A stretch of DNA of 64,000 bases, from NCBI GenBank assembly GCA_039028615.1, contig JBCCHT010000024.1:64001-128000 (forward strand), given 5' to 3'. Below, one piece after another: positions 1-64,000 of this stretch. The notes under the pieces are model-generated. The model was not told the origin of the DNA and searched no databases. It was given only the letters and a program-made list of their open reading frames with translations. The DNA is from Myxococcota bacterium (GTDB lineage Bacteria > Myxococcota_A > Polyangia > Nannocystales > Nannocystaceae). How positions within the stretch are numbered: the stretch's first letter is position 1; every line of letters starts with the position of its first letter. A program made the translations under genes and the position numbers.

Positions 1-153
1 GGTGGTGTCGCTGGCGCTGGTCGAGCCGGTACCGCCGCTGGTGGTCGAGCTGCCGCTGCCCGTGCCTCCGCCTCCCCCTCCGCCGCAGGCGAGCGAGGCC
101 ACCAAGAGGCCGGCGAGGGGCCAGGCACGGCACAGTTCGACGGAGACCAACAC
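1..153 (-). CDS. N-terminal fragment of a lipoprotein (continues off the left edge)
   Basis: Not in the ORF track. The reverse strand reads VLVSVELCRAWPLAGLLVASLAC-GGGGGGGTGSGSSTTSGGTGSTSASDTT: a lipobox followed by a Gly/Ser/Thr linker, like other lipoproteins in the window. Confidence 0.6.
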   Translation of the reverse strand, partial: MLVSVELCRAWPLAGLLVASLACGGGGGGGTGSGSSTTSGGTGSTSASDTT

Positions 154-292
154 CGAGCGAGGATCCCCCACTTTCGGGCCCGGGCTCAAGTCGAGTCGGG
201 CCGGGGGCGCTTGGCAGGGTCGGCGACCTCGTCGACAATGCGGCCTCGGATCGACGCATGCGGACGACGCAAAAACCCTACGGAGAGCAGCG

Positions 293-1459
293 ATGCCCCG
301 CCTACGTCTGAAACGGTCGCTCGCGCGCACGATCCGTCGCGGTCACCCGTGGGTCTACCGCGACGCGCTCGAGGGGCGCATCCCCGCGCCGGGCACCGAG
401 GTCTCGGTGACGGACGAGCGCGGCCGCGTCGTCGGTCGAGGCCTGGCCGAAGCGGGCCCGATCGGCGTTCGCATGTGGACGGTCGGCGACGAGCCCATCG
501 ACGACGCGCTGATTGGCCGTCGCCTCGACGCCGCGGTGGAGCTGCGCCGACGGATGATGCCCCGCAAGACCGACGCGGTGCGGCTGGTGCACGGCGAGGG
601 GGATCGCATGCCAGGGGTGGTCGTCGATCTCTACGGCCCGCACGCGGTGCTGGCCCTCGACGGAGAGGCGGCGCTCGCTCGTCGTGAGCCAGTGCTGGCG
701 GCACTGCGGCCACGCCTCCATGCGCTGGGCGTGCCCACCGTCCTCAGCCGCTCCGGGCCCCGGGGGCAGCGGACGATCGAGCACCTCGAAGGACCCGAGC
801 CTCCCGCCATCGTGCAGGTTCGCGAGCACGGCATGGTGCTGTGCGCCGACCTCATGAAGGGCCAGAAGACGGGCCTGTTCCTCGACCAACGCGACTCCCG
901 GGCCATGGTGCGGCGGCTCGCGAAACGAGGCCGGGTGCTCGACCTGTACTCCTACGTCGGCGGGTTCTCGGTGGCGGCGGGCAAGGGCGGCGCCCGCGAG
1001 GTGGTCACGGTGGACATCGCCAAGCCGGCGATCGGGATGGCCCGGCAAGCGTGGGCCGCCAACGAGCTGCCGCCCGAGCGCCATCGACCGGTCTCCGCCG
1101 ACGTGCCGGTCTTGCTCGAGACCATGGAGCACGACGGGGAGCGCTTCGATCTCATCATCGCCGATCCGCCGAGCTTCGCCCCGTCGGCCGAGACTCGCGA
1201 GCGAGCGCTGCGGGCGTACACGAAGCTGCATCAGTCCTGTCTCCAGTTGCTGGAGCCGGGTGGCCTATTGTTGGCCGCAAGCTGTAGCAGTCACGTCGAT
1301 CGCCCTGCGTTCGAAGGGGCGCTGATGCAGGCCGCGGACTCGGCCCGGGCCGTTCTACAGGTGATCGACCGGTGGGCTGCACCGCCCGACCATCCTCGCC
1401 TGCTCGCCTTCCCCGAGGGCGATTACCTCACCGTAACGTTGGTCCGTCGCGTTGCATGA
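293..1459 (+). CDS. rlmI: Class I SAM-dependent rRNA methyltransferase, RlmI/YccW-like (23S m5C1962 family)
   Basis: PUA-like N-terminus (IRRGHPWVY), RLVHGEGDRMPGVVVDLY, GQKTGLFLDQRDSR, VLDLYSYVGGFS, DLIIADPPSFA, SCSSH and FPEGDYL. Start placed at ATG 293 rather than 2. Confidence 0.85.
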   Translation: MPRLRLKRSLARTIRRGHPWVYRDALEGRIPAPGTEVSVTDERGRVVGRGLAEAGPIGVRMWTVGDEPIDDALIGRRLDAAVELRRRMMPRKTDAVRLVHGEGDRMPGVVVDLYGPHAVLALDGEAALARREPVLAALRPRLHALGVPTVLSRSGPRGQRTIEHLEGPEPPAIVQVREHGMVLCADLMKGQKTGLFLDQRDSRAMVRRLAKRGRVLDLYSYVGGFSVAAGKGGAREVVTVDIAKPAIGMARQAWAANELPPERHRPVSADVPVLLETMEHDGERFDLIIADPPSFAPSAETRERALRAYTKLHQSCLQLLEPGGLLLAASCSSHVDRPAFEGALMQAADSARAVLQVIDRWAAPPDHPRLLAFPEGDYLTVTLVRRVA

Positions 1460-1562
1460 GCGGCCCACCGGTCGTTCGGATCGATGCGTACTCGAGACCT
1501 CGCGTCAGGGCTGACGGGCCCGCGTTTTGCCCTGTACCCTCGGGGCAACGAGGAACCCCACC

Positions 1563-2174
1563 ATGCGCACACAGTTCTTGCTCGTACTCTCGATGGTTTT
1601 GACGGTTGCCTGCGACGCCAATGAAGATGGCGTCAAAGTGGGCGGCAAAGATGGTGTCGTCGTCGGCAAAGACGGGGTGAAGGTCGGCGGCAAAGATGGC
1701 GTGGTCGTCGACAAGAACGGGGTGAAGGTCGGCGGCAAAGAAGGCGTCAAGGTCGGCGAGAAGGGCGTCGTGGTCGGCGGCAAGGATGGCGTGAAGGTCG
1801 GCGAGGACGGAGTCAAAGTCGGCAAGGACAATGTCGTCGTCGGCCCGGGCGGCGTTCAGATCGACGGCAAGAAGCTCGCGGTGGGCGAGACCGAGATCGA
1901 GGGCAACGACGCGAAGTACCGCTGCCCGACCGGCGACTGTGCCCAGTCGTGTGCCGAGGGCAAGTCGTGCAAGGCGAGCTGTAGCGGCGGCGGCTGCAAG
2001 CAAGACTGCGGCAAGTCCAGCGACTGCAAGCTGTCGTGCAGCGGAGGCAACTGCGAGCAGACCTGCCCCGCGTCCGCGCCCAAGTGCAACCTGAGCTGCA
2101 GCGGCGGCGAGTGCAAGCAGGCCTGCGACGGGCCCGACTGCAACAAGAGCTGCTCGGGCGACGGCTGTGCCTGA
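1563..2174 (+). CDS. Lipoprotein with GV(K/V)VG repeats and a Cys-rich C-terminus
   Basis: Signal peptide ending LTVAC, about ten DGV(K/V)VG(G)K units, then 18 regularly spaced Cys. Confidence 0.75.
   Translation: MRTQFLLVLSMVLTVACDANEDGVKVGGKDGVVVGKDGVKVGGKDGVVVDKNGVKVGGKEGVKVGEKGVVVGGKDGVKVGEDGVKVGKDNVVVGPGGVQIDGKKLAVGETEIEGNDAKYRCPTGDCAQSCAEGKSCKASCSGGGCKQDCGKSSDCKLSCSGGNCEQTCPASAPKCNLSCSGGECKQACDGPDCNKSCSGDGCA
1627..1870 (+). repeat. Intragenic 21-24 bp tandem repeats encoding (K)DGV(K/V)VG(G)
   Basis: Recurring ggcgtcaaggtcggc / ggcaaagatggc units in the DNA. Confidence 0.8.
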
Positions 2175-3267
2175 GCCCCACGGCATACCGTTGCAGCGAG
2201 TCATCGGGCCGAGCGGACTCGGCCTGATGCTGCTGGCGGGCTGTCAGCTCGCCAGCCAGGGCGGTGGTTCGGCGGGCGCCGATGCGGGCGTCGCCGAGGG
2301 CACGACCACCACCGGGGAATCGTCGTTGACGCTCATGCCCTCGACCAGCGGGGTGGGCGAGCTGCCCGACTCGGGGGAGACGAGCGGTGTCTCGACCGGC
2401 ACGCCCACGGACGACCCCACCACGAGCGTCGACGAAACCGGCGAGGACACGGACGAGACTGGGACGGGGGAACGACCGTTGCCGCCTCCGCCTCCCTTTG
2501 TCGACGTCACGCTCGCGCCCAACCTCGGGTCGGATCAGCACGACTTCGGGCCGACCCTCCGTTCGGACCTGCTCGAGATTTACTTCGTGTCCGATCGCTA
2601 CAACGACCTGGACATCTTCGTGGCCACCCGAGTCTCGACCGATCAACCCTGGGGGCTGCCTCAGCTGGTCTACGGCGGCGTCAGCACGCTGGCCAACGAG
2701 ACCCATCCCGAGCTGTCGCCCGACGGCCTGGCCCTGGCGTTCTCCAGCGATCGCGACAGCGATGACTACGAGGTCTACTTCATCGTCCGGGACAATGTCG
2801 GCGGGCTGTGGAGCCAACCCGAGGTGATCCCGAGCCTCGGATCGCCGGGGCAGGAGTTCGCGTTGACGGCTCAGGCCGACGCTCAGACGGTGCTGTTTTG
2901 CTCCGATCGATCACCGAGCGATGGGATCGATGTCTGGCGGGTTCTGTTCGACGGCGCGCGCCATTCCGAGCCGGAGCGGCTGCAGGATCTGGCCTCGCCG
3001 GGCACCGACTGTCCGGGCACCAGCTCGGGCGACATGACTTGGCTCGCGATGGGCTCCGATCGAGCGGGGGGCATGGGCGACTCGGACCTGTGGATCGCCC
3101 AACAAACAGAGTCCGGCGAGGGTTACTGGCCACCGCATAACCTCGCCGAGCTCAACACCACCGCCGCAGAACGCGATCCCTGGGTGTCCGAGGATCTGGG
3201 AGTCATCTACTTCGCCAGTGATCGGTCGGGAGACCTGGAGATCTATCAGGCCCGCGCGCAGCGTTGA
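2167..3267 (+). CDS. Lipoprotein with TolB-like/PD40 beta-propeller repeats
   Basis: LLAGC lipobox; repeated P-x-L-S-x-D-G...F-x-S-D-R...D-I/L-W/Y motifs. Confidence 0.75.
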   Translation: MPEPHGIPLQRVIGPSGLGLMLLAGCQLASQGGGSAGADAGVAEGTTTTGESSLTLMPSTSGVGELPDSGETSGVSTGTPTDDPTTSVDETGEDTDETGTGERPLPPPPPFVDVTLAPNLGSDQHDFGPTLRSDLLEIYFVSDRYNDLDIFVATRVSTDQPWGLPQLVYGGVSTLANETHPELSPDGLALAFSSDRDSDDYEVYFIVRDNVGGLWSQPEVIPSLGSPGQEFALTAQADAQTVLFCSDRSPSDGIDVWRVLFDGARHSEPERLQDLASPGTDCPGTSSGDMTWLAMGSDRAGGMGDSDLWIAQQTESGEGYWPPHNLAELNTTAAERDPWVSEDLGVIYFASDRSGDLEIYQARAQR

Positions 3268-3300
3268 GGGCGGTTGCATCCCCGCAGGGGGTGCTCCAAA

Positions 3301-3945
3301 GTGGCCTCGGTGCCCGACGACGAGGATCAGGAGATCGCGCTGCTCTATGCGTGGCGGGCAGGCGATCGTGGCGCGGGCGACCGCCTGATGCGTCGGTACT
3401 ACGGACGCGTGCTCGGGTTCTTCCGGCTGCGTGCGATGACGGCCGCCGAGGACCTGACCCAGCGGACCTTCCTCGCATGCACCGAGAGCCGCGAGCGGCT
3501 TCGGGTCTCGAGCTTCCGGGCGTTCTTGTTCGGGGTCGCGCGCAACATGCTGCTCAAGCACATGGAAGCCGAGTCGCGGAAGGCCCAGACCATGGACGAG
3601 TTCGGGGTGGGCCGACCCCAGAGCGTGCTGAGCCCCAGCGGCGTCGTGGCGCAGCGGCGCGAGCACTGGCTGTTGCTGCGCGCGCTCGACCGCCTGCCCG
3701 ACGAGTCCCAGACGATAATTGCGCTGTTTTATGTCCAGGGGCTGCGGGCGCGGGAAATAGCCGATGTTCTGGGTATGCCGACGAGCACCGTCACTACGCG
3801 ATTGTCGCGTTCACGGGACACTCTGCGGTCCGAAGTGGAGCAACTTCGGGCGCCAGTCGAGGTTCGGCGCTCGTTGCTCTCCGATTTGGAGACCTGGGCC
3901 CGCTCTTTGGGCGCTCTGACCGAGTCGGAGTCTCACCCACGTTGA
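3301..3945 (+). CDS. ECF RNA polymerase sigma factor
   Basis: Region 2 (AWRAGDRGAG...AEDLTQRTF...FRAFLFGVARN) and region 4 (LDRLP...LFYVQGLRAREIADVLGMPTSTVTTRLSR). Confidence 0.9.
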   Translation: MASVPDDEDQEIALLYAWRAGDRGAGDRLMRRYYGRVLGFFRLRAMTAAEDLTQRTFLACTESRERLRVSSFRAFLFGVARNMLLKHMEAESRKAQTMDEFGVGRPQSVLSPSGVVAQRREHWLLLRALDRLPDESQTIIALFYVQGLRAREIADVLGMPTSTVTTRLSRSRDTLRSEVEQLRAPVEVRRSLLSDLETWARSLGALTESESHPR

Positions 3946-3981
3946 GGTGTCCCGCCATGGTCCCTATCATGGGACCCCGGC

Positions 3982-5439
3982 GTGAACCTCCCCGCCAACC
4001 GGCAGCACACCATTCGCGGACTCTCGCCGGGCACCCGGTTGGGTCGCCATGTCGTAGTGCGTCGACTCGGCAGCGGCGGCATGGCCGAGCTGTACTTGTC
4101 GCGACTCGATGGTCCCGAGGGATTCGTCAAGCCGGTCGCGCTCAAGTTGATGCACCCGCACCTGTCGGACGATGCTCATTTCGCGCGCATGTTCCTCAAG
4201 GAAGCGCGAATCGCGGCCACGCTCGAGCATCCGTCGATCGTGCAAGTGCTCGACGTCGGAGAGTTCGGCGGCGAGTACTTCATGGCCTTGGAGTACGTGC
4301 ACGGCCGAGACCTGCGTCGCATCTTGGCCGACCAAAAGGGCAAGCCGCCGCCGCTCGGATGTGCGCTTCGAATCGTGCTGGAGATCGGGCGAGCGCTGCA
4401 CTACGCCCATCGACTTCGTGACTCCACCGGTCGCGGCATGGGCATCGTTCATCGCGACGTGTCGCCCAGCAATGTGCTCATCTCGTACCAAGGTGCGGTG
4501 AAGCTGGCCGACTTCGGCGTGGCCAAGGTCGTCGAGCGCAGCACCGCCACCGCCTCGGGTTCGCTCAAGGGGAAGATGGGCTACATGTCGCCCGAGCAGT
4601 GCTTGCAAGAGCACGTGGACGCTCGCAGTGACGTGTTCGCCCTCGGGGTGGTGCTCTACGAGACGACCACTGCCCGCCGGGCGTTCCGTGGCGAGCAACC
4701 GGTGGCGGTGATGAACGACGTCATCGACGGGGTCTGGAAGGCGCCGTCCGAGCTGGTGTCCGACTACCCGTCGCGCCTGCAACAGATCGTGACCCGGGCG
4801 CTCGAGGTCGACGTCGAAAAGCGCTACGCGAGCGCGGAGGCGATGGTCGAAGAGATCGAGGCCTTCGCTCGGGAGGCGGGCATCGACACCCGCGTGGAGG
4901 TCCTGGCCGAGTTCCTCAGCGAGCGTTACGGGCAGCCCGCATTGCCCGACCTCGAAGTCGAGCAGCCCGAGGCCCCGCAGATCCGCAGCCTGGTCGCGGA
5001 GATGTCCGGCCAGGCGCCCATCGTCGAGGGCCCGGCGGCCAACCCCTCGCGACGCTGGGTCACCGGCCTGGCGTTGATGGGGGTGCTGGCGCTCGGGGGC
5101 TTGTTGGGCTGGCAGGCGGGGCGCTCTTCCGACGACCCCGCGGCCTCCGATCGAATCGATGCCCGGCCCGCGCCCGTCCAAGACATGGCGACCGCGGTGC
5201 CGCCGAACTCCGAAGCCGCGGTGGTCGAGCCCGCCGTGCCCGTGGCGGTGGCCAAGCCCGGCGAGGCTCAGCCCACCAAGGCTCCCTCCGTCGACCCGAC
5301 CACCGAGACGCCGACGGCAGCAACCGAGCCGGCCGAGGCCGCGCCCAAGCCCAAGGCCAAGCGACGCCGTCGAAAAAAGAAGCCCCGCAAGACCGAGACC
5401 GAGCGGGCGCGTGAGATCCTGTTCCCCGGCTCTCCATGA
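3982..5439 (+). CDS. Membrane-anchored Hanks-type Ser/Thr protein kinase
   Basis: LGSGGMAELY, VALK, HRDVSPSN, DFG, GKMGYMSPEQ, DVFALG; transmembrane segment (GLALMGVLALGGLLGW) and Pro/Ala-rich tail. Confidence 0.93.
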   Translation: MNLPANRQHTIRGLSPGTRLGRHVVVRRLGSGGMAELYLSRLDGPEGFVKPVALKLMHPHLSDDAHFARMFLKEARIAATLEHPSIVQVLDVGEFGGEYFMALEYVHGRDLRRILADQKGKPPPLGCALRIVLEIGRALHYAHRLRDSTGRGMGIVHRDVSPSNVLISYQGAVKLADFGVAKVVERSTATASGSLKGKMGYMSPEQCLQEHVDARSDVFALGVVLYETTTARRAFRGEQPVAVMNDVIDGVWKAPSELVSDYPSRLQQIVTRALEVDVEKRYASAEAMVEEIEAFAREAGIDTRVEVLAEFLSERYGQPALPDLEVEQPEAPQIRSLVAEMSGQAPIVEGPAANPSRRWVTGLALMGVLALGGLLGWQAGRSSDDPAASDRIDARPAPVQDMATAVPPNSEAAVVEPAVPVAVAKPGEAQPTKAPSVDPTTETPTAATEPAEAAPKPKAKRRRRKKKPRKTETERAREILFPGSP

Positions 5440-6209
5440 AGACCCTCGCTCTCCTCGCCGCCTTGGCCTCGGCCGAGCCCGCCGCGAGCCCCAGCCCCGA
5501 CGCGGAGGCCGGGGTGAAGGCGTTCGCCGAGGGTCGCTACGAGGACGCGGCCGAGATCCTGGCGCGCGCCTATGAGGACGACCCGCGACCCGAGCTGTTG
5601 TTCGCGTGGGCTCAGGCGGAGCGTTACGCCGGGCAGTGCGAGGGGGCCATCGTGCGGTATCGGCAGTTCTTGCAGAGCGAGCCCGCGGCCGACGTCGAGC
5701 AAATGGCCCAGGACGCGATCGAGGCGTGCCAAGAGGAACTCGACGAGGCCGAGCCCGAGCCGGAACCCGAGCCCGAGCCGGAACTCGAGCCCGAGATCGA
5801 GCCGCAGACCGCTGCCCCACCGGATGACTCCGGTCGGATCGATCGAGTCCCCCGGCGGGGCGTGGATGCAGCCATCCGCGATCCATGGGCCCACGCGTTC
5901 ACGTGGTCGGGAATCGCGGTGATCACGGTGGGGACGGGGTTGGTGGGCGAGGCTCATCGCCGCCGCGGGGTCTCCCGCCAAGCCATCGACGAGCAGGCCT
6001 ATCGCGACGCGCTCGAGGGCGCGCCGACGCTGAGCCGAGCCGGAATCGCCGTGATCGCGGGGGGCGCCGCATTGTTCGTAGCCGGAGTCGTTCGCTTTTC
6101 GGTGGTGGCCGCCCGAGGAGAGCCCAAGCGGGCCAAAGTCGCGTGGCAGGGCCCTGGGCTGACCTGGAAGTTCGACCTTGCTCCCGGGCGGGCCCGCGCA
6201 CTACGTTGA
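5436..6209 (+). CDS. Secreted or membrane TPR protein
   Basis: ATGA overlap with the kinase; TPR-like AFAEGRYEDAAEILARAY...LLFAWAQAER, an EP-repeat linker and two hydrophobic segments. Confidence 0.75.
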   Translation: MKTLALLAALASAEPAASPSPDAEAGVKAFAEGRYEDAAEILARAYEDDPRPELLFAWAQAERYAGQCEGAIVRYRQFLQSEPAADVEQMAQDAIEACQEELDEAEPEPEPEPEPELEPEIEPQTAAPPDDSGRIDRVPRRGVDAAIRDPWAHAFTWSGIAVITVGTGLVGEAHRRRGVSRQAIDEQAYRDALEGAPTLSRAGIAVIAGGAALFVAGVVRFSVVAARGEPKRAKVAWQGPGLTWKFDLAPGRARALR

Positions 6210-6213
6210 GCCC

Positions 6214-7656
6214 ATGCGCTGGGCTTGGGCCGCGGTCGCGACGATCGGCGGGGCCATCACTGGCGCCTGTGTAGACCTTCAGGCCTACCAGTGCACCGAC
6301 GACGCCGAGTGCCGGTCCACCGTGGCGCAGGGGTGGTGCGAGCCCACCGGGTTTTGCAGCTATCCCGATCCCGAGTGCGACTCGGGTCGGCGGTACAGCG
6401 ATCTGGCGGGCCCGCACGAGCGCGAGTGTGTCGAGGGCGGCGCGAGCTCGGGCGTGCTCTCCGAGACCACCGAGGACGGCGAAGGCAGCACCGCGGTGAG
6501 CAACCAGCCCGTCTGTGGCAACGGCGTGGTCCAGGGCGACGAGGAGTGCGACGAGCTCGATGCGGTCGACGGCGACGGGTGCAACACCGACTGCGTCGCC
6601 GGGGGCTCGGTCCGGTGGAGCGCGATGGTGGGCGGAGAGGTCGGCGGCGACGATCGCCTCTTCGGGCTCACGCGGCTCGTGTCCGGCGACGTGGTCGCAG
6701 TGGGCTACATCCAGGGCCGGTCGCGCGACGTCCTGGCCGTGCGCTTCACCATCGAAGGCGAAGAGGTCCAGCGCGTCGCCTACGACATCCACGGCGGAGG
6801 CGACGAGGCCGAGTCGGTCGTGCAGGACGCCACCGGGCAGCTCTACATTTGCGGGCTGTCGGTCGACGGGAGCATCACCAACCCGTGGATGGGCCTGTGG
6901 GACGCCCAGCTCGATGGTCCGCCTGACTTCGACATGCAGCTGCCCTTCGGGCTCATGGGCATCTGCCACGACATCGTGCACATGGCCGACGAAGACTTCG
7001 TCGCGGTCGGGGGCAGCGGAAACACGGCGTGGAGCTATCGCTTCTCGGCCTCGAACATCGACGGGGGCGTGGCCTCCTCGCCGCCCGGCGGAGGCGGGGG
7101 CGGCGAGAGCCGGCTGCGGGCGTCGTTTCAAGACCCCGAGGGCGCTCTGTGGGCCGCGGGTCAGCTCGGCGGGTCCGGGGTCGCGTACATGGTGCCGCCC
7201 TCGGGTGAGCTCGGGACATCGATCTTCGAACTCCCGGAGACCCAGCTCCAGGCGATGGCCGTGGCTGGCGACACCATGATCGTGGGGGGCTTTCGCTCCA
7301 CCGTCGAGAGCCTCGCCGACCTGTGGATCTCGGGCCACGGCTTGGGCGGGGAGCAGCGCTGGAGCTTCAACCCCACCGAGCACCTGCTCGACGACGAAGT
7401 CGAGGACCTCGCGCTCGATCCCGCGGGCAACATCTACGCCATTGGCCACGTGTCCCGGGACAACCCCGATCGATGGGTCATCAAGCTCGATCCCGAGGGG
7501 CAGGTCATCTGGGAGCGCGACGACTACGAAGGCTCGGACGGCATCGATCGCGGCCGCTCGATCGTGGTCCTGCCCAACGGCGACCTGATGGTGGTGGCCG
7601 AGGTCACCACCGAAGCGGGTGACCTCGACGGCTGGATTGCTAGACTCGCCCCGTGA
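6214..7656 (+). CDS. Cys-rich lipoprotein with a myxobacterial CGNG repeat (DUF4215-like) and a beta-propeller-like C-terminus
   Basis: ITGAC lipobox; VCGNGVVQGDEECD...DGCNTDC; repeats such as DPAGNIYAIG and WVIKLDPEGQVIW. Confidence 0.75.
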   Translation: MRWAWAAVATIGGAITGACVDLQAYQCTDDAECRSTVAQGWCEPTGFCSYPDPECDSGRRYSDLAGPHERECVEGGASSGVLSETTEDGEGSTAVSNQPVCGNGVVQGDEECDELDAVDGDGCNTDCVAGGSVRWSAMVGGEVGGDDRLFGLTRLVSGDVVAVGYIQGRSRDVLAVRFTIEGEEVQRVAYDIHGGGDEAESVVQDATGQLYICGLSVDGSITNPWMGLWDAQLDGPPDFDMQLPFGLMGICHDIVHMADEDFVAVGGSGNTAWSYRFSASNIDGGVASSPPGGGGGGESRLRASFQDPEGALWAAGQLGGSGVAYMVPPSGELGTSIFELPETQLQAMAVAGDTMIVGGFRSTVESLADLWISGHGLGGEQRWSFNPTEHLLDDEVEDLALDPAGNIYAIGHVSRDNPDRWVIKLDPEGQVIWERDDYEGSDGIDRGRSIVVLPNGDLMVVAEVTTEAGDLDGWIARLAP

Positions 7657-9263
7657 GCACTCGTGAGCCCGACCAGGCTCTGGCCACGGAGCTGCTGAGG
7701 CTCCGCGTTTCGTCGCCACGCGGGAGTGCGCGGGCCGGGCAGATCCTGAATGAACTCGAGGGATCGGGGCGGATGGCGGACGCCTATGCGCTCGTGCGCA
7801 TGGCCGTGGGGTCGAGCTGGCCCCGCGCGCTGCGGGTGCGGGCGGCGGCGGTGGTGAGCACCGTGGTGGCTCGAGTGCCGCCCGCTCGCCTGCCGCGGCT
7901 GGACGAAGGCGTCCGCGACATGGGCTGGGGCCGGGAGGTGACCGGGATCGACTCGTGGGCGGCCTTGAGCCCCGCCGACCTGCCCGCGGCCGTGCCGAAC
8001 ATGGCCGACCCGACGCCGCTCTACGGTCTGCTCAGCTGCCATCGCAGCGGCTACGTACGAGAGGCCGCCATCGCTCGGCTGGCCACCGCACCCGGTGGTC
8101 TGCGTTGGTTGTTGCTGCGCGTCAACGACTGGGTCGCGCCAGTTCGCATCCGAGCCCTCACCGCGATCACCGAGCGCTTCGAGGGCGAGCAGCCCGGCGA
8201 GGTCATGGCCTGCCTCCCCCTGGTGTTTCGCCTCCTGCGGCTGTCGCGGATGGATCACCGCGGGCTGGTGAAGCGCTTCGTCGACCGACTGGGGGACATC
8301 TCCGTCGAAGCCCTGGGGCAGGGGTTCGAGGCCGGCGATCGATATACCAAGCGAGCCGTGCTGCGATGGATGTCCGAGTCCGGGCGCATCCACCCGGAGC
8401 TGGTAGCCCGGGGAATCGACGACGACGACCTGGTCGTGCGGTTGCGGGCGGCGGCCCTCGTCGGGGAGTGCCCCGAAGAGCACGCCGAGGTGCTGCGCGA
8501 GCGCCTGTGCTGGAATCGTTCGAGTCGGCTGCGTGTGCAGGGCTTCGAGCTGCTCCTGCAGGCGGGGTCGCGCCGGTTGCTCACGTGGATGCGCCGCGGC
8601 ATCGATGACGTCGATCGAGATGTTCGCAAGCTCGCGTCCGAGTGGTGGAGGCAGCGGCATCCCGGCTTCGATCTTCTCGCGCACTACCGGGCAGAGATCG
8701 ACGCCGGTCGGGCCACGCCGGGCAAGCTCCGAGGCTTGGCGGCGGCAGGGGAACCGGCGGATTGGGAACGCCTGGTGGAGTGCCTCGATGCCCGGCCGGC
8801 GGTGGCCCGAGAGGCGCTCGAAGCCATGCGTCGGCTCGACGCCGAGGGCTCTCGCGAGTGCCGCATGATGATGGTCGACGACGAGCGGGGGGGCGTCAGC
8901 CGGGTCGCCACGTACACGCTGGTCCACGAGGTTCGAGCCTCGGACGAGCCCGTCTTGCGCGAGTATCTCGGCTCCGAGCATCGTCACGTGCGGCGCCGAG
9001 CCATGCGCCTGGTCTCGAACCTGACGCGCTGGAGGCCGGGGCTGGTCTTGCTCGAGGCCGACCTCGATGCGGAGGACGATGAGTCTCGGTACGCGGCGCT
9101 CGATCGTTGGGCAACGATCATCGGCAGCTATCGCGCGGAGGTGACCGGCGAAGAAGCGCGGGCGCTGCGTCGTCTGCTGCAACGCCACCCCAATTGGCCC
9201 CGTGCACCGCGGGTGTTGCAGCTGCTCGAGATCGTCGAGGCCGACGTGTCTGCAACCAACTAA
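7653..9263 (+). CDS. HEAT/ARM-repeat protein
   Basis: GTGA overlap; SGYVREAAIARL, LLLRVNDWVAPVR, DDDDLVVRLRAA, DVDRDVRKLA and SEHRHVRRRA helical repeats. Confidence 0.7.
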   Translation: MSTREPDQALATELLRLRVSSPRGSARAGQILNELEGSGRMADAYALVRMAVGSSWPRALRVRAAAVVSTVVARVPPARLPRLDEGVRDMGWGREVTGIDSWAALSPADLPAAVPNMADPTPLYGLLSCHRSGYVREAAIARLATAPGGLRWLLLRVNDWVAPVRIRALTAITERFEGEQPGEVMACLPLVFRLLRLSRMDHRGLVKRFVDRLGDISVEALGQGFEAGDRYTKRAVLRWMSESGRIHPELVARGIDDDDLVVRLRAAALVGECPEEHAEVLRERLCWNRSSRLRVQGFELLLQAGSRRLLTWMRRGIDDVDRDVRKLASEWWRQRHPGFDLLAHYRAEIDAGRATPGKLRGLAAAGEPADWERLVECLDARPAVAREALEAMRRLDAEGSRECRMMMVDDERGGVSRVATYTLVHEVRASDEPVLREYLGSEHRHVRRRAMRLVSNLTRWRPGLVLLEADLDAEDDESRYAALDRWATIIGSYRAEVTGEEARALRRLLQRHPNWPRAPRVLQLLEIVEADVSATN

Positions 9264-9264
9264 A

Positions 9265-9311
9265 GGGCCGAGCCCCGGCCGCGAGCGGGTGCTCACGGCG
9301 GGACTCGGCCC
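9265..9311. terminator. Imperfect inverted repeat between convergent genes, possibly a bidirectional terminator
   Basis: GGGCCGAG...CTCGGCCC outer arms with an inner GAGC-GGGT-GCTC stem; no strong U tract. Confidence 0.45.
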
Positions 9312-9332
9312 GTTTCGTTCGGCCGTGGTGGC

Positions 9333-10688
9333 TCAGAGCCCCGCGACCTTGCCTCGGTACCAGCGCTGGCCGGCGTGGGCGACCGCCTTGGCGACGTTCT
9401 TCCACTCGAGGTTCGAGGCCTCCAGCTCCAGCACGGACTCCTTTTTGACGTCTCGGCCGAGCCACTTGAGGAAGTCCCCCATGCGCCGCATGTCGAACTC
9501 GCCCTCGCAGGCCTCGGTCACACCCTGCTCGAGGCGAGGGACGGTGACGAACTGGTCGACGAAGGCCGCGGTGGAGGCCGAGACCTGCGGATCGACCCGG
9601 ACGGCCTTGGACTGCTTATTGACCCGATGGGCCTCGCCCTTGGCCTTGAACATCAGCTCGAAGTACGCATCGCGCTCGGTGCTGCCTCGCTCGTCGAAGT
9701 CGACGCCGTCGATGGGGTACAGGACCACGCCCTCACCCACACCTTCGACCCCGAACTCGGCCTGCACCCACGGGTCGACCTGCTCCACGGCGGAGACCAT
9801 CTCGTTGATCTTCGCCGCGCCTCGCTCCAGCCCGCTGTCGGAGTGGAAGTCGAGAGAGACGGTCTCGCCGTGCCAGGGCAGGACCCGCACGTCGGGGTGC
9901 TCGGGGAGCATCGCACGGATGCGATCGGGGTCGACGACCAGGCGGGCGTCGGCCTCGTTGGGATCGCCGAGCACGATGGCGAACACGGCGAAGATCTTCC
10001 GTTCGATCGAGGTGATGGCTACTTTCTTCTGGATGCCGGGACCACACCACTCGCCGTAGACCAGCACGCGGCCGTGCCGTTCGAAGAGCCCACCGAAGAA
10101 CTCGGCGGCCGAGCCGTGGACCCAGGCCGCAAAGCCGTAGTTGTCCTTCTCGGGGGTGATGAGCCGGGTTCGGCTCTGGGCGACGACCTTGCCCTCGCCG
10201 AAGACCTGAACCCCGGCATTGGTGCCGTCGAGCTTGATCTTGGCGCGGTAGCCCAGGGTGGGCGCGATGATGGCTCCGGGATCGAGCCGCACCTGCATGC
10301 GCACCCCCTTGCGGACCGCGGGTAGGCCTTCGATGCTGGCCCACTTCGCCATCTTGGCGCCCTCGGGGCGCGCGGGCGCGGAGGGCAGGGGAACCTCGAT
10401 CTGGCCGTGCTCGGCGTTCAGGTCTGTGCCGATCTCGGCGTCGGTCGGGCCGACGATCATGCCGTGCGAGTCGAGACCTCGCAGCCGGGCCCGGCGAATC
10501 TTGGTGCCGTCGCGCAACGTGGCGCCCACGCGGGCGACGGCCAGGACATCGCCCGGTGCGTATTCGCCTTCCTGGTTGGCCACGACGACCAGACCCTCGA
10601 TTCCCGGGGCCTCGAACCGGAGCACCCGCAGGGTGTCGGCATTGGGATGATCGTCGATTCGGACGACCCGCATTGCAATGATGGACAT
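9333..10688 (-). CDS. ATP-dependent RNA ligase (Rnl2-like) with an N-terminal tRNA-binding OB-fold domain
   Basis: N-terminal HPNADTL...IRRARLRGLDSHGM (PheT/Trbp-like OB fold); nucleotidyltransferase motifs I KLDGTN, III YGEWCG, IIIa FAVFAI, IV EGVVL, V FKAK; Rnl2-type C-domain (FVTVPRL...GRDVKKE). Ribosome-binding site AAGGA precedes ATG 10688. Confidence 0.85.
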   Translation of the reverse strand: MSIIAMRVVRIDDHPNADTLRVLRFEAPGIEGLVVVANQEGEYAPGDVLAVARVGATLRDGTKIRRARLRGLDSHGMIVGPTDAEIGTDLNAEHGQIEVPLPSAPARPEGAKMAKWASIEGLPAVRKGVRMQVRLDPGAIIAPTLGYRAKIKLDGTNAGVQVFGEGKVVAQSRTRLITPEKDNYGFAAWVHGSAAEFFGGLFERHGRVLVYGEWCGPGIQKKVAITSIERKIFAVFAIVLGDPNEADARLVVDPDRIRAMLPEHPDVRVLPWHGETVSLDFHSDSGLERGAAKINEMVSAVEQVDPWVQAEFGVEGVGEGVVLYPIDGVDFDERGSTERDAYFELMFKAKGEAHRVNKQSKAVRVDPQVSASTAAFVDQFVTVPRLEQGVTEACEGEFDMRRMGDFLKWLGRDVKKESVLELEASNLEWKNVAKAVAHAGQRWYRGKVAGL

Positions 10689-10735
10689 TGGAAACAGTCC
10701 TTTCTTCACTTCGCATTCGCCTCCGAAGGGGCGAC

Positions 10736-10770
10736 AAAAAAAAAGAGCCACCGGGTTTCCCTGGTGGCTC
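10736..10770 (-). terminator. Intrinsic terminator in the 5' leader of the RNA ligase gene (attenuator 3:4 hairpin)
   Basis: Minus strand reads GAGCCACC-A-GGG-AAA-CCC-GGTGGCTC then T9, about 50 nt upstream of the ligase ATG. Confidence 0.85.
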
Positions 10771-10797
10771 CACATGCCTCGAAACGGCCGAATTCGG

Positions 10798-10911
10798 TCA
10801 TTTACGAGTCAATGGGAGCCTCCACGGACATGGGTACATCGCACGACGTCCCTGGAGGGATGTCGAACGCGTGCGTCCTTGGGCGTAGGTCTTTTCCGAG
10901 CACGTCTTCAT
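10798..10911 (-). CDS. Putative 37-aa leader peptide (uORF) of the ligase attenuator
   Basis: ATG 10911 to TGA 10798: MKTCSEKTYAQGRTRSTSLQGRRAMYPCPWRLPLTRK. It overlaps alternative pairing segments and stops 27 nt before the terminator stem. Confidence 0.55.
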   Translation of the reverse strand: MKTCSEKTYAQGRTRSTSLQGRRAMYPCPWRLPLTRK

Positions 10912-10931
10912 GACGAGACTTTCCGACCCAT

Positions 10932-10960
10932 CGGATAGCAGGCAGCATTGTGACTGTCAA
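10932..10960 (-). promoter_or_regulatory. Sigma70-type promoter for the leader/ligase transcript
   Basis: Perfect -35 TTGACA (10960-10955), 17-nt spacer ending TGC, weak -10 TATCCG with an extended-10 TG. Confidence 0.55.
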
Positions 10961-10993
10961 ACGAATATTCTGGAGTCGGAGGGTAGGGCATCG

Positions 10994-12118
10994 ATGTCGA
11001 ACGCACCGTGGGTCGGGATCTGGAACAACGAAGCGCTCGGTATTCAGCTCTCGCTCGAGCTCGGCGGGACCTTCGGGTTCGTGGGGCCGACCGGATCGAG
11101 CACGGGTCGGTTCGAGGTGCGCGGCGATCAGCTGTGGTTTCAGGAAGCCAACGGCAACGTGCTGGCGTATCGCATCGCCAGGCTCGACGAGCAAACGATG
11201 GACTTGCTCGATGCGATGGGCACCATGCTGCACTACCGACGAAGCGCGGTGCCTTCGCTCGCGCGGGGGCAGGTGCTCGCCGAGGCGGGCGGGCTGCAGC
11301 TGACCGAAGGAGAGGTCGACGTCGGCCTCGATCTCGTTCGCTTGCTCATCGACACCGACCCTTCGGCGCAGGAACGCGAGGCGCTGACGCAGCACTCCGT
11401 CGACGACTTTCGGCAGCACCCGGCGGCGTTCCTCGAGCAGCTGCGGCAGATCGCGGCCAGCGTGCAGCAAGTCCGTGCGCTGCGAAACCCAACCGAGGTT
11501 GCCCTGGCTCGGCAGGCGATCTTCGCGAGCCTCTACGCTGCGGTCGAGCCGATGGAGCCCGCGACCCGCCCACCCTTGATGCAGGTGGTGCTGAGCCACG
11601 TGCAGGTGCGGGCCTTCGATCCGCGGACCCAGCTTCTGTGCACCAGCCGCGACTTGGCGGGCGCGGTGGCGCTGGCCGAGTTCGAGGCGATGCTGGCGGG
11701 GCGGCCCCTCGAGCTGACGCCGCAGCAACGCACCGAGATGGAGGCCGAGCTGGTCACCGCGTTCCAGACCGGCGGGCTCGAGGTGCAGCAGCGGCTGTGC
11801 GTGGCGGGGCCGATGTGGGCGATGACCGAGGCGAACTGGAGCCGCTTCGACGAAGCCCAGCGCGAGCAGCTGAGAGCTCAGTTCCGGGCGTCGTTCGGGG
11901 GTGGGGCGGCATACGCCGAAGTGCCGGGCGTGGAGGTGCCCGAGCCTGAGCCCGCGTCCGCCGAACCGCCGACGTCTGCCGTCGGTGATGCCTATGCGGC
12001 CCGCGTGAACGCAGAGACCTTTCGCATCATGCAGGAGATGTCACTTCAGCATCATGCGACCACGCTCAACATCATCGAGAACATGGGCGGCACGGGGAAC
12101 TACTGGGAAGTCGTGTGA
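10994..12118 (+). CDS. Hypothetical protein
   Basis: Long ORF with host-like codon usage; N-terminal beta-rich segment (WVGIW...GRFEVRGDQLWF), then a helical region. Start placed at ATG 10994 after GGAGGG. Confidence 0.6.
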   Translation: MSNAPWVGIWNNEALGIQLSLELGGTFGFVGPTGSSTGRFEVRGDQLWFQEANGNVLAYRIARLDEQTMDLLDAMGTMLHYRRSAVPSLARGQVLAEAGGLQLTEGEVDVGLDLVRLLIDTDPSAQEREALTQHSVDDFRQHPAAFLEQLRQIAASVQQVRALRNPTEVALARQAIFASLYAAVEPMEPATRPPLMQVVLSHVQVRAFDPRTQLLCTSRDLAGAVALAEFEAMLAGRPLELTPQQRTEMEAELVTAFQTGGLEVQQRLCVAGPMWAMTEANWSRFDEAQREQLRAQFRASFGGGAAYAEVPGVEVPEPEPASAEPPTSAVGDAYAARVNAETFRIMQEMSLQHHATTLNIIENMGGTGNYWEVV

Positions 12119-12136
12119 GGCGGTCGGGCGCCGGGC

Positions 12137-12550
12137 TCACAGGTCTTCGCCGCACTCGGTACACAGCCACGAGCGCGGGGCATCGGGGTCGTCGCTCATC
12201 CCGATGAAGGCGCGCTGACCCGCGGGCATCTCGGTGGTGCAGCGGGAGCACTGGGCGGCGCGACCGAGGATCACCGAGTTCCACGCGATGACATGGTCGA
12301 GCGGAGGCGGGGTGACCTCGGCCTTGGTCTCCGGGTCGATGATCGGACCGGTCCCGGGTTCGGCCAGACCGAAGGCATCCTCCAAGATGTTGCGCACCAG
12401 GTTGGACACGGAGATCCGACGGCGCTTGGCCTGCTCGACGAGTACGCGCTGCAGCCGACGATCGACCCGTGTCTGGATCAGCCGGTCCTTGCGGAGCTCC
12501 TTTTGTCGGAGTCGATCCTCTTTGCGCAATTTGCGGAGATCGGTGCTCAT
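12137..12550 (-). CDS. Putative ribbon-helix-helix DNA-binding protein with a C-terminal Cys4 zinc ribbon
   Basis: RLIQTRVDRRLQRVLVEQAKRRRISVSNLVRNILEDAF fits the RHH/CopG pattern; CSRC and CTEC pairs follow. Confidence 0.7.
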   Translation of the reverse strand: MSTDLRKLRKEDRLRQKELRKDRLIQTRVDRRLQRVLVEQAKRRRISVSNLVRNILEDAFGLAEPGTGPIIDPETKAEVTPPPLDHVIAWNSVILGRAAQCSRCTTEMPAGQRAFIGMSDDPDAPRSWLCTECGEDL

Positions 12551-12555
12551 ACCGT

Positions 12556-12578
12556 CATCAAGTGTATTACAAGTGATG
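12556..12578. promoter_or_regulatory. Palindromic operator-like site 1
   Basis: CATCA-AG-TGTATTACA-AG-TGATG, 5 bp from the RHH gene start. Confidence 0.6.
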
Positions 12579-12660
12579 GCTCGTGTCTCCTTGTCTCCCC
12601 TCCTCTCGCCCAATATCGACACGAGGCGATAATTCTCTCCACATGGGCTTGTCGTTGTCT

Positions 12661-12679
12661 TCGATTGTATTACAATCGA
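12661..12679. promoter_or_regulatory. Palindromic operator-like site 2
   Basis: Perfect 9-1-9 palindrome TCGATTGTA-T-TACAATCGA just upstream of the desaturase; same TGTATTACA core as site 1. Confidence 0.65.
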
Positions 12680-12683
12680 TTGC

Positions 12684-13796
12684 ATGACAATCAACGTCGC
12701 TCCCATGGCGTCCGAGGCCGAGAATTCTCGCGATTTGCGCGCATTTGGGGAAGAGATCGACGCGGTCCGAGCCCGATTCGAAGCCCAGTTCGGTGCTCCC
12801 GACGTCGCCTACATCAAGCGAGTCGCCCGCTTTTCCCGAGTGATGGAAGTCCTCGGTCGCGGGCTCATTCACTTCAGCTTCGAGCCCATCACCTTCGGGC
12901 TCGGGGTGCTCTCGCTGGCCATCCACAAGCAACTGCACGGGGCCGAGGTCGGCCACACCGTGCTGCACGGTGCGTTCGACAAGCTCCCCGACGCGGAGGG
13001 CTACCGCAGCAAGGACTACTGGTGGGAGACACCCATCGACGAGCGCAGCTGGCACGCGGGCCACAACATCCGCCATCACCAGTACACCAACGTCGCGGGC
13101 AAGGACCCCGACTGTCGGTACGGCACGGTACGGCTCAACCACCACGTCGAGCACCGCCCCGAGAACAACCACCAAGAGCTTCACCCGCTGTTCATCTGGC
13201 CGAGCTTCACCTTCAACATGGCGATGCACTTCAGCGGGATGATCGACCTCTATACCCGCAAGCCGGGGGAGTACGACGTCATCGAAGATCGTAGCTGGGC
13301 GACGATCAAGCAGACGCATCGCCGGGCGCTGCGCAAGGCGGTGCCCTACTACGCGAAGGAGTACGTCCTCTTTCCGCTGCTCGCCGGCCCGATGTTCTGG
13401 AAGGTCATCCTCGGCAACTGGATGGCCGAGGTCCTGCGCAGCGTGTACTCGGCGGCGACCATCTTCTGCGGCCACGTGGGGGAGGACGTCAACGCCTACG
13501 CGTCGCAGACCAAGGCTCGAGGCCGGGCGCAGTGGTATGCGATGCAGGTCGAGGCGGCCAACAACTTCGAGGTGCCGCTGCCGATCTCGATCCTGTGCGG
13601 GACCCTCGACCGACAGATCGAGCACCACCTGTTCCCCAAGTGGCCGACCAATCGCCTGCGCGAGGTCTCGCCCGAGATCCGGGCGATCTGCGAGCGACAC
13701 GGGGTGCGCTACCGAACCGCCTCGTGGGGCACGGTGCTGCGGGGTGTCTTCCGGCAGCTCCGTGCGCTGGGTCGACCCACCCTGGCGCAGTCGTAG
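12684..13796 (+). CDS. Membrane fatty-acid (acyl-CoA) desaturase, DesA3-like
   Basis: His boxes GHTVLH, HNIRHHQYTN and QIEHHLFP; alternative start at ATG 12705. Confidence 0.88.
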   Translation: MTINVAPMASEAENSRDLRAFGEEIDAVRARFEAQFGAPDVAYIKRVARFSRVMEVLGRGLIHFSFEPITFGLGVLSLAIHKQLHGAEVGHTVLHGAFDKLPDAEGYRSKDYWWETPIDERSWHAGHNIRHHQYTNVAGKDPDCRYGTVRLNHHVEHRPENNHQELHPLFIWPSFTFNMAMHFSGMIDLYTRKPGEYDVIEDRSWATIKQTHRRALRKAVPYYAKEYVLFPLLAGPMFWKVILGNWMAEVLRSVYSAATIFCGHVGEDVNAYASQTKARGRAQWYAMQVEAANNFEVPLPISILCGTLDRQIEHHLFPKWPTNRLREVSPEIRAICERHGVRYRTASWGTVLRGVFRQLRALGRPTLAQS

Positions 13797-13808
13797 GCGC
13801 GCCCGGGC

Positions 13809-15389
<1,581 letters not shown>

Positions 15390-15533
15390 GGGGAACCTCG
15401 GGGCGGAACCCGCACGCCATAGCACCCCTTGCTACGCCATGTGCCGAATCGGCGATGGCGCGACTGCCCCGTTCGCTCACATCACGGGGCGGTCTCTCGG
15501 TCCACGTACCCGTAAAACGGGCGTTGGACCCGC

Positions 15534-17624
15534 TCAGTTGCAGACGTCGGGGGTCTGTTCGCCCCGCCCGCATTGCCCCAGGTCGGGGAAGCTGCACACG
15601 CCGTCGGGGCAATGGTTGGTGATGACACCCGTCCGCAGGAACTCGTCGATTTGCTGGCGGGCCGAAGGCAGCCGGCGCAGGTCGCCGTGCGGGTCGTCGC
15701 AGGCGGTCTGCGGAAGGTTGCAGACCGGGTCCTCGGGCAAGCCGAAGTCGTACTCGACCAGCGCCGAGCCCTCGTGGCTCCCGGTGGCCGTCTCGAAGCC
15801 CCAAATCTCGCGGAGGCCCGAGTCGAGGTGCACGGCGCCGACCGACCGGGCCATGTGATGCGCCCCGAGAGTCGTGACCTGGTGGTCGCCCAGCGCGGCG
15901 GTCATCAGCACTTCGTGGGCCATGGTGCCGGGCAGCGGATCGCGAATGCGGTGGCTATAGCCGGCCGGCTCGGCCCGGTCCCAGAGGATCTGGAGCACGC
16001 CCAGCACGTAGGCGAGGTCGACCGGGTCGGGGAAGCGCACGCGCATCAGGTCGAAGAAGGGGTCGAAGTCTACGCTGCGGGTCAGCAGGGTGTTGTAGGG
16101 CTGGCCCAGCACGTCCAGCACGCCGCGCTCCACCTCGGTGGTGGTGGCCATGTAGACCCCGCCCAAGATGCCGCCTTGGCTGATGCCGTAGTAGTAGCGC
16201 TGGTCGGCATCGATGAGGCCCATCAGCAGGGGGTCGTTGGCGAGGCCGTATCGAGCGACGCGCATCGCGAGCAGCTGGTTGAGCGCGCCCTGCTGCATGC
16301 GGTCGGTCATGTGGGCGAGGCCTTCGGTGTTGCCCTCGGTCACCGTCGCCGCGATGAACAGCTGGTCGATGCCCGCCATCCCGATCCAGTCCACGCCGAA
16401 GACGGCGTAGTTGTAGGTGGTGGCTATCTCGCGGAAGTGGCTGCCCTCGATCTGTGAGCCGGAGCCCAGCAGGCCGTGTCCATGCTGCATGAGCGGGGCG
16501 GGCTCGGTCATGGCGGACTCGGGGATGATCATCCAAAAGGGCACCTCCATGGTGCCGTTGACGGTGGGGGTGCCGTCCGCGTCTCGGTTGATTCGCGAGG
16601 CGTTGGGGGCCGGATCCACGAGATAGAGCGGCACCTCCATGGTGCCCTCGATTCGGTAGGTAATGCCCTCGTTCCAGTCCGTTTCGGCGATGTCGATGGT
16701 GTAGGGCGGGAAGCCCTCGTCGCCGAGGTCGGCGAAGACCTCGTCGCGCATCTGGAGGACCTGGCCCGTGATGCTCTCGTCGCTGCCCGTGTGGAAGTCC
16801 CAGGCGATCTGGAGGTCGGCTCGAGCTACGCCCGCGTCTGCGAGGCGGTAGAAGATGTCGCCGTACAGCTCGCGGCGAGCCTCGATGGAGTCGTCGTCGG
16901 GATACTCGGTGCCGTCGCGCAGGGCCGCGAAGGCGGGCGAGGCGGGCAGGGGCTCGCCCGCGGCATCGACCACGTTGCGCAGCGCCACGATGTAGCGGCG
17001 ACCGGCCGGCAAGCGCGTGGCGGGGCGAATGAAGATCGAGCGACGCTCGGGGTCCATGCCGCTGAAGTCGAGCTCGGACCAGTGGGCGATGTGCTCGCCG
17101 GTCTCCGCGTCGATCAGCACGATGGGCGAGTCGTCGGCCAGCGACGCGCCGATGTCCAGGTGCGTGGGGAACCCGGTCTCGGTCGCGCCCTCCAGGAACA
17201 CCATGACCGCGGAGCTGGGCGAGAACCCATCGGAGTAGCTCCAGGGCTCGTTGTCGCCGTTGGTGAAGATGTCGACCGGAATCTGCAGGCGGCGCCCGGT
17301 GGGCGTGTTCGCGTCGGCGACGGTGAACACGTTCGAGGGAAACGGGAACGCGCAGTAGTCTGCAGCGATGGGATCGCAGTCGAGGGTCGGCCACTCGAGC
17401 TCTTCGGGATCGAGAGGGCTGCCGCCGTCGCTACTGCCACCGCCATCGGTGGTGTCTCCGGTATCGTCGACCGCCGCGGTCGTGCCGGGATCGCTGCCAG
17501 TACTGCCGGTCGAGGCCGTTCCGGTCGAGCCTCCGCTCGAGGAAGGGAGGTCGTCGCCACATCCCGCGACGGCCAGCGCGAGGAGCGAGCAGCCCGCGAT
17601 CGTTCGATAAGCCGAGGTCACCAT
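15534..17624 (-). CDS. Lipoprotein alpha/beta-hydrolase (lipase/esterase-like) with an N-terminal Ig-like region
   Basis: VAGC lipobox; HGHGLLG oxyanion-type motif, nucleophile elbow GISQGG, GDHQV and DPHG. Confidence 0.7.
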   Translation of the reverse strand: MVTSAYRTIAGCSLLALAVAGCGDDLPSSSGGSTGTASTGSTGSDPGTTAAVDDTGDTTDGGGSSDGGSPLDPEELEWPTLDCDPIAADYCAFPFPSNVFTVADANTPTGRRLQIPVDIFTNGDNEPWSYSDGFSPSSAVMVFLEGATETGFPTHLDIGASLADDSPIVLIDAETGEHIAHWSELDFSGMDPERRSIFIRPATRLPAGRRYIVALRNVVDAAGEPLPASPAFAALRDGTEYPDDDSIEARRELYGDIFYRLADAGVARADLQIAWDFHTGSDESITGQVLQMRDEVFADLGDEGFPPYTIDIAETDWNEGITYRIEGTMEVPLYLVDPAPNASRINRDADGTPTVNGTMEVPFWMIIPESAMTEPAPLMQHGHGLLGSGSQIEGSHFREIATTYNYAVFGVDWIGMAGIDQLFIAATVTEGNTEGLAHMTDRMQQGALNQLLAMRVARYGLANDPLLMGLIDADQRYYYGISQGGILGGVYMATTTEVERGVLDVLGQPYNTLLTRSVDFDPFFDLMRVRFPDPVDLAYVLGVLQILWDRAEPAGYSHRIRDPLPGTMAHEVLMTAALGDHQVTTLGAHHMARSVGAVHLDSGLREIWGFETATGSHEGSALVEYDFGLPEDPVCNLPQTACDDPHGDLRRLPSARQQIDEFLRTGVITNHCPDGVCSFPDLGQCGRGEQTPDVCN

Positions 17625-17817
17625 GCCCTCAGTTGTACCTGTGAACGTCGGGGATTACCCCGCTGCCGCCGCAGGGAACGATCACTACCGCGCAAACGTG
17701 TGTGTTTCGTAACAATGCTTCGCGGGCTGCCGTGTTGTTTTCACGGAGGCCCGGTGATGTGGGGCAACCCACTTCTTAGGCATTTCGAGTAAAGTACGGG
17801 GCAGGCTGGGGGAAGCC

Positions 17818-20703
17818 TTGGGGACAGAGGGTCTACGGGATACGAGAATCCGCACGACGTGCGATGCTCGGGCGCCAGAGTCCAGTGATTCGGGAGAACC
17901 CGAGTTACTCGAGTCGGGCGCGACCGTCGGCCGTTACCTGATCCTCGACGTTCTCGGCTCCGGTGGCATGAGCGTCGTCTACGGCGCCTACGATCCGCAG
18001 CTCGATCGTCGCGTCGCGCTCAAGCTGATGCGGACCGCCGACGACGGTCGTCTCCGACAGCACGTCCGTGATCGCCTGATGCGAGAGGGGCAGGCGCTCG
18101 CTCGCCTCGCCCATCCCAACGTCGTGGCGGTGCACGACGTCGGCATGCTCGCCGACCAGGTCTTCGTCGCGATGGAGTACGTCGAGGGCCAGACGCTGGC
18201 GGAGTGGCTCGACGACGAGCACTCGCGCGACGATGTGCTCGAGGTGTTCCGTCACGCGGGCGAAGGCCTGGCCGCGGCCCACGCCGAAGGGCTGGTGCAC
18301 CGCGACTTCAAGCCGGCCAACGTGATGATCGACCCCAGCGGTCGCGTGCGCGTGGTGGACTTCGGCCTGGCTCGGCCCAGCGGTGCGCAGTCCAGCGACG
18401 TGGTCGGCGGTGACTCCGACTTGATGGCGGTTCGAACCGCGCTCAGCGGAGACGGGGCCCAGAGCACCGATGCGTTGGGCGTGCCGCTGACGGTGACTGG
18501 CGCGGTGATGGGGACGCCGGCGTACATGGCCCCCGAGCAGCACAGCGGCGGCCGCAGCGGTCCGGCCACCGATCAGTTCGCGTTTTGTGTGGCGCTGTTC
18601 GAGGCGCTGTACGGCCGCCGGCCCTTTGCCGGCCGAAGCCGCGCCGAGCTGCGGGCCAACGTGCTGCACGGGCGCCTGCGAGAGCCGCCCCGCCGCCGCG
18701 ACGTTCCTCGTCGATTGCGGCGGGCCATCCTCCGGGGCTTGTCGGTGCACCCGATGCATCGTTGGCCATCGATGCGGGCGCTGCTGGCCGAGCTTCAGCA
18801 CGTACCTCGGGCGCAGCGTCGACGCCGAGTGGCGGTGGTCGTGGCCGTGCTGGGGGTCGGTGCCATCCCGCTGAGCAACAGCGCGCTGCTGGGGAGCGAC
18901 CCGGGGGCCTGCGTCGAAGCGCTGTCGATGACCGGGGTGTGGGACGAGGCTCGCCACGCTGCGCTGGCCAAGCGCATGAGCGCGAGCGAGGTCCCGTGGG
19001 TCGCCGAGGCGTGGCCCGACATCGCGGCTCGCCTCGACACGCACGCCGATCGATGGACCCGCGCTCGCGATGCGGTCTGCGAGATCGAGCCCGAACCTTC
19101 CATGGCCCAGCTCGATTGCCTTCGCGACGAGCGGACACACATGGGCGAGGTGCTCGCGGTGCTCGGGCAAGGGGGACCCGACGCGGTTCAGCTGGCCTAC
19201 GAGCGTCTGTCCGCGATGCCGGATCCCTGGAGCTGCGGTGACTCGGACTCCACCGAAGCACAGATCGCCGAAGTCGCTCCGACGGTCGCCGACCTGCGGC
19301 AGCAGCTGATGGATCTGCAGATCCAGCTCGCCGCCGTGGATGCCCGTGCCGTGCCCGAGCACAGCATGGGGCTGTTGGCGGCGGCCGAAGAATCGGGGGA
19401 CCAGGGGCTCGAGGCCGAGGCGTGGTTGCTGCACGGCCGGGTGCTCATGGCGGCGGAGCGCTGGGACGACGCCGAGCCGGCCCTGGAGCGAGCGTGGCGT
19501 CGAGCAATCTCGGCGCAGGACGACGCCACCGCCTTCTCGGCCGCCCTCGCCCTCGTGCACGTGAGCTCGGCGAAAGGGCGCAGCCGTGATGCGCTCGGTT
19601 GGGTCCGCGACGCGGCGGCCTTCGAAGCGCGCGGCGGGCAGGGGCCCTTGGATCGAGCGCGGCTTCGGGTGGCCGAGGCGCTCGCCGACCGTGGCCGAGG
19701 GGAGACCGACCTGGCGCGGCAGCGGCTGAACGAAGCGCTGGACGTTCGCCGCTCGATCTTGGGCGCGGGCTCGCCGGGCGTGGCCGAAGTTCGGCTCCAG
19801 CTCGGTGCGCTCGAGCGAGCCGAGGGACGCACGTCCGAGGCGGTGATGCATTACCGGGAAGCCAAGGCGGCGCTCGAGCGGAGCCTCGGCCCGGAGGATC
19901 ATCGCGTCATCGAGCTCGAGCTGCGCCTGGGCGAGGCCCTGCTCGCGGCGGGCGACACCCAGCCCGCCCAAGAGGCCCTCGGGCGAGGCTTGGCGACGGC
20001 TCGTCGAGTGTTTGCCACCAATGCACCGCAGCTGGTCGGTGCGCTGCTCGAGGCGGCCGAAATTCATCGCGCGCTCGGCCTCGTCGAAGACGCCGAGTCG
20101 CTGCATCGCGAGGCCGAGTTCGTCGCGCGGGCCCGGCTCGAGCCGCGTGACCCTCGCTTGGCGCGTGCCGTGTTCCGCCGGGCCGTCGATCTGCGCCGTC
20201 GCGATGAGCTGGAAGACGCCGAGACGCTGCTGCGAGAGGCGCTGGAGCTCGAGCGGGCGGCGGGACCCCATCATCCTCGAGTGGCAGCGGTGCTCGACGA
20301 GCTGGCCCGGGTTCGACGCGCGCGCGGTGAGCCGAAGGACGCGCTCGCGTTGTCCCGCGCGGCCGAGTCGATCTGGCGAGCCGAACCCGATGCCGCTGCC
20401 GGACTCGCGCAGTCGTTGGTGCTCGCCGCCTGGTCGCTGCTCGACGACGACGATCCGGGCATGGCGCTGGCCAAGCTCGATCAGGCGCTGGCGATCATCG
20501 AGCGTCGACGAATCCCCGGCCCGCTCGAGGCGCGGGCGCGGTTGCTGAGGGCACGCGGACTCTTGGCCGTCGACCCGGACTCGGTGCTCGCTCGTCGCGA
20601 GGCCCGAGCCGCGGCGGCGCATCTCGATGCGCTGCGAACGACCCACGCCACGCTGCGCGACGAGGTCGACCGCTGGCTGAGTGCGCACGACGACCAGCCC
20701 TGA
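17818..20703 (+). CDS. Ser/Thr protein kinase with transmembrane segment and TPR repeats
   Basis: LGSGGMSVVY, VALK, HRDFKPANV, DFGLA, GTPAYMAPEQ, DQFAFC; TPR-like C-terminus. Confidence 0.92.
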   Translation: MGTEGLRDTRIRTTCDARAPESSDSGEPELLESGATVGRYLILDVLGSGGMSVVYGAYDPQLDRRVALKLMRTADDGRLRQHVRDRLMREGQALARLAHPNVVAVHDVGMLADQVFVAMEYVEGQTLAEWLDDEHSRDDVLEVFRHAGEGLAAAHAEGLVHRDFKPANVMIDPSGRVRVVDFGLARPSGAQSSDVVGGDSDLMAVRTALSGDGAQSTDALGVPLTVTGAVMGTPAYMAPEQHSGGRSGPATDQFAFCVALFEALYGRRPFAGRSRAELRANVLHGRLREPPRRRDVPRRLRRAILRGLSVHPMHRWPSMRALLAELQHVPRAQRRRRVAVVVAVLGVGAIPLSNSALLGSDPGACVEALSMTGVWDEARHAALAKRMSASEVPWVAEAWPDIAARLDTHADRWTRARDAVCEIEPEPSMAQLDCLRDERTHMGEVLAVLGQGGPDAVQLAYERLSAMPDPWSCGDSDSTEAQIAEVAPTVADLRQQLMDLQIQLAAVDARAVPEHSMGLLAAAEESGDQGLEAEAWLLHGRVLMAAERWDDAEPALERAWRRAISAQDDATAFSAALALVHVSSAKGRSRDALGWVRDAAAFEARGGQGPLDRARLRVAEALADRGRGETDLARQRLNEALDVRRSILGAGSPGVAEVRLQLGALERAEGRTSEAVMHYREAKAALERSLGPEDHRVIELELRLGEALLAAGDTQPAQEALGRGLATARRVFATNAPQLVGALLEAAEIHRALGLVEDAESLHREAEFVARARLEPRDPRLARAVFRRAVDLRRRDELEDAETLLREALELERAAGPHHPRVAAVLDELARVRRARGEPKDALALSRAAESIWRAEPDAAAGLAQSLVLAAWSLLDDDDPGMALAKLDQALAIIERRRIPGPLEARARLLRARGLLAVDPDSVLARREARAAAAHLDALRTTHATLRDEVDRWLSAHDDQP

Positions 20704-20716
20704 AAATCCGAGCGCC

Positions 20717-21598
20717 TCAGCGGCGCACGACGACGCTCGTGGCGACGGCCTGACTCCAGACGTTGCCGCGGTTCCACAGCTCAGTGTCGGAACCATCGCA
20801 GTGGATGGGGCGGTACCCGAGTTTTGTTGCCAAGTAGACGTCGCCCTCGTCGCTACGGATGGTCAATGGACCTCCATCGAACCTCTCTACGAGCTGGCCT
20901 CGGGCATCGAGGGCCGATACGCCCGTGAGCGCCAGGCACTCGAACTCGTCGTAGGGGTCTGGAAGGAGTTCGTCGTCGATGCAGGGCTCTGGGAATCGCG
21001 CCGCTCCCAGTTCCAGGGCCGATATGCGCAGGTCGTCGGTCTTCTGGAGCAGCATGGTCTCGCCGCGCTGCACTCTCATGCTGTACACGGCCTCGTCGCC
21101 GTGGGTGTGACGGGGCCCGAGCTCGCGGAAGTAAGAGAGCGTGAGGGGGTCGTCGCCCAGATCGATGCCGAGCCCCGAGACCACGAGTTCGACCGTGCCG
21201 CCCTTTTCAAAGGGCGCTTCGTTGTCGACGCAGGTGAGCGTGATGGTGGTGACGAGCGTCTCCGTGCTGTCGTCGATGTGACTGGTCGAGACGCTGCAGC
21301 CCAGCTCGGCCGTGAAGTTGTTGGCCCAGGGAGATTCTTCGACCACCTCGGCGACACCGCGGTTGGGGTCGGAGATGGAGAAGCTATTGGCCGGCTCGGG
21401 GCAAGCCGGGATGCCGTCCGCTTCCGTTTCTTCCTCGGGTTCTCCGGGTTCATCGCCCGTGGAGGGGTCTGGTTCGTCGTCGGTGTCTTCGGCGCTGCTC
21501 CCGGGCAGGGGATCGGGGCCGGGGTCGCAGCCGGCGAGGAGCGCTCCGCACACAGCGGCCAGCGCCCAAGGACGCCTGTAGTCTTTGAAATAAGCCAT
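20717..21598 (-). CDS. Hypothetical lipoprotein
   Basis: MAYFKDYRRPWALAAVCGALLAGC signal and lipobox, acidic linker, several Cys. Confidence 0.65.
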   Translation of the reverse strand: MAYFKDYRRPWALAAVCGALLAGCDPGPDPLPGSSAEDTDDEPDPSTGDEPGEPEEETEADGIPACPEPANSFSISDPNRGVAEVVEESPWANNFTAELGCSVSTSHIDDSTETLVTTITLTCVDNEAPFEKGGTVELVVSGLGIDLGDDPLTLSYFRELGPRHTHGDEAVYSMRVQRGETMLLQKTDDLRISALELGAARFPEPCIDDELLPDPYDEFECLALTGVSALDARGQLVERFDGGPLTIRSDEGDVYLATKLGYRPIHCDGSDTELWNRGNVWSQAVATSVVVRR

Positions 21599-21750
21599 GG
21601 TGAGCCACGAGTCGCGACCGCAGCGGATTCGATCGGTTTGAAACGCGATGAAAGGTCGTCGCCCCGCCGTGGGCGCGTTTTCGGTAGAATTGAGGGCGAA
21701 ACGGCATTCTTCGAGCCGATCTTGGCTCGTCGTTCGCTCTAGCTTCTCAG

Positions 21751-23265
21751 ATGCGTCGCTCATCGTTCCCCCCGGCATCGATCTGTTTGTGCGCTGCGCT
21801 GTTGTGCGCGAGTGCGTGCGGGCCGAGCATCGTTCCCGAGGGCGACGGCACGGGGGGCGACGATCTCCCGCTGACCTCGACCTCGGCCGCGACCCCCGGG
21901 GAAGACGAGACCTCGGTCCCGGAGCCCATCGACGATGTCGAGCACGGTGACGTCGGCGAGCCCGAGTGCACGGGGACCCCGGATTGCCCGCTGTCGCTCG
22001 ACGTCCTGGTGGTCGTGGACAACTCGAACACCATGGCGGGCCAGCAGGCGCTGCTGAACTCCACGATGGTGCAGCTCGGCCGACAGCTGACCGAGATCGA
22101 AGATCTCGATGGCAACCCGCTGGTCATCGACAACCACGTCATGGTGACGACCACGGACCTGTCCAATCCGCTATGCGAGCCCTTCACGCCGGCGGGCTAC
22201 GAGCCCGCCGCCGGGTCTCCCGTCTCGACGGCGTGCACGGACCGCTTGGAGCACTTCACCGCCGCTTCGGGTGACCCCTCGATCCCCGAGGCGTGCACGG
22301 ATATCTGCCCGCAGGGGGTGGCCCCGGACGGGCCCTTCGTCATTTTTGGTGCCGACGAGTCGAACCTCCCCGACGTCGAGCCCATCGACGTCGATGGCGA
22401 TGGTGAGTCGGACTCCCCGGCGTCTCAGGCCCTGGCATGCCTGGGCGCGGTGGGGATCAGCGGCTGCGGCTACGAGTCACCGCTCGAGGCGATGCGGCGA
22501 GCGCTCGATCCGGGGGCCGCGCACAACCTCGGGCCCGATGCCTTCCTGCGCCCGAACTCGATCCTCGCCATCATCATCATCACCGACGAACTCGATTGCT
22601 CGGTCCAAGACGAGTCGCTCATGGAGGACCCGTCGGCGTGGAGCGTCGATCCCGACCTGGGCATGCCCTTCCCCTCCTCGGCGCTGTGCTGGAACGCGGG
22701 GGTGGAGTGCGAGGGCCCCAATGCGCAAGGCGAGTACGGTAACTGCGTTTCGATCGCAGACGGGCGGCTGCACACCGTCGATGGCTACGTCGAGTTCCTG
22801 AACACGCAGCTGGGGGCGGTGACGGACCGCGACGTGTTCATGTTGCCCATCGTCGGGGTGCCCGTGGTCCTGGCCCACAACGCCAACCCGCCCTTCGAAC
22901 CAATCGCAGGCGGGGCGCCGGATATGGTCTATCGCGACTGGGTCGATGCCCCGTTCCCCGCAGGTGATCTGTCCGAGGAGGACCTGGCCGAAGGCATCGA
23001 CGCGGACGACAAGCGCTTCGAGTACGGCATCGGCCCCGGTTGTTCGACCTTCGGAAACCCGCCGACCACCCTGCGCCAAGGCATTGCGCCGCGCCGGATG
23101 CTGGATGTTTGCCAGAGCCTCAACTCCAAGGATGGAGAGGGGCAGGAACGGATTCGGTGCTGCGTGGAGTCGATCTGCGACGACAGCCCCCGCGGCACGA
23201 TGAATTGCCTGAGCGGGATGGTGGGGTCGCAGTACGGCTCTCTCAGCCCCCTCCCCAAGGGCTGA
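21751..23265 (+). CDS. Cys-rich vWA-like lipoprotein (myxobacterial family)
   Basis: ASAC lipobox; MIDAS-like DVLVVVDNSNTM; GCGYESPLEAM; FLRPNSILAIIIITDELDCS. Confidence 0.7.
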   Translation: MRRSSFPPASICLCAALLCASACGPSIVPEGDGTGGDDLPLTSTSAATPGEDETSVPEPIDDVEHGDVGEPECTGTPDCPLSLDVLVVVDNSNTMAGQQALLNSTMVQLGRQLTEIEDLDGNPLVIDNHVMVTTTDLSNPLCEPFTPAGYEPAAGSPVSTACTDRLEHFTAASGDPSIPEACTDICPQGVAPDGPFVIFGADESNLPDVEPIDVDGDGESDSPASQALACLGAVGISGCGYESPLEAMRRALDPGAAHNLGPDAFLRPNSILAIIIITDELDCSVQDESLMEDPSAWSVDPDLGMPFPSSALCWNAGVECEGPNAQGEYGNCVSIADGRLHTVDGYVEFLNTQLGAVTDRDVFMLPIVGVPVVLAHNANPPFEPIAGGAPDMVYRDWVDAPFPAGDLSEEDLAEGIDADDKRFEYGIGPGCSTFGNPPTTLRQGIAPRRMLDVCQSLNSKDGEGQERIRCCVESICDDSPRGTMNCLSGMVGSQYGSLSPLPKG

Positions 23266-23284
23266 GGCCCACGCTCACGGGCGC

Positions 23285-23743
23285 CTAGCGCTTCGGCAAG
23301 AGGCCGTCGAGTGGGTTCTTGCGCTCGGGAGCGGGCGGCGGCGGAGCCCCCGACTCGTCGAGGATGCCGACGATGGCAATCTCGCCCGGGTCCTCGGCGT
23401 CGTAGCGAATGTCCAGCTTGGCCCCGCGGACGTAGGTTTGCAGCTGGATGGCATCGAAGACCTCGTACACGATGGCTCGGTAGGCCTCGCCCTCCTTCGG
23501 CACGACCTCGAGGGTGAGCTTGATCTCCGGGTTGCGGTTGTACCGGTTCCCCGTGTCGACCAGCTCGACGATGGTCGCGGTGGCGGGCTGGCCCGTGGCG
23601 CGCAACTTCTTGGCGCGCTCGGCCGCGCAGAACTGGCTGCCGAACACGATGCTGACCGCGAAGATCGCGATCGTGAACACCACCAGCGGAACGAAGCGGG
23701 CGGGGTTGTCTTTGTTGGACGCGGCGCGGTCGGACTCGGACAT
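23285..23743 (-). CDS. Small membrane protein, DUF3592-like
   Basis: One transmembrane helix, then LRATGQPATATIV...GAKLDIRYDAEDPGEIAI. Confidence 0.65.
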   Translation of the reverse strand: MSESDRAASNKDNPARFVPLVVFTIAIFAVSIVFGSQFCAAERAKKLRATGQPATATIVELVDTGNRYNRNPEIKLTLEVVPKEGEAYRAIVYEVFDAIQLQTYVRGAKLDIRYDAEDPGEIAIVGILDESGAPPPPAPERKNPLDGLLPKR

Positions 23744-23814
23744 GATTCGGGTGCTCGGCGTAGATGTTCCCACGCCGACGCGCCCGGATCACTGGAGCCC
23801 AAAATGGCCCGCGC

Positions 23815-26160
23815 TCAGCCGATGGGCATGCAGACCTCGAGCGGCCCCGTCTCGTTGTTGTCCTCGAGGCACTCGTTGAAGCTGCCCATCGAGTTGCCCG
23901 CATCGTCCACGACCACCGTGATCTCGAAGGGCGCGTTGCCCGGGTTGGGGATCTGGACCTCGAGGGTCTCGGAGCCCCCCGCCGGAATGGGGTTCTGCGT
24001 CTGCACGGTGGTCAGCAGGCCCTCGTCGGAGTCGTAGATCGAGACGTTGACGCCGGGGCCCACGCCCAGGCAGCCCTGGTTGAGGACCTTGACCGTCAGC
24101 TCGATGTCCGGGCAGGGCAGGGACGGGATCATCAGGTCGGTGGCCACGAGGTCGGGGGCGCACAGCTGCTCGAGGTCGCCCTGACCGTTGCGCCGATAGC
24201 TGTTGAAGGACTCCCAGTTGGGCGTCTCGACGGCGGGGATCGAGCCGTCGATCTCCACGTTGGTCACGTGATAGGTGTGCTGATTCCAGATGGGCCGGGT
24301 GCCGACCCAGTTGTCGAGGCGGTCCTCGAAGACCTCGATGCCCGCGTCACCGATCGCGCCCTGACCGGACTCGTTGTTCGTACTGATCACGATCTCGGCT
24401 TTGAAGTCGCCGTCGACGTCCGCGACGATCGGGTACTCGCTGCGCGTTCGCGAGGAGTTGATGTCGAAGAAGAGGATCTCCTCGTCGGTCATCACCCCGT
24501 CGCAGTTGGCTCCGCCGACGTCGCAGTCGGGCTCGGTGCCGGGGTAGATCCGCAGGTGCCACTCGTCGCCGTAGATGACCTCGGAGCGTCCGTCGCCGTC
24601 GAAGTCGAACACCGAGGAGCCCGTGCGCTGCGAGGAGCCGTCCTTGGTCTCGGCTTGCCACAGCTCGGTCATGCCGTCGACGGCGTTGTAGCGCGCGACG
24701 ACGTAGTTGTTGCCGCCCGCGGTGCCCACGTCGGGGAAGCCGTCGCCGTCGAAGTCGGCGATGTTGGGCGGGCCGCCCGAGCCACCGCCAGGGATGGTGA
24801 GCGAGCCCAGCGTGGCGCCGCTGAGGCCGTCGTAGATGTAGATGCTGCCGCTGCGCACGTTGACGACCTCGGGGCTGCCGTCGAGGTCGAAGTCGGCCAC
24901 GCCGCAGTAGCCGTCGCTTTGGGCCGCGGTCCACATCTCGGAGCCGTCGAAGTCGACGCCGACGGTCCCGGTGAAGGTGTACACGGTGCCGCCCGCGATG
25001 AGCTCGGGGCGGTCGTCGCCGTCGAGGTCGGCCACGCACGACAGCGGCCCCACGCTGCCGTTGGACCCCACCGCGCCCGAGGTCATGTTCCAGATGAGCA
25101 GGCCGTTGGCATCGAACACGTTGCGGCCATGGACGATCTCGGGCAGGCCGGTGTTGTCCATGTTGACGATGGAGGGCGAGCCGCTGCGGCCTCCTCCGCT
25201 GTGATTGTCGGAGACCCAGATCGGAGTCCCCGTGGCACCGTCGACCGCGATGAGGTTCTGACCCGTGCCCGGCACCACGATCTCGGGCATCCCGTCGCCG
25301 TCGATGTCACCGATGGCGGGGGTCGAGCCGGGGTCGGTACGGTAGGCGTCGTCGCTCAGCGTCCACACGTGGCTGCCGTCCGAGCCGCTGATCGCCCGCA
25401 GGATGCCGTTCGCCGTGTAGGCCGAGTTCTGATAGGTGTTGAAGATGATCTCGGGGGTGCAGTCGCCATCGACGTCGGCGACCATCGGCGACATCACGCA
25501 CTGGTGAAACTCGGGGAAGTCGTCCTTGGCGATCTCCACGTGATTCCAGGTGGGCTCGCAGAAGCCGTCGACGCAGATTTCCTCGACCTGGCAGCCGAGG
25601 TCGCAGGCGCGTTGCTGCCGGGTGCCCCAGGTGAAGCGGGGAATGGGGTCGAACACGCCGATGTCCGGCTCGAAGGCGCAGGTGGGGTCGGCGAAGTTGG
25701 GCACGCACAGGCCCAGCTGCGGGTCACAAATCTCGCCGTCGTTGCAATCCGACTCGACGGTGGTGGCACACACGGCGGAGTTGCACGAGCCGCCCGGGAC
25801 GATGCACTGACCCACGTAGCAGACCTCGCCGCCGGCACAGCACACGTCGCCGCAGGCGGGCTCGGCCCCGCAATCGGGCACGCACACGCCGGCCTCGCAG
25901 CTGTCGCCCGGGTCGCAGCAGTTTTCGCCGCAGACCAGCTCTTCGGCGCAGCCACCCGCCGTGGTGTCGGCGCCCGTGCCTTGGCTCTCGTCGCCGAGGT
26001 CGTCACCGTCCGTCGCGGTACCCGTGCCCGTGCCCGGGACCGGGATGCCGCCGCTGTTCGTGTCGTCCGTGCCGTCGCCGCTGCCCCCCGGGCAGGCGGT
26101 CAGCGCCAGCGAGGTGAGCACGAGCAGGAACGGGGCGCGGACGTCCAGGTGTCGGGACAC
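23815..26160 (-). CDS. Lipoprotein with a Cys-rich region, FG-GAP/VCBS repeats and a C-terminal CARDB domain
   Basis: LALTAC lipobox; many D-x-D-G-D-G-x-P-E/D motifs; C-terminal PDLV...VLNQG...VVVDD...ECLEDNN. Start placed at GTG 26160. Confidence 0.82.
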   Translation of the reverse strand: MSRHLDVRAPFLLVLTSLALTACPGGSGDGTDDTNSGGIPVPGTGTGTATDGDDLGDESQGTGADTTAGGCAEELVCGENCCDPGDSCEAGVCVPDCGAEPACGDVCCAGGEVCYVGQCIVPGGSCNSAVCATTVESDCNDGEICDPQLGLCVPNFADPTCAFEPDIGVFDPIPRFTWGTRQQRACDLGCQVEEICVDGFCEPTWNHVEIAKDDFPEFHQCVMSPMVADVDGDCTPEIIFNTYQNSAYTANGILRAISGSDGSHVWTLSDDAYRTDPGSTPAIGDIDGDGMPEIVVPGTGQNLIAVDGATGTPIWVSDNHSGGGRSGSPSIVNMDNTGLPEIVHGRNVFDANGLLIWNMTSGAVGSNGSVGPLSCVADLDGDDRPELIAGGTVYTFTGTVGVDFDGSEMWTAAQSDGYCGVADFDLDGSPEVVNVRSGSIYIYDGLSGATLGSLTIPGGGSGGPPNIADFDGDGFPDVGTAGGNNYVVARYNAVDGMTELWQAETKDGSSQRTGSSVFDFDGDGRSEVIYGDEWHLRIYPGTEPDCDVGGANCDGVMTDEEILFFDINSSRTRSEYPIVADVDGDFKAEIVISTNNESGQGAIGDAGIEVFEDRLDNWVGTRPIWNQHTYHVTNVEIDGSIPAVETPNWESFNSYRRNGQGDLEQLCAPDLVATDLMIPSLPCPDIELTVKVLNQGCLGVGPGVNVSIYDSDEGLLTTVQTQNPIPAGGSETLEVQIPNPGNAPFEITVVVDDAGNSMGSFNECLEDNNETGPLEVCMPIG

Positions 26161-26383
26161 ACGGAAAGAGGCCTTCACGGTTTGGTTAGACCCCGGAAAC
26201 CCGGTTTTATCTGCCGGCCAATAGCGGTCGATGATGCCCGGGCCCGTCGGGCTCGACAGCATCCAACGAGGCTCTGCGTGACGGAATTCGAGGCCGAGCA
26301 TTCCGCGCGGAGCGGCGGCCCGCGAATTGTGCGCAAGAAAAACTCGACTGCGACACCCCCGCGCTACTCTCGTCTTGCTTCTC

Positions 26384-27979
26384 GTGAGGACACTACGGCC
26401 GAGCATCTGGGGATTCGCGTTGATCTTGATCGGCTGCGGTGGCGACGACGGGGGGGCCACGGGCGCGGGCTCGAGCGGCGCGACCTCGGACACGGGCTCC
26501 GACGGCGACGGGACGGGACCCGGCGGTGGCTCGACCGCCGCGACCACCGATGAGCCGGGCGAAGACACCACCGCGGGCTCCGAGGGAGACACGGACTCGG
26601 ACTCGGACTCGGATACCGAGGGTCCACCGCCCTGCGAGGCGGAGAGCTTCGACGGGGCGGGCACCGAGTGGTCCCTGCCTGCGTTGGGGGGCCAGGTGCT
26701 CAACGACATGGCGGGGATCGAGGATTGCCCCGACACCACCAATGGCTTTCGCTACGCGACGACCGATCTCGATGGCGACGGCGGGCCCGACCTGGTGCTC
26801 ACGCGGGATTGCGATGGCGGCGGTATCAGCACCAACCACTGGCGGGTGCACGCCAACGACGGCAGCGGCTTCGGGGCGGCGACCGAGTGGTCGTTGCCCG
26901 ATCTCGGCGGCCAGACACTCAACGATCTGTCGGGCATCAACGACTGCCCGGACACGACCAACGGCTTTCGGTATACCTCCGCCGATCTCACGGGGGACGG
27001 GCGCGCCGACTTGGTGCTGAGCCGAGACTGCGACGGCGGAGGCATCGCGACGGACCTGTGGCGGGTGTACGAAAACGACGGTAGTGGCTTCAGCGCGACC
27101 GCGACCGCGTGGTCGTTGCCGGACCTCGGGGGGCAGGCGCTCAACGATCTCGCGGGCATCAACGACTGCCCGGGGACGACCAACGGTTTTCGCTACGCGG
27201 TGGTCGATCTGACCGAGGACGGGCGCGCGGACCTGGTGGTGACCCGCGACTGCGAGGGCGGAGGCATCGCCACCGATTTTTGGCGGGTGTACGAAAACGA
27301 TGGCAGTGGTTTCAGTGCGACCGCGACCGAGTGGGCGCTGCCCGACCTCGGAGGCCAGGCGCTCAACGATCTGGCGGGGATCAACGACTGCCCCGATACC
27401 ACCAACGGGTTCCGCTACGCGACCACCGACCTGACTGGAGACGGGCGACCCGACCTGGTCATGACGCGCGACTGCGACGGGGGAGGGATCGCGACCGACC
27501 ACTGGCGGGTGCACGAAAATACCGGGAGCGGGTTCTCGGACACGGCGATCACGTGGACGCTGCCCGATGCGGGAGGCCCGGCGTACAACGACCTGGGCGG
27601 GATCGAGGACTGCCCCGACACCACCAACGGCTTTCGCTACGGCACGGTGGACCTGACCGCCGATGGTCTTCCCGATCTGGTGATGACCCGGGACTGTGAC
27701 GGGGGAGGAATCGCGACCGATTTCTGGCGCGTGTTCCCCAACGACGGCGACGGGTTCGCGGCCACAGGCTTCGAGTGGCCCTTGCCCGATCAGGGCGGGC
27801 AGGCGCTCAACGACCTGGGTGGAATCGAGGACTGCCCCGACACCACCAACGGCTTCCGGTTCGCCACCACCGATCTGACCGGCGATGCACGCACCGACCT
27901 GGTGATGACCCGGGACTGCGGCGGCGACGGCATCGCGTCCGACTATTGGCGGGTGTTTGCGGGCGTATGCGCACGGTAG
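26384..27979 (+). CDS. Lipoprotein with six near-identical 73-74 aa FG-GAP-like repeats
   Basis: ILIGC lipobox, acidic linker, then six copies of WxLPDxGGQxLNDLxGIxDCPDTTNGFRYxTxDLTGDGRxDLVxTRDCxGGGIATDxWRV. Confidence 0.85.
   Translation: MRTLRPSIWGFALILIGCGGDDGGATGAGSSGATSDTGSDGDGTGPGGGSTAATTDEPGEDTTAGSEGDTDSDSDSDTEGPPPCEAESFDGAGTEWSLPALGGQVLNDMAGIEDCPDTTNGFRYATTDLDGDGGPDLVLTRDCDGGGISTNHWRVHANDGSGFGAATEWSLPDLGGQTLNDLSGINDCPDTTNGFRYTSADLTGDGRADLVLSRDCDGGGIATDLWRVYENDGSGFSATATAWSLPDLGGQALNDLAGINDCPGTTNGFRYAVVDLTEDGRADLVVTRDCEGGGIATDFWRVYENDGSGFSATATEWALPDLGGQALNDLAGINDCPDTTNGFRYATTDLTGDGRPDLVMTRDCDGGGIATDHWRVHENTGSGFSDTAITWTLPDAGGPAYNDLGGIEDCPDTTNGFRYGTVDLTADGLPDLVMTRDCDGGGIATDFWRVFPNDGDGFAATGFEWPLPDQGGQALNDLGGIEDCPDTTNGFRFATTDLTGDARTDLVMTRDCGGDGIASDYWRVFAGVCAR
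26669..27960 (+). repeat. Six tandem coding repeats of about 222 bp
   Basis: Unit-start Trp codons at 26669, 26888, 27110, 27332, 27554 and 27776 (spacing 219, then 222 four times). Confidence 0.9.
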
Positions 27980-28058
27980 GTCTCCGGCCGCGGCGCTGGG
28001 GTCGCGATGTCCTCGGCGATTGACCAAAACAGGAATTCTAGATACCTGTATTGGTGTG

Positions 28059-30221
28059 ATGACGGGGCGGGGCCGGTTCGGACGCTGGATCTTCGCCCTG
28101 GCCATTGTCGGGGCGGGGTGTCGGTCCGACGAGGAGCCCGCGGCGGCGGACACTGGAACGTCCACGGGAGCCGCGGGAGACTCGACCGGGACCGTCGAGC
28201 CGGGGATGCCACCGCCGCCCCGACCCGAGACTCGTCACTGTCGTTTCGATGGCTGGGCGCCCGGCTTACTGCCGAGGGTCGAGCGCATCGATGTCGTCGA
28301 GACGGGCGTCGACTCGGTGTCCGCGCTGGCGGCGACCGGGGACGGCGAAGTGTGGCTGGGCTCGACCGCGGGGAGCATCTTTGCCGTCGACCCAAAGACC
28401 GGGGAGGCGACCGAGGCGCTGACGACCCTCGACGCCGCGGCGGTCACCGGTCTCGCTCGCCATGGCTCGTGGCTCTTCGTTCGCTCCGAGACGCAGGTGC
28501 CGGTGTCGGCCACCCGCGTCGACCGCTACGACCTGGTCGATGGCCATCCCGATCCCGCGAGCGTGGTGCGCGTGATTCGAGTTCTCCACCCGGACGCGGT
28601 GCGGGCCGGGGCCGGCCTGAGCATCGACGACCAAGGCCTCTTGCTGGTGCCGCTGGGTGATCACGCGGATGAGGCCGGGTCCGATGCCGCCCGCGATCCG
28701 ATGCAGGACGCGGGCAATGTGCTGCGGGTCGACGTCTCCGAGCTCGGCTCGGACTATGGCTACGCGATCCCGCCCGACAACCCGTGGGGCGACGAGACCT
28801 GGGCGGTGGGGCTGCGCGACCCGGCGGGTTGCACCGTCGATTCGGAGTCCGATGAGGTGTGGTGCGTGGACCGGGGCGAGTCGGTCTCCGAGGCCTCGAT
28901 GGTCTCCGCGTCCGCCGATCTGGGCTGGCCGGTCATCGAAGGCCGTACGTGCCTGCTGCCCAACAATGTCTGTGCGCGGTTCGACCTCGCGCCGCCGCAG
29001 CTGGTCTACGAGCACGATTCCGCCGGCTGCGGTGCGACGCCCGGGGCCGTGTATCGCGGCGGCGACCCGCTGTTGCAGGGCGCGTTGCTGATCGGGGATC
29101 GGTGCTCGGGAGAGCTATGGGGCGTTCGGGTCTCTACCGATGGGTCCCCCACCGTGCGGGCCAAAGTGGCGCAGTGGTCGACGCCACCGGTCGCCATCGA
29201 CGACGATGCCCAAGGTCAGCTGTGGGTCGTGGATGCGGCGGGAGCCTTGGGCCGGCTACGCTCCGTGCCGCTGGAAGGGGAGTTCCCCACCTCGATCTCC
29301 GAGAGCGGCTGCTTCGATCTGCTCGACCCGCTCACCGGGGCGGCCGACGTGGTGCCCTACGAGATCAACGCGCCGCTATGGACCGACGGCGCCGCCAAGG
29401 CGCGGGCGATCATCCTGCCCCCGGGTGAGCAGCTGGGCGTCCACGACGACGGCTCGCTCGAGTTCCCGCTGGGCACGACCATCCTCAAGACCTTCTCCTT
29501 TGCCTTCGACGATGCCCAGCCGGAGCAGAGGCGCCCCGTCGAGACCCGGGTGATGCTGCGCCGCGAGTACGGGTGGGAGTTCCACAGCTACCAGTGGAAC
29601 GAGGAGGGCACCGACGCGCAGCTGCTCGACGATCGGGTCTTGGTGGAGCTGCCACTGATGCGTGAAGGCGCGTTGAGCGAGCTTTCGTATGCGTTCCCGT
29701 CCCGGGCGACCTGCGCCGTGTGCCACGGCTCGGGCGAGGGCCGAGTGCTGGGGGCACGGCTCGATCAGATGTCGAGGGTCACCGACTACGGCACCGGTCC
29801 CATCGCGCAGCTCGAGGCGCTGTCCAGCATCGGGATGTTCGACCGCGACCTGCCCTCCACCACGCCGATCGCGAACTACGAAGACGAGGGCGAGTCGCTC
29901 GAGATTCGCACGCGAGCCTATCTGCACGCCAACTGCGGGCACTGCCACCGACCGGAGGGGTGGGTGCCCGAGGACCTCGAGATGGACCTGCGGTGGACCA
30001 CATCGCTTTTGGACACCGGCCTCTGCGATCCGGTGCAGTACGGCACGCCGCTGTTTCCCGTCGACCATCGCATCGCGCCGGGCGACCCCGAGCAGTCGCT
30101 GGTGTGGCTCCGGGCCTCCGACCGCGGCGACGCACAAATGCCGCCGACCGGGACCTTCATCGTCGACCCGGCGGCGGCAGTGATCGAGCAGTGGATCGAG
30201 TCGATCGACGACTGCCCCTGA
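28059..30221 (+). CDS. Lipoprotein: glucose/sorbosone-dehydrogenase-like propeller fused to a diheme c-type cytochrome domain
   Basis: VGAGC lipobox; GYAIPPDNPW, WAVGLRDP and DLGWP (GSDH-like); YEINAPLWTDGA; two CxxCH motifs (CAVCH, CGHCH). Confidence 0.8.
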   Translation: MTGRGRFGRWIFALAIVGAGCRSDEEPAAADTGTSTGAAGDSTGTVEPGMPPPPRPETRHCRFDGWAPGLLPRVERIDVVETGVDSVSALAATGDGEVWLGSTAGSIFAVDPKTGEATEALTTLDAAAVTGLARHGSWLFVRSETQVPVSATRVDRYDLVDGHPDPASVVRVIRVLHPDAVRAGAGLSIDDQGLLLVPLGDHADEAGSDAARDPMQDAGNVLRVDVSELGSDYGYAIPPDNPWGDETWAVGLRDPAGCTVDSESDEVWCVDRGESVSEASMVSASADLGWPVIEGRTCLLPNNVCARFDLAPPQLVYEHDSAGCGATPGAVYRGGDPLLQGALLIGDRCSGELWGVRVSTDGSPTVRAKVAQWSTPPVAIDDDAQGQLWVVDAAGALGRLRSVPLEGEFPTSISESGCFDLLDPLTGAADVVPYEINAPLWTDGAAKARAIILPPGEQLGVHDDGSLEFPLGTTILKTFSFAFDDAQPEQRRPVETRVMLRREYGWEFHSYQWNEEGTDAQLLDDRVLVELPLMREGALSELSYAFPSRATCAVCHGSGEGRVLGARLDQMSRVTDYGTGPIAQLEALSSIGMFDRDLPSTTPIANYEDEGESLEIRTRAYLHANCGHCHRPEGWVPEDLEMDLRWTTSLLDTGLCDPVQYGTPLFPVDHRIAPGDPEQSLVWLRASDRGDAQMPPTGTFIVDPAAAVIEQWIESIDDCP

Positions 30222-30230
30222 GCGCGAGGC

Positions 30231-30938
30231 TCAGCAGCCTTCGTTGTTGGCCCGGGTGGACCAGTCGTCGCGAGGCTCGGACGGATCGGTGATGCCCGCG
30301 CCCACGGCGTTGACCGAAGACAGGCACAGCGAGGGGTTGTGGGTGATGGCGAACAGGGCCCCGATGCGACGCAGGCTGCGGAGGCCGTCGATGTGCTCGA
30401 GCGAGTCGTTTTCGCGAATGATGAGGCTGGTGGCCACCGTGCTCAGCGAGCTCAGGCCGGAGATCTCGGTGAGCGCGGGGTTGCCCCGGATGATGAGGCT
30501 GTCGCCGATGCCGGTCAGCTCGTCGAGGCCGCCGATGGTGGCGAGCCCGGCGTTCTCCGAGATGATGACGCCGCCGCCGACCGTCTGCAGGGCATCGAGG
30601 CCGTCGAGATCGGTGAGGCCGTCGTTGCCGAAGATGGTGAGCTCGCCGCCGACTTGCTCGATGCAGCCGAGGGCGTCGAGGTTGGTGAATTCGGTGCGGT
30701 TGAGCTGCAGCTCGCCCTCGATGGCTCGGACCCCGTCGAGCGCGTCGAGGTCGGCCTGACTCTCGATGACGAGGTGACCGGAGAGGGTCGCGTCACCGCA
30801 GTTGAGGGGCGCGGGGCTGTCGTCGCCGCCGACCGAGCCTCCCTCGCCCTCCGAGCCGTCTGCACCACCGCCACCGCCGCACGCGAGGGTCAGTGAGAGG
30901 CTCAGGCCAAGTCCAATGCGGGTCGCTACGCGATGCAT
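30231..30938 (-). CDS. Lipoprotein with receptor-L-domain-like leucine-rich repeats
   Basis: LTLAC lipobox; repeats of VGGxLxIxxNxxLxxLxGLxxL. Confidence 0.78.
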   Translation of the reverse strand: MHRVATRIGLGLSLSLTLACGGGGGADGSEGEGGSVGGDDSPAPLNCGDATLSGHLVIESQADLDALDGVRAIEGELQLNRTEFTNLDALGCIEQVGGELTIFGNDGLTDLDGLDALQTVGGGVIISENAGLATIGGLDELTGIGDSLIIRGNPALTEISGLSSLSTVATSLIIRENDSLEHIDGLRSLRRIGALFAITHNPSLCLSSVNAVGAGITDPSEPRDDWSTRANNEGC

Positions 30939-31084
30939 GCGAGCCAGGGTCGCGCGGTTTGAGGGGAATGCCGGTCGGAGGCCTGATTTGGGGTGCACGA
31001 GTTCGAGACACGGCCAAACCCCGCCGAGGTTTCCCTCCGTGACGGGGTTTGGCCCCAGGTCGCGGACACCCGGTGGAGGCACGC

Positions 31085-32371
31085 TCACGGCTCGGGGCAG
31101 TGCGGCAGGCGAGGCGACGCCGGCTCGTTGGGAGGCTCCGCGTAGCCCACGGGCGGGACCTCCATGAAGCACTGCTCGGTGGTCGCCGCGTCGTCGTCGA
31201 ACTCGAAGCGCATGTAGCCGTAGCGGGGGATCCCGATGCCCTGGTACGCGCCGCCGGTCCCCACGATGACTTCCCGCAGGGTGACGTCGCCGACCGGAAT
31301 GTCCTCGTAGTCGCGCAGGGCGTGGCTATGCCCGGCCACCACCAGGTCGGCGCGCTCGCGGGCGAGCTCGACGAGCAGCGCGGCCGCGTCGTCTTCGCGG
31401 GACCAGCCCGCCCCCGTGAGCCCGGCGTAGGGCGGATGATGCATGCCCGCGACCAAGAACGTGGCCCCGTTGCGGTCGATGAGCTCGGGTACCCGCGCTT
31501 GCACCGAGGGCGCCACGCTGCCGCTGCCCGAGTCGAGCAGGGCGAGGCGGAGCCCGCAGATGTTGGCGGCATGATTGCCGGGCCCGAACTTGCGGTTGAA
31601 ATGCGGCCGCGTGGGTCGGTAGATGTCGTGGTTGCCGGGGGTCAGCGCGGTCGGGATCGGCAGCCGGCCGAGGACCTCGCCGATCGTCTCGAACTCGTCG
31701 TCGCGGGAGGCCTCGGTCAGGTCGCCCACGATCACCAAGCCCACCAGGGGGACGCCCTCGGCCAGGCTCGAGCGGGCATCTTCGGCGAGGCGGTCGGCGA
31801 TGCGCTCGAACTGGGTGGGGTTGGTCTGAATGTCGCCGACCACGGCCAGGCGATAGCGGCTCGGGCAGGCTCGGTCGCCGCGGATCCACCGGACCTGGCC
31901 CGGGGCGAGCACGAGGTCGAGCTCGCGCCGGGTGGAGTCCGTGCCCGGAATCTCGGTCTCGCCATCATCGCCGCTGAGGGTCACCGTCGCGGCGGGGTCG
32001 ACGTTGCTCAGCCGGACGTGGAGCGCGGTGTCGGTGGTGGCGTCTTCGGGAGCCCGGAGCGACAGGGCGAAGCGGCCGGGCGCGGCGATCCGGGCGTGGA
32101 TGGTGCCGTCGTCCAGCTCCTCGACCAGCCCGCGCGCGTCCCAGGTGTCGTCGGTGGTCACGTCCGGGTCTTGAAAGCGCAGCTCCGCGCCGGCCGAGCT
32201 CTGGAGGCGGGCGTGCACGTTCTCGGCGATGACGCGGCACTCGGCCTCCGCGTAGCTCGGCGAGCTGCAGTGGGGCTGTACGCAGCTTTGGGCGGCGAGC
32301 AGCGTCGCTCCGGTGAGCACCAGGCCCGCGGTGCAGGCGATGAGGCGTCGGGGGTAGAGCGGGTGCATCAT
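31085..32371 (-). CDS. Exported calcineurin-like metallophosphoesterase
   Basis: VGDIQ, GDLTE, PGNHD, MHHP and AGHSH motifs; signal peptide with Cys; ATGA overlap with the upstream gene. Confidence 0.85.
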   Translation of the reverse strand: MMHPLYPRRLIACTAGLVLTGATLLAAQSCVQPHCSSPSYAEAECRVIAENVHARLQSSAGAELRFQDPDVTTDDTWDARGLVEELDDGTIHARIAAPGRFALSLRAPEDATTDTALHVRLSNVDPAATVTLSGDDGETEIPGTDSTRRELDLVLAPGQVRWIRGDRACPSRYRLAVVGDIQTNPTQFERIADRLAEDARSSLAEGVPLVGLVIVGDLTEASRDDEFETIGEVLGRLPIPTALTPGNHDIYRPTRPHFNRKFGPGNHAANICGLRLALLDSGSGSVAPSVQARVPELIDRNGATFLVAGMHHPPYAGLTGAGWSREDDAAALLVELARERADLVVAGHSHALRDYEDIPVGDVTLREVIVGTGGAYQGIGIPRYGYMRFEFDDDAATTEQCFMEVPPVGYAEPPNEPASPRLPHCPEP

Positions 32372-33774
32372 CGAGAACTCCGGCGGCGAAGGGTGGGGTC
32401 GGGCGCCACGATGCCCAGCTCGAGGCCCAGGGTCGCCCCGCTGCCGAGGCGAGCGAAGGCCCCCAGCTGTGCGGCGACGGGAGAGCCGACCGGACGCAGG
32501 CGCGTCTGCCAGCCCACGTGCAGCGGGCCCATGAAGCCGATGACCGGGCCGAGGTTGAAGCCCTGGCCATCGAAGCGACTGTGGATGTAGCCCAGCGACA
32601 GCTGCCCGGTGGCGATGATGCTCCGCGTTCGGCCATCGCGGCGAGCGGGGGTCAGGGGCACGTCGATGTCGTACCAGGCCTCGGCGTACAGCGGTCCGAT
32701 CTGCGCGCCGCCACGTCGCAGCGCGTTGGAGCCGGGGTCGGAGAACGCCAGGTAGTCGAAGCGGGGCCCGAAGTAGGCGGTGAAGCGCTGGCGAGGAGAC
32801 AGGTGCCAGCGAGCGCCCACCGTGAGCGGCAGCAGCATGGTGCGCTCGACGAGGACGCTGTCGGCGGTGCCGGGATCGTAGCGCTCGCGGCGGACCTGCA
32901 CCTCCGGGCGAAAGCGCAGCTCGGCCGCGCCGAGTCGAGCCGAGCGCGAGAGGACCGGGTAGGGCAGGTTCACTGCCAAGTCGAAGCCCACGCCGATGCT
33001 GAGGTTGCGCTGGCGCTGCACGCTGGGGGCGGTGCCCTCTTGGCCGGGCGGGACCTCGGTGAACTGCGGGCGGGGGTCGACCTCGCGCTTCGGGTTCAGC
33101 CACCCGCCCACGTGCCCGAACAAGCGCAGGCGCCCGTGGTCTTCGGGCAGGAACAGGTTGGGCGCGACGCGGAGCGACATCGTGTGGGGGCGGCTCTCGT
33201 CGAGCACCAGCGGCCCGCGGTAGTCGTAGGCCAGCGACGCGGTGGACGGGCGCAGACGATCGGGGAGCGTGGCGCCATCGAGTCCCACGCGACCGGCGAG
33301 CGCTCCCGTCACGGCACCGACCCCGGCCAGTCCACCGAGGCCGGCGAGCAGCACGGCGGGGTCACTCTGGGTGAGGCGATCGCCGAGACCGAACATCAGG
33401 CCCGCCGCGATCGCGCCCGAGACCGCGCCGACCGAGAGCAACAGCGCGCGTGCGGGCCGGGCCCGAGTGCAGGGGGTGACGCCCTCGATGCACGCGGCCC
33501 ACCGGGTGCGGCGCTCCGCCGATTTCGAGCGGAACGACGGCGCAGGCTCGGGCGTCGAGGCGGTCTGTGGCTCCGTGGTGACGGGCGTCGATGCGGAGGT
33601 TGCCGGGTCGTCCGACGCTGCGGCCGTGCTTGGGCCGACGGCGAAGGTCGGCGTCCCGGACGGATGGAAGGTCAACGCACGAGGGGCGGGCTCGCTCGCG
33701 CTGACGCTCGCGGGCACCGTGAGCACTCCGACCACGAGCGACCCGAGGGCCGCGCGGAGCCGTGGAGTCCGCAC
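32368..33774 (-). CDS. Hypothetical exported or membrane protein, possibly an outer-membrane beta-barrel
   Basis: Signal-like N-terminus, two Gly-rich hydrophobic helices, then alternating amphipathic beta-strand patterns. Start uncertain (the ORF extends to 33888). Confidence 0.55.
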   Translation of the reverse strand: MRTPRLRAALGSLVVGVLTVPASVSASEPAPRALTFHPSGTPTFAVGPSTAAASDDPATSASTPVTTEPQTASTPEPAPSFRSKSAERRTRWAACIEGVTPCTRARPARALLLSVGAVSGAIAAGLMFGLGDRLTQSDPAVLLAGLGGLAGVGAVTGALAGRVGLDGATLPDRLRPSTASLAYDYRGPLVLDESRPHTMSLRVAPNLFLPEDHGRLRLFGHVGGWLNPKREVDPRPQFTEVPPGQEGTAPSVQRQRNLSIGVGFDLAVNLPYPVLSRSARLGAAELRFRPEVQVRRERYDPGTADSVLVERTMLLPLTVGARWHLSPRQRFTAYFGPRFDYLAFSDPGSNALRRGGAQIGPLYAEAWYDIDVPLTPARRDGRTRSIIATGQLSLGYIHSRFDGQGFNLGPVIGFMGPLHVGWQTRLRPVGSPVAAQLGAFARLGSGATLGLELGIVAPDPTLRRRSSR

Positions 33775-33899
33775 GCGTCGGGAGTCCGCACCCCTACCAC
33801 GCACGCCACTAGCGATATCACGGGCAGCGTCGGCATTTGAAGGACGAAGCTCGGAGCGCGTGGCGTCGTGGTGCAATCTCGCTATCATTTGAGACCGAG

Positions 33900-34478
33900 A
33901 TGCTCGACCTGAAAGCCAAGCTCGCCGCAGCCGGTCTGGTCACCAAGAAAGACGTTGCGCGGGCCGAGAAGGCCAAGCAAGGCGGTAAGCGCAAGAAGAA
34001 GCGCGGTGGCCGAGGCGGAGGCAAGGGCGACGGTGGCCCCTCGCGGCTGCGGATCAAGCAGCTCCGCGACAAGCCCAAGGGCGAGCAGTACGACGCCGTG
34101 CGCCGCTTCATCGAGCGGGTGCGCCTCGAAGACCCGGGGCGCCTGCCCACCGAAGCGGCCAAGCCCTTCCACTTCACCACCGCCAAGGGCCAGATCGGCC
34201 GCATGGTGCTCGAGCCCGAGGTTTACGGCTGGGTCACCGAGGGCGGGGCGGGGATCGTGGCGTTCATGTCCAACCACGGTTTGGCCCATGCGGCCGTGCC
34301 GGCCGCCGCGGCCCGGGACTTGGCCGAGCTGTTTCCCCTGTGGCTCCGCGTGCTCAAGGGGCACTCCGGGGCGGGGCAGCTCGAGCAGCCACCCGAGCCC
34401 GAGCCCGAAAACCGCACTGCAACAACCGCCGAGGATGCGGCGCCGTCGAGCCCCGCCGGGTCCTCCGACAACGACTGA
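33900..34478 (+). CDS. DUF2058/YaiL-like basic protein
   Basis: MLDLKAKLAAAGLVTKKD N-terminus and a Lys/Arg-rich stretch. Confidence 0.55.
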   Translation: MLDLKAKLAAAGLVTKKDVARAEKAKQGGKRKKKRGGRGGGKGDGGPSRLRIKQLRDKPKGEQYDAVRRFIERVRLEDPGRLPTEAAKPFHFTTAKGQIGRMVLEPEVYGWVTEGGAGIVAFMSNHGLAHAAVPAAAARDLAELFPLWLRVLKGHSGAGQLEQPPEPEPENRTATTAEDAAPSSPAGSSDND

Positions 34479-34482
34479 GCGT

Positions 34483-35433
34483 TCACGCCGGGTCGGTCGC
34501 TTGCGCCGCCCCGTGCCGCGTGGGCATGGCCAATGCGGCAAAGTGCTCGCGCACGTGAGCGACGAAGGCCCGCACGGCGGGGGCGAGGAAGCGCCCGGCC
34601 GGGTGTGTCACCCAGATCGGCACCGAGGCGGGGGCGATGCCGGGCAATACGACCTGAAGCTCGCCGCTGGCCAGGGCATCGTGGCAGACCAGCTCGGGCA
34701 GCACGGCCAGCCCCATCCCCGCGCGCGCGGCATCCCGGATCGCCGTCATGTGGTTGATCGCGATGCGTCCGTGGACCGGCACCGTCACCGGGCCGTCGGG
34801 GCCAGGCAGGGTCCAAGCGGCGGCGGACGACGTCGCCCCGAAGATCACACAGTCGTGGTCCGACAGCGCGTCGATGTCCTCGGGCGTGCCCCGTCGCTCG
34901 AGGTAGGCGGGACTGGCCACGATGTTGAAGGCCGAGTCCATCAGTTTGTGCGCCACCACGGACATGCTCGCCAGGGGGCCCGTGCTGATCGCGACGTCGA
35001 AGCCCTCCTCGATGATGTTCACGCTGCGACCGGTCAGCTCCATGTCGACGCGGACCTCGGGGAAGCGCTCGAGGAAGGGCATGATGACCCGCGTGGACAC
35101 CGTGTGCTCGACCGGGGCGGTGGCTCGCACCCGCCCCTTGGGGTTGGTCTGGGCGTCGGCGAGCATGTTCTCCGCCTCCTCGAGCTGGGCGAAGAAGCCG
35201 GTGCCGCGTTCGAAATACAGCTGGCCCGAGTCGGTGAGGCTGAGCTTGCGGGTCGTTCGCTGCAGCAGCCGCACGCCCAGCTGCTCCTCGAGCCGAGCCA
35301 CCCGGCGACTCACCGTCGAGGTGGGCACCTGCAGAGCGCGCCCTGCGGCCGTGAAGCTCCCCGAACGAACGACCTGCAAGAAGATGAGCACGTCATTGAG
35401 ATCGCGGTCGATCGACACGGCCATGGGACTCAT
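34483..35433 (-). CDS. LysR-family transcriptional regulator
   Basis: FLQVVRSGSFTAAGRALQVPTSTVSRRVARLEEQLGVRLLQRTTRKLSLT; EEGFDVAI. Confidence 0.95.
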   Translation of the reverse strand: MSPMAVSIDRDLNDVLIFLQVVRSGSFTAAGRALQVPTSTVSRRVARLEEQLGVRLLQRTTRKLSLTDSGQLYFERGTGFFAQLEEAENMLADAQTNPKGRVRATAPVEHTVSTRVIMPFLERFPEVRVDMELTGRSVNIIEEGFDVAISTGPLASMSVVAHKLMDSAFNIVASPAYLERRGTPEDIDALSDHDCVIFGATSSAAAWTLPGPDGPVTVPVHGRIAINHMTAIRDAARAGMGLAVLPELVCHDALASGELQVVLPGIAPASVPIWVTHPAGRFLAPAVRAFVAHVREHFAALAMPTRHGAAQATDPA

Positions 35434-35527
35434 CTCGCCCCATTTTCCGGGTCGGCGGCAAGGCCCCGGCCACGATCGCCTCGTGGCTCGGGAGAAGTCG
35501 CCGGCAAAGCGGCTACCAACGGGGCCG

Positions 35528-37054
35528 CTAGAGGCACTCGGCGTAGAGCGGGCCGACGCAGGCGTCGGTCTGCGACAGCGTGGTCGAGCCGAAGTACCCC
35601 GAGGTGAAGGTCGTGTCCGTGACGTTGAAGCTGGCCATTTCTGCCTTGTCCCCGTCGCGGACCACAGTGACGGCCGTGCCCGAGTCGGTGAAGTCGAGGG
35701 TCACCGTATAGGACTCGCCCTCTTCCCAGCCGTCGGTGGTGGTGTCGGCGGGGCCGAGGAGGACCTCGGACTGCTCGGTGTCGATGTCGCAGTACACGTC
35801 ACCGCCGACCAGGTCGTCGAAGGTCGCCGCTTCGACCCGCTTGACCGTGATCCCGCCCGGGATGTCGCAGCCGAAGTTCGTCTGCGTGCCCGCCTTCCAG
35901 CTCAGCGAATAGAAGTGCGAGCTGTCCTGAGCGCCCCAGACGAGGCCGATCATGTCGTTGTCGTTGTTGTCGTCGAGGACCTCGAGGGTGCCGCGTAGCC
36001 GCAGGTTGCCGACCTCCACCGTCTCGCACAGGTGCAGGCCGAAGTCGTTGTTGCCCAGCTCGCACGCCCGGGTGCCGCCCATGTCGTAGGTGATGGACGG
36101 GGGCGGGTACGCGTCGGAGAAGTCCGCACCGTACAAGGTGCAGTTGGTCTCGAGGTTGAGGGGAGCCGAGCTCACGACCAGGGCGCTGTCCTGGGCGGTG
36201 GTCTGCCCGTCGTCGACGGTGACGGTGTAGTTGCCGATCCCGCTGGGGCTCGCCTCGGTCATCGCCTGGTCGGGAGTGGCGAGCGACCCGTCGTCGGGCG
36301 TCCACGCGTAGGAATAGGTCCCCGTGCCGCCCGAGGCGGTGGCGACCAAGGTCACCGGATCCTTCGAGAAGTTGGCGCACTCGGGCGCGGCCTCGACGGT
36401 GAGGTAGTCGTTGCAGACCCCCGCGTCGCAGCCCATCGATAGACAGTCGCCTCCCACCACGCAGCCCTCGCCGGGCTCGCAGGTCGCTCCGCAGGGGCCA
36501 CCGCAGTCGACGTCGGTCTCGCCGCCATTGACCTCGCCGTCGCGGCAGCTGGGGGCGATGCACGTGTCGGTTCGGGAATCGCACGCCTGCGAGATGCAGT
36601 CGCCGTCCTCCAGGCAATCGTCGCCGTCGTCACAGCCGTCGCACTGCGGACCGCCGCAGTCGACGTCGGTCTCGCTGCCGTCCATCACGCCGTTGTTGCA
36701 GTCGCCGGGCTCTTCACAGGTGCCATTGCCCGCGCACGCGTTCGATTGGCAGTCGTCGGCGTCCATGCACCCCTCGCCGCCGCCGCACTTGTCCTGACAC
36801 GAGCCGCCGCAGTCGACGTCGGTCTCGTCCCCGTTCTGCACGCCGTCGTTGCAGCTGCCCGCGCCTCCGCTGCCGTCGTCGGCAGTGCCGGCGGTTGCAT
36901 CGTCGTTGCCTTCGGTGCCGCTGCCTCCGCCCGCTCCGGGGCAGACGCCTTCGACGACCTGGCCGAGCCCATCATCGAGGCACGGATCCGCACAGCCCGT
37001 GCTCGAACCCATCGCCAACACACTCGAGACCAAGATCGTCCGCTCTAGTCGCAT
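35528..37054 (-). CDS. Cys-rich lipoprotein with ETDVDCGG repeats and a thrombospondin C-terminal-like domain
   Basis: Three CxDGxxNGxETDVDCGG units, an Ig/PKD-like segment (GGTGTYSYAW), then DNDMIGLVWGAQDSSHFYSLSWK...GWEEGESY...DTTFTSGYFG...SQ. Confidence 0.75.
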   Translation of the reverse strand: MRLERTILVSSVLAMGSSTGCADPCLDDGLGQVVEGVCPGAGGGSGTEGNDDATAGTADDGSGGAGSCNDGVQNGDETDVDCGGSCQDKCGGGEGCMDADDCQSNACAGNGTCEEPGDCNNGVMDGSETDVDCGGPQCDGCDDGDDCLEDGDCISQACDSRTDTCIAPSCRDGEVNGGETDVDCGGPCGATCEPGEGCVVGGDCLSMGCDAGVCNDYLTVEAAPECANFSKDPVTLVATASGGTGTYSYAWTPDDGSLATPDQAMTEASPSGIGNYTVTVDDGQTTAQDSALVVSSAPLNLETNCTLYGADFSDAYPPPSITYDMGGTRACELGNNDFGLHLCETVEVGNLRLRGTLEVLDDNNDNDMIGLVWGAQDSSHFYSLSWKAGTQTNFGCDIPGGITVKRVEAATFDDLVGGDVYCDIDTEQSEVLLGPADTTTDGWEEGESYTVTLDFTDSGTAVTVVRDGDKAEMASFNVTDTTFTSGYFGSTTLSQTDACVGPLYAECL

Positions 37055-37449
37055 ATCCAAACTTCCCCATCCAAAAGGCCAGTTTCACTGTACGACGGTT
37101 CGACGCGCGCTCGGTTTGGTGTCCGCATGACGTACCGAACCGGAATTACGTCGACCAAAGACCATCGCTTTGTCAGCTCTTTTGGCTGCGGTCGATCGGC
37201 GAGTCGGTGAAACACTCGCGGGTCGATTGCGCTGGGCCCGGCACGAGTGCCGTTTTGGATCCCCATGCTGCGGTGGATCGACTCCGCGCCGTCCGTCGAT
37301 CGATCGCGCGCACGAGCGCGTGAACAGTCGTAGGCGGGGTATGGCGACAGTTGTCGCCACCCCCGGCGCCTGGAGGCCATCGAACTCGCCAACACCCCGG
37401 AACTACGTCGGTCGGCAACTGGTCCGCCGTTTGCCTCACCCAGCCGCCC

Positions 37450-38658
37450 ATGTTTTTCGATGTGCGACGTTCCACTACATTTCGATCCGCCTTCGTCGCG
37501 GCCCTCTTGCTCGGCGCGTGCGATCCGTCGGTGACGCCCGAGATCGAGCCGACCGAGACCGCCTTTCGGACCTTCGCCGACGGCACCCCCGAAGCCATCG
37601 GAGTCCTGGCGCTCGTCAACGATCCCTCGGTCACCAAGCACGAGCTCGATGTCGACGCGGCCCTCGATCGGCGCGCGGCGGAGAGCATCACCGAGTATCG
37701 CGCGGGCAACGATGGCGTCTATGAAGGCGGCCTCGGAGACGACCGCCTCTTCGTGACCATCGGCCAGGTCGACGACCAATACTACGTCGGCCCCGTCGCG
37801 CTCAGCCGCCTGCTCGACTATGCGACCACCCAGGGTTATGTGCCCTCGGGCACCGACCTGCTCGGTACCTGGGATGACGTGGCGTTCACGGTCGACGAGG
37901 CCGAAGACGCGCTGCGCTGGGTCAACCAATCCACCGAGGCGCAGCTCGACGCGGTGCTCGATTCCCGCGCCGTCGACAGCATCCTCGACGCGCGCGCCAT
38001 CGTCTCGATCCAGCAGCTGTCCGGCCTGTACTACGTGGGCCCGGCCGCGATGTTCGACATTCGCGAGGAAGGCCGCGCCATCGCCGAGCCCATGCCCTGC
38101 ATCTCGAACGCGGAGTGCCCCGGCATTTTGTCGTGCGTGGGCGTGCCCGACGAGGACGGCTTCTCCCGCTGCCAGGCTTCGCAGGGCATCCCCGGCCAAG
38201 GCCTGTCGTGCACCGCGCTGGGCGATTGCGCCGAGGACCTGGTCTGCTCGGGCTTCACCATCTTCGGCACGGGCGAGTGCCGCCCCGCGTGGATGGCCCA
38301 CGACTTCACCAGCGAGCCCGGCGTGGCCATCGGCGCCGCGGGGACGACCACCGATTTCACCGTCGACGTGGCCGGCCTCGCCAGCGTGCCCGAGGACATC
38401 ATCGTGACCGTGGACTTGCAGGGGGTGGACCCGGCCGGGCTACGACTCGTGCTCGCTGACCCCCAGGGCACGCTCTCGCCGCTGTGGGACGGCCCCGCCG
38501 CGGGCGGAGCCCCGATTCCGAGCGAGCTGCTGGCGCTCGAGGGCATCTCCCGCGACGACAACGTCAACGGCACCTGGACCCTCCACGTCGAGAACGTCGG
38601 CTCGCCCGCGGGCACGTTGGCGATGTGGAACCTGTACCTCAGCTCGCGTTTCGACTGA
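37450..38658 (+). CDS. Lipoprotein with two helix-hairpin-helix (ComEA-like) modules and a C-terminal proprotein-convertase P-domain
   Basis: LLGAC lipobox; two VN...LD...R-A...I...YYVGPxA units; Cys-rich linker; LRLVLADPQG...NGTWTLHV...GTLAMWNL. Confidence 0.7.
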   Translation: MFFDVRRSTTFRSAFVAALLLGACDPSVTPEIEPTETAFRTFADGTPEAIGVLALVNDPSVTKHELDVDAALDRRAAESITEYRAGNDGVYEGGLGDDRLFVTIGQVDDQYYVGPVALSRLLDYATTQGYVPSGTDLLGTWDDVAFTVDEAEDALRWVNQSTEAQLDAVLDSRAVDSILDARAIVSIQQLSGLYYVGPAAMFDIREEGRAIAEPMPCISNAECPGILSCVGVPDEDGFSRCQASQGIPGQGLSCTALGDCAEDLVCSGFTIFGTGECRPAWMAHDFTSEPGVAIGAAGTTTDFTVDVAGLASVPEDIIVTVDLQGVDPAGLRLVLADPQGTLSPLWDGPAAGGAPIPSELLALEGISRDDNVNGTWTLHVENVGSPAGTLAMWNLYLSSRFD

Positions 38659-38686
38659 GCGACAGGGCGGGGGAGCATCGCGGGGC

Positions 38687-39673
38687 TCAGGCGGCGCGGT
38701 GCTCGATGTCGATGATCAGGTTGCCCTTCTTGCGACCCGAGCCCACGTAGCGATGCGCCTTTGCGATCTCGCTCAAGGGGTAGCGTGAGTCGATGACCAC
38801 GCGGAGCCGGCCGGCCTCGACGAGCCCTTTGAGGTACTCGAGGTCGGCCGCTTTGTCTGCGGCCGAGCGCAGGCCGGTCGGGGCGAAGATTGCCCGCTTG
38901 CCGCCGAGCAGCTTGGTCCACAGCGTCATGAACAGCGCGCCCGCGGTGAGCACCGTGGTCAGGTAGGCCCCCGACGGCTTTAGTACTCGTTTGCTGCTAG
39001 CAAACGAGCTCTTGCCCACGGTGTCGAACACCACGTCGTAGCGCTGGTCGCCGCGGGTGAAGTCTTGCGCGGTGTAGTCGACGACGCGGTCGGCCCTCAG
39101 GGACTTCACCAGCTCGACGTTGGCCGTGCTGCAGACCCCGGTGACGTGGGCACCGAGCTCCTTGGCGAGCTGTACGGCCACGGTGCCGATGGAGCCCGAG
39201 GCCCCGATGATGAGCACCTCGTCGCCGGGGCGGACGTTGGCGTGGTCTCGCAAGAAGGGCAGGGCGGTCAGGGCCCCGTTGGACATGCCCGCGCCCTGGG
39301 CCATGCTCATGGCGTCGGGCAAGGTGGTCACGGCACCCTGCTCGGAGAGGCAGACGTACTCGGCGTGCGTGCCGAAGCCCTCGTCGCTGGCTCCGAAGAT
39401 GCGGTCGCCGACGCGAAACCGAGTGACGCCCGGTCCGATGGCTTCGACTTGCCCCGCGAACTCGGTGCCCAGCACGGTGCGCTTGGGTCGAGTGAGGCCT
39501 GTATAGAGCCTCGCGACCACCGGGTTGCCCGCCCGAAACTCACAGTCGACCAGGGTCACCGTGGTGGCCTCGACACGGACCCGCACCTGGCCCGCAGCCG
39601 GAGTCGGCGTTTCCACCTCGCGCAGCTCCAGGATGTCTGGACTCCCGTATTCCTCGTAGACGACGGCCTTCAT
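38687..39673 (-). CDS. NAD(P)-dependent MDR-family oxidoreductase (zinc-independent, quinone-reductase-like)
   Basis: YEEYGSPDILEL, LGTEFAG, GASGSIGTVAVQLAK, VVDYT, KGNLII. Confidence 0.9.
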   Translation of the reverse strand: MKAVVYEEYGSPDILELREVETPTPAAGQVRVRVEATTVTLVDCEFRAGNPVVARLYTGLTRPKRTVLGTEFAGQVEAIGPGVTRFRVGDRIFGASDEGFGTHAEYVCLSEQGAVTTLPDAMSMAQGAGMSNGALTALPFLRDHANVRPGDEVLIIGASGSIGTVAVQLAKELGAHVTGVCSTANVELVKSLRADRVVDYTAQDFTRGDQRYDVVFDTVGKSSFASSKRVLKPSGAYLTTVLTAGALFMTLWTKLLGGKRAIFAPTGLRSAADKAADLEYLKGLVEAGRLRVVIDSRYPLSEIAKAHRYVGSGRKKGNLIIDIEHRAA

Positions 39674-39794
39674 GCCGTTGGGGTATAGCCAGGCGAATGG
39701 ATGGCGGCCTCGGCGAAAAGTGAGGGCCAGTCATGCAAATTCGCATGCACGCGTCCGCGGAACGGGCGCGCGCCTCTGGGGAGGGTGCTGGGGC

Positions 39795-40298
39795 TCAGCG
39801 AGGTGCGCCGTCTTCGGGCCAGGACGGCAGCTCGTCGTAGTTGTCCGGGCACTTGGCGACCAGCGAGTCACCGCGAAGGGTCCGGCCGTCGTCCGACAGC
39901 GTGCCGGTCACGATGGTCTCCAGCCGCTCCTGAAAGCGGTCGGGCATCGTCCCCGCGTACTCCACCGTCAGCTCGGCCCGGCCGCGAACCACCACGAAAC
40001 GAAGCCCCGCGGGCGCTTTGCGTTGCGCGATGGAGCCGGGCTTGACCCAGCCGTGGACCCGCAGCGTCTTGCCGCGCTGGGCGGGACCGAGCTCGTCGAC
40101 CTCGTGGTACTCGAGAACCGACGGCTCGTCGCTCAGCAGCCCTTCCACGAGTGAACTGCCCGCCCGGCGACGGTCCTCGTCCGAGGTGGGCCCGCCATTG
40201 CTCGAGGTGCAGGCCGACAAGGGCAGCGCGGCCAAGGTTACGCCGCCGAGGATGCTCCGCGTACGCGATCGGCCTCGTCTACCCTGCTCCACGCCCAT
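39795..40298 (-). CDS. ccmE: Cytochrome c maturation heme chaperone CcmE, CxxxY variant
   Basis: LRVHGWVKPGSI, VEYAGTMPDRF and LVAKCPDNY in place of the usual LAKHDENY. Confidence 0.8.
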   Translation of the reverse strand: MGVEQGRRGRSRTRSILGGVTLAALPLSACTSSNGGPTSDEDRRRAGSSLVEGLLSDEPSVLEYHEVDELGPAQRGKTLRVHGWVKPGSIAQRKAPAGLRFVVVRGRAELTVEYAGTMPDRFQERLETIVTGTLSDDGRTLRGDSLVAKCPDNYDELPSWPEDGAPR

Positions 40299-40327
40299 TC
40301 GCGATCAAGATACCACGTGCGCCCGGC

Positions 40328-40855
40328 TCACCGTTTGGCGCGACGTCGGCTCGGGGCTCGCTTGGTCGTTCGTCGCCGCGGCTTGGGCTCGACCTCGGGC
40401 TCGTCCGCGACGTGCAGGCCACAGTGGGTGTGCTCGTAGATGAGCGACGTCTCGAGGTGGGCGACCTCGGGGCGCGAGGTGAGCTGGTCGAAGGCGAAGT
40501 CCCGCAGGTGGGTCGTGTCGCGAACGGCCACGTGAATCAGGAAGTCGGCCGCACCACCCACGTGGTACATGGCCACGACTTCGGGTCGCTCGACCAAGTG
40601 GTTGCGCAGGGCCTCGAGGGTCTCCCGGGCATGTTGGCCGAGCCGGATGGCGACCATCGCCTGGAGCCCGATGCCCACCGCGTGGGGATCGATGTCCGCA
40701 TGCACGCCTCGGATGACGCCCGAGCTCTGCAATCGCCGAACGCGTTCCAGGCACGAGGACGGGGCCAGACCGACGCGTGCCGCCAATTCCTTGTTGCTGA
40801 GCCGAGCATTGTTTTGCAGGGCGCTGACGAGAGAACGATCGATTCGGTCCAGCAC
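40328..40855 (-). CDS. Lrp/AsnC-family transcriptional regulator
   Basis: LDRIDRSLVSALQNNARLSNKELAARVGLAPSSCLERVRRL; RAM domain (HVGGAADFLIHV). Confidence 0.93.
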   Translation of the reverse strand: MLDRIDRSLVSALQNNARLSNKELAARVGLAPSSCLERVRRLQSSGVIRGVHADIDPHAVGIGLQAMVAIRLGQHARETLEALRNHLVERPEVVAMYHVGGAADFLIHVAVRDTTHLRDFAFDQLTSRPEVAHLETSLIYEHTHCGLHVADEPEVEPKPRRRTTKRAPSRRRAKR

Positions 40856-40925
40856 TGGATATGGCCTGTGGTTCCGCAGTTAATTCGGTTGAAGCTACAC
40901 TGTATCGCATTGAATACTGAAAATT

Positions 40926-42185
40926 GTGACGAGTCCGAATTGTGTTGCTTTCGATCCGCAGCGGGCCCTGGCCGCCCATCGCCATGAATTCGGAGAGCAT
41001 GGTGGCGTGAACATGTCGGTCGAGGTCAGCACGACCTTCACCGTGATGGCGCCGGGGACCATGCCCGAGATCTTCGCGGGGCAGCGCGGTCCCGAGGCGG
41101 GCGGCTGCTACCTGTACGGACGTCACTTCAATCCCACCGTGCATGCGCTGGCGAGCGAGCTGGCTGCGATGGAGGGCACGGAGGCCGCGTACTGCACGGC
41201 CTCCGGGATGTCGGCCATCGTCGGCGCGCTGTTGCAGCTGTGTCATCAGGGCAGCTCGATCGTCGCAGGCCACGGAATCTACGGCGGCACCTTTGCCTTA
41301 CTGGCTGAGTTCTTGCCCAAGCGCTGCGGCATCGAGACGACCTTCGTCGACACCTGCGATCTCGAAGCGGTCGACGCAGCCTTGGCCACGGGGGCGAAGG
41401 TGCTCTACGTCGAGACGCTGGCCAACCCCACGCTGCGGGTCGCGGACATTCCCGCCCTGGCCGAGTGCGCCCATCGCCACGGGGCCAAGCTGGTGGTCGA
41501 CAACACCTTCTGCCCGCTGGTGGTGTCGCCGGCCCGGCTCGGGGCCGACGTGGTGGTGCACAGCCTGACCAAGTTCATCAACGGCAGCTCCGACGCCATC
41601 GGCGGGGTCATCTGTGGCTCGCGCGAGTTCGTGGGCAGCCTGATGGATCTGCACGACGGGGCGCTGATGCTCATGGGGCCGACCATGGATCCCCGCGTCG
41701 CGTCGCAGATGAGCCTGCGCTTGCCTCATCTGGGCCTGCGCATGACCGAGCACTGTCGTCGCGCTCAGATCTTCGCGCAGCGCCTGCACGAGCTCGGGCT
41801 CCCGGTCATTCATCCCGCGCTGCCGCATCATCCCCAGCACGCGCTGCTCCGCCGTCTCGCCAACGATGGGATCGGCCTGTGTGGGCTCTTGGCGCTGGAG
41901 CTCCCCGATGCCGACATCGCCGCCCGGCTCATGGACGAGCTGCAGAATGCCCAGCGCTTTGGCTACATCGCGGTGAGCCTCGGCTATCACGACACGCTGA
42001 TGTCGTGCTCGGCCGCGTCGACCTCCAGCGAACTCGATCCGCAGAGCCTACAGCGGGCGGGCATCTCTGCCGGCCTGCTGCGGCTGTCGATCGGCTACAC
42101 CGGCACGCTGGAGGATCGCTGGGCTCAGCTCCTGGCCGGGCTGCGGGCGGTCGGCCTGCTCGACGCGACCACTACGGGATGCTGA
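40926..42185 (+). CDS. PLP-dependent Cys/Met metabolism enzyme, probable methionine gamma-lyase
   Basis: EFGEHGGVNMS, YGRHFNPT, ASGMSAI, VDNTF, HSLTKF (PLP Lys), VSLG, LLRLSIG; divergent from the Lrp gene. Confidence 0.85.
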   Translation: MTSPNCVAFDPQRALAAHRHEFGEHGGVNMSVEVSTTFTVMAPGTMPEIFAGQRGPEAGGCYLYGRHFNPTVHALASELAAMEGTEAAYCTASGMSAIVGALLQLCHQGSSIVAGHGIYGGTFALLAEFLPKRCGIETTFVDTCDLEAVDAALATGAKVLYVETLANPTLRVADIPALAECAHRHGAKLVVDNTFCPLVVSPARLGADVVVHSLTKFINGSSDAIGGVICGSREFVGSLMDLHDGALMLMGPTMDPRVASQMSLRLPHLGLRMTEHCRRAQIFAQRLHELGLPVIHPALPHHPQHALLRRLANDGIGLCGLLALELPDADIAARLMDELQNAQRFGYIAVSLGYHDTLMSCSAASTSSELDPQSLQRAGISAGLLRLSIGYTGTLEDRWAQLLAGLRAVGLLDATTTGC

Positions 42186-42957
42186 GCTGCACCGTGGTGC
42201 AATCGAGGGGGAACTCGATCGGCGTCTCCACCCGGACGATCGAATCCTCGATCGGGTAGGCGTCGTTGATGCACCAGCCGTCCTCCTCGGGCTCGCACTC
42301 GCACGAACCCCGGTTGCCGCACTCCAGCTGCGTGCCATAGCTGACCATCAGGTCCACGGTACCCGGCGCGGGCACGATGGCGGCGCGGCACTCCGTCAGC
42401 CCTTCGCACATGCCCGCCGCGCAGCTGTCCGGCATCTCGGTGAACTCCCACAATAGGCCCGGCCACTCGAGCGGGTAGGTGGCGCCGGGCGACAGCGAGA
42501 CGGTGGCGGCGATGGGGCAGTCCGCGAGGCAGCCGCACTCGTCGAGCATGGCGCCTTCGCAGGTCGGGATGCACTTGTCACCCGGCCACCAGCTGCCTTC
42601 GGCGTCGCTCACGGCCAGGTGCTCTCGGGTGCATCCGCCGGAGTTGGTCAGGTGAATGGTGCGGTCGCTGGTGTTGGTGACGAGGACGACGGCGGGCACG
42701 TACTCCCCGGGGCCGACGAAGGCCTCGCACTCTTCGGGGACGTCGGTCGGGGGCTCCCACAGCGGCACGGGCTCGGCCATGCACTCGAGGGGATCGCCGG
42801 TCTCGTCGGCGACGCTGGTCGCCCCGTCGAGCCCCGTGGACGCGTCGCCACCCGTACCGCCCGATGCCGCTCCCGAGCCTTGTTCTTCCGCGGGGCGATC
42901 GACGCACGCGAAGCAGAGAAGACCGGAGAGCGGGAGGAGTCGGTGTAGGCGAAGCAT
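42172..42957 (-). CDS. Cys-rich hypothetical lipoprotein
   Basis: LLCFAC lipobox, acidic linker and many Cys. Confidence 0.65.
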   Translation of the reverse strand: MLRLHRLLPLSGLLCFACVDRPAEEQGSGAASGGTGGDASTGLDGATSVADETGDPLECMAEPVPLWEPPTDVPEECEAFVGPGEYVPAVVLVTNTSDRTIHLTNSGGCTREHLAVSDAEGSWWPGDKCIPTCEGAMLDECGCLADCPIAATVSLSPGATYPLEWPGLLWEFTEMPDSCAAGMCEGLTECRAAIVPAPGTVDLMVSYGTQLECGNRGSCECEPEEDGWCINDAYPIEDSIVRVETPIEFPLDCTTVQLSIP

Positions 42958-43094
42958 CGGCAGGTGAAAGACTGTGCAAACGATGTGCCGCGGGATCAAC
43001 GTGCATTGTCGGGCATTCGTGGGAGACGACGCCATGCGATCGCCAACCGGGTTGGCCACGGTGCTCGAATTCGGCGCAGTGCTATCGTGGGTCG

Positions 43095-44813
43095 GTGGTG
43101 AAGAGAATTGGGTTGATCTGCATGCTCGGGGTCGGTTGTTCCACCAACGACCTCCCGCCCGTGACGGGCACCGAGGGGGATGCGAGCACCCAGGCGGAGC
43201 CGAGCACCACGGGCAGCGACGTCGCCGACGAGACGGGCAGCGACGAGGGCACGAGCGACACCGAAGGTCCGGGGCCGACCGGGGCGCTCGAGTTCAATCC
43301 ACCCGGCGGCGTGTTCTTTGCGCCCTTCGATCTCGAGATCACCACGGTGCTCGAGGGGACGATCCGCTACACCGAAGACGGCAGCGCCCCGACGGCGGCG
43401 TCGCCCGAGTGGGGCGGCACCCGGTCGATCGACGCCACCACCCACCTTCGGGCCGCGGTGTTCGCCGACGGTGAAGCGACGGCGCCCCGCTCGGCCGCGT
43501 ACCTGCGGGCGGAGCAGGGGCTCTCGCACGCTTCCAACCTGCCCATCGTGGTGATCGAGACCTGGGATCAGCAGGACCTCATCGACGATCCCGAGCGACC
43601 TCGCGACTTTCACCCGGTGTACGGCATCTTCTTCGACGTCGACGACGCGGGCCAGGCCTCCATCGACAGCCCCCCGAGCTTCGCGGGGCGGGGGGGCATG
43701 CACATCCGGGGCAACAGCACCGTCGAGTACCCCAAAAAGCAGTACAACCTCGAGATCCGCCACGAAGACGACAGCGATCGGGCGGTCGCGTTGCTGGGCA
43801 TGCCGGAGGAGAGCGACTGGGTGTTGCACGCGCCCTTCTCCGACAAGACGCTGATGAGGAACTACCTCATCTACCGCTGGTCCAATCGCATCGGCCGCTA
43901 CGCCGCCCGTACCCGCTTCATCGAGGTCTATATCGACGAGGACGGCAGCCTCGGCCCCGACGACTACGTCGGCGTCTACGCGTGGATGGAGAAGGTCAAG
44001 GTCGACGGCCAGCGGGTGGCCATCGACCGGCTCGAGCCGGGGGACAACGAGCTCCCCGCGGTGAGCGGGGGCTACCTGCTGCAGCGAGACTGGGTCGGCG
44101 AGGAGCCCGAGCTCACCCTCACCACCGCGACCTACGACGACACCCTCTTGTTCAAGTCGCCCAAGCACGACGCGGCGACCCAGCCCCAGATCGACTTCAT
44201 CACCGACTACCTCGACCAGTTCGAGGGCGCGCTGTCGGGCCCTTCCTTCGACGACCCGGAGACCGGCTACGCGCAGTACATCGACGTCGACTCGTTCATC
44301 GATCACCACCTGCTGGTCGAGCTGGGCCGCAACGTCGATGGCTATGTGCTGAGTACCTTCATGCACAAGCCGCGCGAAGGGAAGCTCAACATGGGTCCCG
44401 TGTGGGACTACAACGGGGCGCTGGGTAACGCCGACTACTTCGAGGCCGATGATCCCGAAGGCTGGCACTTCGACAACCCAGAGTTCCCCGCCGACAACCC
44501 CAACGGCTACCACTGGTATGCGCGGCTATTCGAGGACCCCGCGTTCGCGGCCCGCTATGCACAGCGGTGGCAAGAGCTGCGAGCGGGGCCGCTGTCGAAC
44601 GAGAGCCTCCTCCAGGACGTCGAAGACGCGGCCACCGTGCTCGAGGCGGGCGGTGCCGTCGATCGCAACTTCGAGCGCTGGCCCGTGCTGGGCGAGAGCA
44701 TCTGGCCCAACGATCCGGGCGCCGAGGACCGCCAGACCTACGAGGACGAGATTGCCTACCTCCAGGCCTGGTTGACGGCTCGGCTCGCGTGGATGGACTC
44801 GCAGCTGCTCTAG
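43095..44813 (+). CDS. CotH-family kinase lipoprotein with an FN3-associated domain
   Basis: GVGC lipobox; IRYTEDGSAPT; IRGNST..YPKKQY, DWVL, DKTLMRN, NVDGY, GPVWDYN. Confidence 0.88.
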   Translation: MVKRIGLICMLGVGCSTNDLPPVTGTEGDASTQAEPSTTGSDVADETGSDEGTSDTEGPGPTGALEFNPPGGVFFAPFDLEITTVLEGTIRYTEDGSAPTAASPEWGGTRSIDATTHLRAAVFADGEATAPRSAAYLRAEQGLSHASNLPIVVIETWDQQDLIDDPERPRDFHPVYGIFFDVDDAGQASIDSPPSFAGRGGMHIRGNSTVEYPKKQYNLEIRHEDDSDRAVALLGMPEESDWVLHAPFSDKTLMRNYLIYRWSNRIGRYAARTRFIEVYIDEDGSLGPDDYVGVYAWMEKVKVDGQRVAIDRLEPGDNELPAVSGGYLLQRDWVGEEPELTLTTATYDDTLLFKSPKHDAATQPQIDFITDYLDQFEGALSGPSFDDPETGYAQYIDVDSFIDHHLLVELGRNVDGYVLSTFMHKPREGKLNMGPVWDYNGALGNADYFEADDPEGWHFDNPEFPADNPNGYHWYARLFEDPAFAARYAQRWQELRAGPLSNESLLQDVEDAATVLEAGGAVDRNFERWPVLGESIWPNDPGAEDRQTYEDEIAYLQAWLTARLAWMDSQLL

Positions 44814-44834
44814 CGCGCCGAGCGGGCGCGGGAC

Positions 44835-45824
44835 TCAGCTCCAGACGAGCTGGTAGCGCATCGAGTGGCCGATGCGCTCCGAGAACCGCCGCACCGACTT
44901 GGAGGCCATCTTCTCGCTGAGGCCTACCGGGATCTTGGTGGTGAGCCAGGCGCCGAAGCTCTGGGTCTCGCCGGTCATCGCACGCTTGGGCGGTGCGGGC
45001 TGGTACTCGATCTTGGCCGAGCGCTTGCCCGCGCGGGCGAGCAGGTCGAACAGGTCGCGGAACACGATGAACGCGGTGTCGTTCTGGTGCGTCGACCAGT
45101 TGGCCACGGGGAGGAAATCGACCAGGTGGATGAGCTGGAAGTTCAGCTGCACCCAGAACTCCTCGGCGCTCATGGTGATGGGGAGATTGTCGATGACCCG
45201 GTGGAAGCGGACCGACTCCAGCGTGTCGAGGCGCGAGAGGTTGGACCGGAGCTCTCGGCGCAGCGGCAGGTCGTAGAGCAGACGCAGGATCGAGGGGAAG
45301 GCCTCGACGTGGGTCCACTCGAAGGGCGTCATCAGCTTGCGCAGGGCGGGGATCTTGCTCGCCTCCATCGCAAAGGTGTTGGTGCCCGTGCCCAGGATCG
45401 AGTGCAGCAACAGAACGATGGGCGAGTAGTCGGGGAAGTGCTGGGTGCCGTACTCGAAGCAGAAGTACAGGTGATCGAGGAACGAGCCGTCGGCATGCTC
45501 CACGTCGAAGTCGCACTCCTCGACCATGAAACGCATCAGCTCGGGGTCGACGGGCGGCAGCGGGTGCTTGTCGCGAGCGGCGTCGTAGGCTGCCTGGACC
45601 TGCTCGGCGGCGGCCTTGTCCCAGTGGGCTTCCTTGGCCACCCGAGTGCGCATCACGAACCTCGATGCGGTGCCCTCCAGTGTGTTGAAGATCGTGCGGT
45701 CGAGGTCGAAGTTGGGAATCGGCTCGATGCGGACGACGCCCCGGTGGTCGTAGGCGCGGCCATTGGCGATGGCGGCTTTGCGGTGAAGGCTCGGGTCCGG
45801 GCGCTCTTCGGCGTTCTGCTTCAT
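44835..45824 (-). CDS. Hypothetical protein with an HD-like (DUF6817-type) His motif
   Basis: EHADGSFLDHL...LHSILGT pattern; family assignment is from memory of the motif only. Confidence 0.5.
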   Translation of the reverse strand: MKQNAEERPDPSLHRKAAIANGRAYDHRGVVRIEPIPNFDLDRTIFNTLEGTASRFVMRTRVAKEAHWDKAAAEQVQAAYDAARDKHPLPPVDPELMRFMVEECDFDVEHADGSFLDHLYFCFEYGTQHFPDYSPIVLLLHSILGTGTNTFAMEASKIPALRKLMTPFEWTHVEAFPSILRLLYDLPLRRELRSNLSRLDTLESVRFHRVIDNLPITMSAEEFWVQLNFQLIHLVDFLPVANWSTHQNDTAFIVFRDLFDLLARAGKRSAKIEYQPAPPKRAMTGETQSFGAWLTTKIPVGLSEKMASKSVRRFSERIGHSMRYQLVWS

Positions 45825-46043
45825 GGGTCCGGGGCGGACCGTAGCGCGATTGAACACGCGATGCGGCCCCGCCAAATGTGCGTTGAGTCGGGTCTGGGCC
45901 AAACCCTGGCTACACGCCGAGCGACCCGCAAAATCCGTCGTCGTGCGTACCCGTTTCGCCGTTGGCGCAGGTTCGCCGTCGCCGAGGGTCGCTCAGGCGC
46001 CCATTCCGCGAGCTGTCGTGTGAGTGTCTGCGCTGGTCCGGGG

Positions 46044-46982
46044 ATGTATGACACCATCTCCCAAGTGCGGTACGCGACCGTGTTCTTGTCGATCTTCATG
46101 GGGCTGACCGCGTGTCGTGGCGCGGGCGGTACCACCGTTCCCGAGCCGGCCAACGCGGGCGCGGCGGAGCCCGTGTCCGACCTCGAGCATGCCTTCTACG
46201 GGGCGCAGGGCGAGCCCGCGTCGCTCGAGCAGTTCGTGGATGACGTGGCCGACGTCGACTTCATCGGCTTCGGCGAGTTCCACTATCACGCCATCGGTAG
46301 CCAGGTGGAGCTGCAGCTGCTCGAGGCGCTCGCCGACCAGGAACGTCCGATCGCTCTGGCGATGGAGTTCTTCGAGGCCGACACCCAGACCGCGCTCGAC
46401 GACTACCTGGCGGGGCGGATCGAGGAGCCCGAGTTTCTCGAACTCACCAAGCGCAACGAGTACTACGACGACTCTCATCGCCCGCTCGTCGAGTTTTGCA
46501 AGGAGCACTCGATCGACATCATCGCGGCCAACGCTCCGCGCCCGTTGGTGACCGCTTACCGCAAGTCGGGGATGACCTACGAGGAGTACCTCGCGAGCCT
46601 GACCGAGGAAGAGCGCGCCCTGATGCCCGTGTCCTCGGTGCCGCCCGACGACGAGCACAAGCGCCGTTTCATGGAGCTGATGGGTCCCAAGCGAGGACCG
46701 AGCTTCTTCAAGTCGATGGCGCTGTGGAACGACGCGATGGCCGAGTCGGCGGCGAACTATCGCGGGGAGCACCCCGAGCATCGCGTGCTGCTCATCGTGG
46801 GGGCGTTTCACGTCGCGGGGCGGCTCGGCACGATGACCGAGTACGCCGCTCGTCGTCCCGACGACTCCAGTCGAGTGCTGGTGATGACGATCCAAAAAGA
46901 GGGTCCGATGGTGTTCACCGACGAGGATCGGGACGAAGGGGACCTCATCCTCAAGATTCGCATGCCGACGAAGAAGAAGTAG
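46044..46982 (+). CDS. ChaN-family (heme-binding/iron-uptake, EreA/Tiki fold) lipoprotein
   Basis: GLTAC lipobox; GEFH, LAMEFF, IAANAPR, WNDAMAE, VGAFH. Confidence 0.82.
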   Translation: MYDTISQVRYATVFLSIFMGLTACRGAGGTTVPEPANAGAAEPVSDLEHAFYGAQGEPASLEQFVDDVADVDFIGFGEFHYHAIGSQVELQLLEALADQERPIALAMEFFEADTQTALDDYLAGRIEEPEFLELTKRNEYYDDSHRPLVEFCKEHSIDIIAANAPRPLVTAYRKSGMTYEEYLASLTEEERALMPVSSVPPDDEHKRRFMELMGPKRGPSFFKSMALWNDAMAESAANYRGEHPEHRVLLIVGAFHVAGRLGTMTEYAARRPDDSSRVLVMTIQKEGPMVFTDEDRDEGDLILKIRMPTKKK

Positions 46983-46984
46983 GG

Positions 46985-47422
46985 CTAGGGCGCGGCCACG
47001 AGCGGGCGGAACTCGGTGATGGCCGTGTCCAGGTCCTGGCTCGCCGCGTCTCCGAGGCCGAGTCCCGCGTCGTCCCGGAGGCGGACCACGGCGTCGAATA
47101 CGGTCTCGGCGAGGACCTCGGGCTCGACCGCGCCCAGCCAGCGACCGCCCAGTCCCACTTCGATGCGGCCTTTGCCCACGCGTCGCAGCTCCAGCTCCAG
47201 CGCCGAATCGGTGCAGACGACGGTCGCCGCCCGCTGCCTCGAGGTGAGCAGGGCGGCGACTTGGTCGAGCAGGCTCGTCGCCATCACGAAGACCATGAAG
47301 GCCTGGTCGGGGCTACGGCCCTCCGAGGTCACCCGGTTGCCATCGACATCGACTCGAAAGTGACCGAGGGCGAAGCCCGAGGGGACCTCGGTGGGCGATG
47401 TCGTGAACTCGAAGGCGAACAC
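46985..47422 (-). CDS. Hypothetical protein (145 aa)
   Basis: GTG start preceded by GGAAAGGA; coding-like composition. Confidence 0.55.
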   Translation of the reverse strand: MFAFEFTTSPTEVPSGFALGHFRVDVDGNRVTSEGRSPDQAFMVFVMATSLLDQVAALLTSRQRAATVVCTDSALELELRRVGKGRIEVGLGGRWLGAVEPEVLAETVFDAVVRLRDDAGLGLGDAASQDLDTAITEFRPLVAAP

Positions 47423-47474
47423 GGTGGTCCTTTCCGGGGAGCCCACGAAGTGTAGCCGCGTCGTGACGGCGCGG

Positions 47475-47948
47475 TCACTCCGGGACGTTCCCCGTGCTCT
47501 TTCGCTTGATGTAAAACGTCGGATCGGTACTGCCGCTGCTGCCGGTCGCAGTGATGGCCCACTTGAGCACGTCGCCGACTTCGGCCGGGGGGGTGCAGGC
47601 GAACTTGTCCGTCGACCAGCTGTCGGAGTCGATCGAGACCTTGTTCCCGCCGTTGATGGAGATCTGGATCGTACTGGGCGTGCCGTTGAAGAAGTACATG
47701 TACGTCGTCTCGTTGGCGGTGTGCTTGATCGTGGCGTTGTTCGGGTGCTTGTAGTCACTCGCCGGAGTCGCCGTCGTCGAATACAGGAAGAAGAAGTCGT
47801 CTCCGTCCGGATGAACGAGCACGTAGAGCGAGTTGGCGCCGAGGAAGACGCCGTTGCCCGGAAGACCAGCCGGGTCGTCCTTGCCCGCTGGGGTGACCTT
47901 CGTGGGGTCACCTGGACCCGCGGTTGGGTTGTAGCTCCTATTGGTCAT
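47475..47948 (-). CDS. Hypothetical beta-rich protein (157 aa) coupled to the kinase
   Basis: Strong ribosome-binding site (AAGGAAAGGG) before ATG 47948, overlapping the kinase 3' end. Confidence 0.65.
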   Translation of the reverse strand: MTNRSYNPTAGPGDPTKVTPAGKDDPAGLPGNGVFLGANSLYVLVHPDGDDFFFLYSTTATPASDYKHPNNATIKHTANETTYMYFFNGTPSTIQISINGGNKVSIDSDSWSTDKFACTPPAEVGDVLKWAITATGSSGSTDPTFYIKRKSTGNVPE

Positions 47949-50820
47949 CGTATTTCCCTTTCCTTGTGTTGGTCGAAGCATCGAGCCATTGGTCGATCGC
48001 CTCCACGCGATCGACGAGGTCCAAATCCGAGAAGCGTTTGCGAGCGGCGCGGGCGAGCTGCCGAGGGCGCGGGCCCGCGGTTTCGGCTTCCACCAACGCG
48101 CGGGCCAACCCGAACTCCACCTCGGCGACCTCGATGGGCTCACCACCCGAGCCCTCATGGACGGTGAGCGCCCGGGCCAGGTCGTCCACCGCCGCCGCGG
48201 CAGCGCCGGTTGTGAGCCGGGCGAGGCCACGGCCCTTGAGGGGCAGCGCCAGGCGAGGGTGGTCGGGCGTGAGCTCCAAGATCGCCAGCGCACGGTCGAA
48301 TGACTCGATCGCTTCGTTGTGTCGCTCGAGGGCGAGCAGGGTCTCACCGATATTGCTGTGCAGAACGCCGAGCTCTTCGTCCTGGGCATCGAGGATCGAG
48401 CGCTGCAGCGCCAGCGACTCGCGATACGAGGTCAATGCACCCGTGAAGTCCCCCTGGAAGTAGCGCAGCGTTCCCTGGGCATTGAGGGCTTGGCCGGTCA
48501 GCTCGTGGTGACCGAGCTGTTTCGAGAAGTTCGCGAGCACCTCGTCCACCTCGCCGGACGCACGTTCGAAATCCCCCTCCATCATGTGGAGCTTGGCCGA
48601 GGCAAAGAGCGCCCGCGCGGTGGAGGCGTCGTGGGGGCCGAAGGCGGTGGCGAAGACCGACCCGCGATCTTCGAGCCAGGGGCGGGCGCCTTCGATGTCG
48701 CCGCGCTCGAGGGCCAGCACTCCCATCGCCATCTCGATGGTCACTGCGGTCGGGGACCCGGCGCCGAAGCTCTCGACGGCCTCCTCGAGCCCTCGACGAT
48801 AGACGCGCTGGGCTTCGTCGAAGCGGCCGAGGTCGGCGAGCTCGTTGCCGATCTGGAGCTTCAGTGAGTCCGAGGGGAGCACGATGCCGAGCTGCTCGAC
48901 CCGCTGCTCGAGCTGCCGTAGACGCTGCAGCGCTCCCTCGTGATCCGCGGCCGAGCAGTCCGCGCGTGCCTGGAGCTCGAGCATCTGGAGGGCCCGCGGA
49001 TCGTCGGCCTCCGCCACTCTCCCCACGGCGGCGTTCGCATCCGCCAGGACCCATTGCTCGTGACGCGGCTGGGACCACTGGCCCACGAGCTCGTAGGCCA
49101 GGCGCGTACGAGTGGTCGCCACGCGCTCATCGAGCCCATGGGTTCCCGCCCTCCGTGCCACGTCGAGCAGGATCTCGGCCGCCTCGTCGTAGTCGTCGGT
49201 CTCCAGGCGAAGCTCGCCCTCGAGCGACTGGAAGTCGAGGGTGAGAGGGAGATGGTCGAGGGGCTCGATGTCGTCTCGCACGGCCTCGACCAGGCGTTCG
49301 GCCCGCTGCGTGCCGCGAGTCTCGAGCCACGCGCGGGCCCGATCGAGCTCGGCCTGTGCCTGCTCGATGCGAGCGACTCGGGCGGGATCGTCGGGCAGCG
49401 GGAAGCTCCCCGGGTCGGCACACGAGGTCAGGGCGGGCAGACTGGCGAGTAGGCGCTTGGTGCCGCCGACCACCTGCGCGTCGGCTTGCTGGAGCACGTC
49501 GACGATGGCGCCGACCTGTCGACGACGTCGATCGAAGCATGCGGTGCGCCGATCGAGCATGGCTTCGGATTGCACCTCGGTCACGCGGGTGGCTTCGCAG
49601 GCGCGGCGCTGCTCGTCGATGAAGTCTTCGGACCAACGATCGAGCACGCGGGCGACCTGGTCGTGGCTCGCGGCGGCGAACGGGAGTCCCGTGGCCTCGA
49701 ACGCGTCTTTCGTCGCGGCGCGGCGTTCGTCGTCCCAGACCCCGGCCATGACCTCGGAGTCGACCTCGCAGGGGGTCACGGGTGCCTCGAGGCTGGCACT
49801 GCGTAGCGCCAGCGCGCCGACGCCCATGAACGCGGCCGTGCCCACGCCGATGTTCCACCACCGACGTCGGCGTCTCAGGCCGCGCTCGATGATGGCGAGC
49901 AGAGCGTTCATGCCCGCATGTCGGTCTCCCGCGTTGAGCTGCAGACCGCGCTCGAGCGCTCGGCGGAGCCAGCGGGGAATGGCGGGGAAGCCCGAGGGCA
50001 GCGGTGGCGGGGGCGACAGCGTGCCCGACTGCATGGCGAAGAGCAGGGACGCCGCCGTCGAGCCCTGGTAGGGACGCTGCCCCACCAATGCCTCGTGGAA
50101 GGACACGCAGAAGGCGTACTGATCACTCTGGGCGGTCGCGGGCTGCCCGAGCAGCTGCTCGGGAGCCATATAGGCGATGGTCCCGAGGATCGTCCCCGTC
50201 TGGGTGAGGCTCTGCGAGAGCATCGAGCCGCTGGGGGCCGAGGATTCCTGGGTCTCGGCGGCCTCGAGCGGCGAGGTTTCGACGCGATGTCCTTTGACCA
50301 GGCCGAAGTCGAAGACGGTGGCCACCCCCTCGTCGTCGACGAAGCAGTTGGCGGGCTTGAAGTCCCGATGCACGAGCCCGGCGGCGTGAGCCGCAGCGAG
50401 CCCTCGCCCCGCGCCCAGGTAGACCTCCACCACCTCGCGCCAGGGCCGAGGCTCTTCCTGCCACTGCCGCAGCGATCGCCCGCGCAGCAGCTCCATGGCC
50501 ATATAGAGCTCGCCCTCGATCTCGCCCGCGTCGTAGATCTTCACGACGTTGGGGTGCTCGAGCTGGGCCAGCGCCTGGGCCTCGCGAAGCAGCCGAGCGG
50601 CGCCGCCGGGGCCGGGGTGGAGCAGCGCCTTGAGGGCCACGTCTCGGCCCAAGACTTCGTCGTGCGCGTGCATGACGGTGCCCATGGCGCCTTTGCCCAC
50701 GGTCCCACGAATCTCGTAGCGACCGATCTTCCGGGCGCTCAGCGGCTTGCCGAATAGTCGCCGAGCGACCTCGTCTCGCTGAAGCGAGGCCCGGAGCGGG
50801 CGGCCGTGTTCATCGTGCAT
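47938..50820 (-). CDS. Ser/Thr protein kinase with transmembrane segment and TPR repeats
   Basis: VGKGAMGTV, VALK, HRDFKPAN, DFGL, GTIAYMAPEQ, DQYAFC; TPR C-terminus. Confidence 0.92.
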   Translation of the reverse strand: MHDEHGRPLRASLQRDEVARRLFGKPLSARKIGRYEIRGTVGKGAMGTVMHAHDEVLGRDVALKALLHPGPGGAARLLREAQALAQLEHPNVVKIYDAGEIEGELYMAMELLRGRSLRQWQEEPRPWREVVEVYLGAGRGLAAAHAAGLVHRDFKPANCFVDDEGVATVFDFGLVKGHRVETSPLEAAETQESSAPSGSMLSQSLTQTGTILGTIAYMAPEQLLGQPATAQSDQYAFCVSFHEALVGQRPYQGSTAASLLFAMQSGTLSPPPPLPSGFPAIPRWLRRALERGLQLNAGDRHAGMNALLAIIERGLRRRRRWWNIGVGTAAFMGVGALALRSASLEAPVTPCEVDSEVMAGVWDDERRAATKDAFEATGLPFAAASHDQVARVLDRWSEDFIDEQRRACEATRVTEVQSEAMLDRRTACFDRRRRQVGAIVDVLQQADAQVVGGTKRLLASLPALTSCADPGSFPLPDDPARVARIEQAQAELDRARAWLETRGTQRAERLVEAVRDDIEPLDHLPLTLDFQSLEGELRLETDDYDEAAEILLDVARRAGTHGLDERVATTRTRLAYELVGQWSQPRHEQWVLADANAAVGRVAEADDPRALQMLELQARADCSAADHEGALQRLRQLEQRVEQLGIVLPSDSLKLQIGNELADLGRFDEAQRVYRRGLEEAVESFGAGSPTAVTIEMAMGVLALERGDIEGARPWLEDRGSVFATAFGPHDASTARALFASAKLHMMEGDFERASGEVDEVLANFSKQLGHHELTGQALNAQGTLRYFQGDFTGALTSYRESLALQRSILDAQDEELGVLHSNIGETLLALERHNEAIESFDRALAILELTPDHPRLALPLKGRGLARLTTGAAAAAVDDLARALTVHEGSGGEPIEVAEVEFGLARALVEAETAGPRPRQLARAARKRFSDLDLVDRVEAIDQWLDASTNTRKGKYDDQ

Positions 50821-50987
50821 TCGATCGAGATCACCGTCGGTCGCCGTGCCCAGCGGTAGCGTGCCGGCGTGGCGGCCCCATGACAGTCGCCGGGGGCGCG
50901 TCGATACGCCCCCGTCTTTGACGGTGTCGATCATCTCCCACCCGGCAGTGGGGATGCGACCCAGACTGTTTTGCCGGCCCGAAAATT

Positions 50988-51635
50988 TTATTCGAGCGAT
51001 GCGGGGTCGATGGGCTCCGCCTCGGCGTTTTTCATCGTGGCCCGAATCTGGCCTGCCCACCGTTCGAGCTCCGCAATCGTCGTTTCGCGGGTCTCGTCGC
51101 TCGCGGGAAGCTGAGCGATTGCGCGCTCGAGCTGCTGTCGGCCGCGAAGGAGGCGAGAGCGGATCGTGGCGGCGGGGAGCCCCAATGCCTGTCCGATCTC
51201 GCTCGAGCTCATGTCCTCCCAGTAGCGCATCTCGAGGGCTACCTGCAGATCGAGGGGGATGCGTCGCAGGCCCTCGAGCAACAGTCGCTCACGCTCCCCC
51301 GTGCCGACGAGGGTGCTGGGCCCGGGGGCGAGGTCGTGCACGGAAGCCGAGCCGAGCCCATCGAGTCGATCGTCGGCCCGCCGCCTCCGGTAGTGCTCCT
51401 TGAGCACATTGTAGGCGGTGCTGAACAGGTACGAGCGAAACCGACCGTCTTCCCGCAACCGATCGCGTCCGCGGACACACGCGGCGAAGGTCTCTTGGAT
51501 GAGGTCGTCCTGATCGTCGCCGACCTTGTTGGCGAAAAAGCGCGAGACCGGGTCGAAGTAGCGGACGAACAGCGCCTGGCCGGCGCGTCGATCTCCATCG
51601 CGCCATGCCGCCAGCAGCTGCACGTCGTCCCCCAT
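50988..51635 (-). CDS. ECF RNA polymerase sigma factor
   Basis: LLAAWRDGDRRAG...DDLIQETF...FRSYLFSTAYN; region 4 EIGQALGLPAATIRSRLLRGR. Confidence 0.9.
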   Translation of the reverse strand: MGDDVQLLAAWRDGDRRAGQALFVRYFDPVSRFFANKVGDDQDDLIQETFAACVRGRDRLREDGRFRSYLFSTAYNVLKEHYRRRRADDRLDGLGSASVHDLAPGPSTLVGTGERERLLLEGLRRIPLDLQVALEMRYWEDMSSSEIGQALGLPAATIRSRLLRGRQQLERAIAQLPASDETRETTIAELERWAGQIRATMKNAEAEPIDPASLE

Positions 51636-51676
51636 GAAGACGACGATAGCAGCCGCCGGCCTGCGGCGGATTTCGT

Positions 51677-53695
51677 TCAGCCCGCCGGATCGAGGAGCAT
51701 CAAGTTCAGCATGCCCTCTTCATTGTGGGTGCTGATGAACACGAGCCGGTCCCCGTAGGTCGCCAAGGTCAGGTGCTTGGGCTGGATGGGCAGCTGCGGG
51801 TCGAGCGTGGTCCAGCGATCGGTCGCGGGGTCGTAGGACTCGAGCGAGGGATCGGGGGCGAGCTTGCCATCGGGCCCCGTGGGAGCCGAGCCGCCGGTCA
51901 GGTACAGCTTGCCGTCGAGGGCCACCATCTTGCCCGACAGTCGCGGGTGCGAAGGGCAGCTGAACGACGACCACTTCTTGCTGGCGAAGTCGTAGTACTC
52001 GCAGGTGTCGACGAGCGCGAAGCCGTCCTTCATGCCGCCCACCACGTAGTAGCGGTCGTCGATGACTCGGCCGGCGAAGGCCCGACGCGGCTCTCGGAGC
52101 TTCAGGTCGGTGGCCTCGAAGCTCATCTTGGTCGCGTCCAGCGGTGCTCGCAGCAGCCCCATCTCGTGGCGGAACTGGTCCTTCTTTTCGCGTCGCGGGT
52201 CGTAGTCGAGGCCGCCGAAGAGCACGACCTCGTCCTTGCGCGGGGCGAGCCCGAACTGAGTGCGGCCTTGGCCCGGGAGCAGGCCGATTTCCGCCCATGC
52301 GTCTTTGACCGGGTCGTAGGCGAAGATCTCGGGGTGGGTCCGCGCGACCTCACCGTCGTGCCCGAAGCCGGCGACCGAGACGACCTGGCCCGTGGTCGTG
52401 ACGAAGGTCGACATCGACTGGCGCTTGTGCGGGTAGGGGGCGATGTCCTTGAAGGTGAGCGACGCGAGGTCGAGCGCCTGGCCGCGATCGGTGAAAAACT
52501 CCGGCCCGAAGTCGTGCTGGCCGAGGCTGAGGTTGCCGCCGAAGAAGTAGACCGCGTCTCCGTGTACCGCGACGCCCTGGCGGTTCTTGGACTTCAGGGG
52601 GAAGGGCAGGGCGAGCTGAATGCGGGATTGGTTCGGCGCTTCGATGGCGATGCGCTCGATGGGGCGGATGCGAGAGCCGCTGGCCATGCCGCGGATGCCA
52701 CCCAGCACCACCAGCTCACCCGCCTTGGTCGTCGCCATGCGGTGGAAGAAGCGGGGGTAGGCCAGGGTGGTGAGCGCGGTCCACTGCTCCTGGCCCGGGC
52801 GCCACTTCTGCACCACGCCGTCCATGCCGCTGACGATGATCGAGCCCCCGTGGGACACGGCCGCGGCTCCGAAGCCCGGGCCGGGCAGGGCCGGGCCCTT
52901 GGACCAGGTCTTGGTCGCGGGGTCGTAGACGTCGACCTCGGAGGAGGGACGTCGGTCGTCTCCGATACCGCCCACCACGACGAGCTTGCCGTCGGCTCCG
53001 CCCGCCGCCACGGCGCGTCGTTTGAAGGGAACCTCGATCGTCTCCCAGCCCTTCGACGGATCGGACAGGTCGAGTCGGAGCACGTTCTCCGACCAGCTGT
53101 GGCTCTCGCCGGCCAAGGTCCAGCCTCCGGCGACCCACAGCGCTCCGTCGATGACGGTCGCATCGTGCGAGGAGCGGGGCTGTGGCATCGGAGGCAAGGC
53201 GGCCCACGTGGAGGTGGCGATGTCGAAGACCTCGACGTTGTCGACCGAGTGCAGGTCGGCGTCTTGGCCCTCCGGGTTGCGGGCTTGCATGCCGCCGACG
53301 CGGATCAGCTTGCCTTCGTGAGCGACGAGGGTGACGCTCTGGGCTTTGTCGATGCCGCCCAGTCGAGACCACTTGCCGGTCTCGAGATCGAGGCGAAGGA
53401 GGTCGCCGGTTTGACCCGCCTCGGAGTACGCGTGGGGTCGACCGAAGTAGCCGCCCAAGACATAGAGGGAGCCGTCGTGCGTGGCAGCACCGAAGCTCGT
53501 GATGGCGGTCGGCAGCACGGCCGACGGACCCTTGATGTCGAGCTCGACCTCGGTCGCGGCGACCGGTTGGGAGGTGGACGCAGCCGCACTGGCGGGCTCC
53601 ACCGCGCCATCGCGAGGCGCGTTGTCATGGTGCGCGCAACTCGCAAGTACGCCCGCGATTCCCGTGAAGACCAGTCGATGGGTACGGTCGAACAT
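51677..53695 (-). CDS. Kelch-repeat lipoprotein (probably two propellers)
   Basis: VLASC lipobox; many LYVxGG...YDPxTxxW Kelch units. Confidence 0.85.
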   Translation of the reverse strand: MFDRTHRLVFTGIAGVLASCAHHDNAPRDGAVEPASAAASTSQPVAATEVELDIKGPSAVLPTAITSFGAATHDGSLYVLGGYFGRPHAYSEAGQTGDLLRLDLETGKWSRLGGIDKAQSVTLVAHEGKLIRVGGMQARNPEGQDADLHSVDNVEVFDIATSTWAALPPMPQPRSSHDATVIDGALWVAGGWTLAGESHSWSENVLRLDLSDPSKGWETIEVPFKRRAVAAGGADGKLVVVGGIGDDRRPSSEVDVYDPATKTWSKGPALPGPGFGAAAVSHGGSIIVSGMDGVVQKWRPGQEQWTALTTLAYPRFFHRMATTKAGELVVLGGIRGMASGSRIRPIERIAIEAPNQSRIQLALPFPLKSKNRQGVAVHGDAVYFFGGNLSLGQHDFGPEFFTDRGQALDLASLTFKDIAPYPHKRQSMSTFVTTTGQVVSVAGFGHDGEVARTHPEIFAYDPVKDAWAEIGLLPGQGRTQFGLAPRKDEVVLFGGLDYDPRREKKDQFRHEMGLLRAPLDATKMSFEATDLKLREPRRAFAGRVIDDRYYVVGGMKDGFALVDTCEYYDFASKKWSSFSCPSHPRLSGKMVALDGKLYLTGGSAPTGPDGKLAPDPSLESYDPATDRWTTLDPQLPIQPKHLTLATYGDRLVFISTHNEEGMLNLMLLDPAG

Positions 53696-53703
53696 CACAA
53701 TTC

Positions 53704-53718
53704 TGATAATCAGTTTCA
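53704..53718. promoter_or_regulatory. Fur-box-like site 1
   Basis: TGATAATCAGTTTCA resembles the 7-1-7 Fur consensus TGATAATnATTATCA; lies 8 bp from the Kelch gene start. Confidence 0.65.
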
Positions 53719-53771
53719 GGAAAAAAGTCGAGGAGCCCGTTCCATGCGGAAGAACACGGGGGTGAATGTCA

Positions 53772-53796
53772 TTGACAATGTTGATAATCAATTTCA
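53772..53796. promoter_or_regulatory. Fur-box-like site 2 adjacent to a TTGACA -35 element
   Basis: TTGACA at 53772-53777 followed by TGATAATCAATTTCA (53782-53796), directly upstream of the heme-uptake operon. Confidence 0.7.
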
Positions 53797-53797
53797 T

Positions 53798-54304
53798 ATG
53801 CAGGCCGTGGGACCCGAAACCGCACGCGCTCGATCGCTCTCAGCGCTGACCGCGATCGTATTGACGACGGGTCTACTCGCGACCGGTTGTGCCAAAGACC
53901 TCGCTCGGGCCTCGTCTGCGGCCATTGGGTGCCCTCCAGACTCGATCGAGGTCAGCGACGTCTCGGTCGGTTGGAGCCAGACGAGCTGGAAGGCTCGCTG
54001 CCGACAAACCGATTTCTACTGTGCCGGCGAGGTCACCGCCCAGTGCTCGCCCGACTTCGTCCCCGAGGATTCCACCAGGCAACCCGAGGGGTCGGCGGGG
54101 CCGCCGGTCGAGTCGGCAAGTCCGCCGCTTCGTGAGACCCCGCCAGATCAGTCGAGCGACGAACCTCCGCGTAAGGAAGTTGCTGCCGAAACGGTGACTC
54201 CCCCTACCTCCGCGGAACAGGAGCCGACCGCGCTCGAGCCCAGCGTCGAGCCGTCGCCAGCCCCCGCCCCTGCAACAGGACAATCCGATGAACCACAAGA
54301 TTGA
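53798..54304 (+). CDS. Small Cys-containing lipoprotein with a Pro/Glu-rich tail
   Basis: LLATGC lipobox, four further Cys; overlaps the next gene. Confidence 0.6.
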   Translation: MQAVGPETARARSLSALTAIVLTTGLLATGCAKDLARASSAAIGCPPDSIEVSDVSVGWSQTSWKARCRQTDFYCAGEVTAQCSPDFVPEDSTRQPEGSAGPPVESASPPLRETPPDQSSDEPPRKEVAAETVTPPTSAEQEPTALEPSVEPSPAPAPATGQSDEPQD

Positions 54305-55148
54305 GCTTCTATTGATCTGCGCGCTCGCGTTGCCGGCTTGCGGCGACGACTCCTCCACCCCGGGTGATGGTGATGACGACGGCGCGGCTGCGACCGACGA
54401 CACCGGGTCGGCATCGGAGCCCGCGACCTCGACCACCGCAGGCGAGGAGGGTGACGAGACCGCTGCCGCCACCGAGGAGGAGGACGGCGGAACCGACGAG
54501 GAGACGGGCGAGCCCGGAGGTGACTGTACCGATCAGATGATCCAGGACCTCGGTCTGGTCGAAGGCCAGACGAGCGCGGGGGTGGTCGGCAACACGGCCG
54601 ATGGCGATGGCTTCGCTTCGACGGTCGATGCGACCGCGGGTGGAATCACCATGGCTCCGCAGAACCCGTGGCTCTACCTTCGCTTCACCGCCGAGGGCCT
54701 CGAGAAGGTCGACGTCGACGATCTGCAGGCTCTCGAGTCCGCCGATTGGGACATCGCGGCCAAGCGCTTCGGCATTCGCCTCAACGGTGGAGTGAGCGGC
54801 CCGTCCACGGTGTCCGCCGCCGCGCTCGAAGGCACGGCCTACGAGGACGTGACCGAGCTTCCCGAGGGAACCGAGCTTCGGACCGAGTCGTTCTACGACG
54901 CCGAGTGCAACCTCATCGACGACGGCAGCGGCCAGGGGTCGCCGGGCTACGAGCTCACCCCGTGGTGGGGCTACAACGGCTGCGTCAACACGACGGGAAC
55001 CCCCTTCGTCCTCGAACTGGCCGACGGAAGCCACGTCAAGCTCGTGGTCGACGCCTATTACATGACGGGTCAGCAAGAATGTAACGAGACTGGCTCCATG
55101 GGGATGGGGTCGGCCAACTTCGCCTGGCGATGGGCATACCTGCAATAG
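54288..55148 (+). CDS. hmuY: HmuY-family heme-binding lipoprotein
   Basis: LPAC lipobox; VDATAGG...WLYL, WDIAAKRFGIRLNGGVSG, VKLVVDAYY. Confidence 0.8.
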   Translation: MNHKIELLLICALALPACGDDSSTPGDGDDDGAAATDDTGSASEPATSTTAGEEGDETAAATEEEDGGTDEETGEPGGDCTDQMIQDLGLVEGQTSAGVVGNTADGDGFASTVDATAGGITMAPQNPWLYLRFTAEGLEKVDVDDLQALESADWDIAAKRFGIRLNGGVSGPSTVSAAALEGTAYEDVTELPEGTELRTESFYDAECNLIDDGSGQGSPGYELTPWWGYNGCVNTTGTPFVLELADGSHVKLVVDAYYMTGQQECNETGSMGMGSANFAWRWAYLQ

Positions 55149-57118
55149 CGTGGTTTGCCAGTCTGGCCTCGGCACTGGTCCTCGCCCCGGCACCCTCCGA
55201 AGAAGGGACCGCGGGTGCGGGCGGTGACGAGGCCGATGCGTCCGACGTGGGCGCGGCCGAGGATGACGACCCCGAGGTCGAGGACCCCAGTACGCGCACG
55301 ATCGTCGTGACCGGTACCCGGACCGAGCGTCGCTTGTCGGACTCGCCGGTCGCGACTCAGGTCTACGACCGCCAGGAGATCGAGGACACGGGCGGCGAGA
55401 ACCTGGCCGAGGTGCTCGACAAGACGCCGGGGGTCCAGGTCTCTCGGGGCATCGGCGGCGTGGGCATTCGCCTCCAGGGGCTCGATCCCAACTACACGGT
55501 CATCCTGGTCGACGGACAGCGGACGACCGGGCGCATCAACGGGGTGCTCGACCTGTCGCGCTTTCCCGCCGAGCAGATCGAGCAGATCGAGATCGTGCGG
55601 GGCCCGTCTTCGATCCTCTATGGCGCCGACGCGCTCGCGGGTGCCATCAACCTGATCTCGCGTCGTCCCCGTCGCCTCCACGAAGAAGAGGCCCACTTCG
55701 CGTACGGTTCCTTCGGCACCATCGATGCCACCACGCGAGCCGGGCTTTCGCTTCGGCGCTATCGAGGCTCGGTGGGGGCCGGCTTTCACCGTACCGACGG
55801 TTGGGACGCGGATCCATCCGACCTCACCACGACCGGGCCGGAGTCGACACAGTACAACTTCTTTACGACGCACAATTACGACGCCAAGGGACCATGGTCG
55901 TTGGCGGGTAGCGGTAGCTACCTGCGTCGTGATGGGCGCCTGATCGACGCGCAAGCGACCGGGGCCGTCTTCGATCGGTACAACCGAACCGAGGCGGTGC
56001 AGGCCTCGTTCACTCCTCGAATCGAGGGGCGTAGGTCACGGCTCACCCTCAACACCAGCTACAGCCTCTTCCGCGACCAGTTCCTGCAGGACCAGCGGGG
56101 CTCGACCGAGCTCGACCAGTCGCAGGAGACCTACGATCACCTGGGGCAGGTGACGCTCCAGTACGACCAAGAGATTCGTCGGCACGTGGTGAGCACCGGG
56201 TTCGACACGCAGCTCGAGCAGCTCCGAACCCAGCGAATCGACCCTCCCGACGTCGATCGGCAGCGCTACGCCATCTTCGCTCAGGACGAGTGGACTCCGA
56301 CGCTGGCGCCGAAGATCGTGGTCCTGTCGGGAATTCGGCTGGACTACGACACCTACTTCGGCCTGTATCCCACGCCGCGGATCTCCACCATGGTGGTGCC
56401 GAACGAGCGCTGGACGCTGCGGGCGAGCTACGGCCGCGGCTACCGGGCGCCCTCGTTCCGGGAGATGTTCCTGCTCTTTTCCAACCCCAGCGTGGGGTAC
56501 ATGGTGCAGGGCAACCCGGGGCTTCGCGCGGAGACCTCCTGGAGCACCTCGATCTCCGCCGAGTACCGCCCCTGGAGCTGGGCGTGGATGTCGGTCAACG
56601 TGTTCGACAACCGCCTGCAGGACACGATCGTCACCGACACCATCGACACCGGGGACGAGGGCGGGCTGACCTTGTTCCAGTACGTCAACATCGGCGAGGC
56701 GACGACCCGAGGGGTCGAGGCCCAGGCCAACGTGACCATCCTGAAGCGCCTGAGCCTGGACGGCTCGTACACGTTCTTGCACTCGTACGACCACGCTTCG
56801 GGCAACCCGCTGCCGGGGCGAGCGGGCCACTCCGGCACCGCCGGGCTGCGCTACTACCGACCGGCGTCGGGGACGACCATGCGCGTGCGGAGTTCGATCT
56901 TCGGAGAGCGCACCTTCACCGGGGGCGTCGACGACGACGGCGAAACGGAACTCACGACGAGCCCCGCCTTCGTGACCATGGACCTGCGAGTCGGTCAGCA
57001 GGTGTGGCAGTACGTCCAGCTCTTCGCCGGGGTCGAGAACATCCTGAACGCCGGCAACGCGACCGACAACCCCATTCAACCCCGAACCTACTATGGCGGC
57101 TTGACCATCCGTCATTGA
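55130..57118 (+). CDS. TonB-dependent outer-membrane receptor (heme/iron)
   Basis: TonB-box-like IVVTGTRTE, plug IEQIEIVRGPSSILYGADALAGAINLIS, YRAPSFREM, GNPGLRAE, GVENIL, C-terminal PRTYYGGL. Confidence 0.93.
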   Translation: MGIPAIAWFASLASALVLAPAPSEEGTAGAGGDEADASDVGAAEDDDPEVEDPSTRTIVVTGTRTERRLSDSPVATQVYDRQEIEDTGGENLAEVLDKTPGVQVSRGIGGVGIRLQGLDPNYTVILVDGQRTTGRINGVLDLSRFPAEQIEQIEIVRGPSSILYGADALAGAINLISRRPRRLHEEEAHFAYGSFGTIDATTRAGLSLRRYRGSVGAGFHRTDGWDADPSDLTTTGPESTQYNFFTTHNYDAKGPWSLAGSGSYLRRDGRLIDAQATGAVFDRYNRTEAVQASFTPRIEGRRSRLTLNTSYSLFRDQFLQDQRGSTELDQSQETYDHLGQVTLQYDQEIRRHVVSTGFDTQLEQLRTQRIDPPDVDRQRYAIFAQDEWTPTLAPKIVVLSGIRLDYDTYFGLYPTPRISTMVVPNERWTLRASYGRGYRAPSFREMFLLFSNPSVGYMVQGNPGLRAETSWSTSISAEYRPWSWAWMSVNVFDNRLQDTIVTDTIDTGDEGGLTLFQYVNIGEATTRGVEAQANVTILKRLSLDGSYTFLHSYDHASGNPLPGRAGHSGTAGLRYYRPASGTTMRVRSSIFGERTFTGGVDDDGETELTTSPAFVTMDLRVGQQVWQYVQLFAGVENILNAGNATDNPIQPRTYYGGLTIRH

Positions 57119-57129
57119 GGACCAGCGTC

Positions 57130-57750
57130 ATGAACAAACCGAGCCTCACGATCCTTCTCGCCAGCTTTGCCGTCGCGTGTGCCCCCTCTTTGGGAGAGGG
57201 CGCCGACGCGGGGGCCGATGACGCGGGCGAGGTGAACCCGGAGAACGGCCCCAACGTCGAGCATCTCGAGCAGGAAGAGGGCGGGGCGTGGCTCACTCGG
57301 GTCGATGCCACCTCGGACGAGGATTGGGTGTACCTCGATCTCGCCACCGGGACTCAGCTCGAGGTCGACGATCCGATGGAGGACCTCGACTGGGACATCG
57401 CCTTCCTTCGCTTTCACGTGAAGATCAACGGCGGCATCTCGGGGATGGCCGACGCCGAGGCGGCGCGGCTCGACGGTGCCGACTTCGACACCCTCGAGCA
57501 GGCTCCGGTCGACGGGTACCGCACCGACGAGATCGATGGTGACGACGACGACGAGCACCCCGACTACGCGATCCGGGACTGGTACGACTACAACATCATG
57601 ACGCACATCCTGACCCCGGCCAACGCGGTCTACGTGCTGCGCATCGGTGACACCGGGGACCACTACCGGATCGGGTTCCAGAACTACTACGACGACGCTG
57701 GCACGTCGGGCTACCAGACCTTCCTCTGGAGTCCGATCGCCGGCGATTGA
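57130..57750 (+). CDS. hmuY: Second HmuY-family lipoprotein
   Basis: FAVAC lipobox; VDATSDEDWVYLDL, WDIAFLRFHVKINGGISG, WYDY, NYYDDAGTSGY. Confidence 0.85.
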   Translation: MNKPSLTILLASFAVACAPSLGEGADAGADDAGEVNPENGPNVEHLEQEEGGAWLTRVDATSDEDWVYLDLATGTQLEVDDPMEDLDWDIAFLRFHVKINGGISGMADAEAARLDGADFDTLEQAPVDGYRTDEIDGDDDDEHPDYAIRDWYDYNIMTHILTPANAVYVLRIGDTGDHYRIGFQNYYDDAGTSGYQTFLWSPIAGD

Positions 57751-57778
57751 GCCATACACCACCAACGAGACTCCACCC

Positions 57779-58369
57779 ATGCATACGCGACTAATCCGCT
57801 CCCTTTTCCTCTCCGCCGCCGTTGCCGGCTTCGCCGGTTGTGGCGACGACTCGACGGGCGACAGCTCCGACTCGGCGAACGACGACGACACCACCACGGA
57901 CGCGGCCACCACCGAGGTGGCCACGAGCGAAGTGGCGACCACCGACGTGGCGACCACCGACGCCTCGACCACCGATGCCGCGACCACGGACGCCGAGACG
58001 ACCGACGCAGCCACCACCGACGCCGAGGACGAGAGCACCTCCGACGACGCGACGGCCGGGGCCATCGACGTCACCGTCAACTACGACGGGGCAGGCGAGG
58101 GCACCCTGACGGTGGTGGTCAACACCTCGTTCCCGCCGATGGGCCCGCCGGTCGCCTTCGTGACCGACATGGAGCCCACCTTCCCGTGGGAGGGCAGCAT
58201 CCCCGACGTGCCGGTCGGCGACTACTTCGTGTTCGCCGTGCTCGACATCGGCAACGACAACCCGACCATCCCCGGTCCCGAGGACGCCCAGAGCGACGCG
58301 GCCGAGGTCGCCGTGGACGGAGCGGGCCCCTTCCCGGCCGAGGTCACGCTGGTCGACCCGGCCCAATAG
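57779..58369 (+). CDS. Lipoprotein with a Thr/Asp pentapeptide-repeat stalk and a small beta-sandwich domain
   Basis: FAGC lipobox; about nine TTDAA-like units; GDYFVFAVLDIGND. Confidence 0.7.
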   Translation: MHTRLIRSLFLSAAVAGFAGCGDDSTGDSSDSANDDDTTTDAATTEVATSEVATTDVATTDASTTDAATTDAETTDAATTDAEDESTSDDATAGAIDVTVNYDGAGEGTLTVVVNTSFPPMGPPVAFVTDMEPTFPWEGSIPDVPVGDYFVFAVLDIGNDNPTIPGPEDAQSDAAEVAVDGAGPFPAEVTLVDPAQ

Positions 58370-58403
58370 GTCGAGACACGCCGCGGCCGAGCCGTGAGCG
58401 ACG

Positions 58404-58446
58404 AGGACGACGCGCGAAGGGAGCTCGCGCGTCGTCCTTTTTCTTT
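58404..58446 (+). terminator. Intrinsic terminator closing the hmuY/receptor operon
   Basis: GGACGACGCGCGA-AGGGAGC-TCGCGCGTCGTCC followed by TTTTTCTTT. Confidence 0.85.
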
Positions 58447-58461
58447 CGGTACCCTCTGGCG

Positions 58462-59496
58462 ATGCCTCTGCACGATCGCTATCGCCAAGGCCTGCACGAG
58501 ATCGCCGATGGCGTGTGGGCGTGGCTGCAACCGGATGGCTCGTGGGGGCTGAGCAATGCGGGGCTGCTGACCGACGGTGATGCGTCGATGCTCGTGGACA
58601 CGCTCTTCGACGTGCCGCTGACCCAGGCGATGTTGAAGGCCATGCGGGACGCGACCCCGGCTGCGCGCGACCTGGACGTGGTCGTCAATACGCACGCCAA
58701 CGGTGACCACTGCTGGGGCAATCAGCTGTGCGGTGGGGCGGAGATCGTGGCGTCGACCAAGGCGGCCGAGGAAATGCAGCGGCTCGATCCCGCGTTGGTG
58801 GCCAAGCTGGCCGCGGTGAGTCGGCTCGCGGTCAAGACCGGCGCAGTGGGCCGCATCGCCGGGCGTATGCTGTCGCGCTTGGGCGTTCGGCAGCTGGGGG
58901 CGGTGCTCGAGGCGAGCGACCTGCTCGATCGAGCCTTCGGCCGCTTCGACTTCGGCAGCGTGACCCTCACCCCGCCCACGCGGACCTTCGACGAGCACCT
59001 CCAGCTCACGGTGGGGGACACGGCGGTCGAGCTGTACGAAGTCGGGCCTTGCCACACCACGGGGGACGTCATCGTGCACGTGCCGAGCCGGGACATCGTG
59101 TTCACGGGGGACATCCTGTTCGTCGAGGCTCACCCCATCGTGTGGGAAGGGCCGGTCTCGCGCTGGATCGAGGCCTGCGATCGGATCCTCGAGCTCTCGC
59201 CCGCGTACATCGTGCCTGGTCATGGACCCTTGGCCGAGCCGTCGGACGTCCGCAACGTGCAGCACTACCTGCGCTACCTGTACGAGGAATCGGGCAAGCG
59301 CCACGCGGCGGGCATGAGCGCCCAGGATGCCGCCAAGGACATCTCGTTGGCCGAATTCCGGCACTGGGGCGAGGCCGAGCGCGTCGCGGTCAACGTGCGG
59401 ACGATCTATCGCGAGCTGGACGGCGAGACCGGATCCGAAGACGTGGTGGCGCTGTTCGGGCTCATGGCCGAGCTCGGGCGACTGCCGAGCCACTGA
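58462..59496 (+). CDS. Metallo-beta-lactamase-fold hydrolase (cyclase-like)
   Basis: SNAGL, LVDT, THANGDH, HTTGD, FTGD, VPGHG. Confidence 0.88.
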   Translation: MPLHDRYRQGLHEIADGVWAWLQPDGSWGLSNAGLLTDGDASMLVDTLFDVPLTQAMLKAMRDATPAARDLDVVVNTHANGDHCWGNQLCGGAEIVASTKAAEEMQRLDPALVAKLAAVSRLAVKTGAVGRIAGRMLSRLGVRQLGAVLEASDLLDRAFGRFDFGSVTLTPPTRTFDEHLQLTVGDTAVELYEVGPCHTTGDVIVHVPSRDIVFTGDILFVEAHPIVWEGPVSRWIEACDRILELSPAYIVPGHGPLAEPSDVRNVQHYLRYLYEESGKRHAAGMSAQDAAKDISLAEFRHWGEAERVAVNVRTIYRELDGETGSEDVVALFGLMAELGRLPSH

Positions 59497-59515
59497 GCGT
59501 GCGCCCTCGTCTCGC

Positions 59516-60115
59516 TCACTCCGACTCGGGCGGGTCCATCGCAGGGCCGATGGCCCGGGTCACCCGATCGGCGACCTGGGTCGCCAGCGAACGATCGATG
59601 CCCAGGCGCTGCATGTGCCCATCGACGAACATCGTGGCGAGGCCGTGGGCCATCGCCCGGGCGGCGACCTGAAAGAGCACGGCGTCGTCTCGCTCGTTGG
59701 GGTCGCGCAGGACCTCGGCCGCGCGCAGCCAGAAGCGATCGTTGTCGACGGGGGTATCTTCGGCGGTCGCATACTCGGGCATGCTCATCACGCGGAAGTA
59801 CCCGGGGTGGTCGGCGGCGAACTGAATCGACGCGATGCCCATGGCACGGAACTGCTCCATCGGGGTGTCGTCGGCGGCCGACTGGGCTGCGGTCATCATC
59901 TCGGCGAGACGCTCCATGCCTTCGGCGAACAGCGCCTGCATCAGCTCGCGGCGCCCGGCGAAGTGTCGGTACGGCGCGGCGGAGGACACTCCTGCGGCAC
60001 GCGCTGCTTCCGCCACGGTAAACCCGTCGGGTCCTTTCTCCTCGACGAGCCGAAGGGCTGCATCGAGCAGAGCACGCCGCAAGTGCCCGTGATGATATCC
60101 CTTTCTCGAAGGCAT
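59516..60115 (-). CDS. TetR/AcrR-family transcriptional regulator
   Basis: YHHGHLRRALLDAA...FTVAEAARAAGVSSAAPYRHF; C-terminal AHGLA. Confidence 0.92.
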   Translation of the reverse strand: MPSRKGYHHGHLRRALLDAALRLVEEKGPDGFTVAEAARAAGVSSAAPYRHFAGRRELMQALFAEGMERLAEMMTAAQSAADDTPMEQFRAMGIASIQFAADHPGYFRVMSMPEYATAEDTPVDNDRFWLRAAEVLRDPNERDDAVLFQVAARAMAHGLATMFVDGHMQRLGIDRSLATQVADRVTRAIGPAMDPPESE

Positions 60116-60174
60116 GTAAGAACGCTTTACATTGGATGATCCATGAAGTAAATGTAAGTAAGTCTTACTCACAT
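60114..60174. promoter_or_regulatory. Two palindromic TetR-operator-like sites
   Basis: ATGTAA-GAACGCT-TTACAT (60114-60132) and ATGTAAGTAAG-T-CTTACTCACAT (60152-60174) in the divergent intergenic region. Confidence 0.7.
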
Positions 60175-60190
60175 CTCCAAGGCACCTCCT

Positions 60191-61510
60191 ATGAGCTTCC
60201 AGAACATCCAGCGCACGCATCGATTCGAACCCGCCCCGGTGCAGGGCCGTATCCCGGCCGAACTCCGCGGCACCCTGTTTCGGGCCGGTCCAGGGCTCTT
60301 CGAGCGCAATGGTCGACGGATCGCGCACCCGTTCATGGCCGATGGTGCGATCGCGGCCGTCCGCCTCGAGGACGGTCGGGCGACCCGCGCGACTCGCTTC
60401 GTCGAGGGTTCTCACTTTCGCGAAGAGGAACAGGCCGGTCGATTTCTCTTCGCGGAGGGTGGCGGCTTCTTCCGTCGGCTATGGCACAGCGTCCGCGGCA
60501 CGGTGAAGTGCACGGGCAATACCAGCTTGTTCAAGTGGCAGGGCCGGATGTTTGCGCTGATGGAAGGAGGACGGCCGGTCGAGATGTCCACCGACACGCT
60601 CGACACCCTCGGCGAGCGCGATCTGGGGGTCATCCCGCGGGCCTTCTCGGCGCATCCGCACTACGTGCCGAGCCGAGCCGCGACCTTCAACTTCGGCGTT
60701 CGTTATGGCCGCACCATGCAGCTCGACCTCTTCGCCCTTCCCGACGAGGGCCCGGCGCAGCGGATGTCCACCATCGACGTCGAGCGGCGCACGATGATCC
60801 ACGACTTCATCGCCACCGACAATCACCTGGTGTTCTACGTCGGTCCCGTCGATCTCGACATCAAGCGCATCCTGCTCGGCATCGGCAGCATCGACACGTG
60901 GTTTCGCTGGAGGCCCGAGCTCGGTGCTCACTTCCTCGTCGTGCCCATCGACCAACCCGAGCGGGTGCGCAAGGTCGAGGCACCGCCGTTTTGGGTCTGG
61001 CACTACGCCAACGCCTTCGAAGACGGCGACGACCTGGTCCTGGATCTCAGCCGGCACAAAAACCTCGACTCGCTGGCGGCCCTGGGCGGCCAAGGGGAGG
61101 TTGCGCCCCCCAAGCTGCATCGCATGCGGATCCGGGCCTCGAACGAGGTCGAGTCCGAGGAGCTGTCGGACATCCCGGCCGAGTTCCCCGTGGTGCGGCG
61201 CGAAGAGAAGGCGCGCCGCTATCAGTCGCTGTGGGGCATCGCGCAGGCCGAGCCCTCGCGTACCGGCCTCGGTCGCTTCGATCTCGACGGAGGCCGGGCC
61301 GACACCTGGGTGCCGTCCGAGGGCGAGGAAGCGACCGAGCCCGTGCTCGATACCAGCGAGCGCTGGGCCATGAGCTTGGTGCAGGGGCGCGAGGAGAGTG
61401 CGGTCGCCATCTTCGCGGCGGATGCAATCGCCGACGGTCCCGTCGCGACGGTGGGGCTGGGTCAGCGGTTCCCCATCACCTACCACGGAGTCTGGCACTC
61501 GGCCGCGTAG
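60191..61510 (+). CDS. Carotenoid-cleavage/RPE65-family non-heme iron dioxygenase
   Basis: GRIPAELRGTLFRAGP, HPFMADG; four Fe-ligand His in FSAHP, MIHDF, WHYANAFE and YHGVW; EFP. Confidence 0.9.
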   Translation: MSFQNIQRTHRFEPAPVQGRIPAELRGTLFRAGPGLFERNGRRIAHPFMADGAIAAVRLEDGRATRATRFVEGSHFREEEQAGRFLFAEGGGFFRRLWHSVRGTVKCTGNTSLFKWQGRMFALMEGGRPVEMSTDTLDTLGERDLGVIPRAFSAHPHYVPSRAATFNFGVRYGRTMQLDLFALPDEGPAQRMSTIDVERRTMIHDFIATDNHLVFYVGPVDLDIKRILLGIGSIDTWFRWRPELGAHFLVVPIDQPERVRKVEAPPFWVWHYANAFEDGDDLVLDLSRHKNLDSLAALGGQGEVAPPKLHRMRIRASNEVESEELSDIPAEFPVVRREEKARRYQSLWGIAQAEPSRTGLGRFDLDGGRADTWVPSEGEEATEPVLDTSERWAMSLVQGREESAVAIFAADAIADGPVATVGLGQRFPITYHGVWHSAA

Positions 61511-61557
61511 TGGGTCGTTCGTCGGTGACGCGCCTCCGATGCTCGAGCGGGCCCGCG

Positions 61558-64000
61558 TCAGCTGGGGTGCTCGGCCAGCCAGGCTTCCGCGGCGATGCGC
61601 ACGTCTTCGTAGCGTTCCCCTCTCGAGGCGCCGTCGAGCGAGCTCGTGGCGAGCTGTCGGGCGCGCCGTCGCTGGCCGTCACCCCACAGCGCTCGGGCGA
61701 GCTCGAGCTGAAGCTTGGGTTCGGGGCTGCGCGGCGTCTTGTTGTTGCCGATGACCGCGACGGCCCGCTCGTAGTGACCAATGGCCTCCGCATGGCGACC
61801 GGTCTCGAGCGCGACGCGGCCCAGGCAGGTGAGCGACATGTCGAGGTCCGGGTGGTCGTCGCCCAAGATCTTCTCGTTGAGGCTCAGCGAGCGCAGACAG
61901 TAGGGCTCGGCGGCGGCAAAGTCCTCGCGCTGGACGTGCAGCGAGCCCACGTTGTGCAGCGCGAACGCGACCTTGGGGTGCTCGGCGCCATAGGCCGTCT
62001 CGTAGACCGAGAGGGCCCGCTCGTAGCTCGAGAGCGCTTCGTCGAAGCGTTTTTGCCGGACGCGGACGTTGCCGAGGTTGAGGTGGGCACTGGCGACCCA
62101 CGGGTGCTTGGGCCCGACCGCCCCCCGATAGATCTCCAGCACGCGCTCGAGCTCGGCCGCGGCTTCATCCAGGCGCCCCGTGGCCTTGAGCACGATCGCG
62201 ATGTTGTTGCGCTGCCGCCCCACGTCGGAGTGGTCGGGCCCGTGGAGGCCGACGCTCACCGCCAGCGCGCGGCGAGCATGGGACTCGGCCTGCTCGAGGT
62301 TGCCGCGACGATAGGCGAGCTGGGCGAGGTTGTTGATGACGTCGATGACCTCCGGGGCCCAACCGTCGGGGGTGGCTTGCTCGTGGATCCGCTTCGCTCG
62401 CAGGTACGCCTGCTCGGCGTCGTCGAAGCGCCCCTGGTCGAACAGCGCGGTGCCCAAGTCGTTGGAGGCCTCGGCGACGGCGGGGTGCTCGAGGCCCAGG
62501 GCTCCCTCGAGCAGCACGATGGCCCGGCGGTGTTCGGCCTCCGCGTCCGCGTAGCGCCCCGCTCGGCCGAGGGTCTGGCCCAGCCTTGAGTGCACGGCCG
62601 CGACCTCCGGGTGCTCGGGTCCGAGCTTGGCGATGTACTGCCGCAGCACGTCGCGGTAGATCGCCTCGGCTTCCTTGGATTTCGACTGCTCGGCGAGCAC
62701 CTCGGCCAAGCTCAAGCGAGCGCCGAGGACCTGGAGGTGCTCGTCTCCATGGGACCGGAGCAGGCGCTCGAGGGCCTGGCGATGGGCGGCCTCGGCCTCG
62801 TCCGGCTTGCCATCGACCAGCAGCACGATTCCCCGTCCGCGGTGCAGCGCGGCCACGAGGTCGTCGCCGAGGCCCCATCGCTCGGCCAGGTCCATGCCCA
62901 TGTCGGCGAGCAGCAGCGCCTCGGCGGGGCGGGACTGAGACGAGCCCACGATCTCGAGCAAACGAACGATCGCGTCGGTGGCGACGCGGTGGCTGCCGGA
63001 GCGAATGGCCAGGCTCATGGCCTCTCGTAGGGCCTCCTCGGCATCGGCGGGCCGGGCGAGGCGATCGAGCAGGGTTCCCCGAAGCAGCAAGACCTCCGCT
63101 TGCAGCGGGGCGTGGGCGATCGCGTCGGCACGCTCGCGCACGGGCTCGAGGCCGCCGAGTGCTTCGTCGTAGCGCCCGGCTCTGCTCTGCCAGGCCAGCT
63201 CGGCCAGCGTGGCCTGCAGCTGCTCGACGTCCTCGAGGTGTTGCGGATCGACGGGGGCCCGCCGAGCGTCGGTGAGCGCTTCGACGTCGGCGCAGCGAGA
63301 CAGGCGAGGCAGGCCGGCCACCACGTCGCGCGTGCGTTCGACGACGGTCGCGTCGGCGTCCTCGAGCACGGACACGGCCGCTCGTAGCTGGTCGCGGGCA
63401 TCGTGCAGGCACGCCATGCGCAGATCGAGGACTTCGGTGCTCTGCTCTCCGCGGATGGCAGTGGCCTCGCAGGTGTCGGTATGCAGCTCGACCCAGCGGC
63501 CCTCGTATTCGTCGAGCTCCGCCTCCACCAGCGCCCAGGCATCCGCGGCGTAGCCGACGTCGGTCTCGAGCAGCGCCGATTGTACGGACTCCCGCTGCGA
63601 AGGCCCCCAGATGGAGTCGAGCTGGGCTGCGGCTCCGGAGCACTGCGGTGAGCCGGGAAGCAGTGCCCACAGCCCGAGGGTGGCGACCGTGGCCGCGCCC
63701 ATCGTGGTCAACCAGACGCGACGGCGGGCTCCGACGGAACGCTCGAGCGCGTCGAGCAGCACCCCCATGGACGAGTGGCGGGCGGCGGGATCGGGCGCGA
63801 GTCCGCTGCGGAGGGCTTCGACGACGCCACGGGGAATGCGGTGACCACGGGGCGGCTCGGGAGGCCCCTTTTTCTTCTGCGCGAAGAGGAACCCTCGGAA
63901 GGGCCGCTCGCCGAACAAGCCCTCCCACAGGGTCACGCAGAACGCGTACTGGTCGGCGCGGTCGTTCGTGGCGTGACCCTGGTGTTGTTCCGGGGCCATA
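61558..64000 (-). CDS. Ser/Thr protein kinase-TPR protein (N-terminus lies beyond the right edge)
   Basis: Begins in kinase subdomain VIII (YMAPEQ, DQYAFCVTLWE), then a transmembrane segment and many HPxVA TPR repeats. Confidence 0.9.
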   Translation of the reverse strand, partial: MAPEQHQGHATNDRADQYAFCVTLWEGLFGERPFRGFLFAQKKKGPPEPPRGHRIPRGVVEALRSGLAPDPAARHSSMGVLLDALERSVGARRRVWLTTMGAATVATLGLWALLPGSPQCSGAAAQLDSIWGPSQRESVQSALLETDVGYAADAWALVEAELDEYEGRWVELHTDTCEATAIRGEQSTEVLDLRMACLHDARDQLRAAVSVLEDADATVVERTRDVVAGLPRLSRCADVEALTDARRAPVDPQHLEDVEQLQATLAELAWQSRAGRYDEALGGLEPVRERADAIAHAPLQAEVLLLRGTLLDRLARPADAEEALREAMSLAIRSGSHRVATDAIVRLLEIVGSSQSRPAEALLLADMGMDLAERWGLGDDLVAALHRGRGIVLLVDGKPDEAEAAHRQALERLLRSHGDEHLQVLGARLSLAEVLAEQSKSKEAEAIYRDVLRQYIAKLGPEHPEVAAVHSRLGQTLGRAGRYADAEAEHRRAIVLLEGALGLEHPAVAEASNDLGTALFDQGRFDDAEQAYLRAKRIHEQATPDGWAPEVIDVINNLAQLAYRRGNLEQAESHARRALAVSVGLHGPDHSDVGRQRNNIAIVLKATGRLDEAAAELERVLEIYRGAVGPKHPWVASAHLNLGNVRVRQKRFDEALSSYERALSVYETAYGAEHPKVAFALHNVGSLHVQREDFAAAEPYCLRSLSLNEKILGDDHPDLDMSLTCLGRVALETGRHAEAIGHYERAVAVIGNNKTPRSPEPKLQLELARALWGDGQRRRARQLATSSLDGASRGERYEDVRIAAEAWLAEHPS

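Follow-up and report, generated by a model that had tools for sequence, protein, structure and literature searches.

A conserved leader ahead of an ATP-dependent RNA ligase gene in a Myxococcota bacterium, probably a ribosome-coupled attenuator

The trp, thr and ilv/leu attenuators of Escherichia coli combine a leader peptide, competing helices and an intrinsic terminator with a run of control codons. A stall-sensing attenuator of four segments with a leader peptide, PA5471.1, lies in Pseudomonas aeruginosa ahead of the RtcB-like gene armZ (PA5471). The promoter is constitutive, the 3:4 terminator forms after complete translation of the leader peptide, and termination is relieved by ribosome-directed drugs and tRNA defects (PMC12057347, PMC13041342). 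The whiB7/wblC leader of mycobacteria has a long and variable upstream open reading frame (uORF) whose efficient translation leads to the terminator and whose stalling leads to the antiterminator, the codon content of the uORF setting the signals that are sensed (bioRxiv 10.1101/2023.06.02.543512).

A leader of about 270 bases, made up of a short reading frame and competing hairpins, precedes a gene for a predicted ATP-dependent RNA ligase in a Myxococcota bacterium. It occupies positions 10686-10960, minus strand, of the window, the 64,000-nucleotide stretch of contig JBCCHT010000024.1 that was analysed. It probably is (at a probability of roughly 0.7) a transcription attenuator coupled to the ribosome that would sense general failure of translation and control the ligase. 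By its layout and predicted folding it would work like the uORF stall-sensing attenuators of whiB7 and PA5471.1.

The locus resembles PA5471.1-armZ in its promoter, leader peptide, 3:4 terminator and RNA-ligase-like target. It differs in the target, an ATP-dependent OB + Rnl2-type ligase that is unrelated to RtcB and apparently monocistronic, and in uORFs of 32-48 codons that share no conserved peptide; the role demonstrated for ArmZ is MexZ anti-repression, unlike the one predicted for the ligase. Three homologous leaders (L003, L048 and L050; loci of the ligase family carry L numbers and contigs of the genome C numbers) behave like whiB7 in the ribosome model described below. Unlike whiB7, the target is an enzyme and not a transcription factor, the uORFs are not enriched in Ala (64 versus 55.9 expected, p=0.08) and this copy adds a helix between segments 1 and 2. 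Leader peptide, competing helices and terminator are common to the classical amino-acid attenuators, and a 1:2, 2:3, 3:4 series can be drawn here; unlike those attenuators, the leader has no run of control codons, its 1:2 helix is not conserved and its stop codon lies 3' of the antiterminator strand.

Little is known of what bacterial Rnl2/Rnl5-type ligases do in the cell, and the roles of Rnl5 are called uncharted in PMC5397189. A stall sensor would point to translation damage as the trigger of this ligase, would indicate which conditions to test and would open the role of an RNA ligase that is so far unstudied to experiment. If the proposed reading is true, two unrelated kinds of RNA ligase, RtcB-like and ATP-dependent, would be under one kind of switch. 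Neither this leader nor any attenuator of an Rnl2-type ligase was found described in the literature searched, most subscription journals lying outside the search. The novelty is nevertheless less than an earlier note on this DNA implied, the RtcB-like armZ already having a four-segment stall-sensing attenuator (PMC12057347, PMC13041342). What is gained is a leader family absent from Rfam; the regulatory principle is already known and the kind of target is new.

Anatomy of the leader

The promoter, the 37-codon uORF and the terminator with its T9 tract lie on the minus strand where the earlier note had placed them, and the three pairings that it named are present in this copy, segments 1 and 2 matching at 10 of 11 positions (Table 1). 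The uORF has no run of one amino acid, as the note had also remarked, its longest run being 2; the longest runs are 2-3 in 14/14 uORFs.

Table 1. Features of the leader and ligase locus in the window, with loci of related leaders and RNAs in other sequences
Feature	Position	Strand	Basis or remark
Sigma70-type promoter	10932..10960	-	-35 TTGACA 10960-10955, 17-nt spacer, extended -10 TG-C-TATCCG; from sequence
-10 hexamer	10937-10932	-	sequence
Inferred transcription start	near 10925	-	placed from the promoter
Weak SD of uORF, GGAAAG	10924-10919	-	sequence
uORF, 37 codons, without amino-acid run	10798..10911	-	sequence
Segment 1, anti-antiterminator	10848..10858	-	in MFE of full leader; pairs with 10829-10819
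Segment 2	10829-10819	-	10/11 pairs with segment 1
Antiterminator 5' strand	10824-10812	-	predicted; partner 10775-10762
Segment 2 and antiterminator 5' strand together	10812..10829	-	inside last uORF codons; resembles terminator 3' arm
Inner hairpin	10778..10808	-	predicted in both states; holds uORF stop codon, stacks within antiterminator
Segment 3	10775-10762	-	antiterminator partner of 10824-10812
Segment 3 and intrinsic terminator	10736..10775	-	stem 10770-10745, T9 10744-10736; -20.2 kcal/mol
Post-terminator hairpin	10734-10717	-	sequence, fold of leader
Ligase SD	about 10702-10698	-	sequence
Ligase ATG	10688	-	sequence; region with hairpin and SD 10686..10734
Ligase gene, 451 aa, apparently monocistronic	9333..10688	-	PF09414 over cut-off, PF01588 under cut-off
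Ligase domains	residues 1-92 (OB), 112-356 (Rnl2-type nucleotidyltransferase), then helical C-terminal domain		structure model
Terminator after ligase gene	9280-9266		scanner call
Divergent ORF	10994-12118	+	start some 34 nt away from the -35 box
Convergent ORF, 536 aa	7653-9263	+	
Leader-bearing loci	L001, L002, L003, L005=L053, L008, L009, L047, L048, L049, L050, L059, L074, L130, L131, L243		
5' RNA of about 65 nt, examples	L225:1455-1524, L227:2479-2548(-), L078:346-414, L082:1384-1455		

The -10 box has only three of six matches to TATAAT, and a scanner for consensus promoters and terminators called neither the leader promoter nor the leader terminator. The pattern TTGAC(A)-N17-TA with the TGC extension is kept in L002, L003, L048, L049 and L059. 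Between the terminator and the ligase ATG there is no promoter-like site here; such a site lies below or across the terminator in two of 15 leaders (L047 and L131) and in none of the other 13. Two further short ORFs of the leader (10831-10802, and one running from 10801 through the terminator) were set aside, as they are not kept and the other frames of the homologs are mostly free of stops there.

The full leader is more stable than its shuffles (z -3.05, 0/200). Its terminator state (-70.7 kcal/mol) and its antiterminator state (-72.3 kcal/mol) are nearly equal, less than 2 kcal/mol apart. Inner hairpins are predicted in the homologous leaders too, with poorly conserved sequence.

Conservation of the layout and of its pairings

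Loci of ligase homologs were compared at 87 non-viral and 71 viral sites with at least 300 nt of upstream sequence and at 8 more non-viral ones, some of them duplicates. At 16 of the 95 non-viral loci (15 distinct, listed in Table 1) and at none of the 71 viral ones, a start codon lies no more than 45 nt from the inferred transcription start and opens a uORF of 32-48 codons, whose stop is followed by a hairpin at a distance of 14-35 nt. A U-tailed terminator is present in 14 of the 15 distinct leaders, L074 being devoid of a U-tract, and L050 has a GTG start and no clear promoter. The upstream sequence of L004 and L052 is cut and their terminator kept, while L128, with a 27-codon GTG frame and no clear promoter, was counted only as a possible further case. 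L107 was excluded for having a terminator followed by its own promoter and no uORF, and L075 and weak hairpins for having no promoter-linked uORF. The uORF layout occurs in 15/15 leaders versus 6-16% of shuffles per locus (mean 9.6%), counts that overstate independence since the leaders were chosen by their terminator, partly by eye, and form about six related clusters. The leader is real and conserved.

Most ligase homologs have no such leader, and the neighbouring ORFs differ between the loci that bear it. In a ligase tree built by a quick method (123 rows, L059 omitted as too short) it forms about six clusters, which lie to either side of the midpoint root, and strong branches force six or more label changes; such a distribution would mean either an old trait with frequent losses or more than one gain. 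Some of the ligases behind the leader have no OB domain. Three of five other genomes of the genus have full-length orthologs of the ligase, all three with the terminator. Further copies in the same genome were searched by blastn/nhmmer, by exact pattern and with a covariance model, and none was found; extra matches at C33, C9 and C1 and the pattern matches L214 and L219 were rejected as a coding stretch or ordinary gene-end terminators. The Rfam search that the earlier note suggested gave no match at gathering score within the window and none at E up to 1 in seven homologous loci (L002, L003, L048 and L130 among them), which leaves the leader uncatalogued.

The homologous uORFs code for unrelated peptides that cannot be aligned among the 15 distinct loci, and the body of the leader is not conserved in sequence. 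Their stop codons lie 14-35 nt ahead of the terminator. By eye, 5' leaders of at least 12 nt mostly carry an SD-like word in front of the uORF and those of 1-5 nt do not. In six close leaders, according to our reading of the alignments, a single frame is kept across the antiterminator despite lengths that go from 35 to 47 codons.

The 8-bp stem of the terminator is paired at 96.9% over 12 leaders, with changes on both sides in two pairs, both from L008/L009. Its exact pattern was found in seven of 73 family genomes and stands ahead of the ligase in five of those seven. The duplex of the antiterminator strand with the terminator 5' arm has -18.9 kcal/mol here, and the 2:3 pairing beats shuffles (p=0.010); antiterminator strength reaches p<0.05 versus shuffles in only five of 14 leaders, and the energy of this copy is at the 25th percentile of 254 ordinary gene-end terminators of the genome. 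The best partner of the terminator 5' arm ends between -20 and +5 nt from the uORF stop in 11 of 14 leaders versus 21% of these 254 controls. A complementary strand of their own is found at the uORF end also in leaders whose terminator sequence is unrelated (L008, L009 and L130). A consensus antiterminator helix is shared by the six close leaders, with a change on both sides in only one of 16 pairs.

The helix between segments 1 and 2 is not above chance in this copy (p=0.289) and reaches p<0.05 in two of 15 leaders. It is real here and is not a conserved part. As it beats shuffles in so few leaders, the conserved core consists of the uORF end, the antiterminator and the terminator. Judged from these comparisons, the fourth segment appears to be local tuning and the core a stall sensor of whiB7/PA5471.1 type rather than a trp-type four-segment switch. 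The trp-type ribosome attenuation put forward by the earlier note is borne out as regards a uORF-coupled attenuator that is conserved in homologs; its four-segment logic does not extend to them. Conservation of the pairings, which the note proposed to examine, was likewise found for the terminator and for the placement of the antiterminator and not for the 1:2 helix, with little covariation in the antiterminator, and that of the uORF is one of layout and not of peptide sequence.

The ligase and its RNA-repair context

The structure model of the ligase (pLDDT 93.8) was compared with known folds. Residues 112-356 match T4 Rnl2 (1s68; Z 16.2, rmsd 3.3, 198 aligned), residues 1-92 a YtpR-type tRNA-binding OB domain (Z 13.8, rmsd 1.6, 90 aligned) and residues 1-355 NgrRnl, an Rnl5 ligase (Z 14.6, rmsd 11.4, 273 aligned). 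The OB domain is nearest to the tRNA-binding domains of YtpR and PheT. K152, E213, E319, K348 and K350 are invariant among homologs and correspond to the catalytic Lys, the Glu and the Lys-x-Lys; we take E213, E319, K348 and K350 to be the residues of ligase motifs III, IV and V. The nucleotidyltransferase fold and these catalytic residues are common to T4 Rnl2, and the fusion of an N-terminal OB domain to the adenylyltransferase is common to the Rnl5 ligases DraRnl and NgrRnl. Alignments to Rnl2 stop near residue 357. Residues 373-450 form helices and include R385 and D413, both of them invariant; about 90 residues extend beyond the adenylyltransferase domain, unlike in Rnl5 enzymes, which end there. 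The score for TIGR02307 (Rnl2) is 21.2 bits, under the cut-off of 197.15, and TIGR02306 (Rnl5) does not match this ligase and matches 25 of 71 homologs weakly; the protein is thus a hybrid and a formal member of neither family. The model presents it as an ATP-dependent OB + Rnl2-type RNA ligase of three parts.

The named homologs come from Myxococcota and cyanobacteria, with one of 54% identity in Paraliomyxa miuraensis. The two flanking ORFs have no Pfam or NCBIfam match, and no end-healing gene or tRNA gene adjoins the ligase here. A scan of genome contigs with the single ligase protein gave 12 loci, all weak or unrelated matches. The ligase family is common in viruses, where 217 stretches were confirmed; the 80 that were kept (L133-L212) are scattered through the tree and have no leader.

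Breaks left by most ribotoxins need end-healing before a ligase that joins 3'-OH to 5'-phosphate ends can seal them. The genome has a large RNA-repair set, with RtcB matches on five contigs (C4, C8, C16, C25 and C28), two more PF09414 genes carrying the ATP-dependent RNA ligase domain (C2 and C3) and a full Pnkp on another contig (C11). Attenuators ahead of the rtcB genes and of these two PF09414 genes were looked for by eye in seven upstream regions and in a genome scan, and none was found. Ligases of the class considered here seal 3'-OH to 5'-phosphate ends (PMC5397189).

Genes for tRNA stand beside the ligase homolog in four of 37 loci scanned. At L076 (999-3864) the ligase (43% identity over 305 columns) is directly behind a 15-tRNA array, at L046 (1274-2664) it has tRNA-Ala upstream and tRNA-His downstream, and at L045 (1534-2182) six tandem tRNA-Ser genes are on the opposite strand. 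In cyanobacteria, translational stress induces long tRNA arrays along with rtcB (PMC8421152, PMC10272220); by analogy, L076 may be cyanobacterial and its ligase co-induced. The ligase could be a dedicated tRNA-resealing enzyme in a feedback loop, where broken tRNA stalls the uORF ribosome and so induces the enzyme. The family would be tied to translation damage in three ways, by the attenuator in Myxococcota, by stress-induced tRNA arrays in cyanobacteria-type loci and by a two-hairpin 5' RNA in a sister clade. This reading is tentative, and we regard it as conceivable rather than probable. If true, it would give a bacterial ATP-dependent nick-sealing ligase a job in RNA repair.

Modelled switch, signal and alternative readings

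The ribosome was modelled as an unpaired block and the probability of the terminator calculated at equilibrium for each A-site codon in 14 leaders. In this copy the probability is 0.33 for naked RNA. It is 0.1 when codon 2 occupies the A site, 0.4-0.8 for codons 3-15 and about 0-0.2 for codons 16-25, where the ribosome lies over segment 1, and it stands at 0.9 once codon 30 is reached and up to the stop; five alternative footprints move the stall window by about one codon. The model supports, for this copy, the prediction of the earlier note that a ribosome stalled over segment 1 opens read-through. A clear switch, with a probability of 0.2 or less at some codon and 0.9 at the stop, is obtained in eight of the 14 leaders, this one included. 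L003, L048 and L050 adopt the antiterminated state by default, with no need of a 1:2 helix, and terminate only once the ribosome is in the last 7-9 codons; stall windows are modelled in L008, L009, L049 and L130, and L047 switches only partially in the equilibrium model. The remaining five (L002, L005, L059, L074 and L131) are terminated at every ribosome position at equilibrium, so that folding kinetics must be assumed for them. As long as the 3' arm of the terminator has not been made, the 5' arm pairs with upstream sequence at a probability of 0.61-1.00 in 13 of 14 leaders, any upstream partner being counted.

It is proposed that transcription would start from a constitutive promoter and that ribosomes would begin on the uORF without delay. 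A ribosome in the last 8-9 codons or at the stop would, in the model, cover the antiterminator strand, the terminator would form and the transcript would end near 10736. An earlier stall, brought about by an antibiotic, by broken or uncharged tRNA or by damaged rRNA, would leave the antiterminator strand free to pair with the terminator 5' arm while the 3' arm is not yet transcribed, and the polymerase would read into the ligase gene. The 1:2 helix of this copy would tune the switch to stalls at codons 16-25; other copies lack this helix or have it at another place. Once Pnkp has healed the ends, the ligase would most likely join 3'-OH to 5'-phosphate at breaks in RNA, probably tRNA.

Tyr codons are in excess in the uORFs (15 versus 5.5 expected) and present in 12 of 14, versus 4.6 expected, a level attained by 0/400 stop-free shuffles; Tyr is the sole enriched residue among the 20 tested on these related sequences. 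Counting L243, Tyr occurs in 13 of 15 uORFs versus 51% of 40-residue windows of real ORFs, and it is absent from L005 and L074. Here Tyr26 borders on the window of read-through in the model, and Tyr9 falls outside it. The idea that the uORF samples all amino acids was rejected, the presence of residues being the same as in shuffles (summed 205 versus 205). General stalling is still the best reading of the signal.

A leader without amino-acid run was also observed in this genome ahead of a DrrA-like ABC exporter ATPase gene (L260, G000:C7:268765-268981(+), with homologs L261-L264). It has a promoter, a uORF of 16-50 codons and a terminator, was found at 5/5 loci and is likely an antibiotic-sensing attenuator. 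Each of the five exporter uORFs, whose starts were chosen by eye, has exactly one Tyr and one Trp, and at least one Tyr codon occurs in 18 of 20 uORFs when the 15 ligase leaders and the five exporter leaders are pooled, versus 51% of real-ORF windows. As the exporter leaders share it, the trait belongs to no-run leaders generally and is not specific to the ligase, and this control weakened the candidate role of a tRNA-Tyr-specific ligase. The same genome has a classical attenuator with a Thr run before thrS (TIGR00418; G000:C15:223757-223620(-)) and a Val/Leu/Ile-rich leader (G000:C12:125240-125010(-)) before a gene of 287 aa that by eye is isopropylmalate dehydrogenase-like and has no NCBIfam match at 1e-20.

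The leader might function without sensing ribosomes, as a leaky terminator that dampens expression or as a stand-alone gene for a small RNA or peptide, the ligase being transcribed through a constant level of read-through or from a promoter of its own further downstream. Points in favour are the absence of a switch at equilibrium in five leaders, antiterminator energies within the range of ordinary terminators and the promoter-like sites of L047 and L131. We consider it unlikely in view of the 13 leaders, this one included, with no internal promoter-like site, of a frame and stop position that are kept while the peptide is not, and of an antiterminator strand that sits at the uORF end more often than in control terminators. 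Coupling to the ribosome could also serve a specific signal, such as tRNA-Tyr (or tRNA-Trp) being scarce or cleaved, or a drug that makes the ribosome arrest at an aromatic residue. The Tyr excess fits with this, and so do single codons setting the response in PA5471.1 and whiB7; the case is improbable when set against the Tyr and Trp of every exporter uORF, the lack of Tyr in L005 and L074, the position of Tyr26 and Tyr9 relative to the window and the number of residues tested on related sequences. A leader that binds a ligand instead, T-box-like with uncharged tRNA or autoregulatory through the OB domain of the ligase, is very improbable. The antiterminator strand has a GGTGG-like word that resembles the T-box sequence, and the sister ligase clade has a conserved structured 5' UTR in place of the leader. 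That word, however, is paired rather than bulged and copies the terminator 3' arm, Rfam gave no match, the body of the leader is not conserved and the leader is found also ahead of ligases that lack the OB domain.

Finally, the switch may operate as proposed and the ligase may seal nicks in RNA:DNA hybrids or ribonucleotide patches in DNA, as DraRnl would, rather than repair tRNA or rRNA. Loss of DraRnl sensitises to radiation and delays genome reassembly, linking an Rnl5 ligase to genome repair (PMC5397189), and the N-terminal OB domain and adenylyltransferase of the present ligase match NgrRnl over residues 1-355 at a site with neither end-healing nor tRNA gene beside it. This assignment has little likelihood given that the OB domain is closest to tRNA-binding domains, that the homologs of L076 and L046 are directly behind tRNA genes and that control by a ribosome sensor suits a substrate from translation better. 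Attenuation by general stalling ahead of an RNA-repair ligase is the reading preferred here.

In one ligase clade that has no attenuator, the 5' UTRs of OB-less homologs contain a conserved RNA of about 65 nt, which spans the stretch between the inferred transcription start and the SD (21 aligned; examples in Table 1). It is limited to this clade and gave no Rfam match in the three loci tested. Its first hairpin, of 4 GC-type bp, is invariant and is joined by a linker of conserved sequence TGG(T/C)GG to another hairpin, which shows covariation, five of its eight pairs being changed on both sides (18 cells, 0/500 shuffles). It is possibly an autoregulatory site or a substrate of the ligase.
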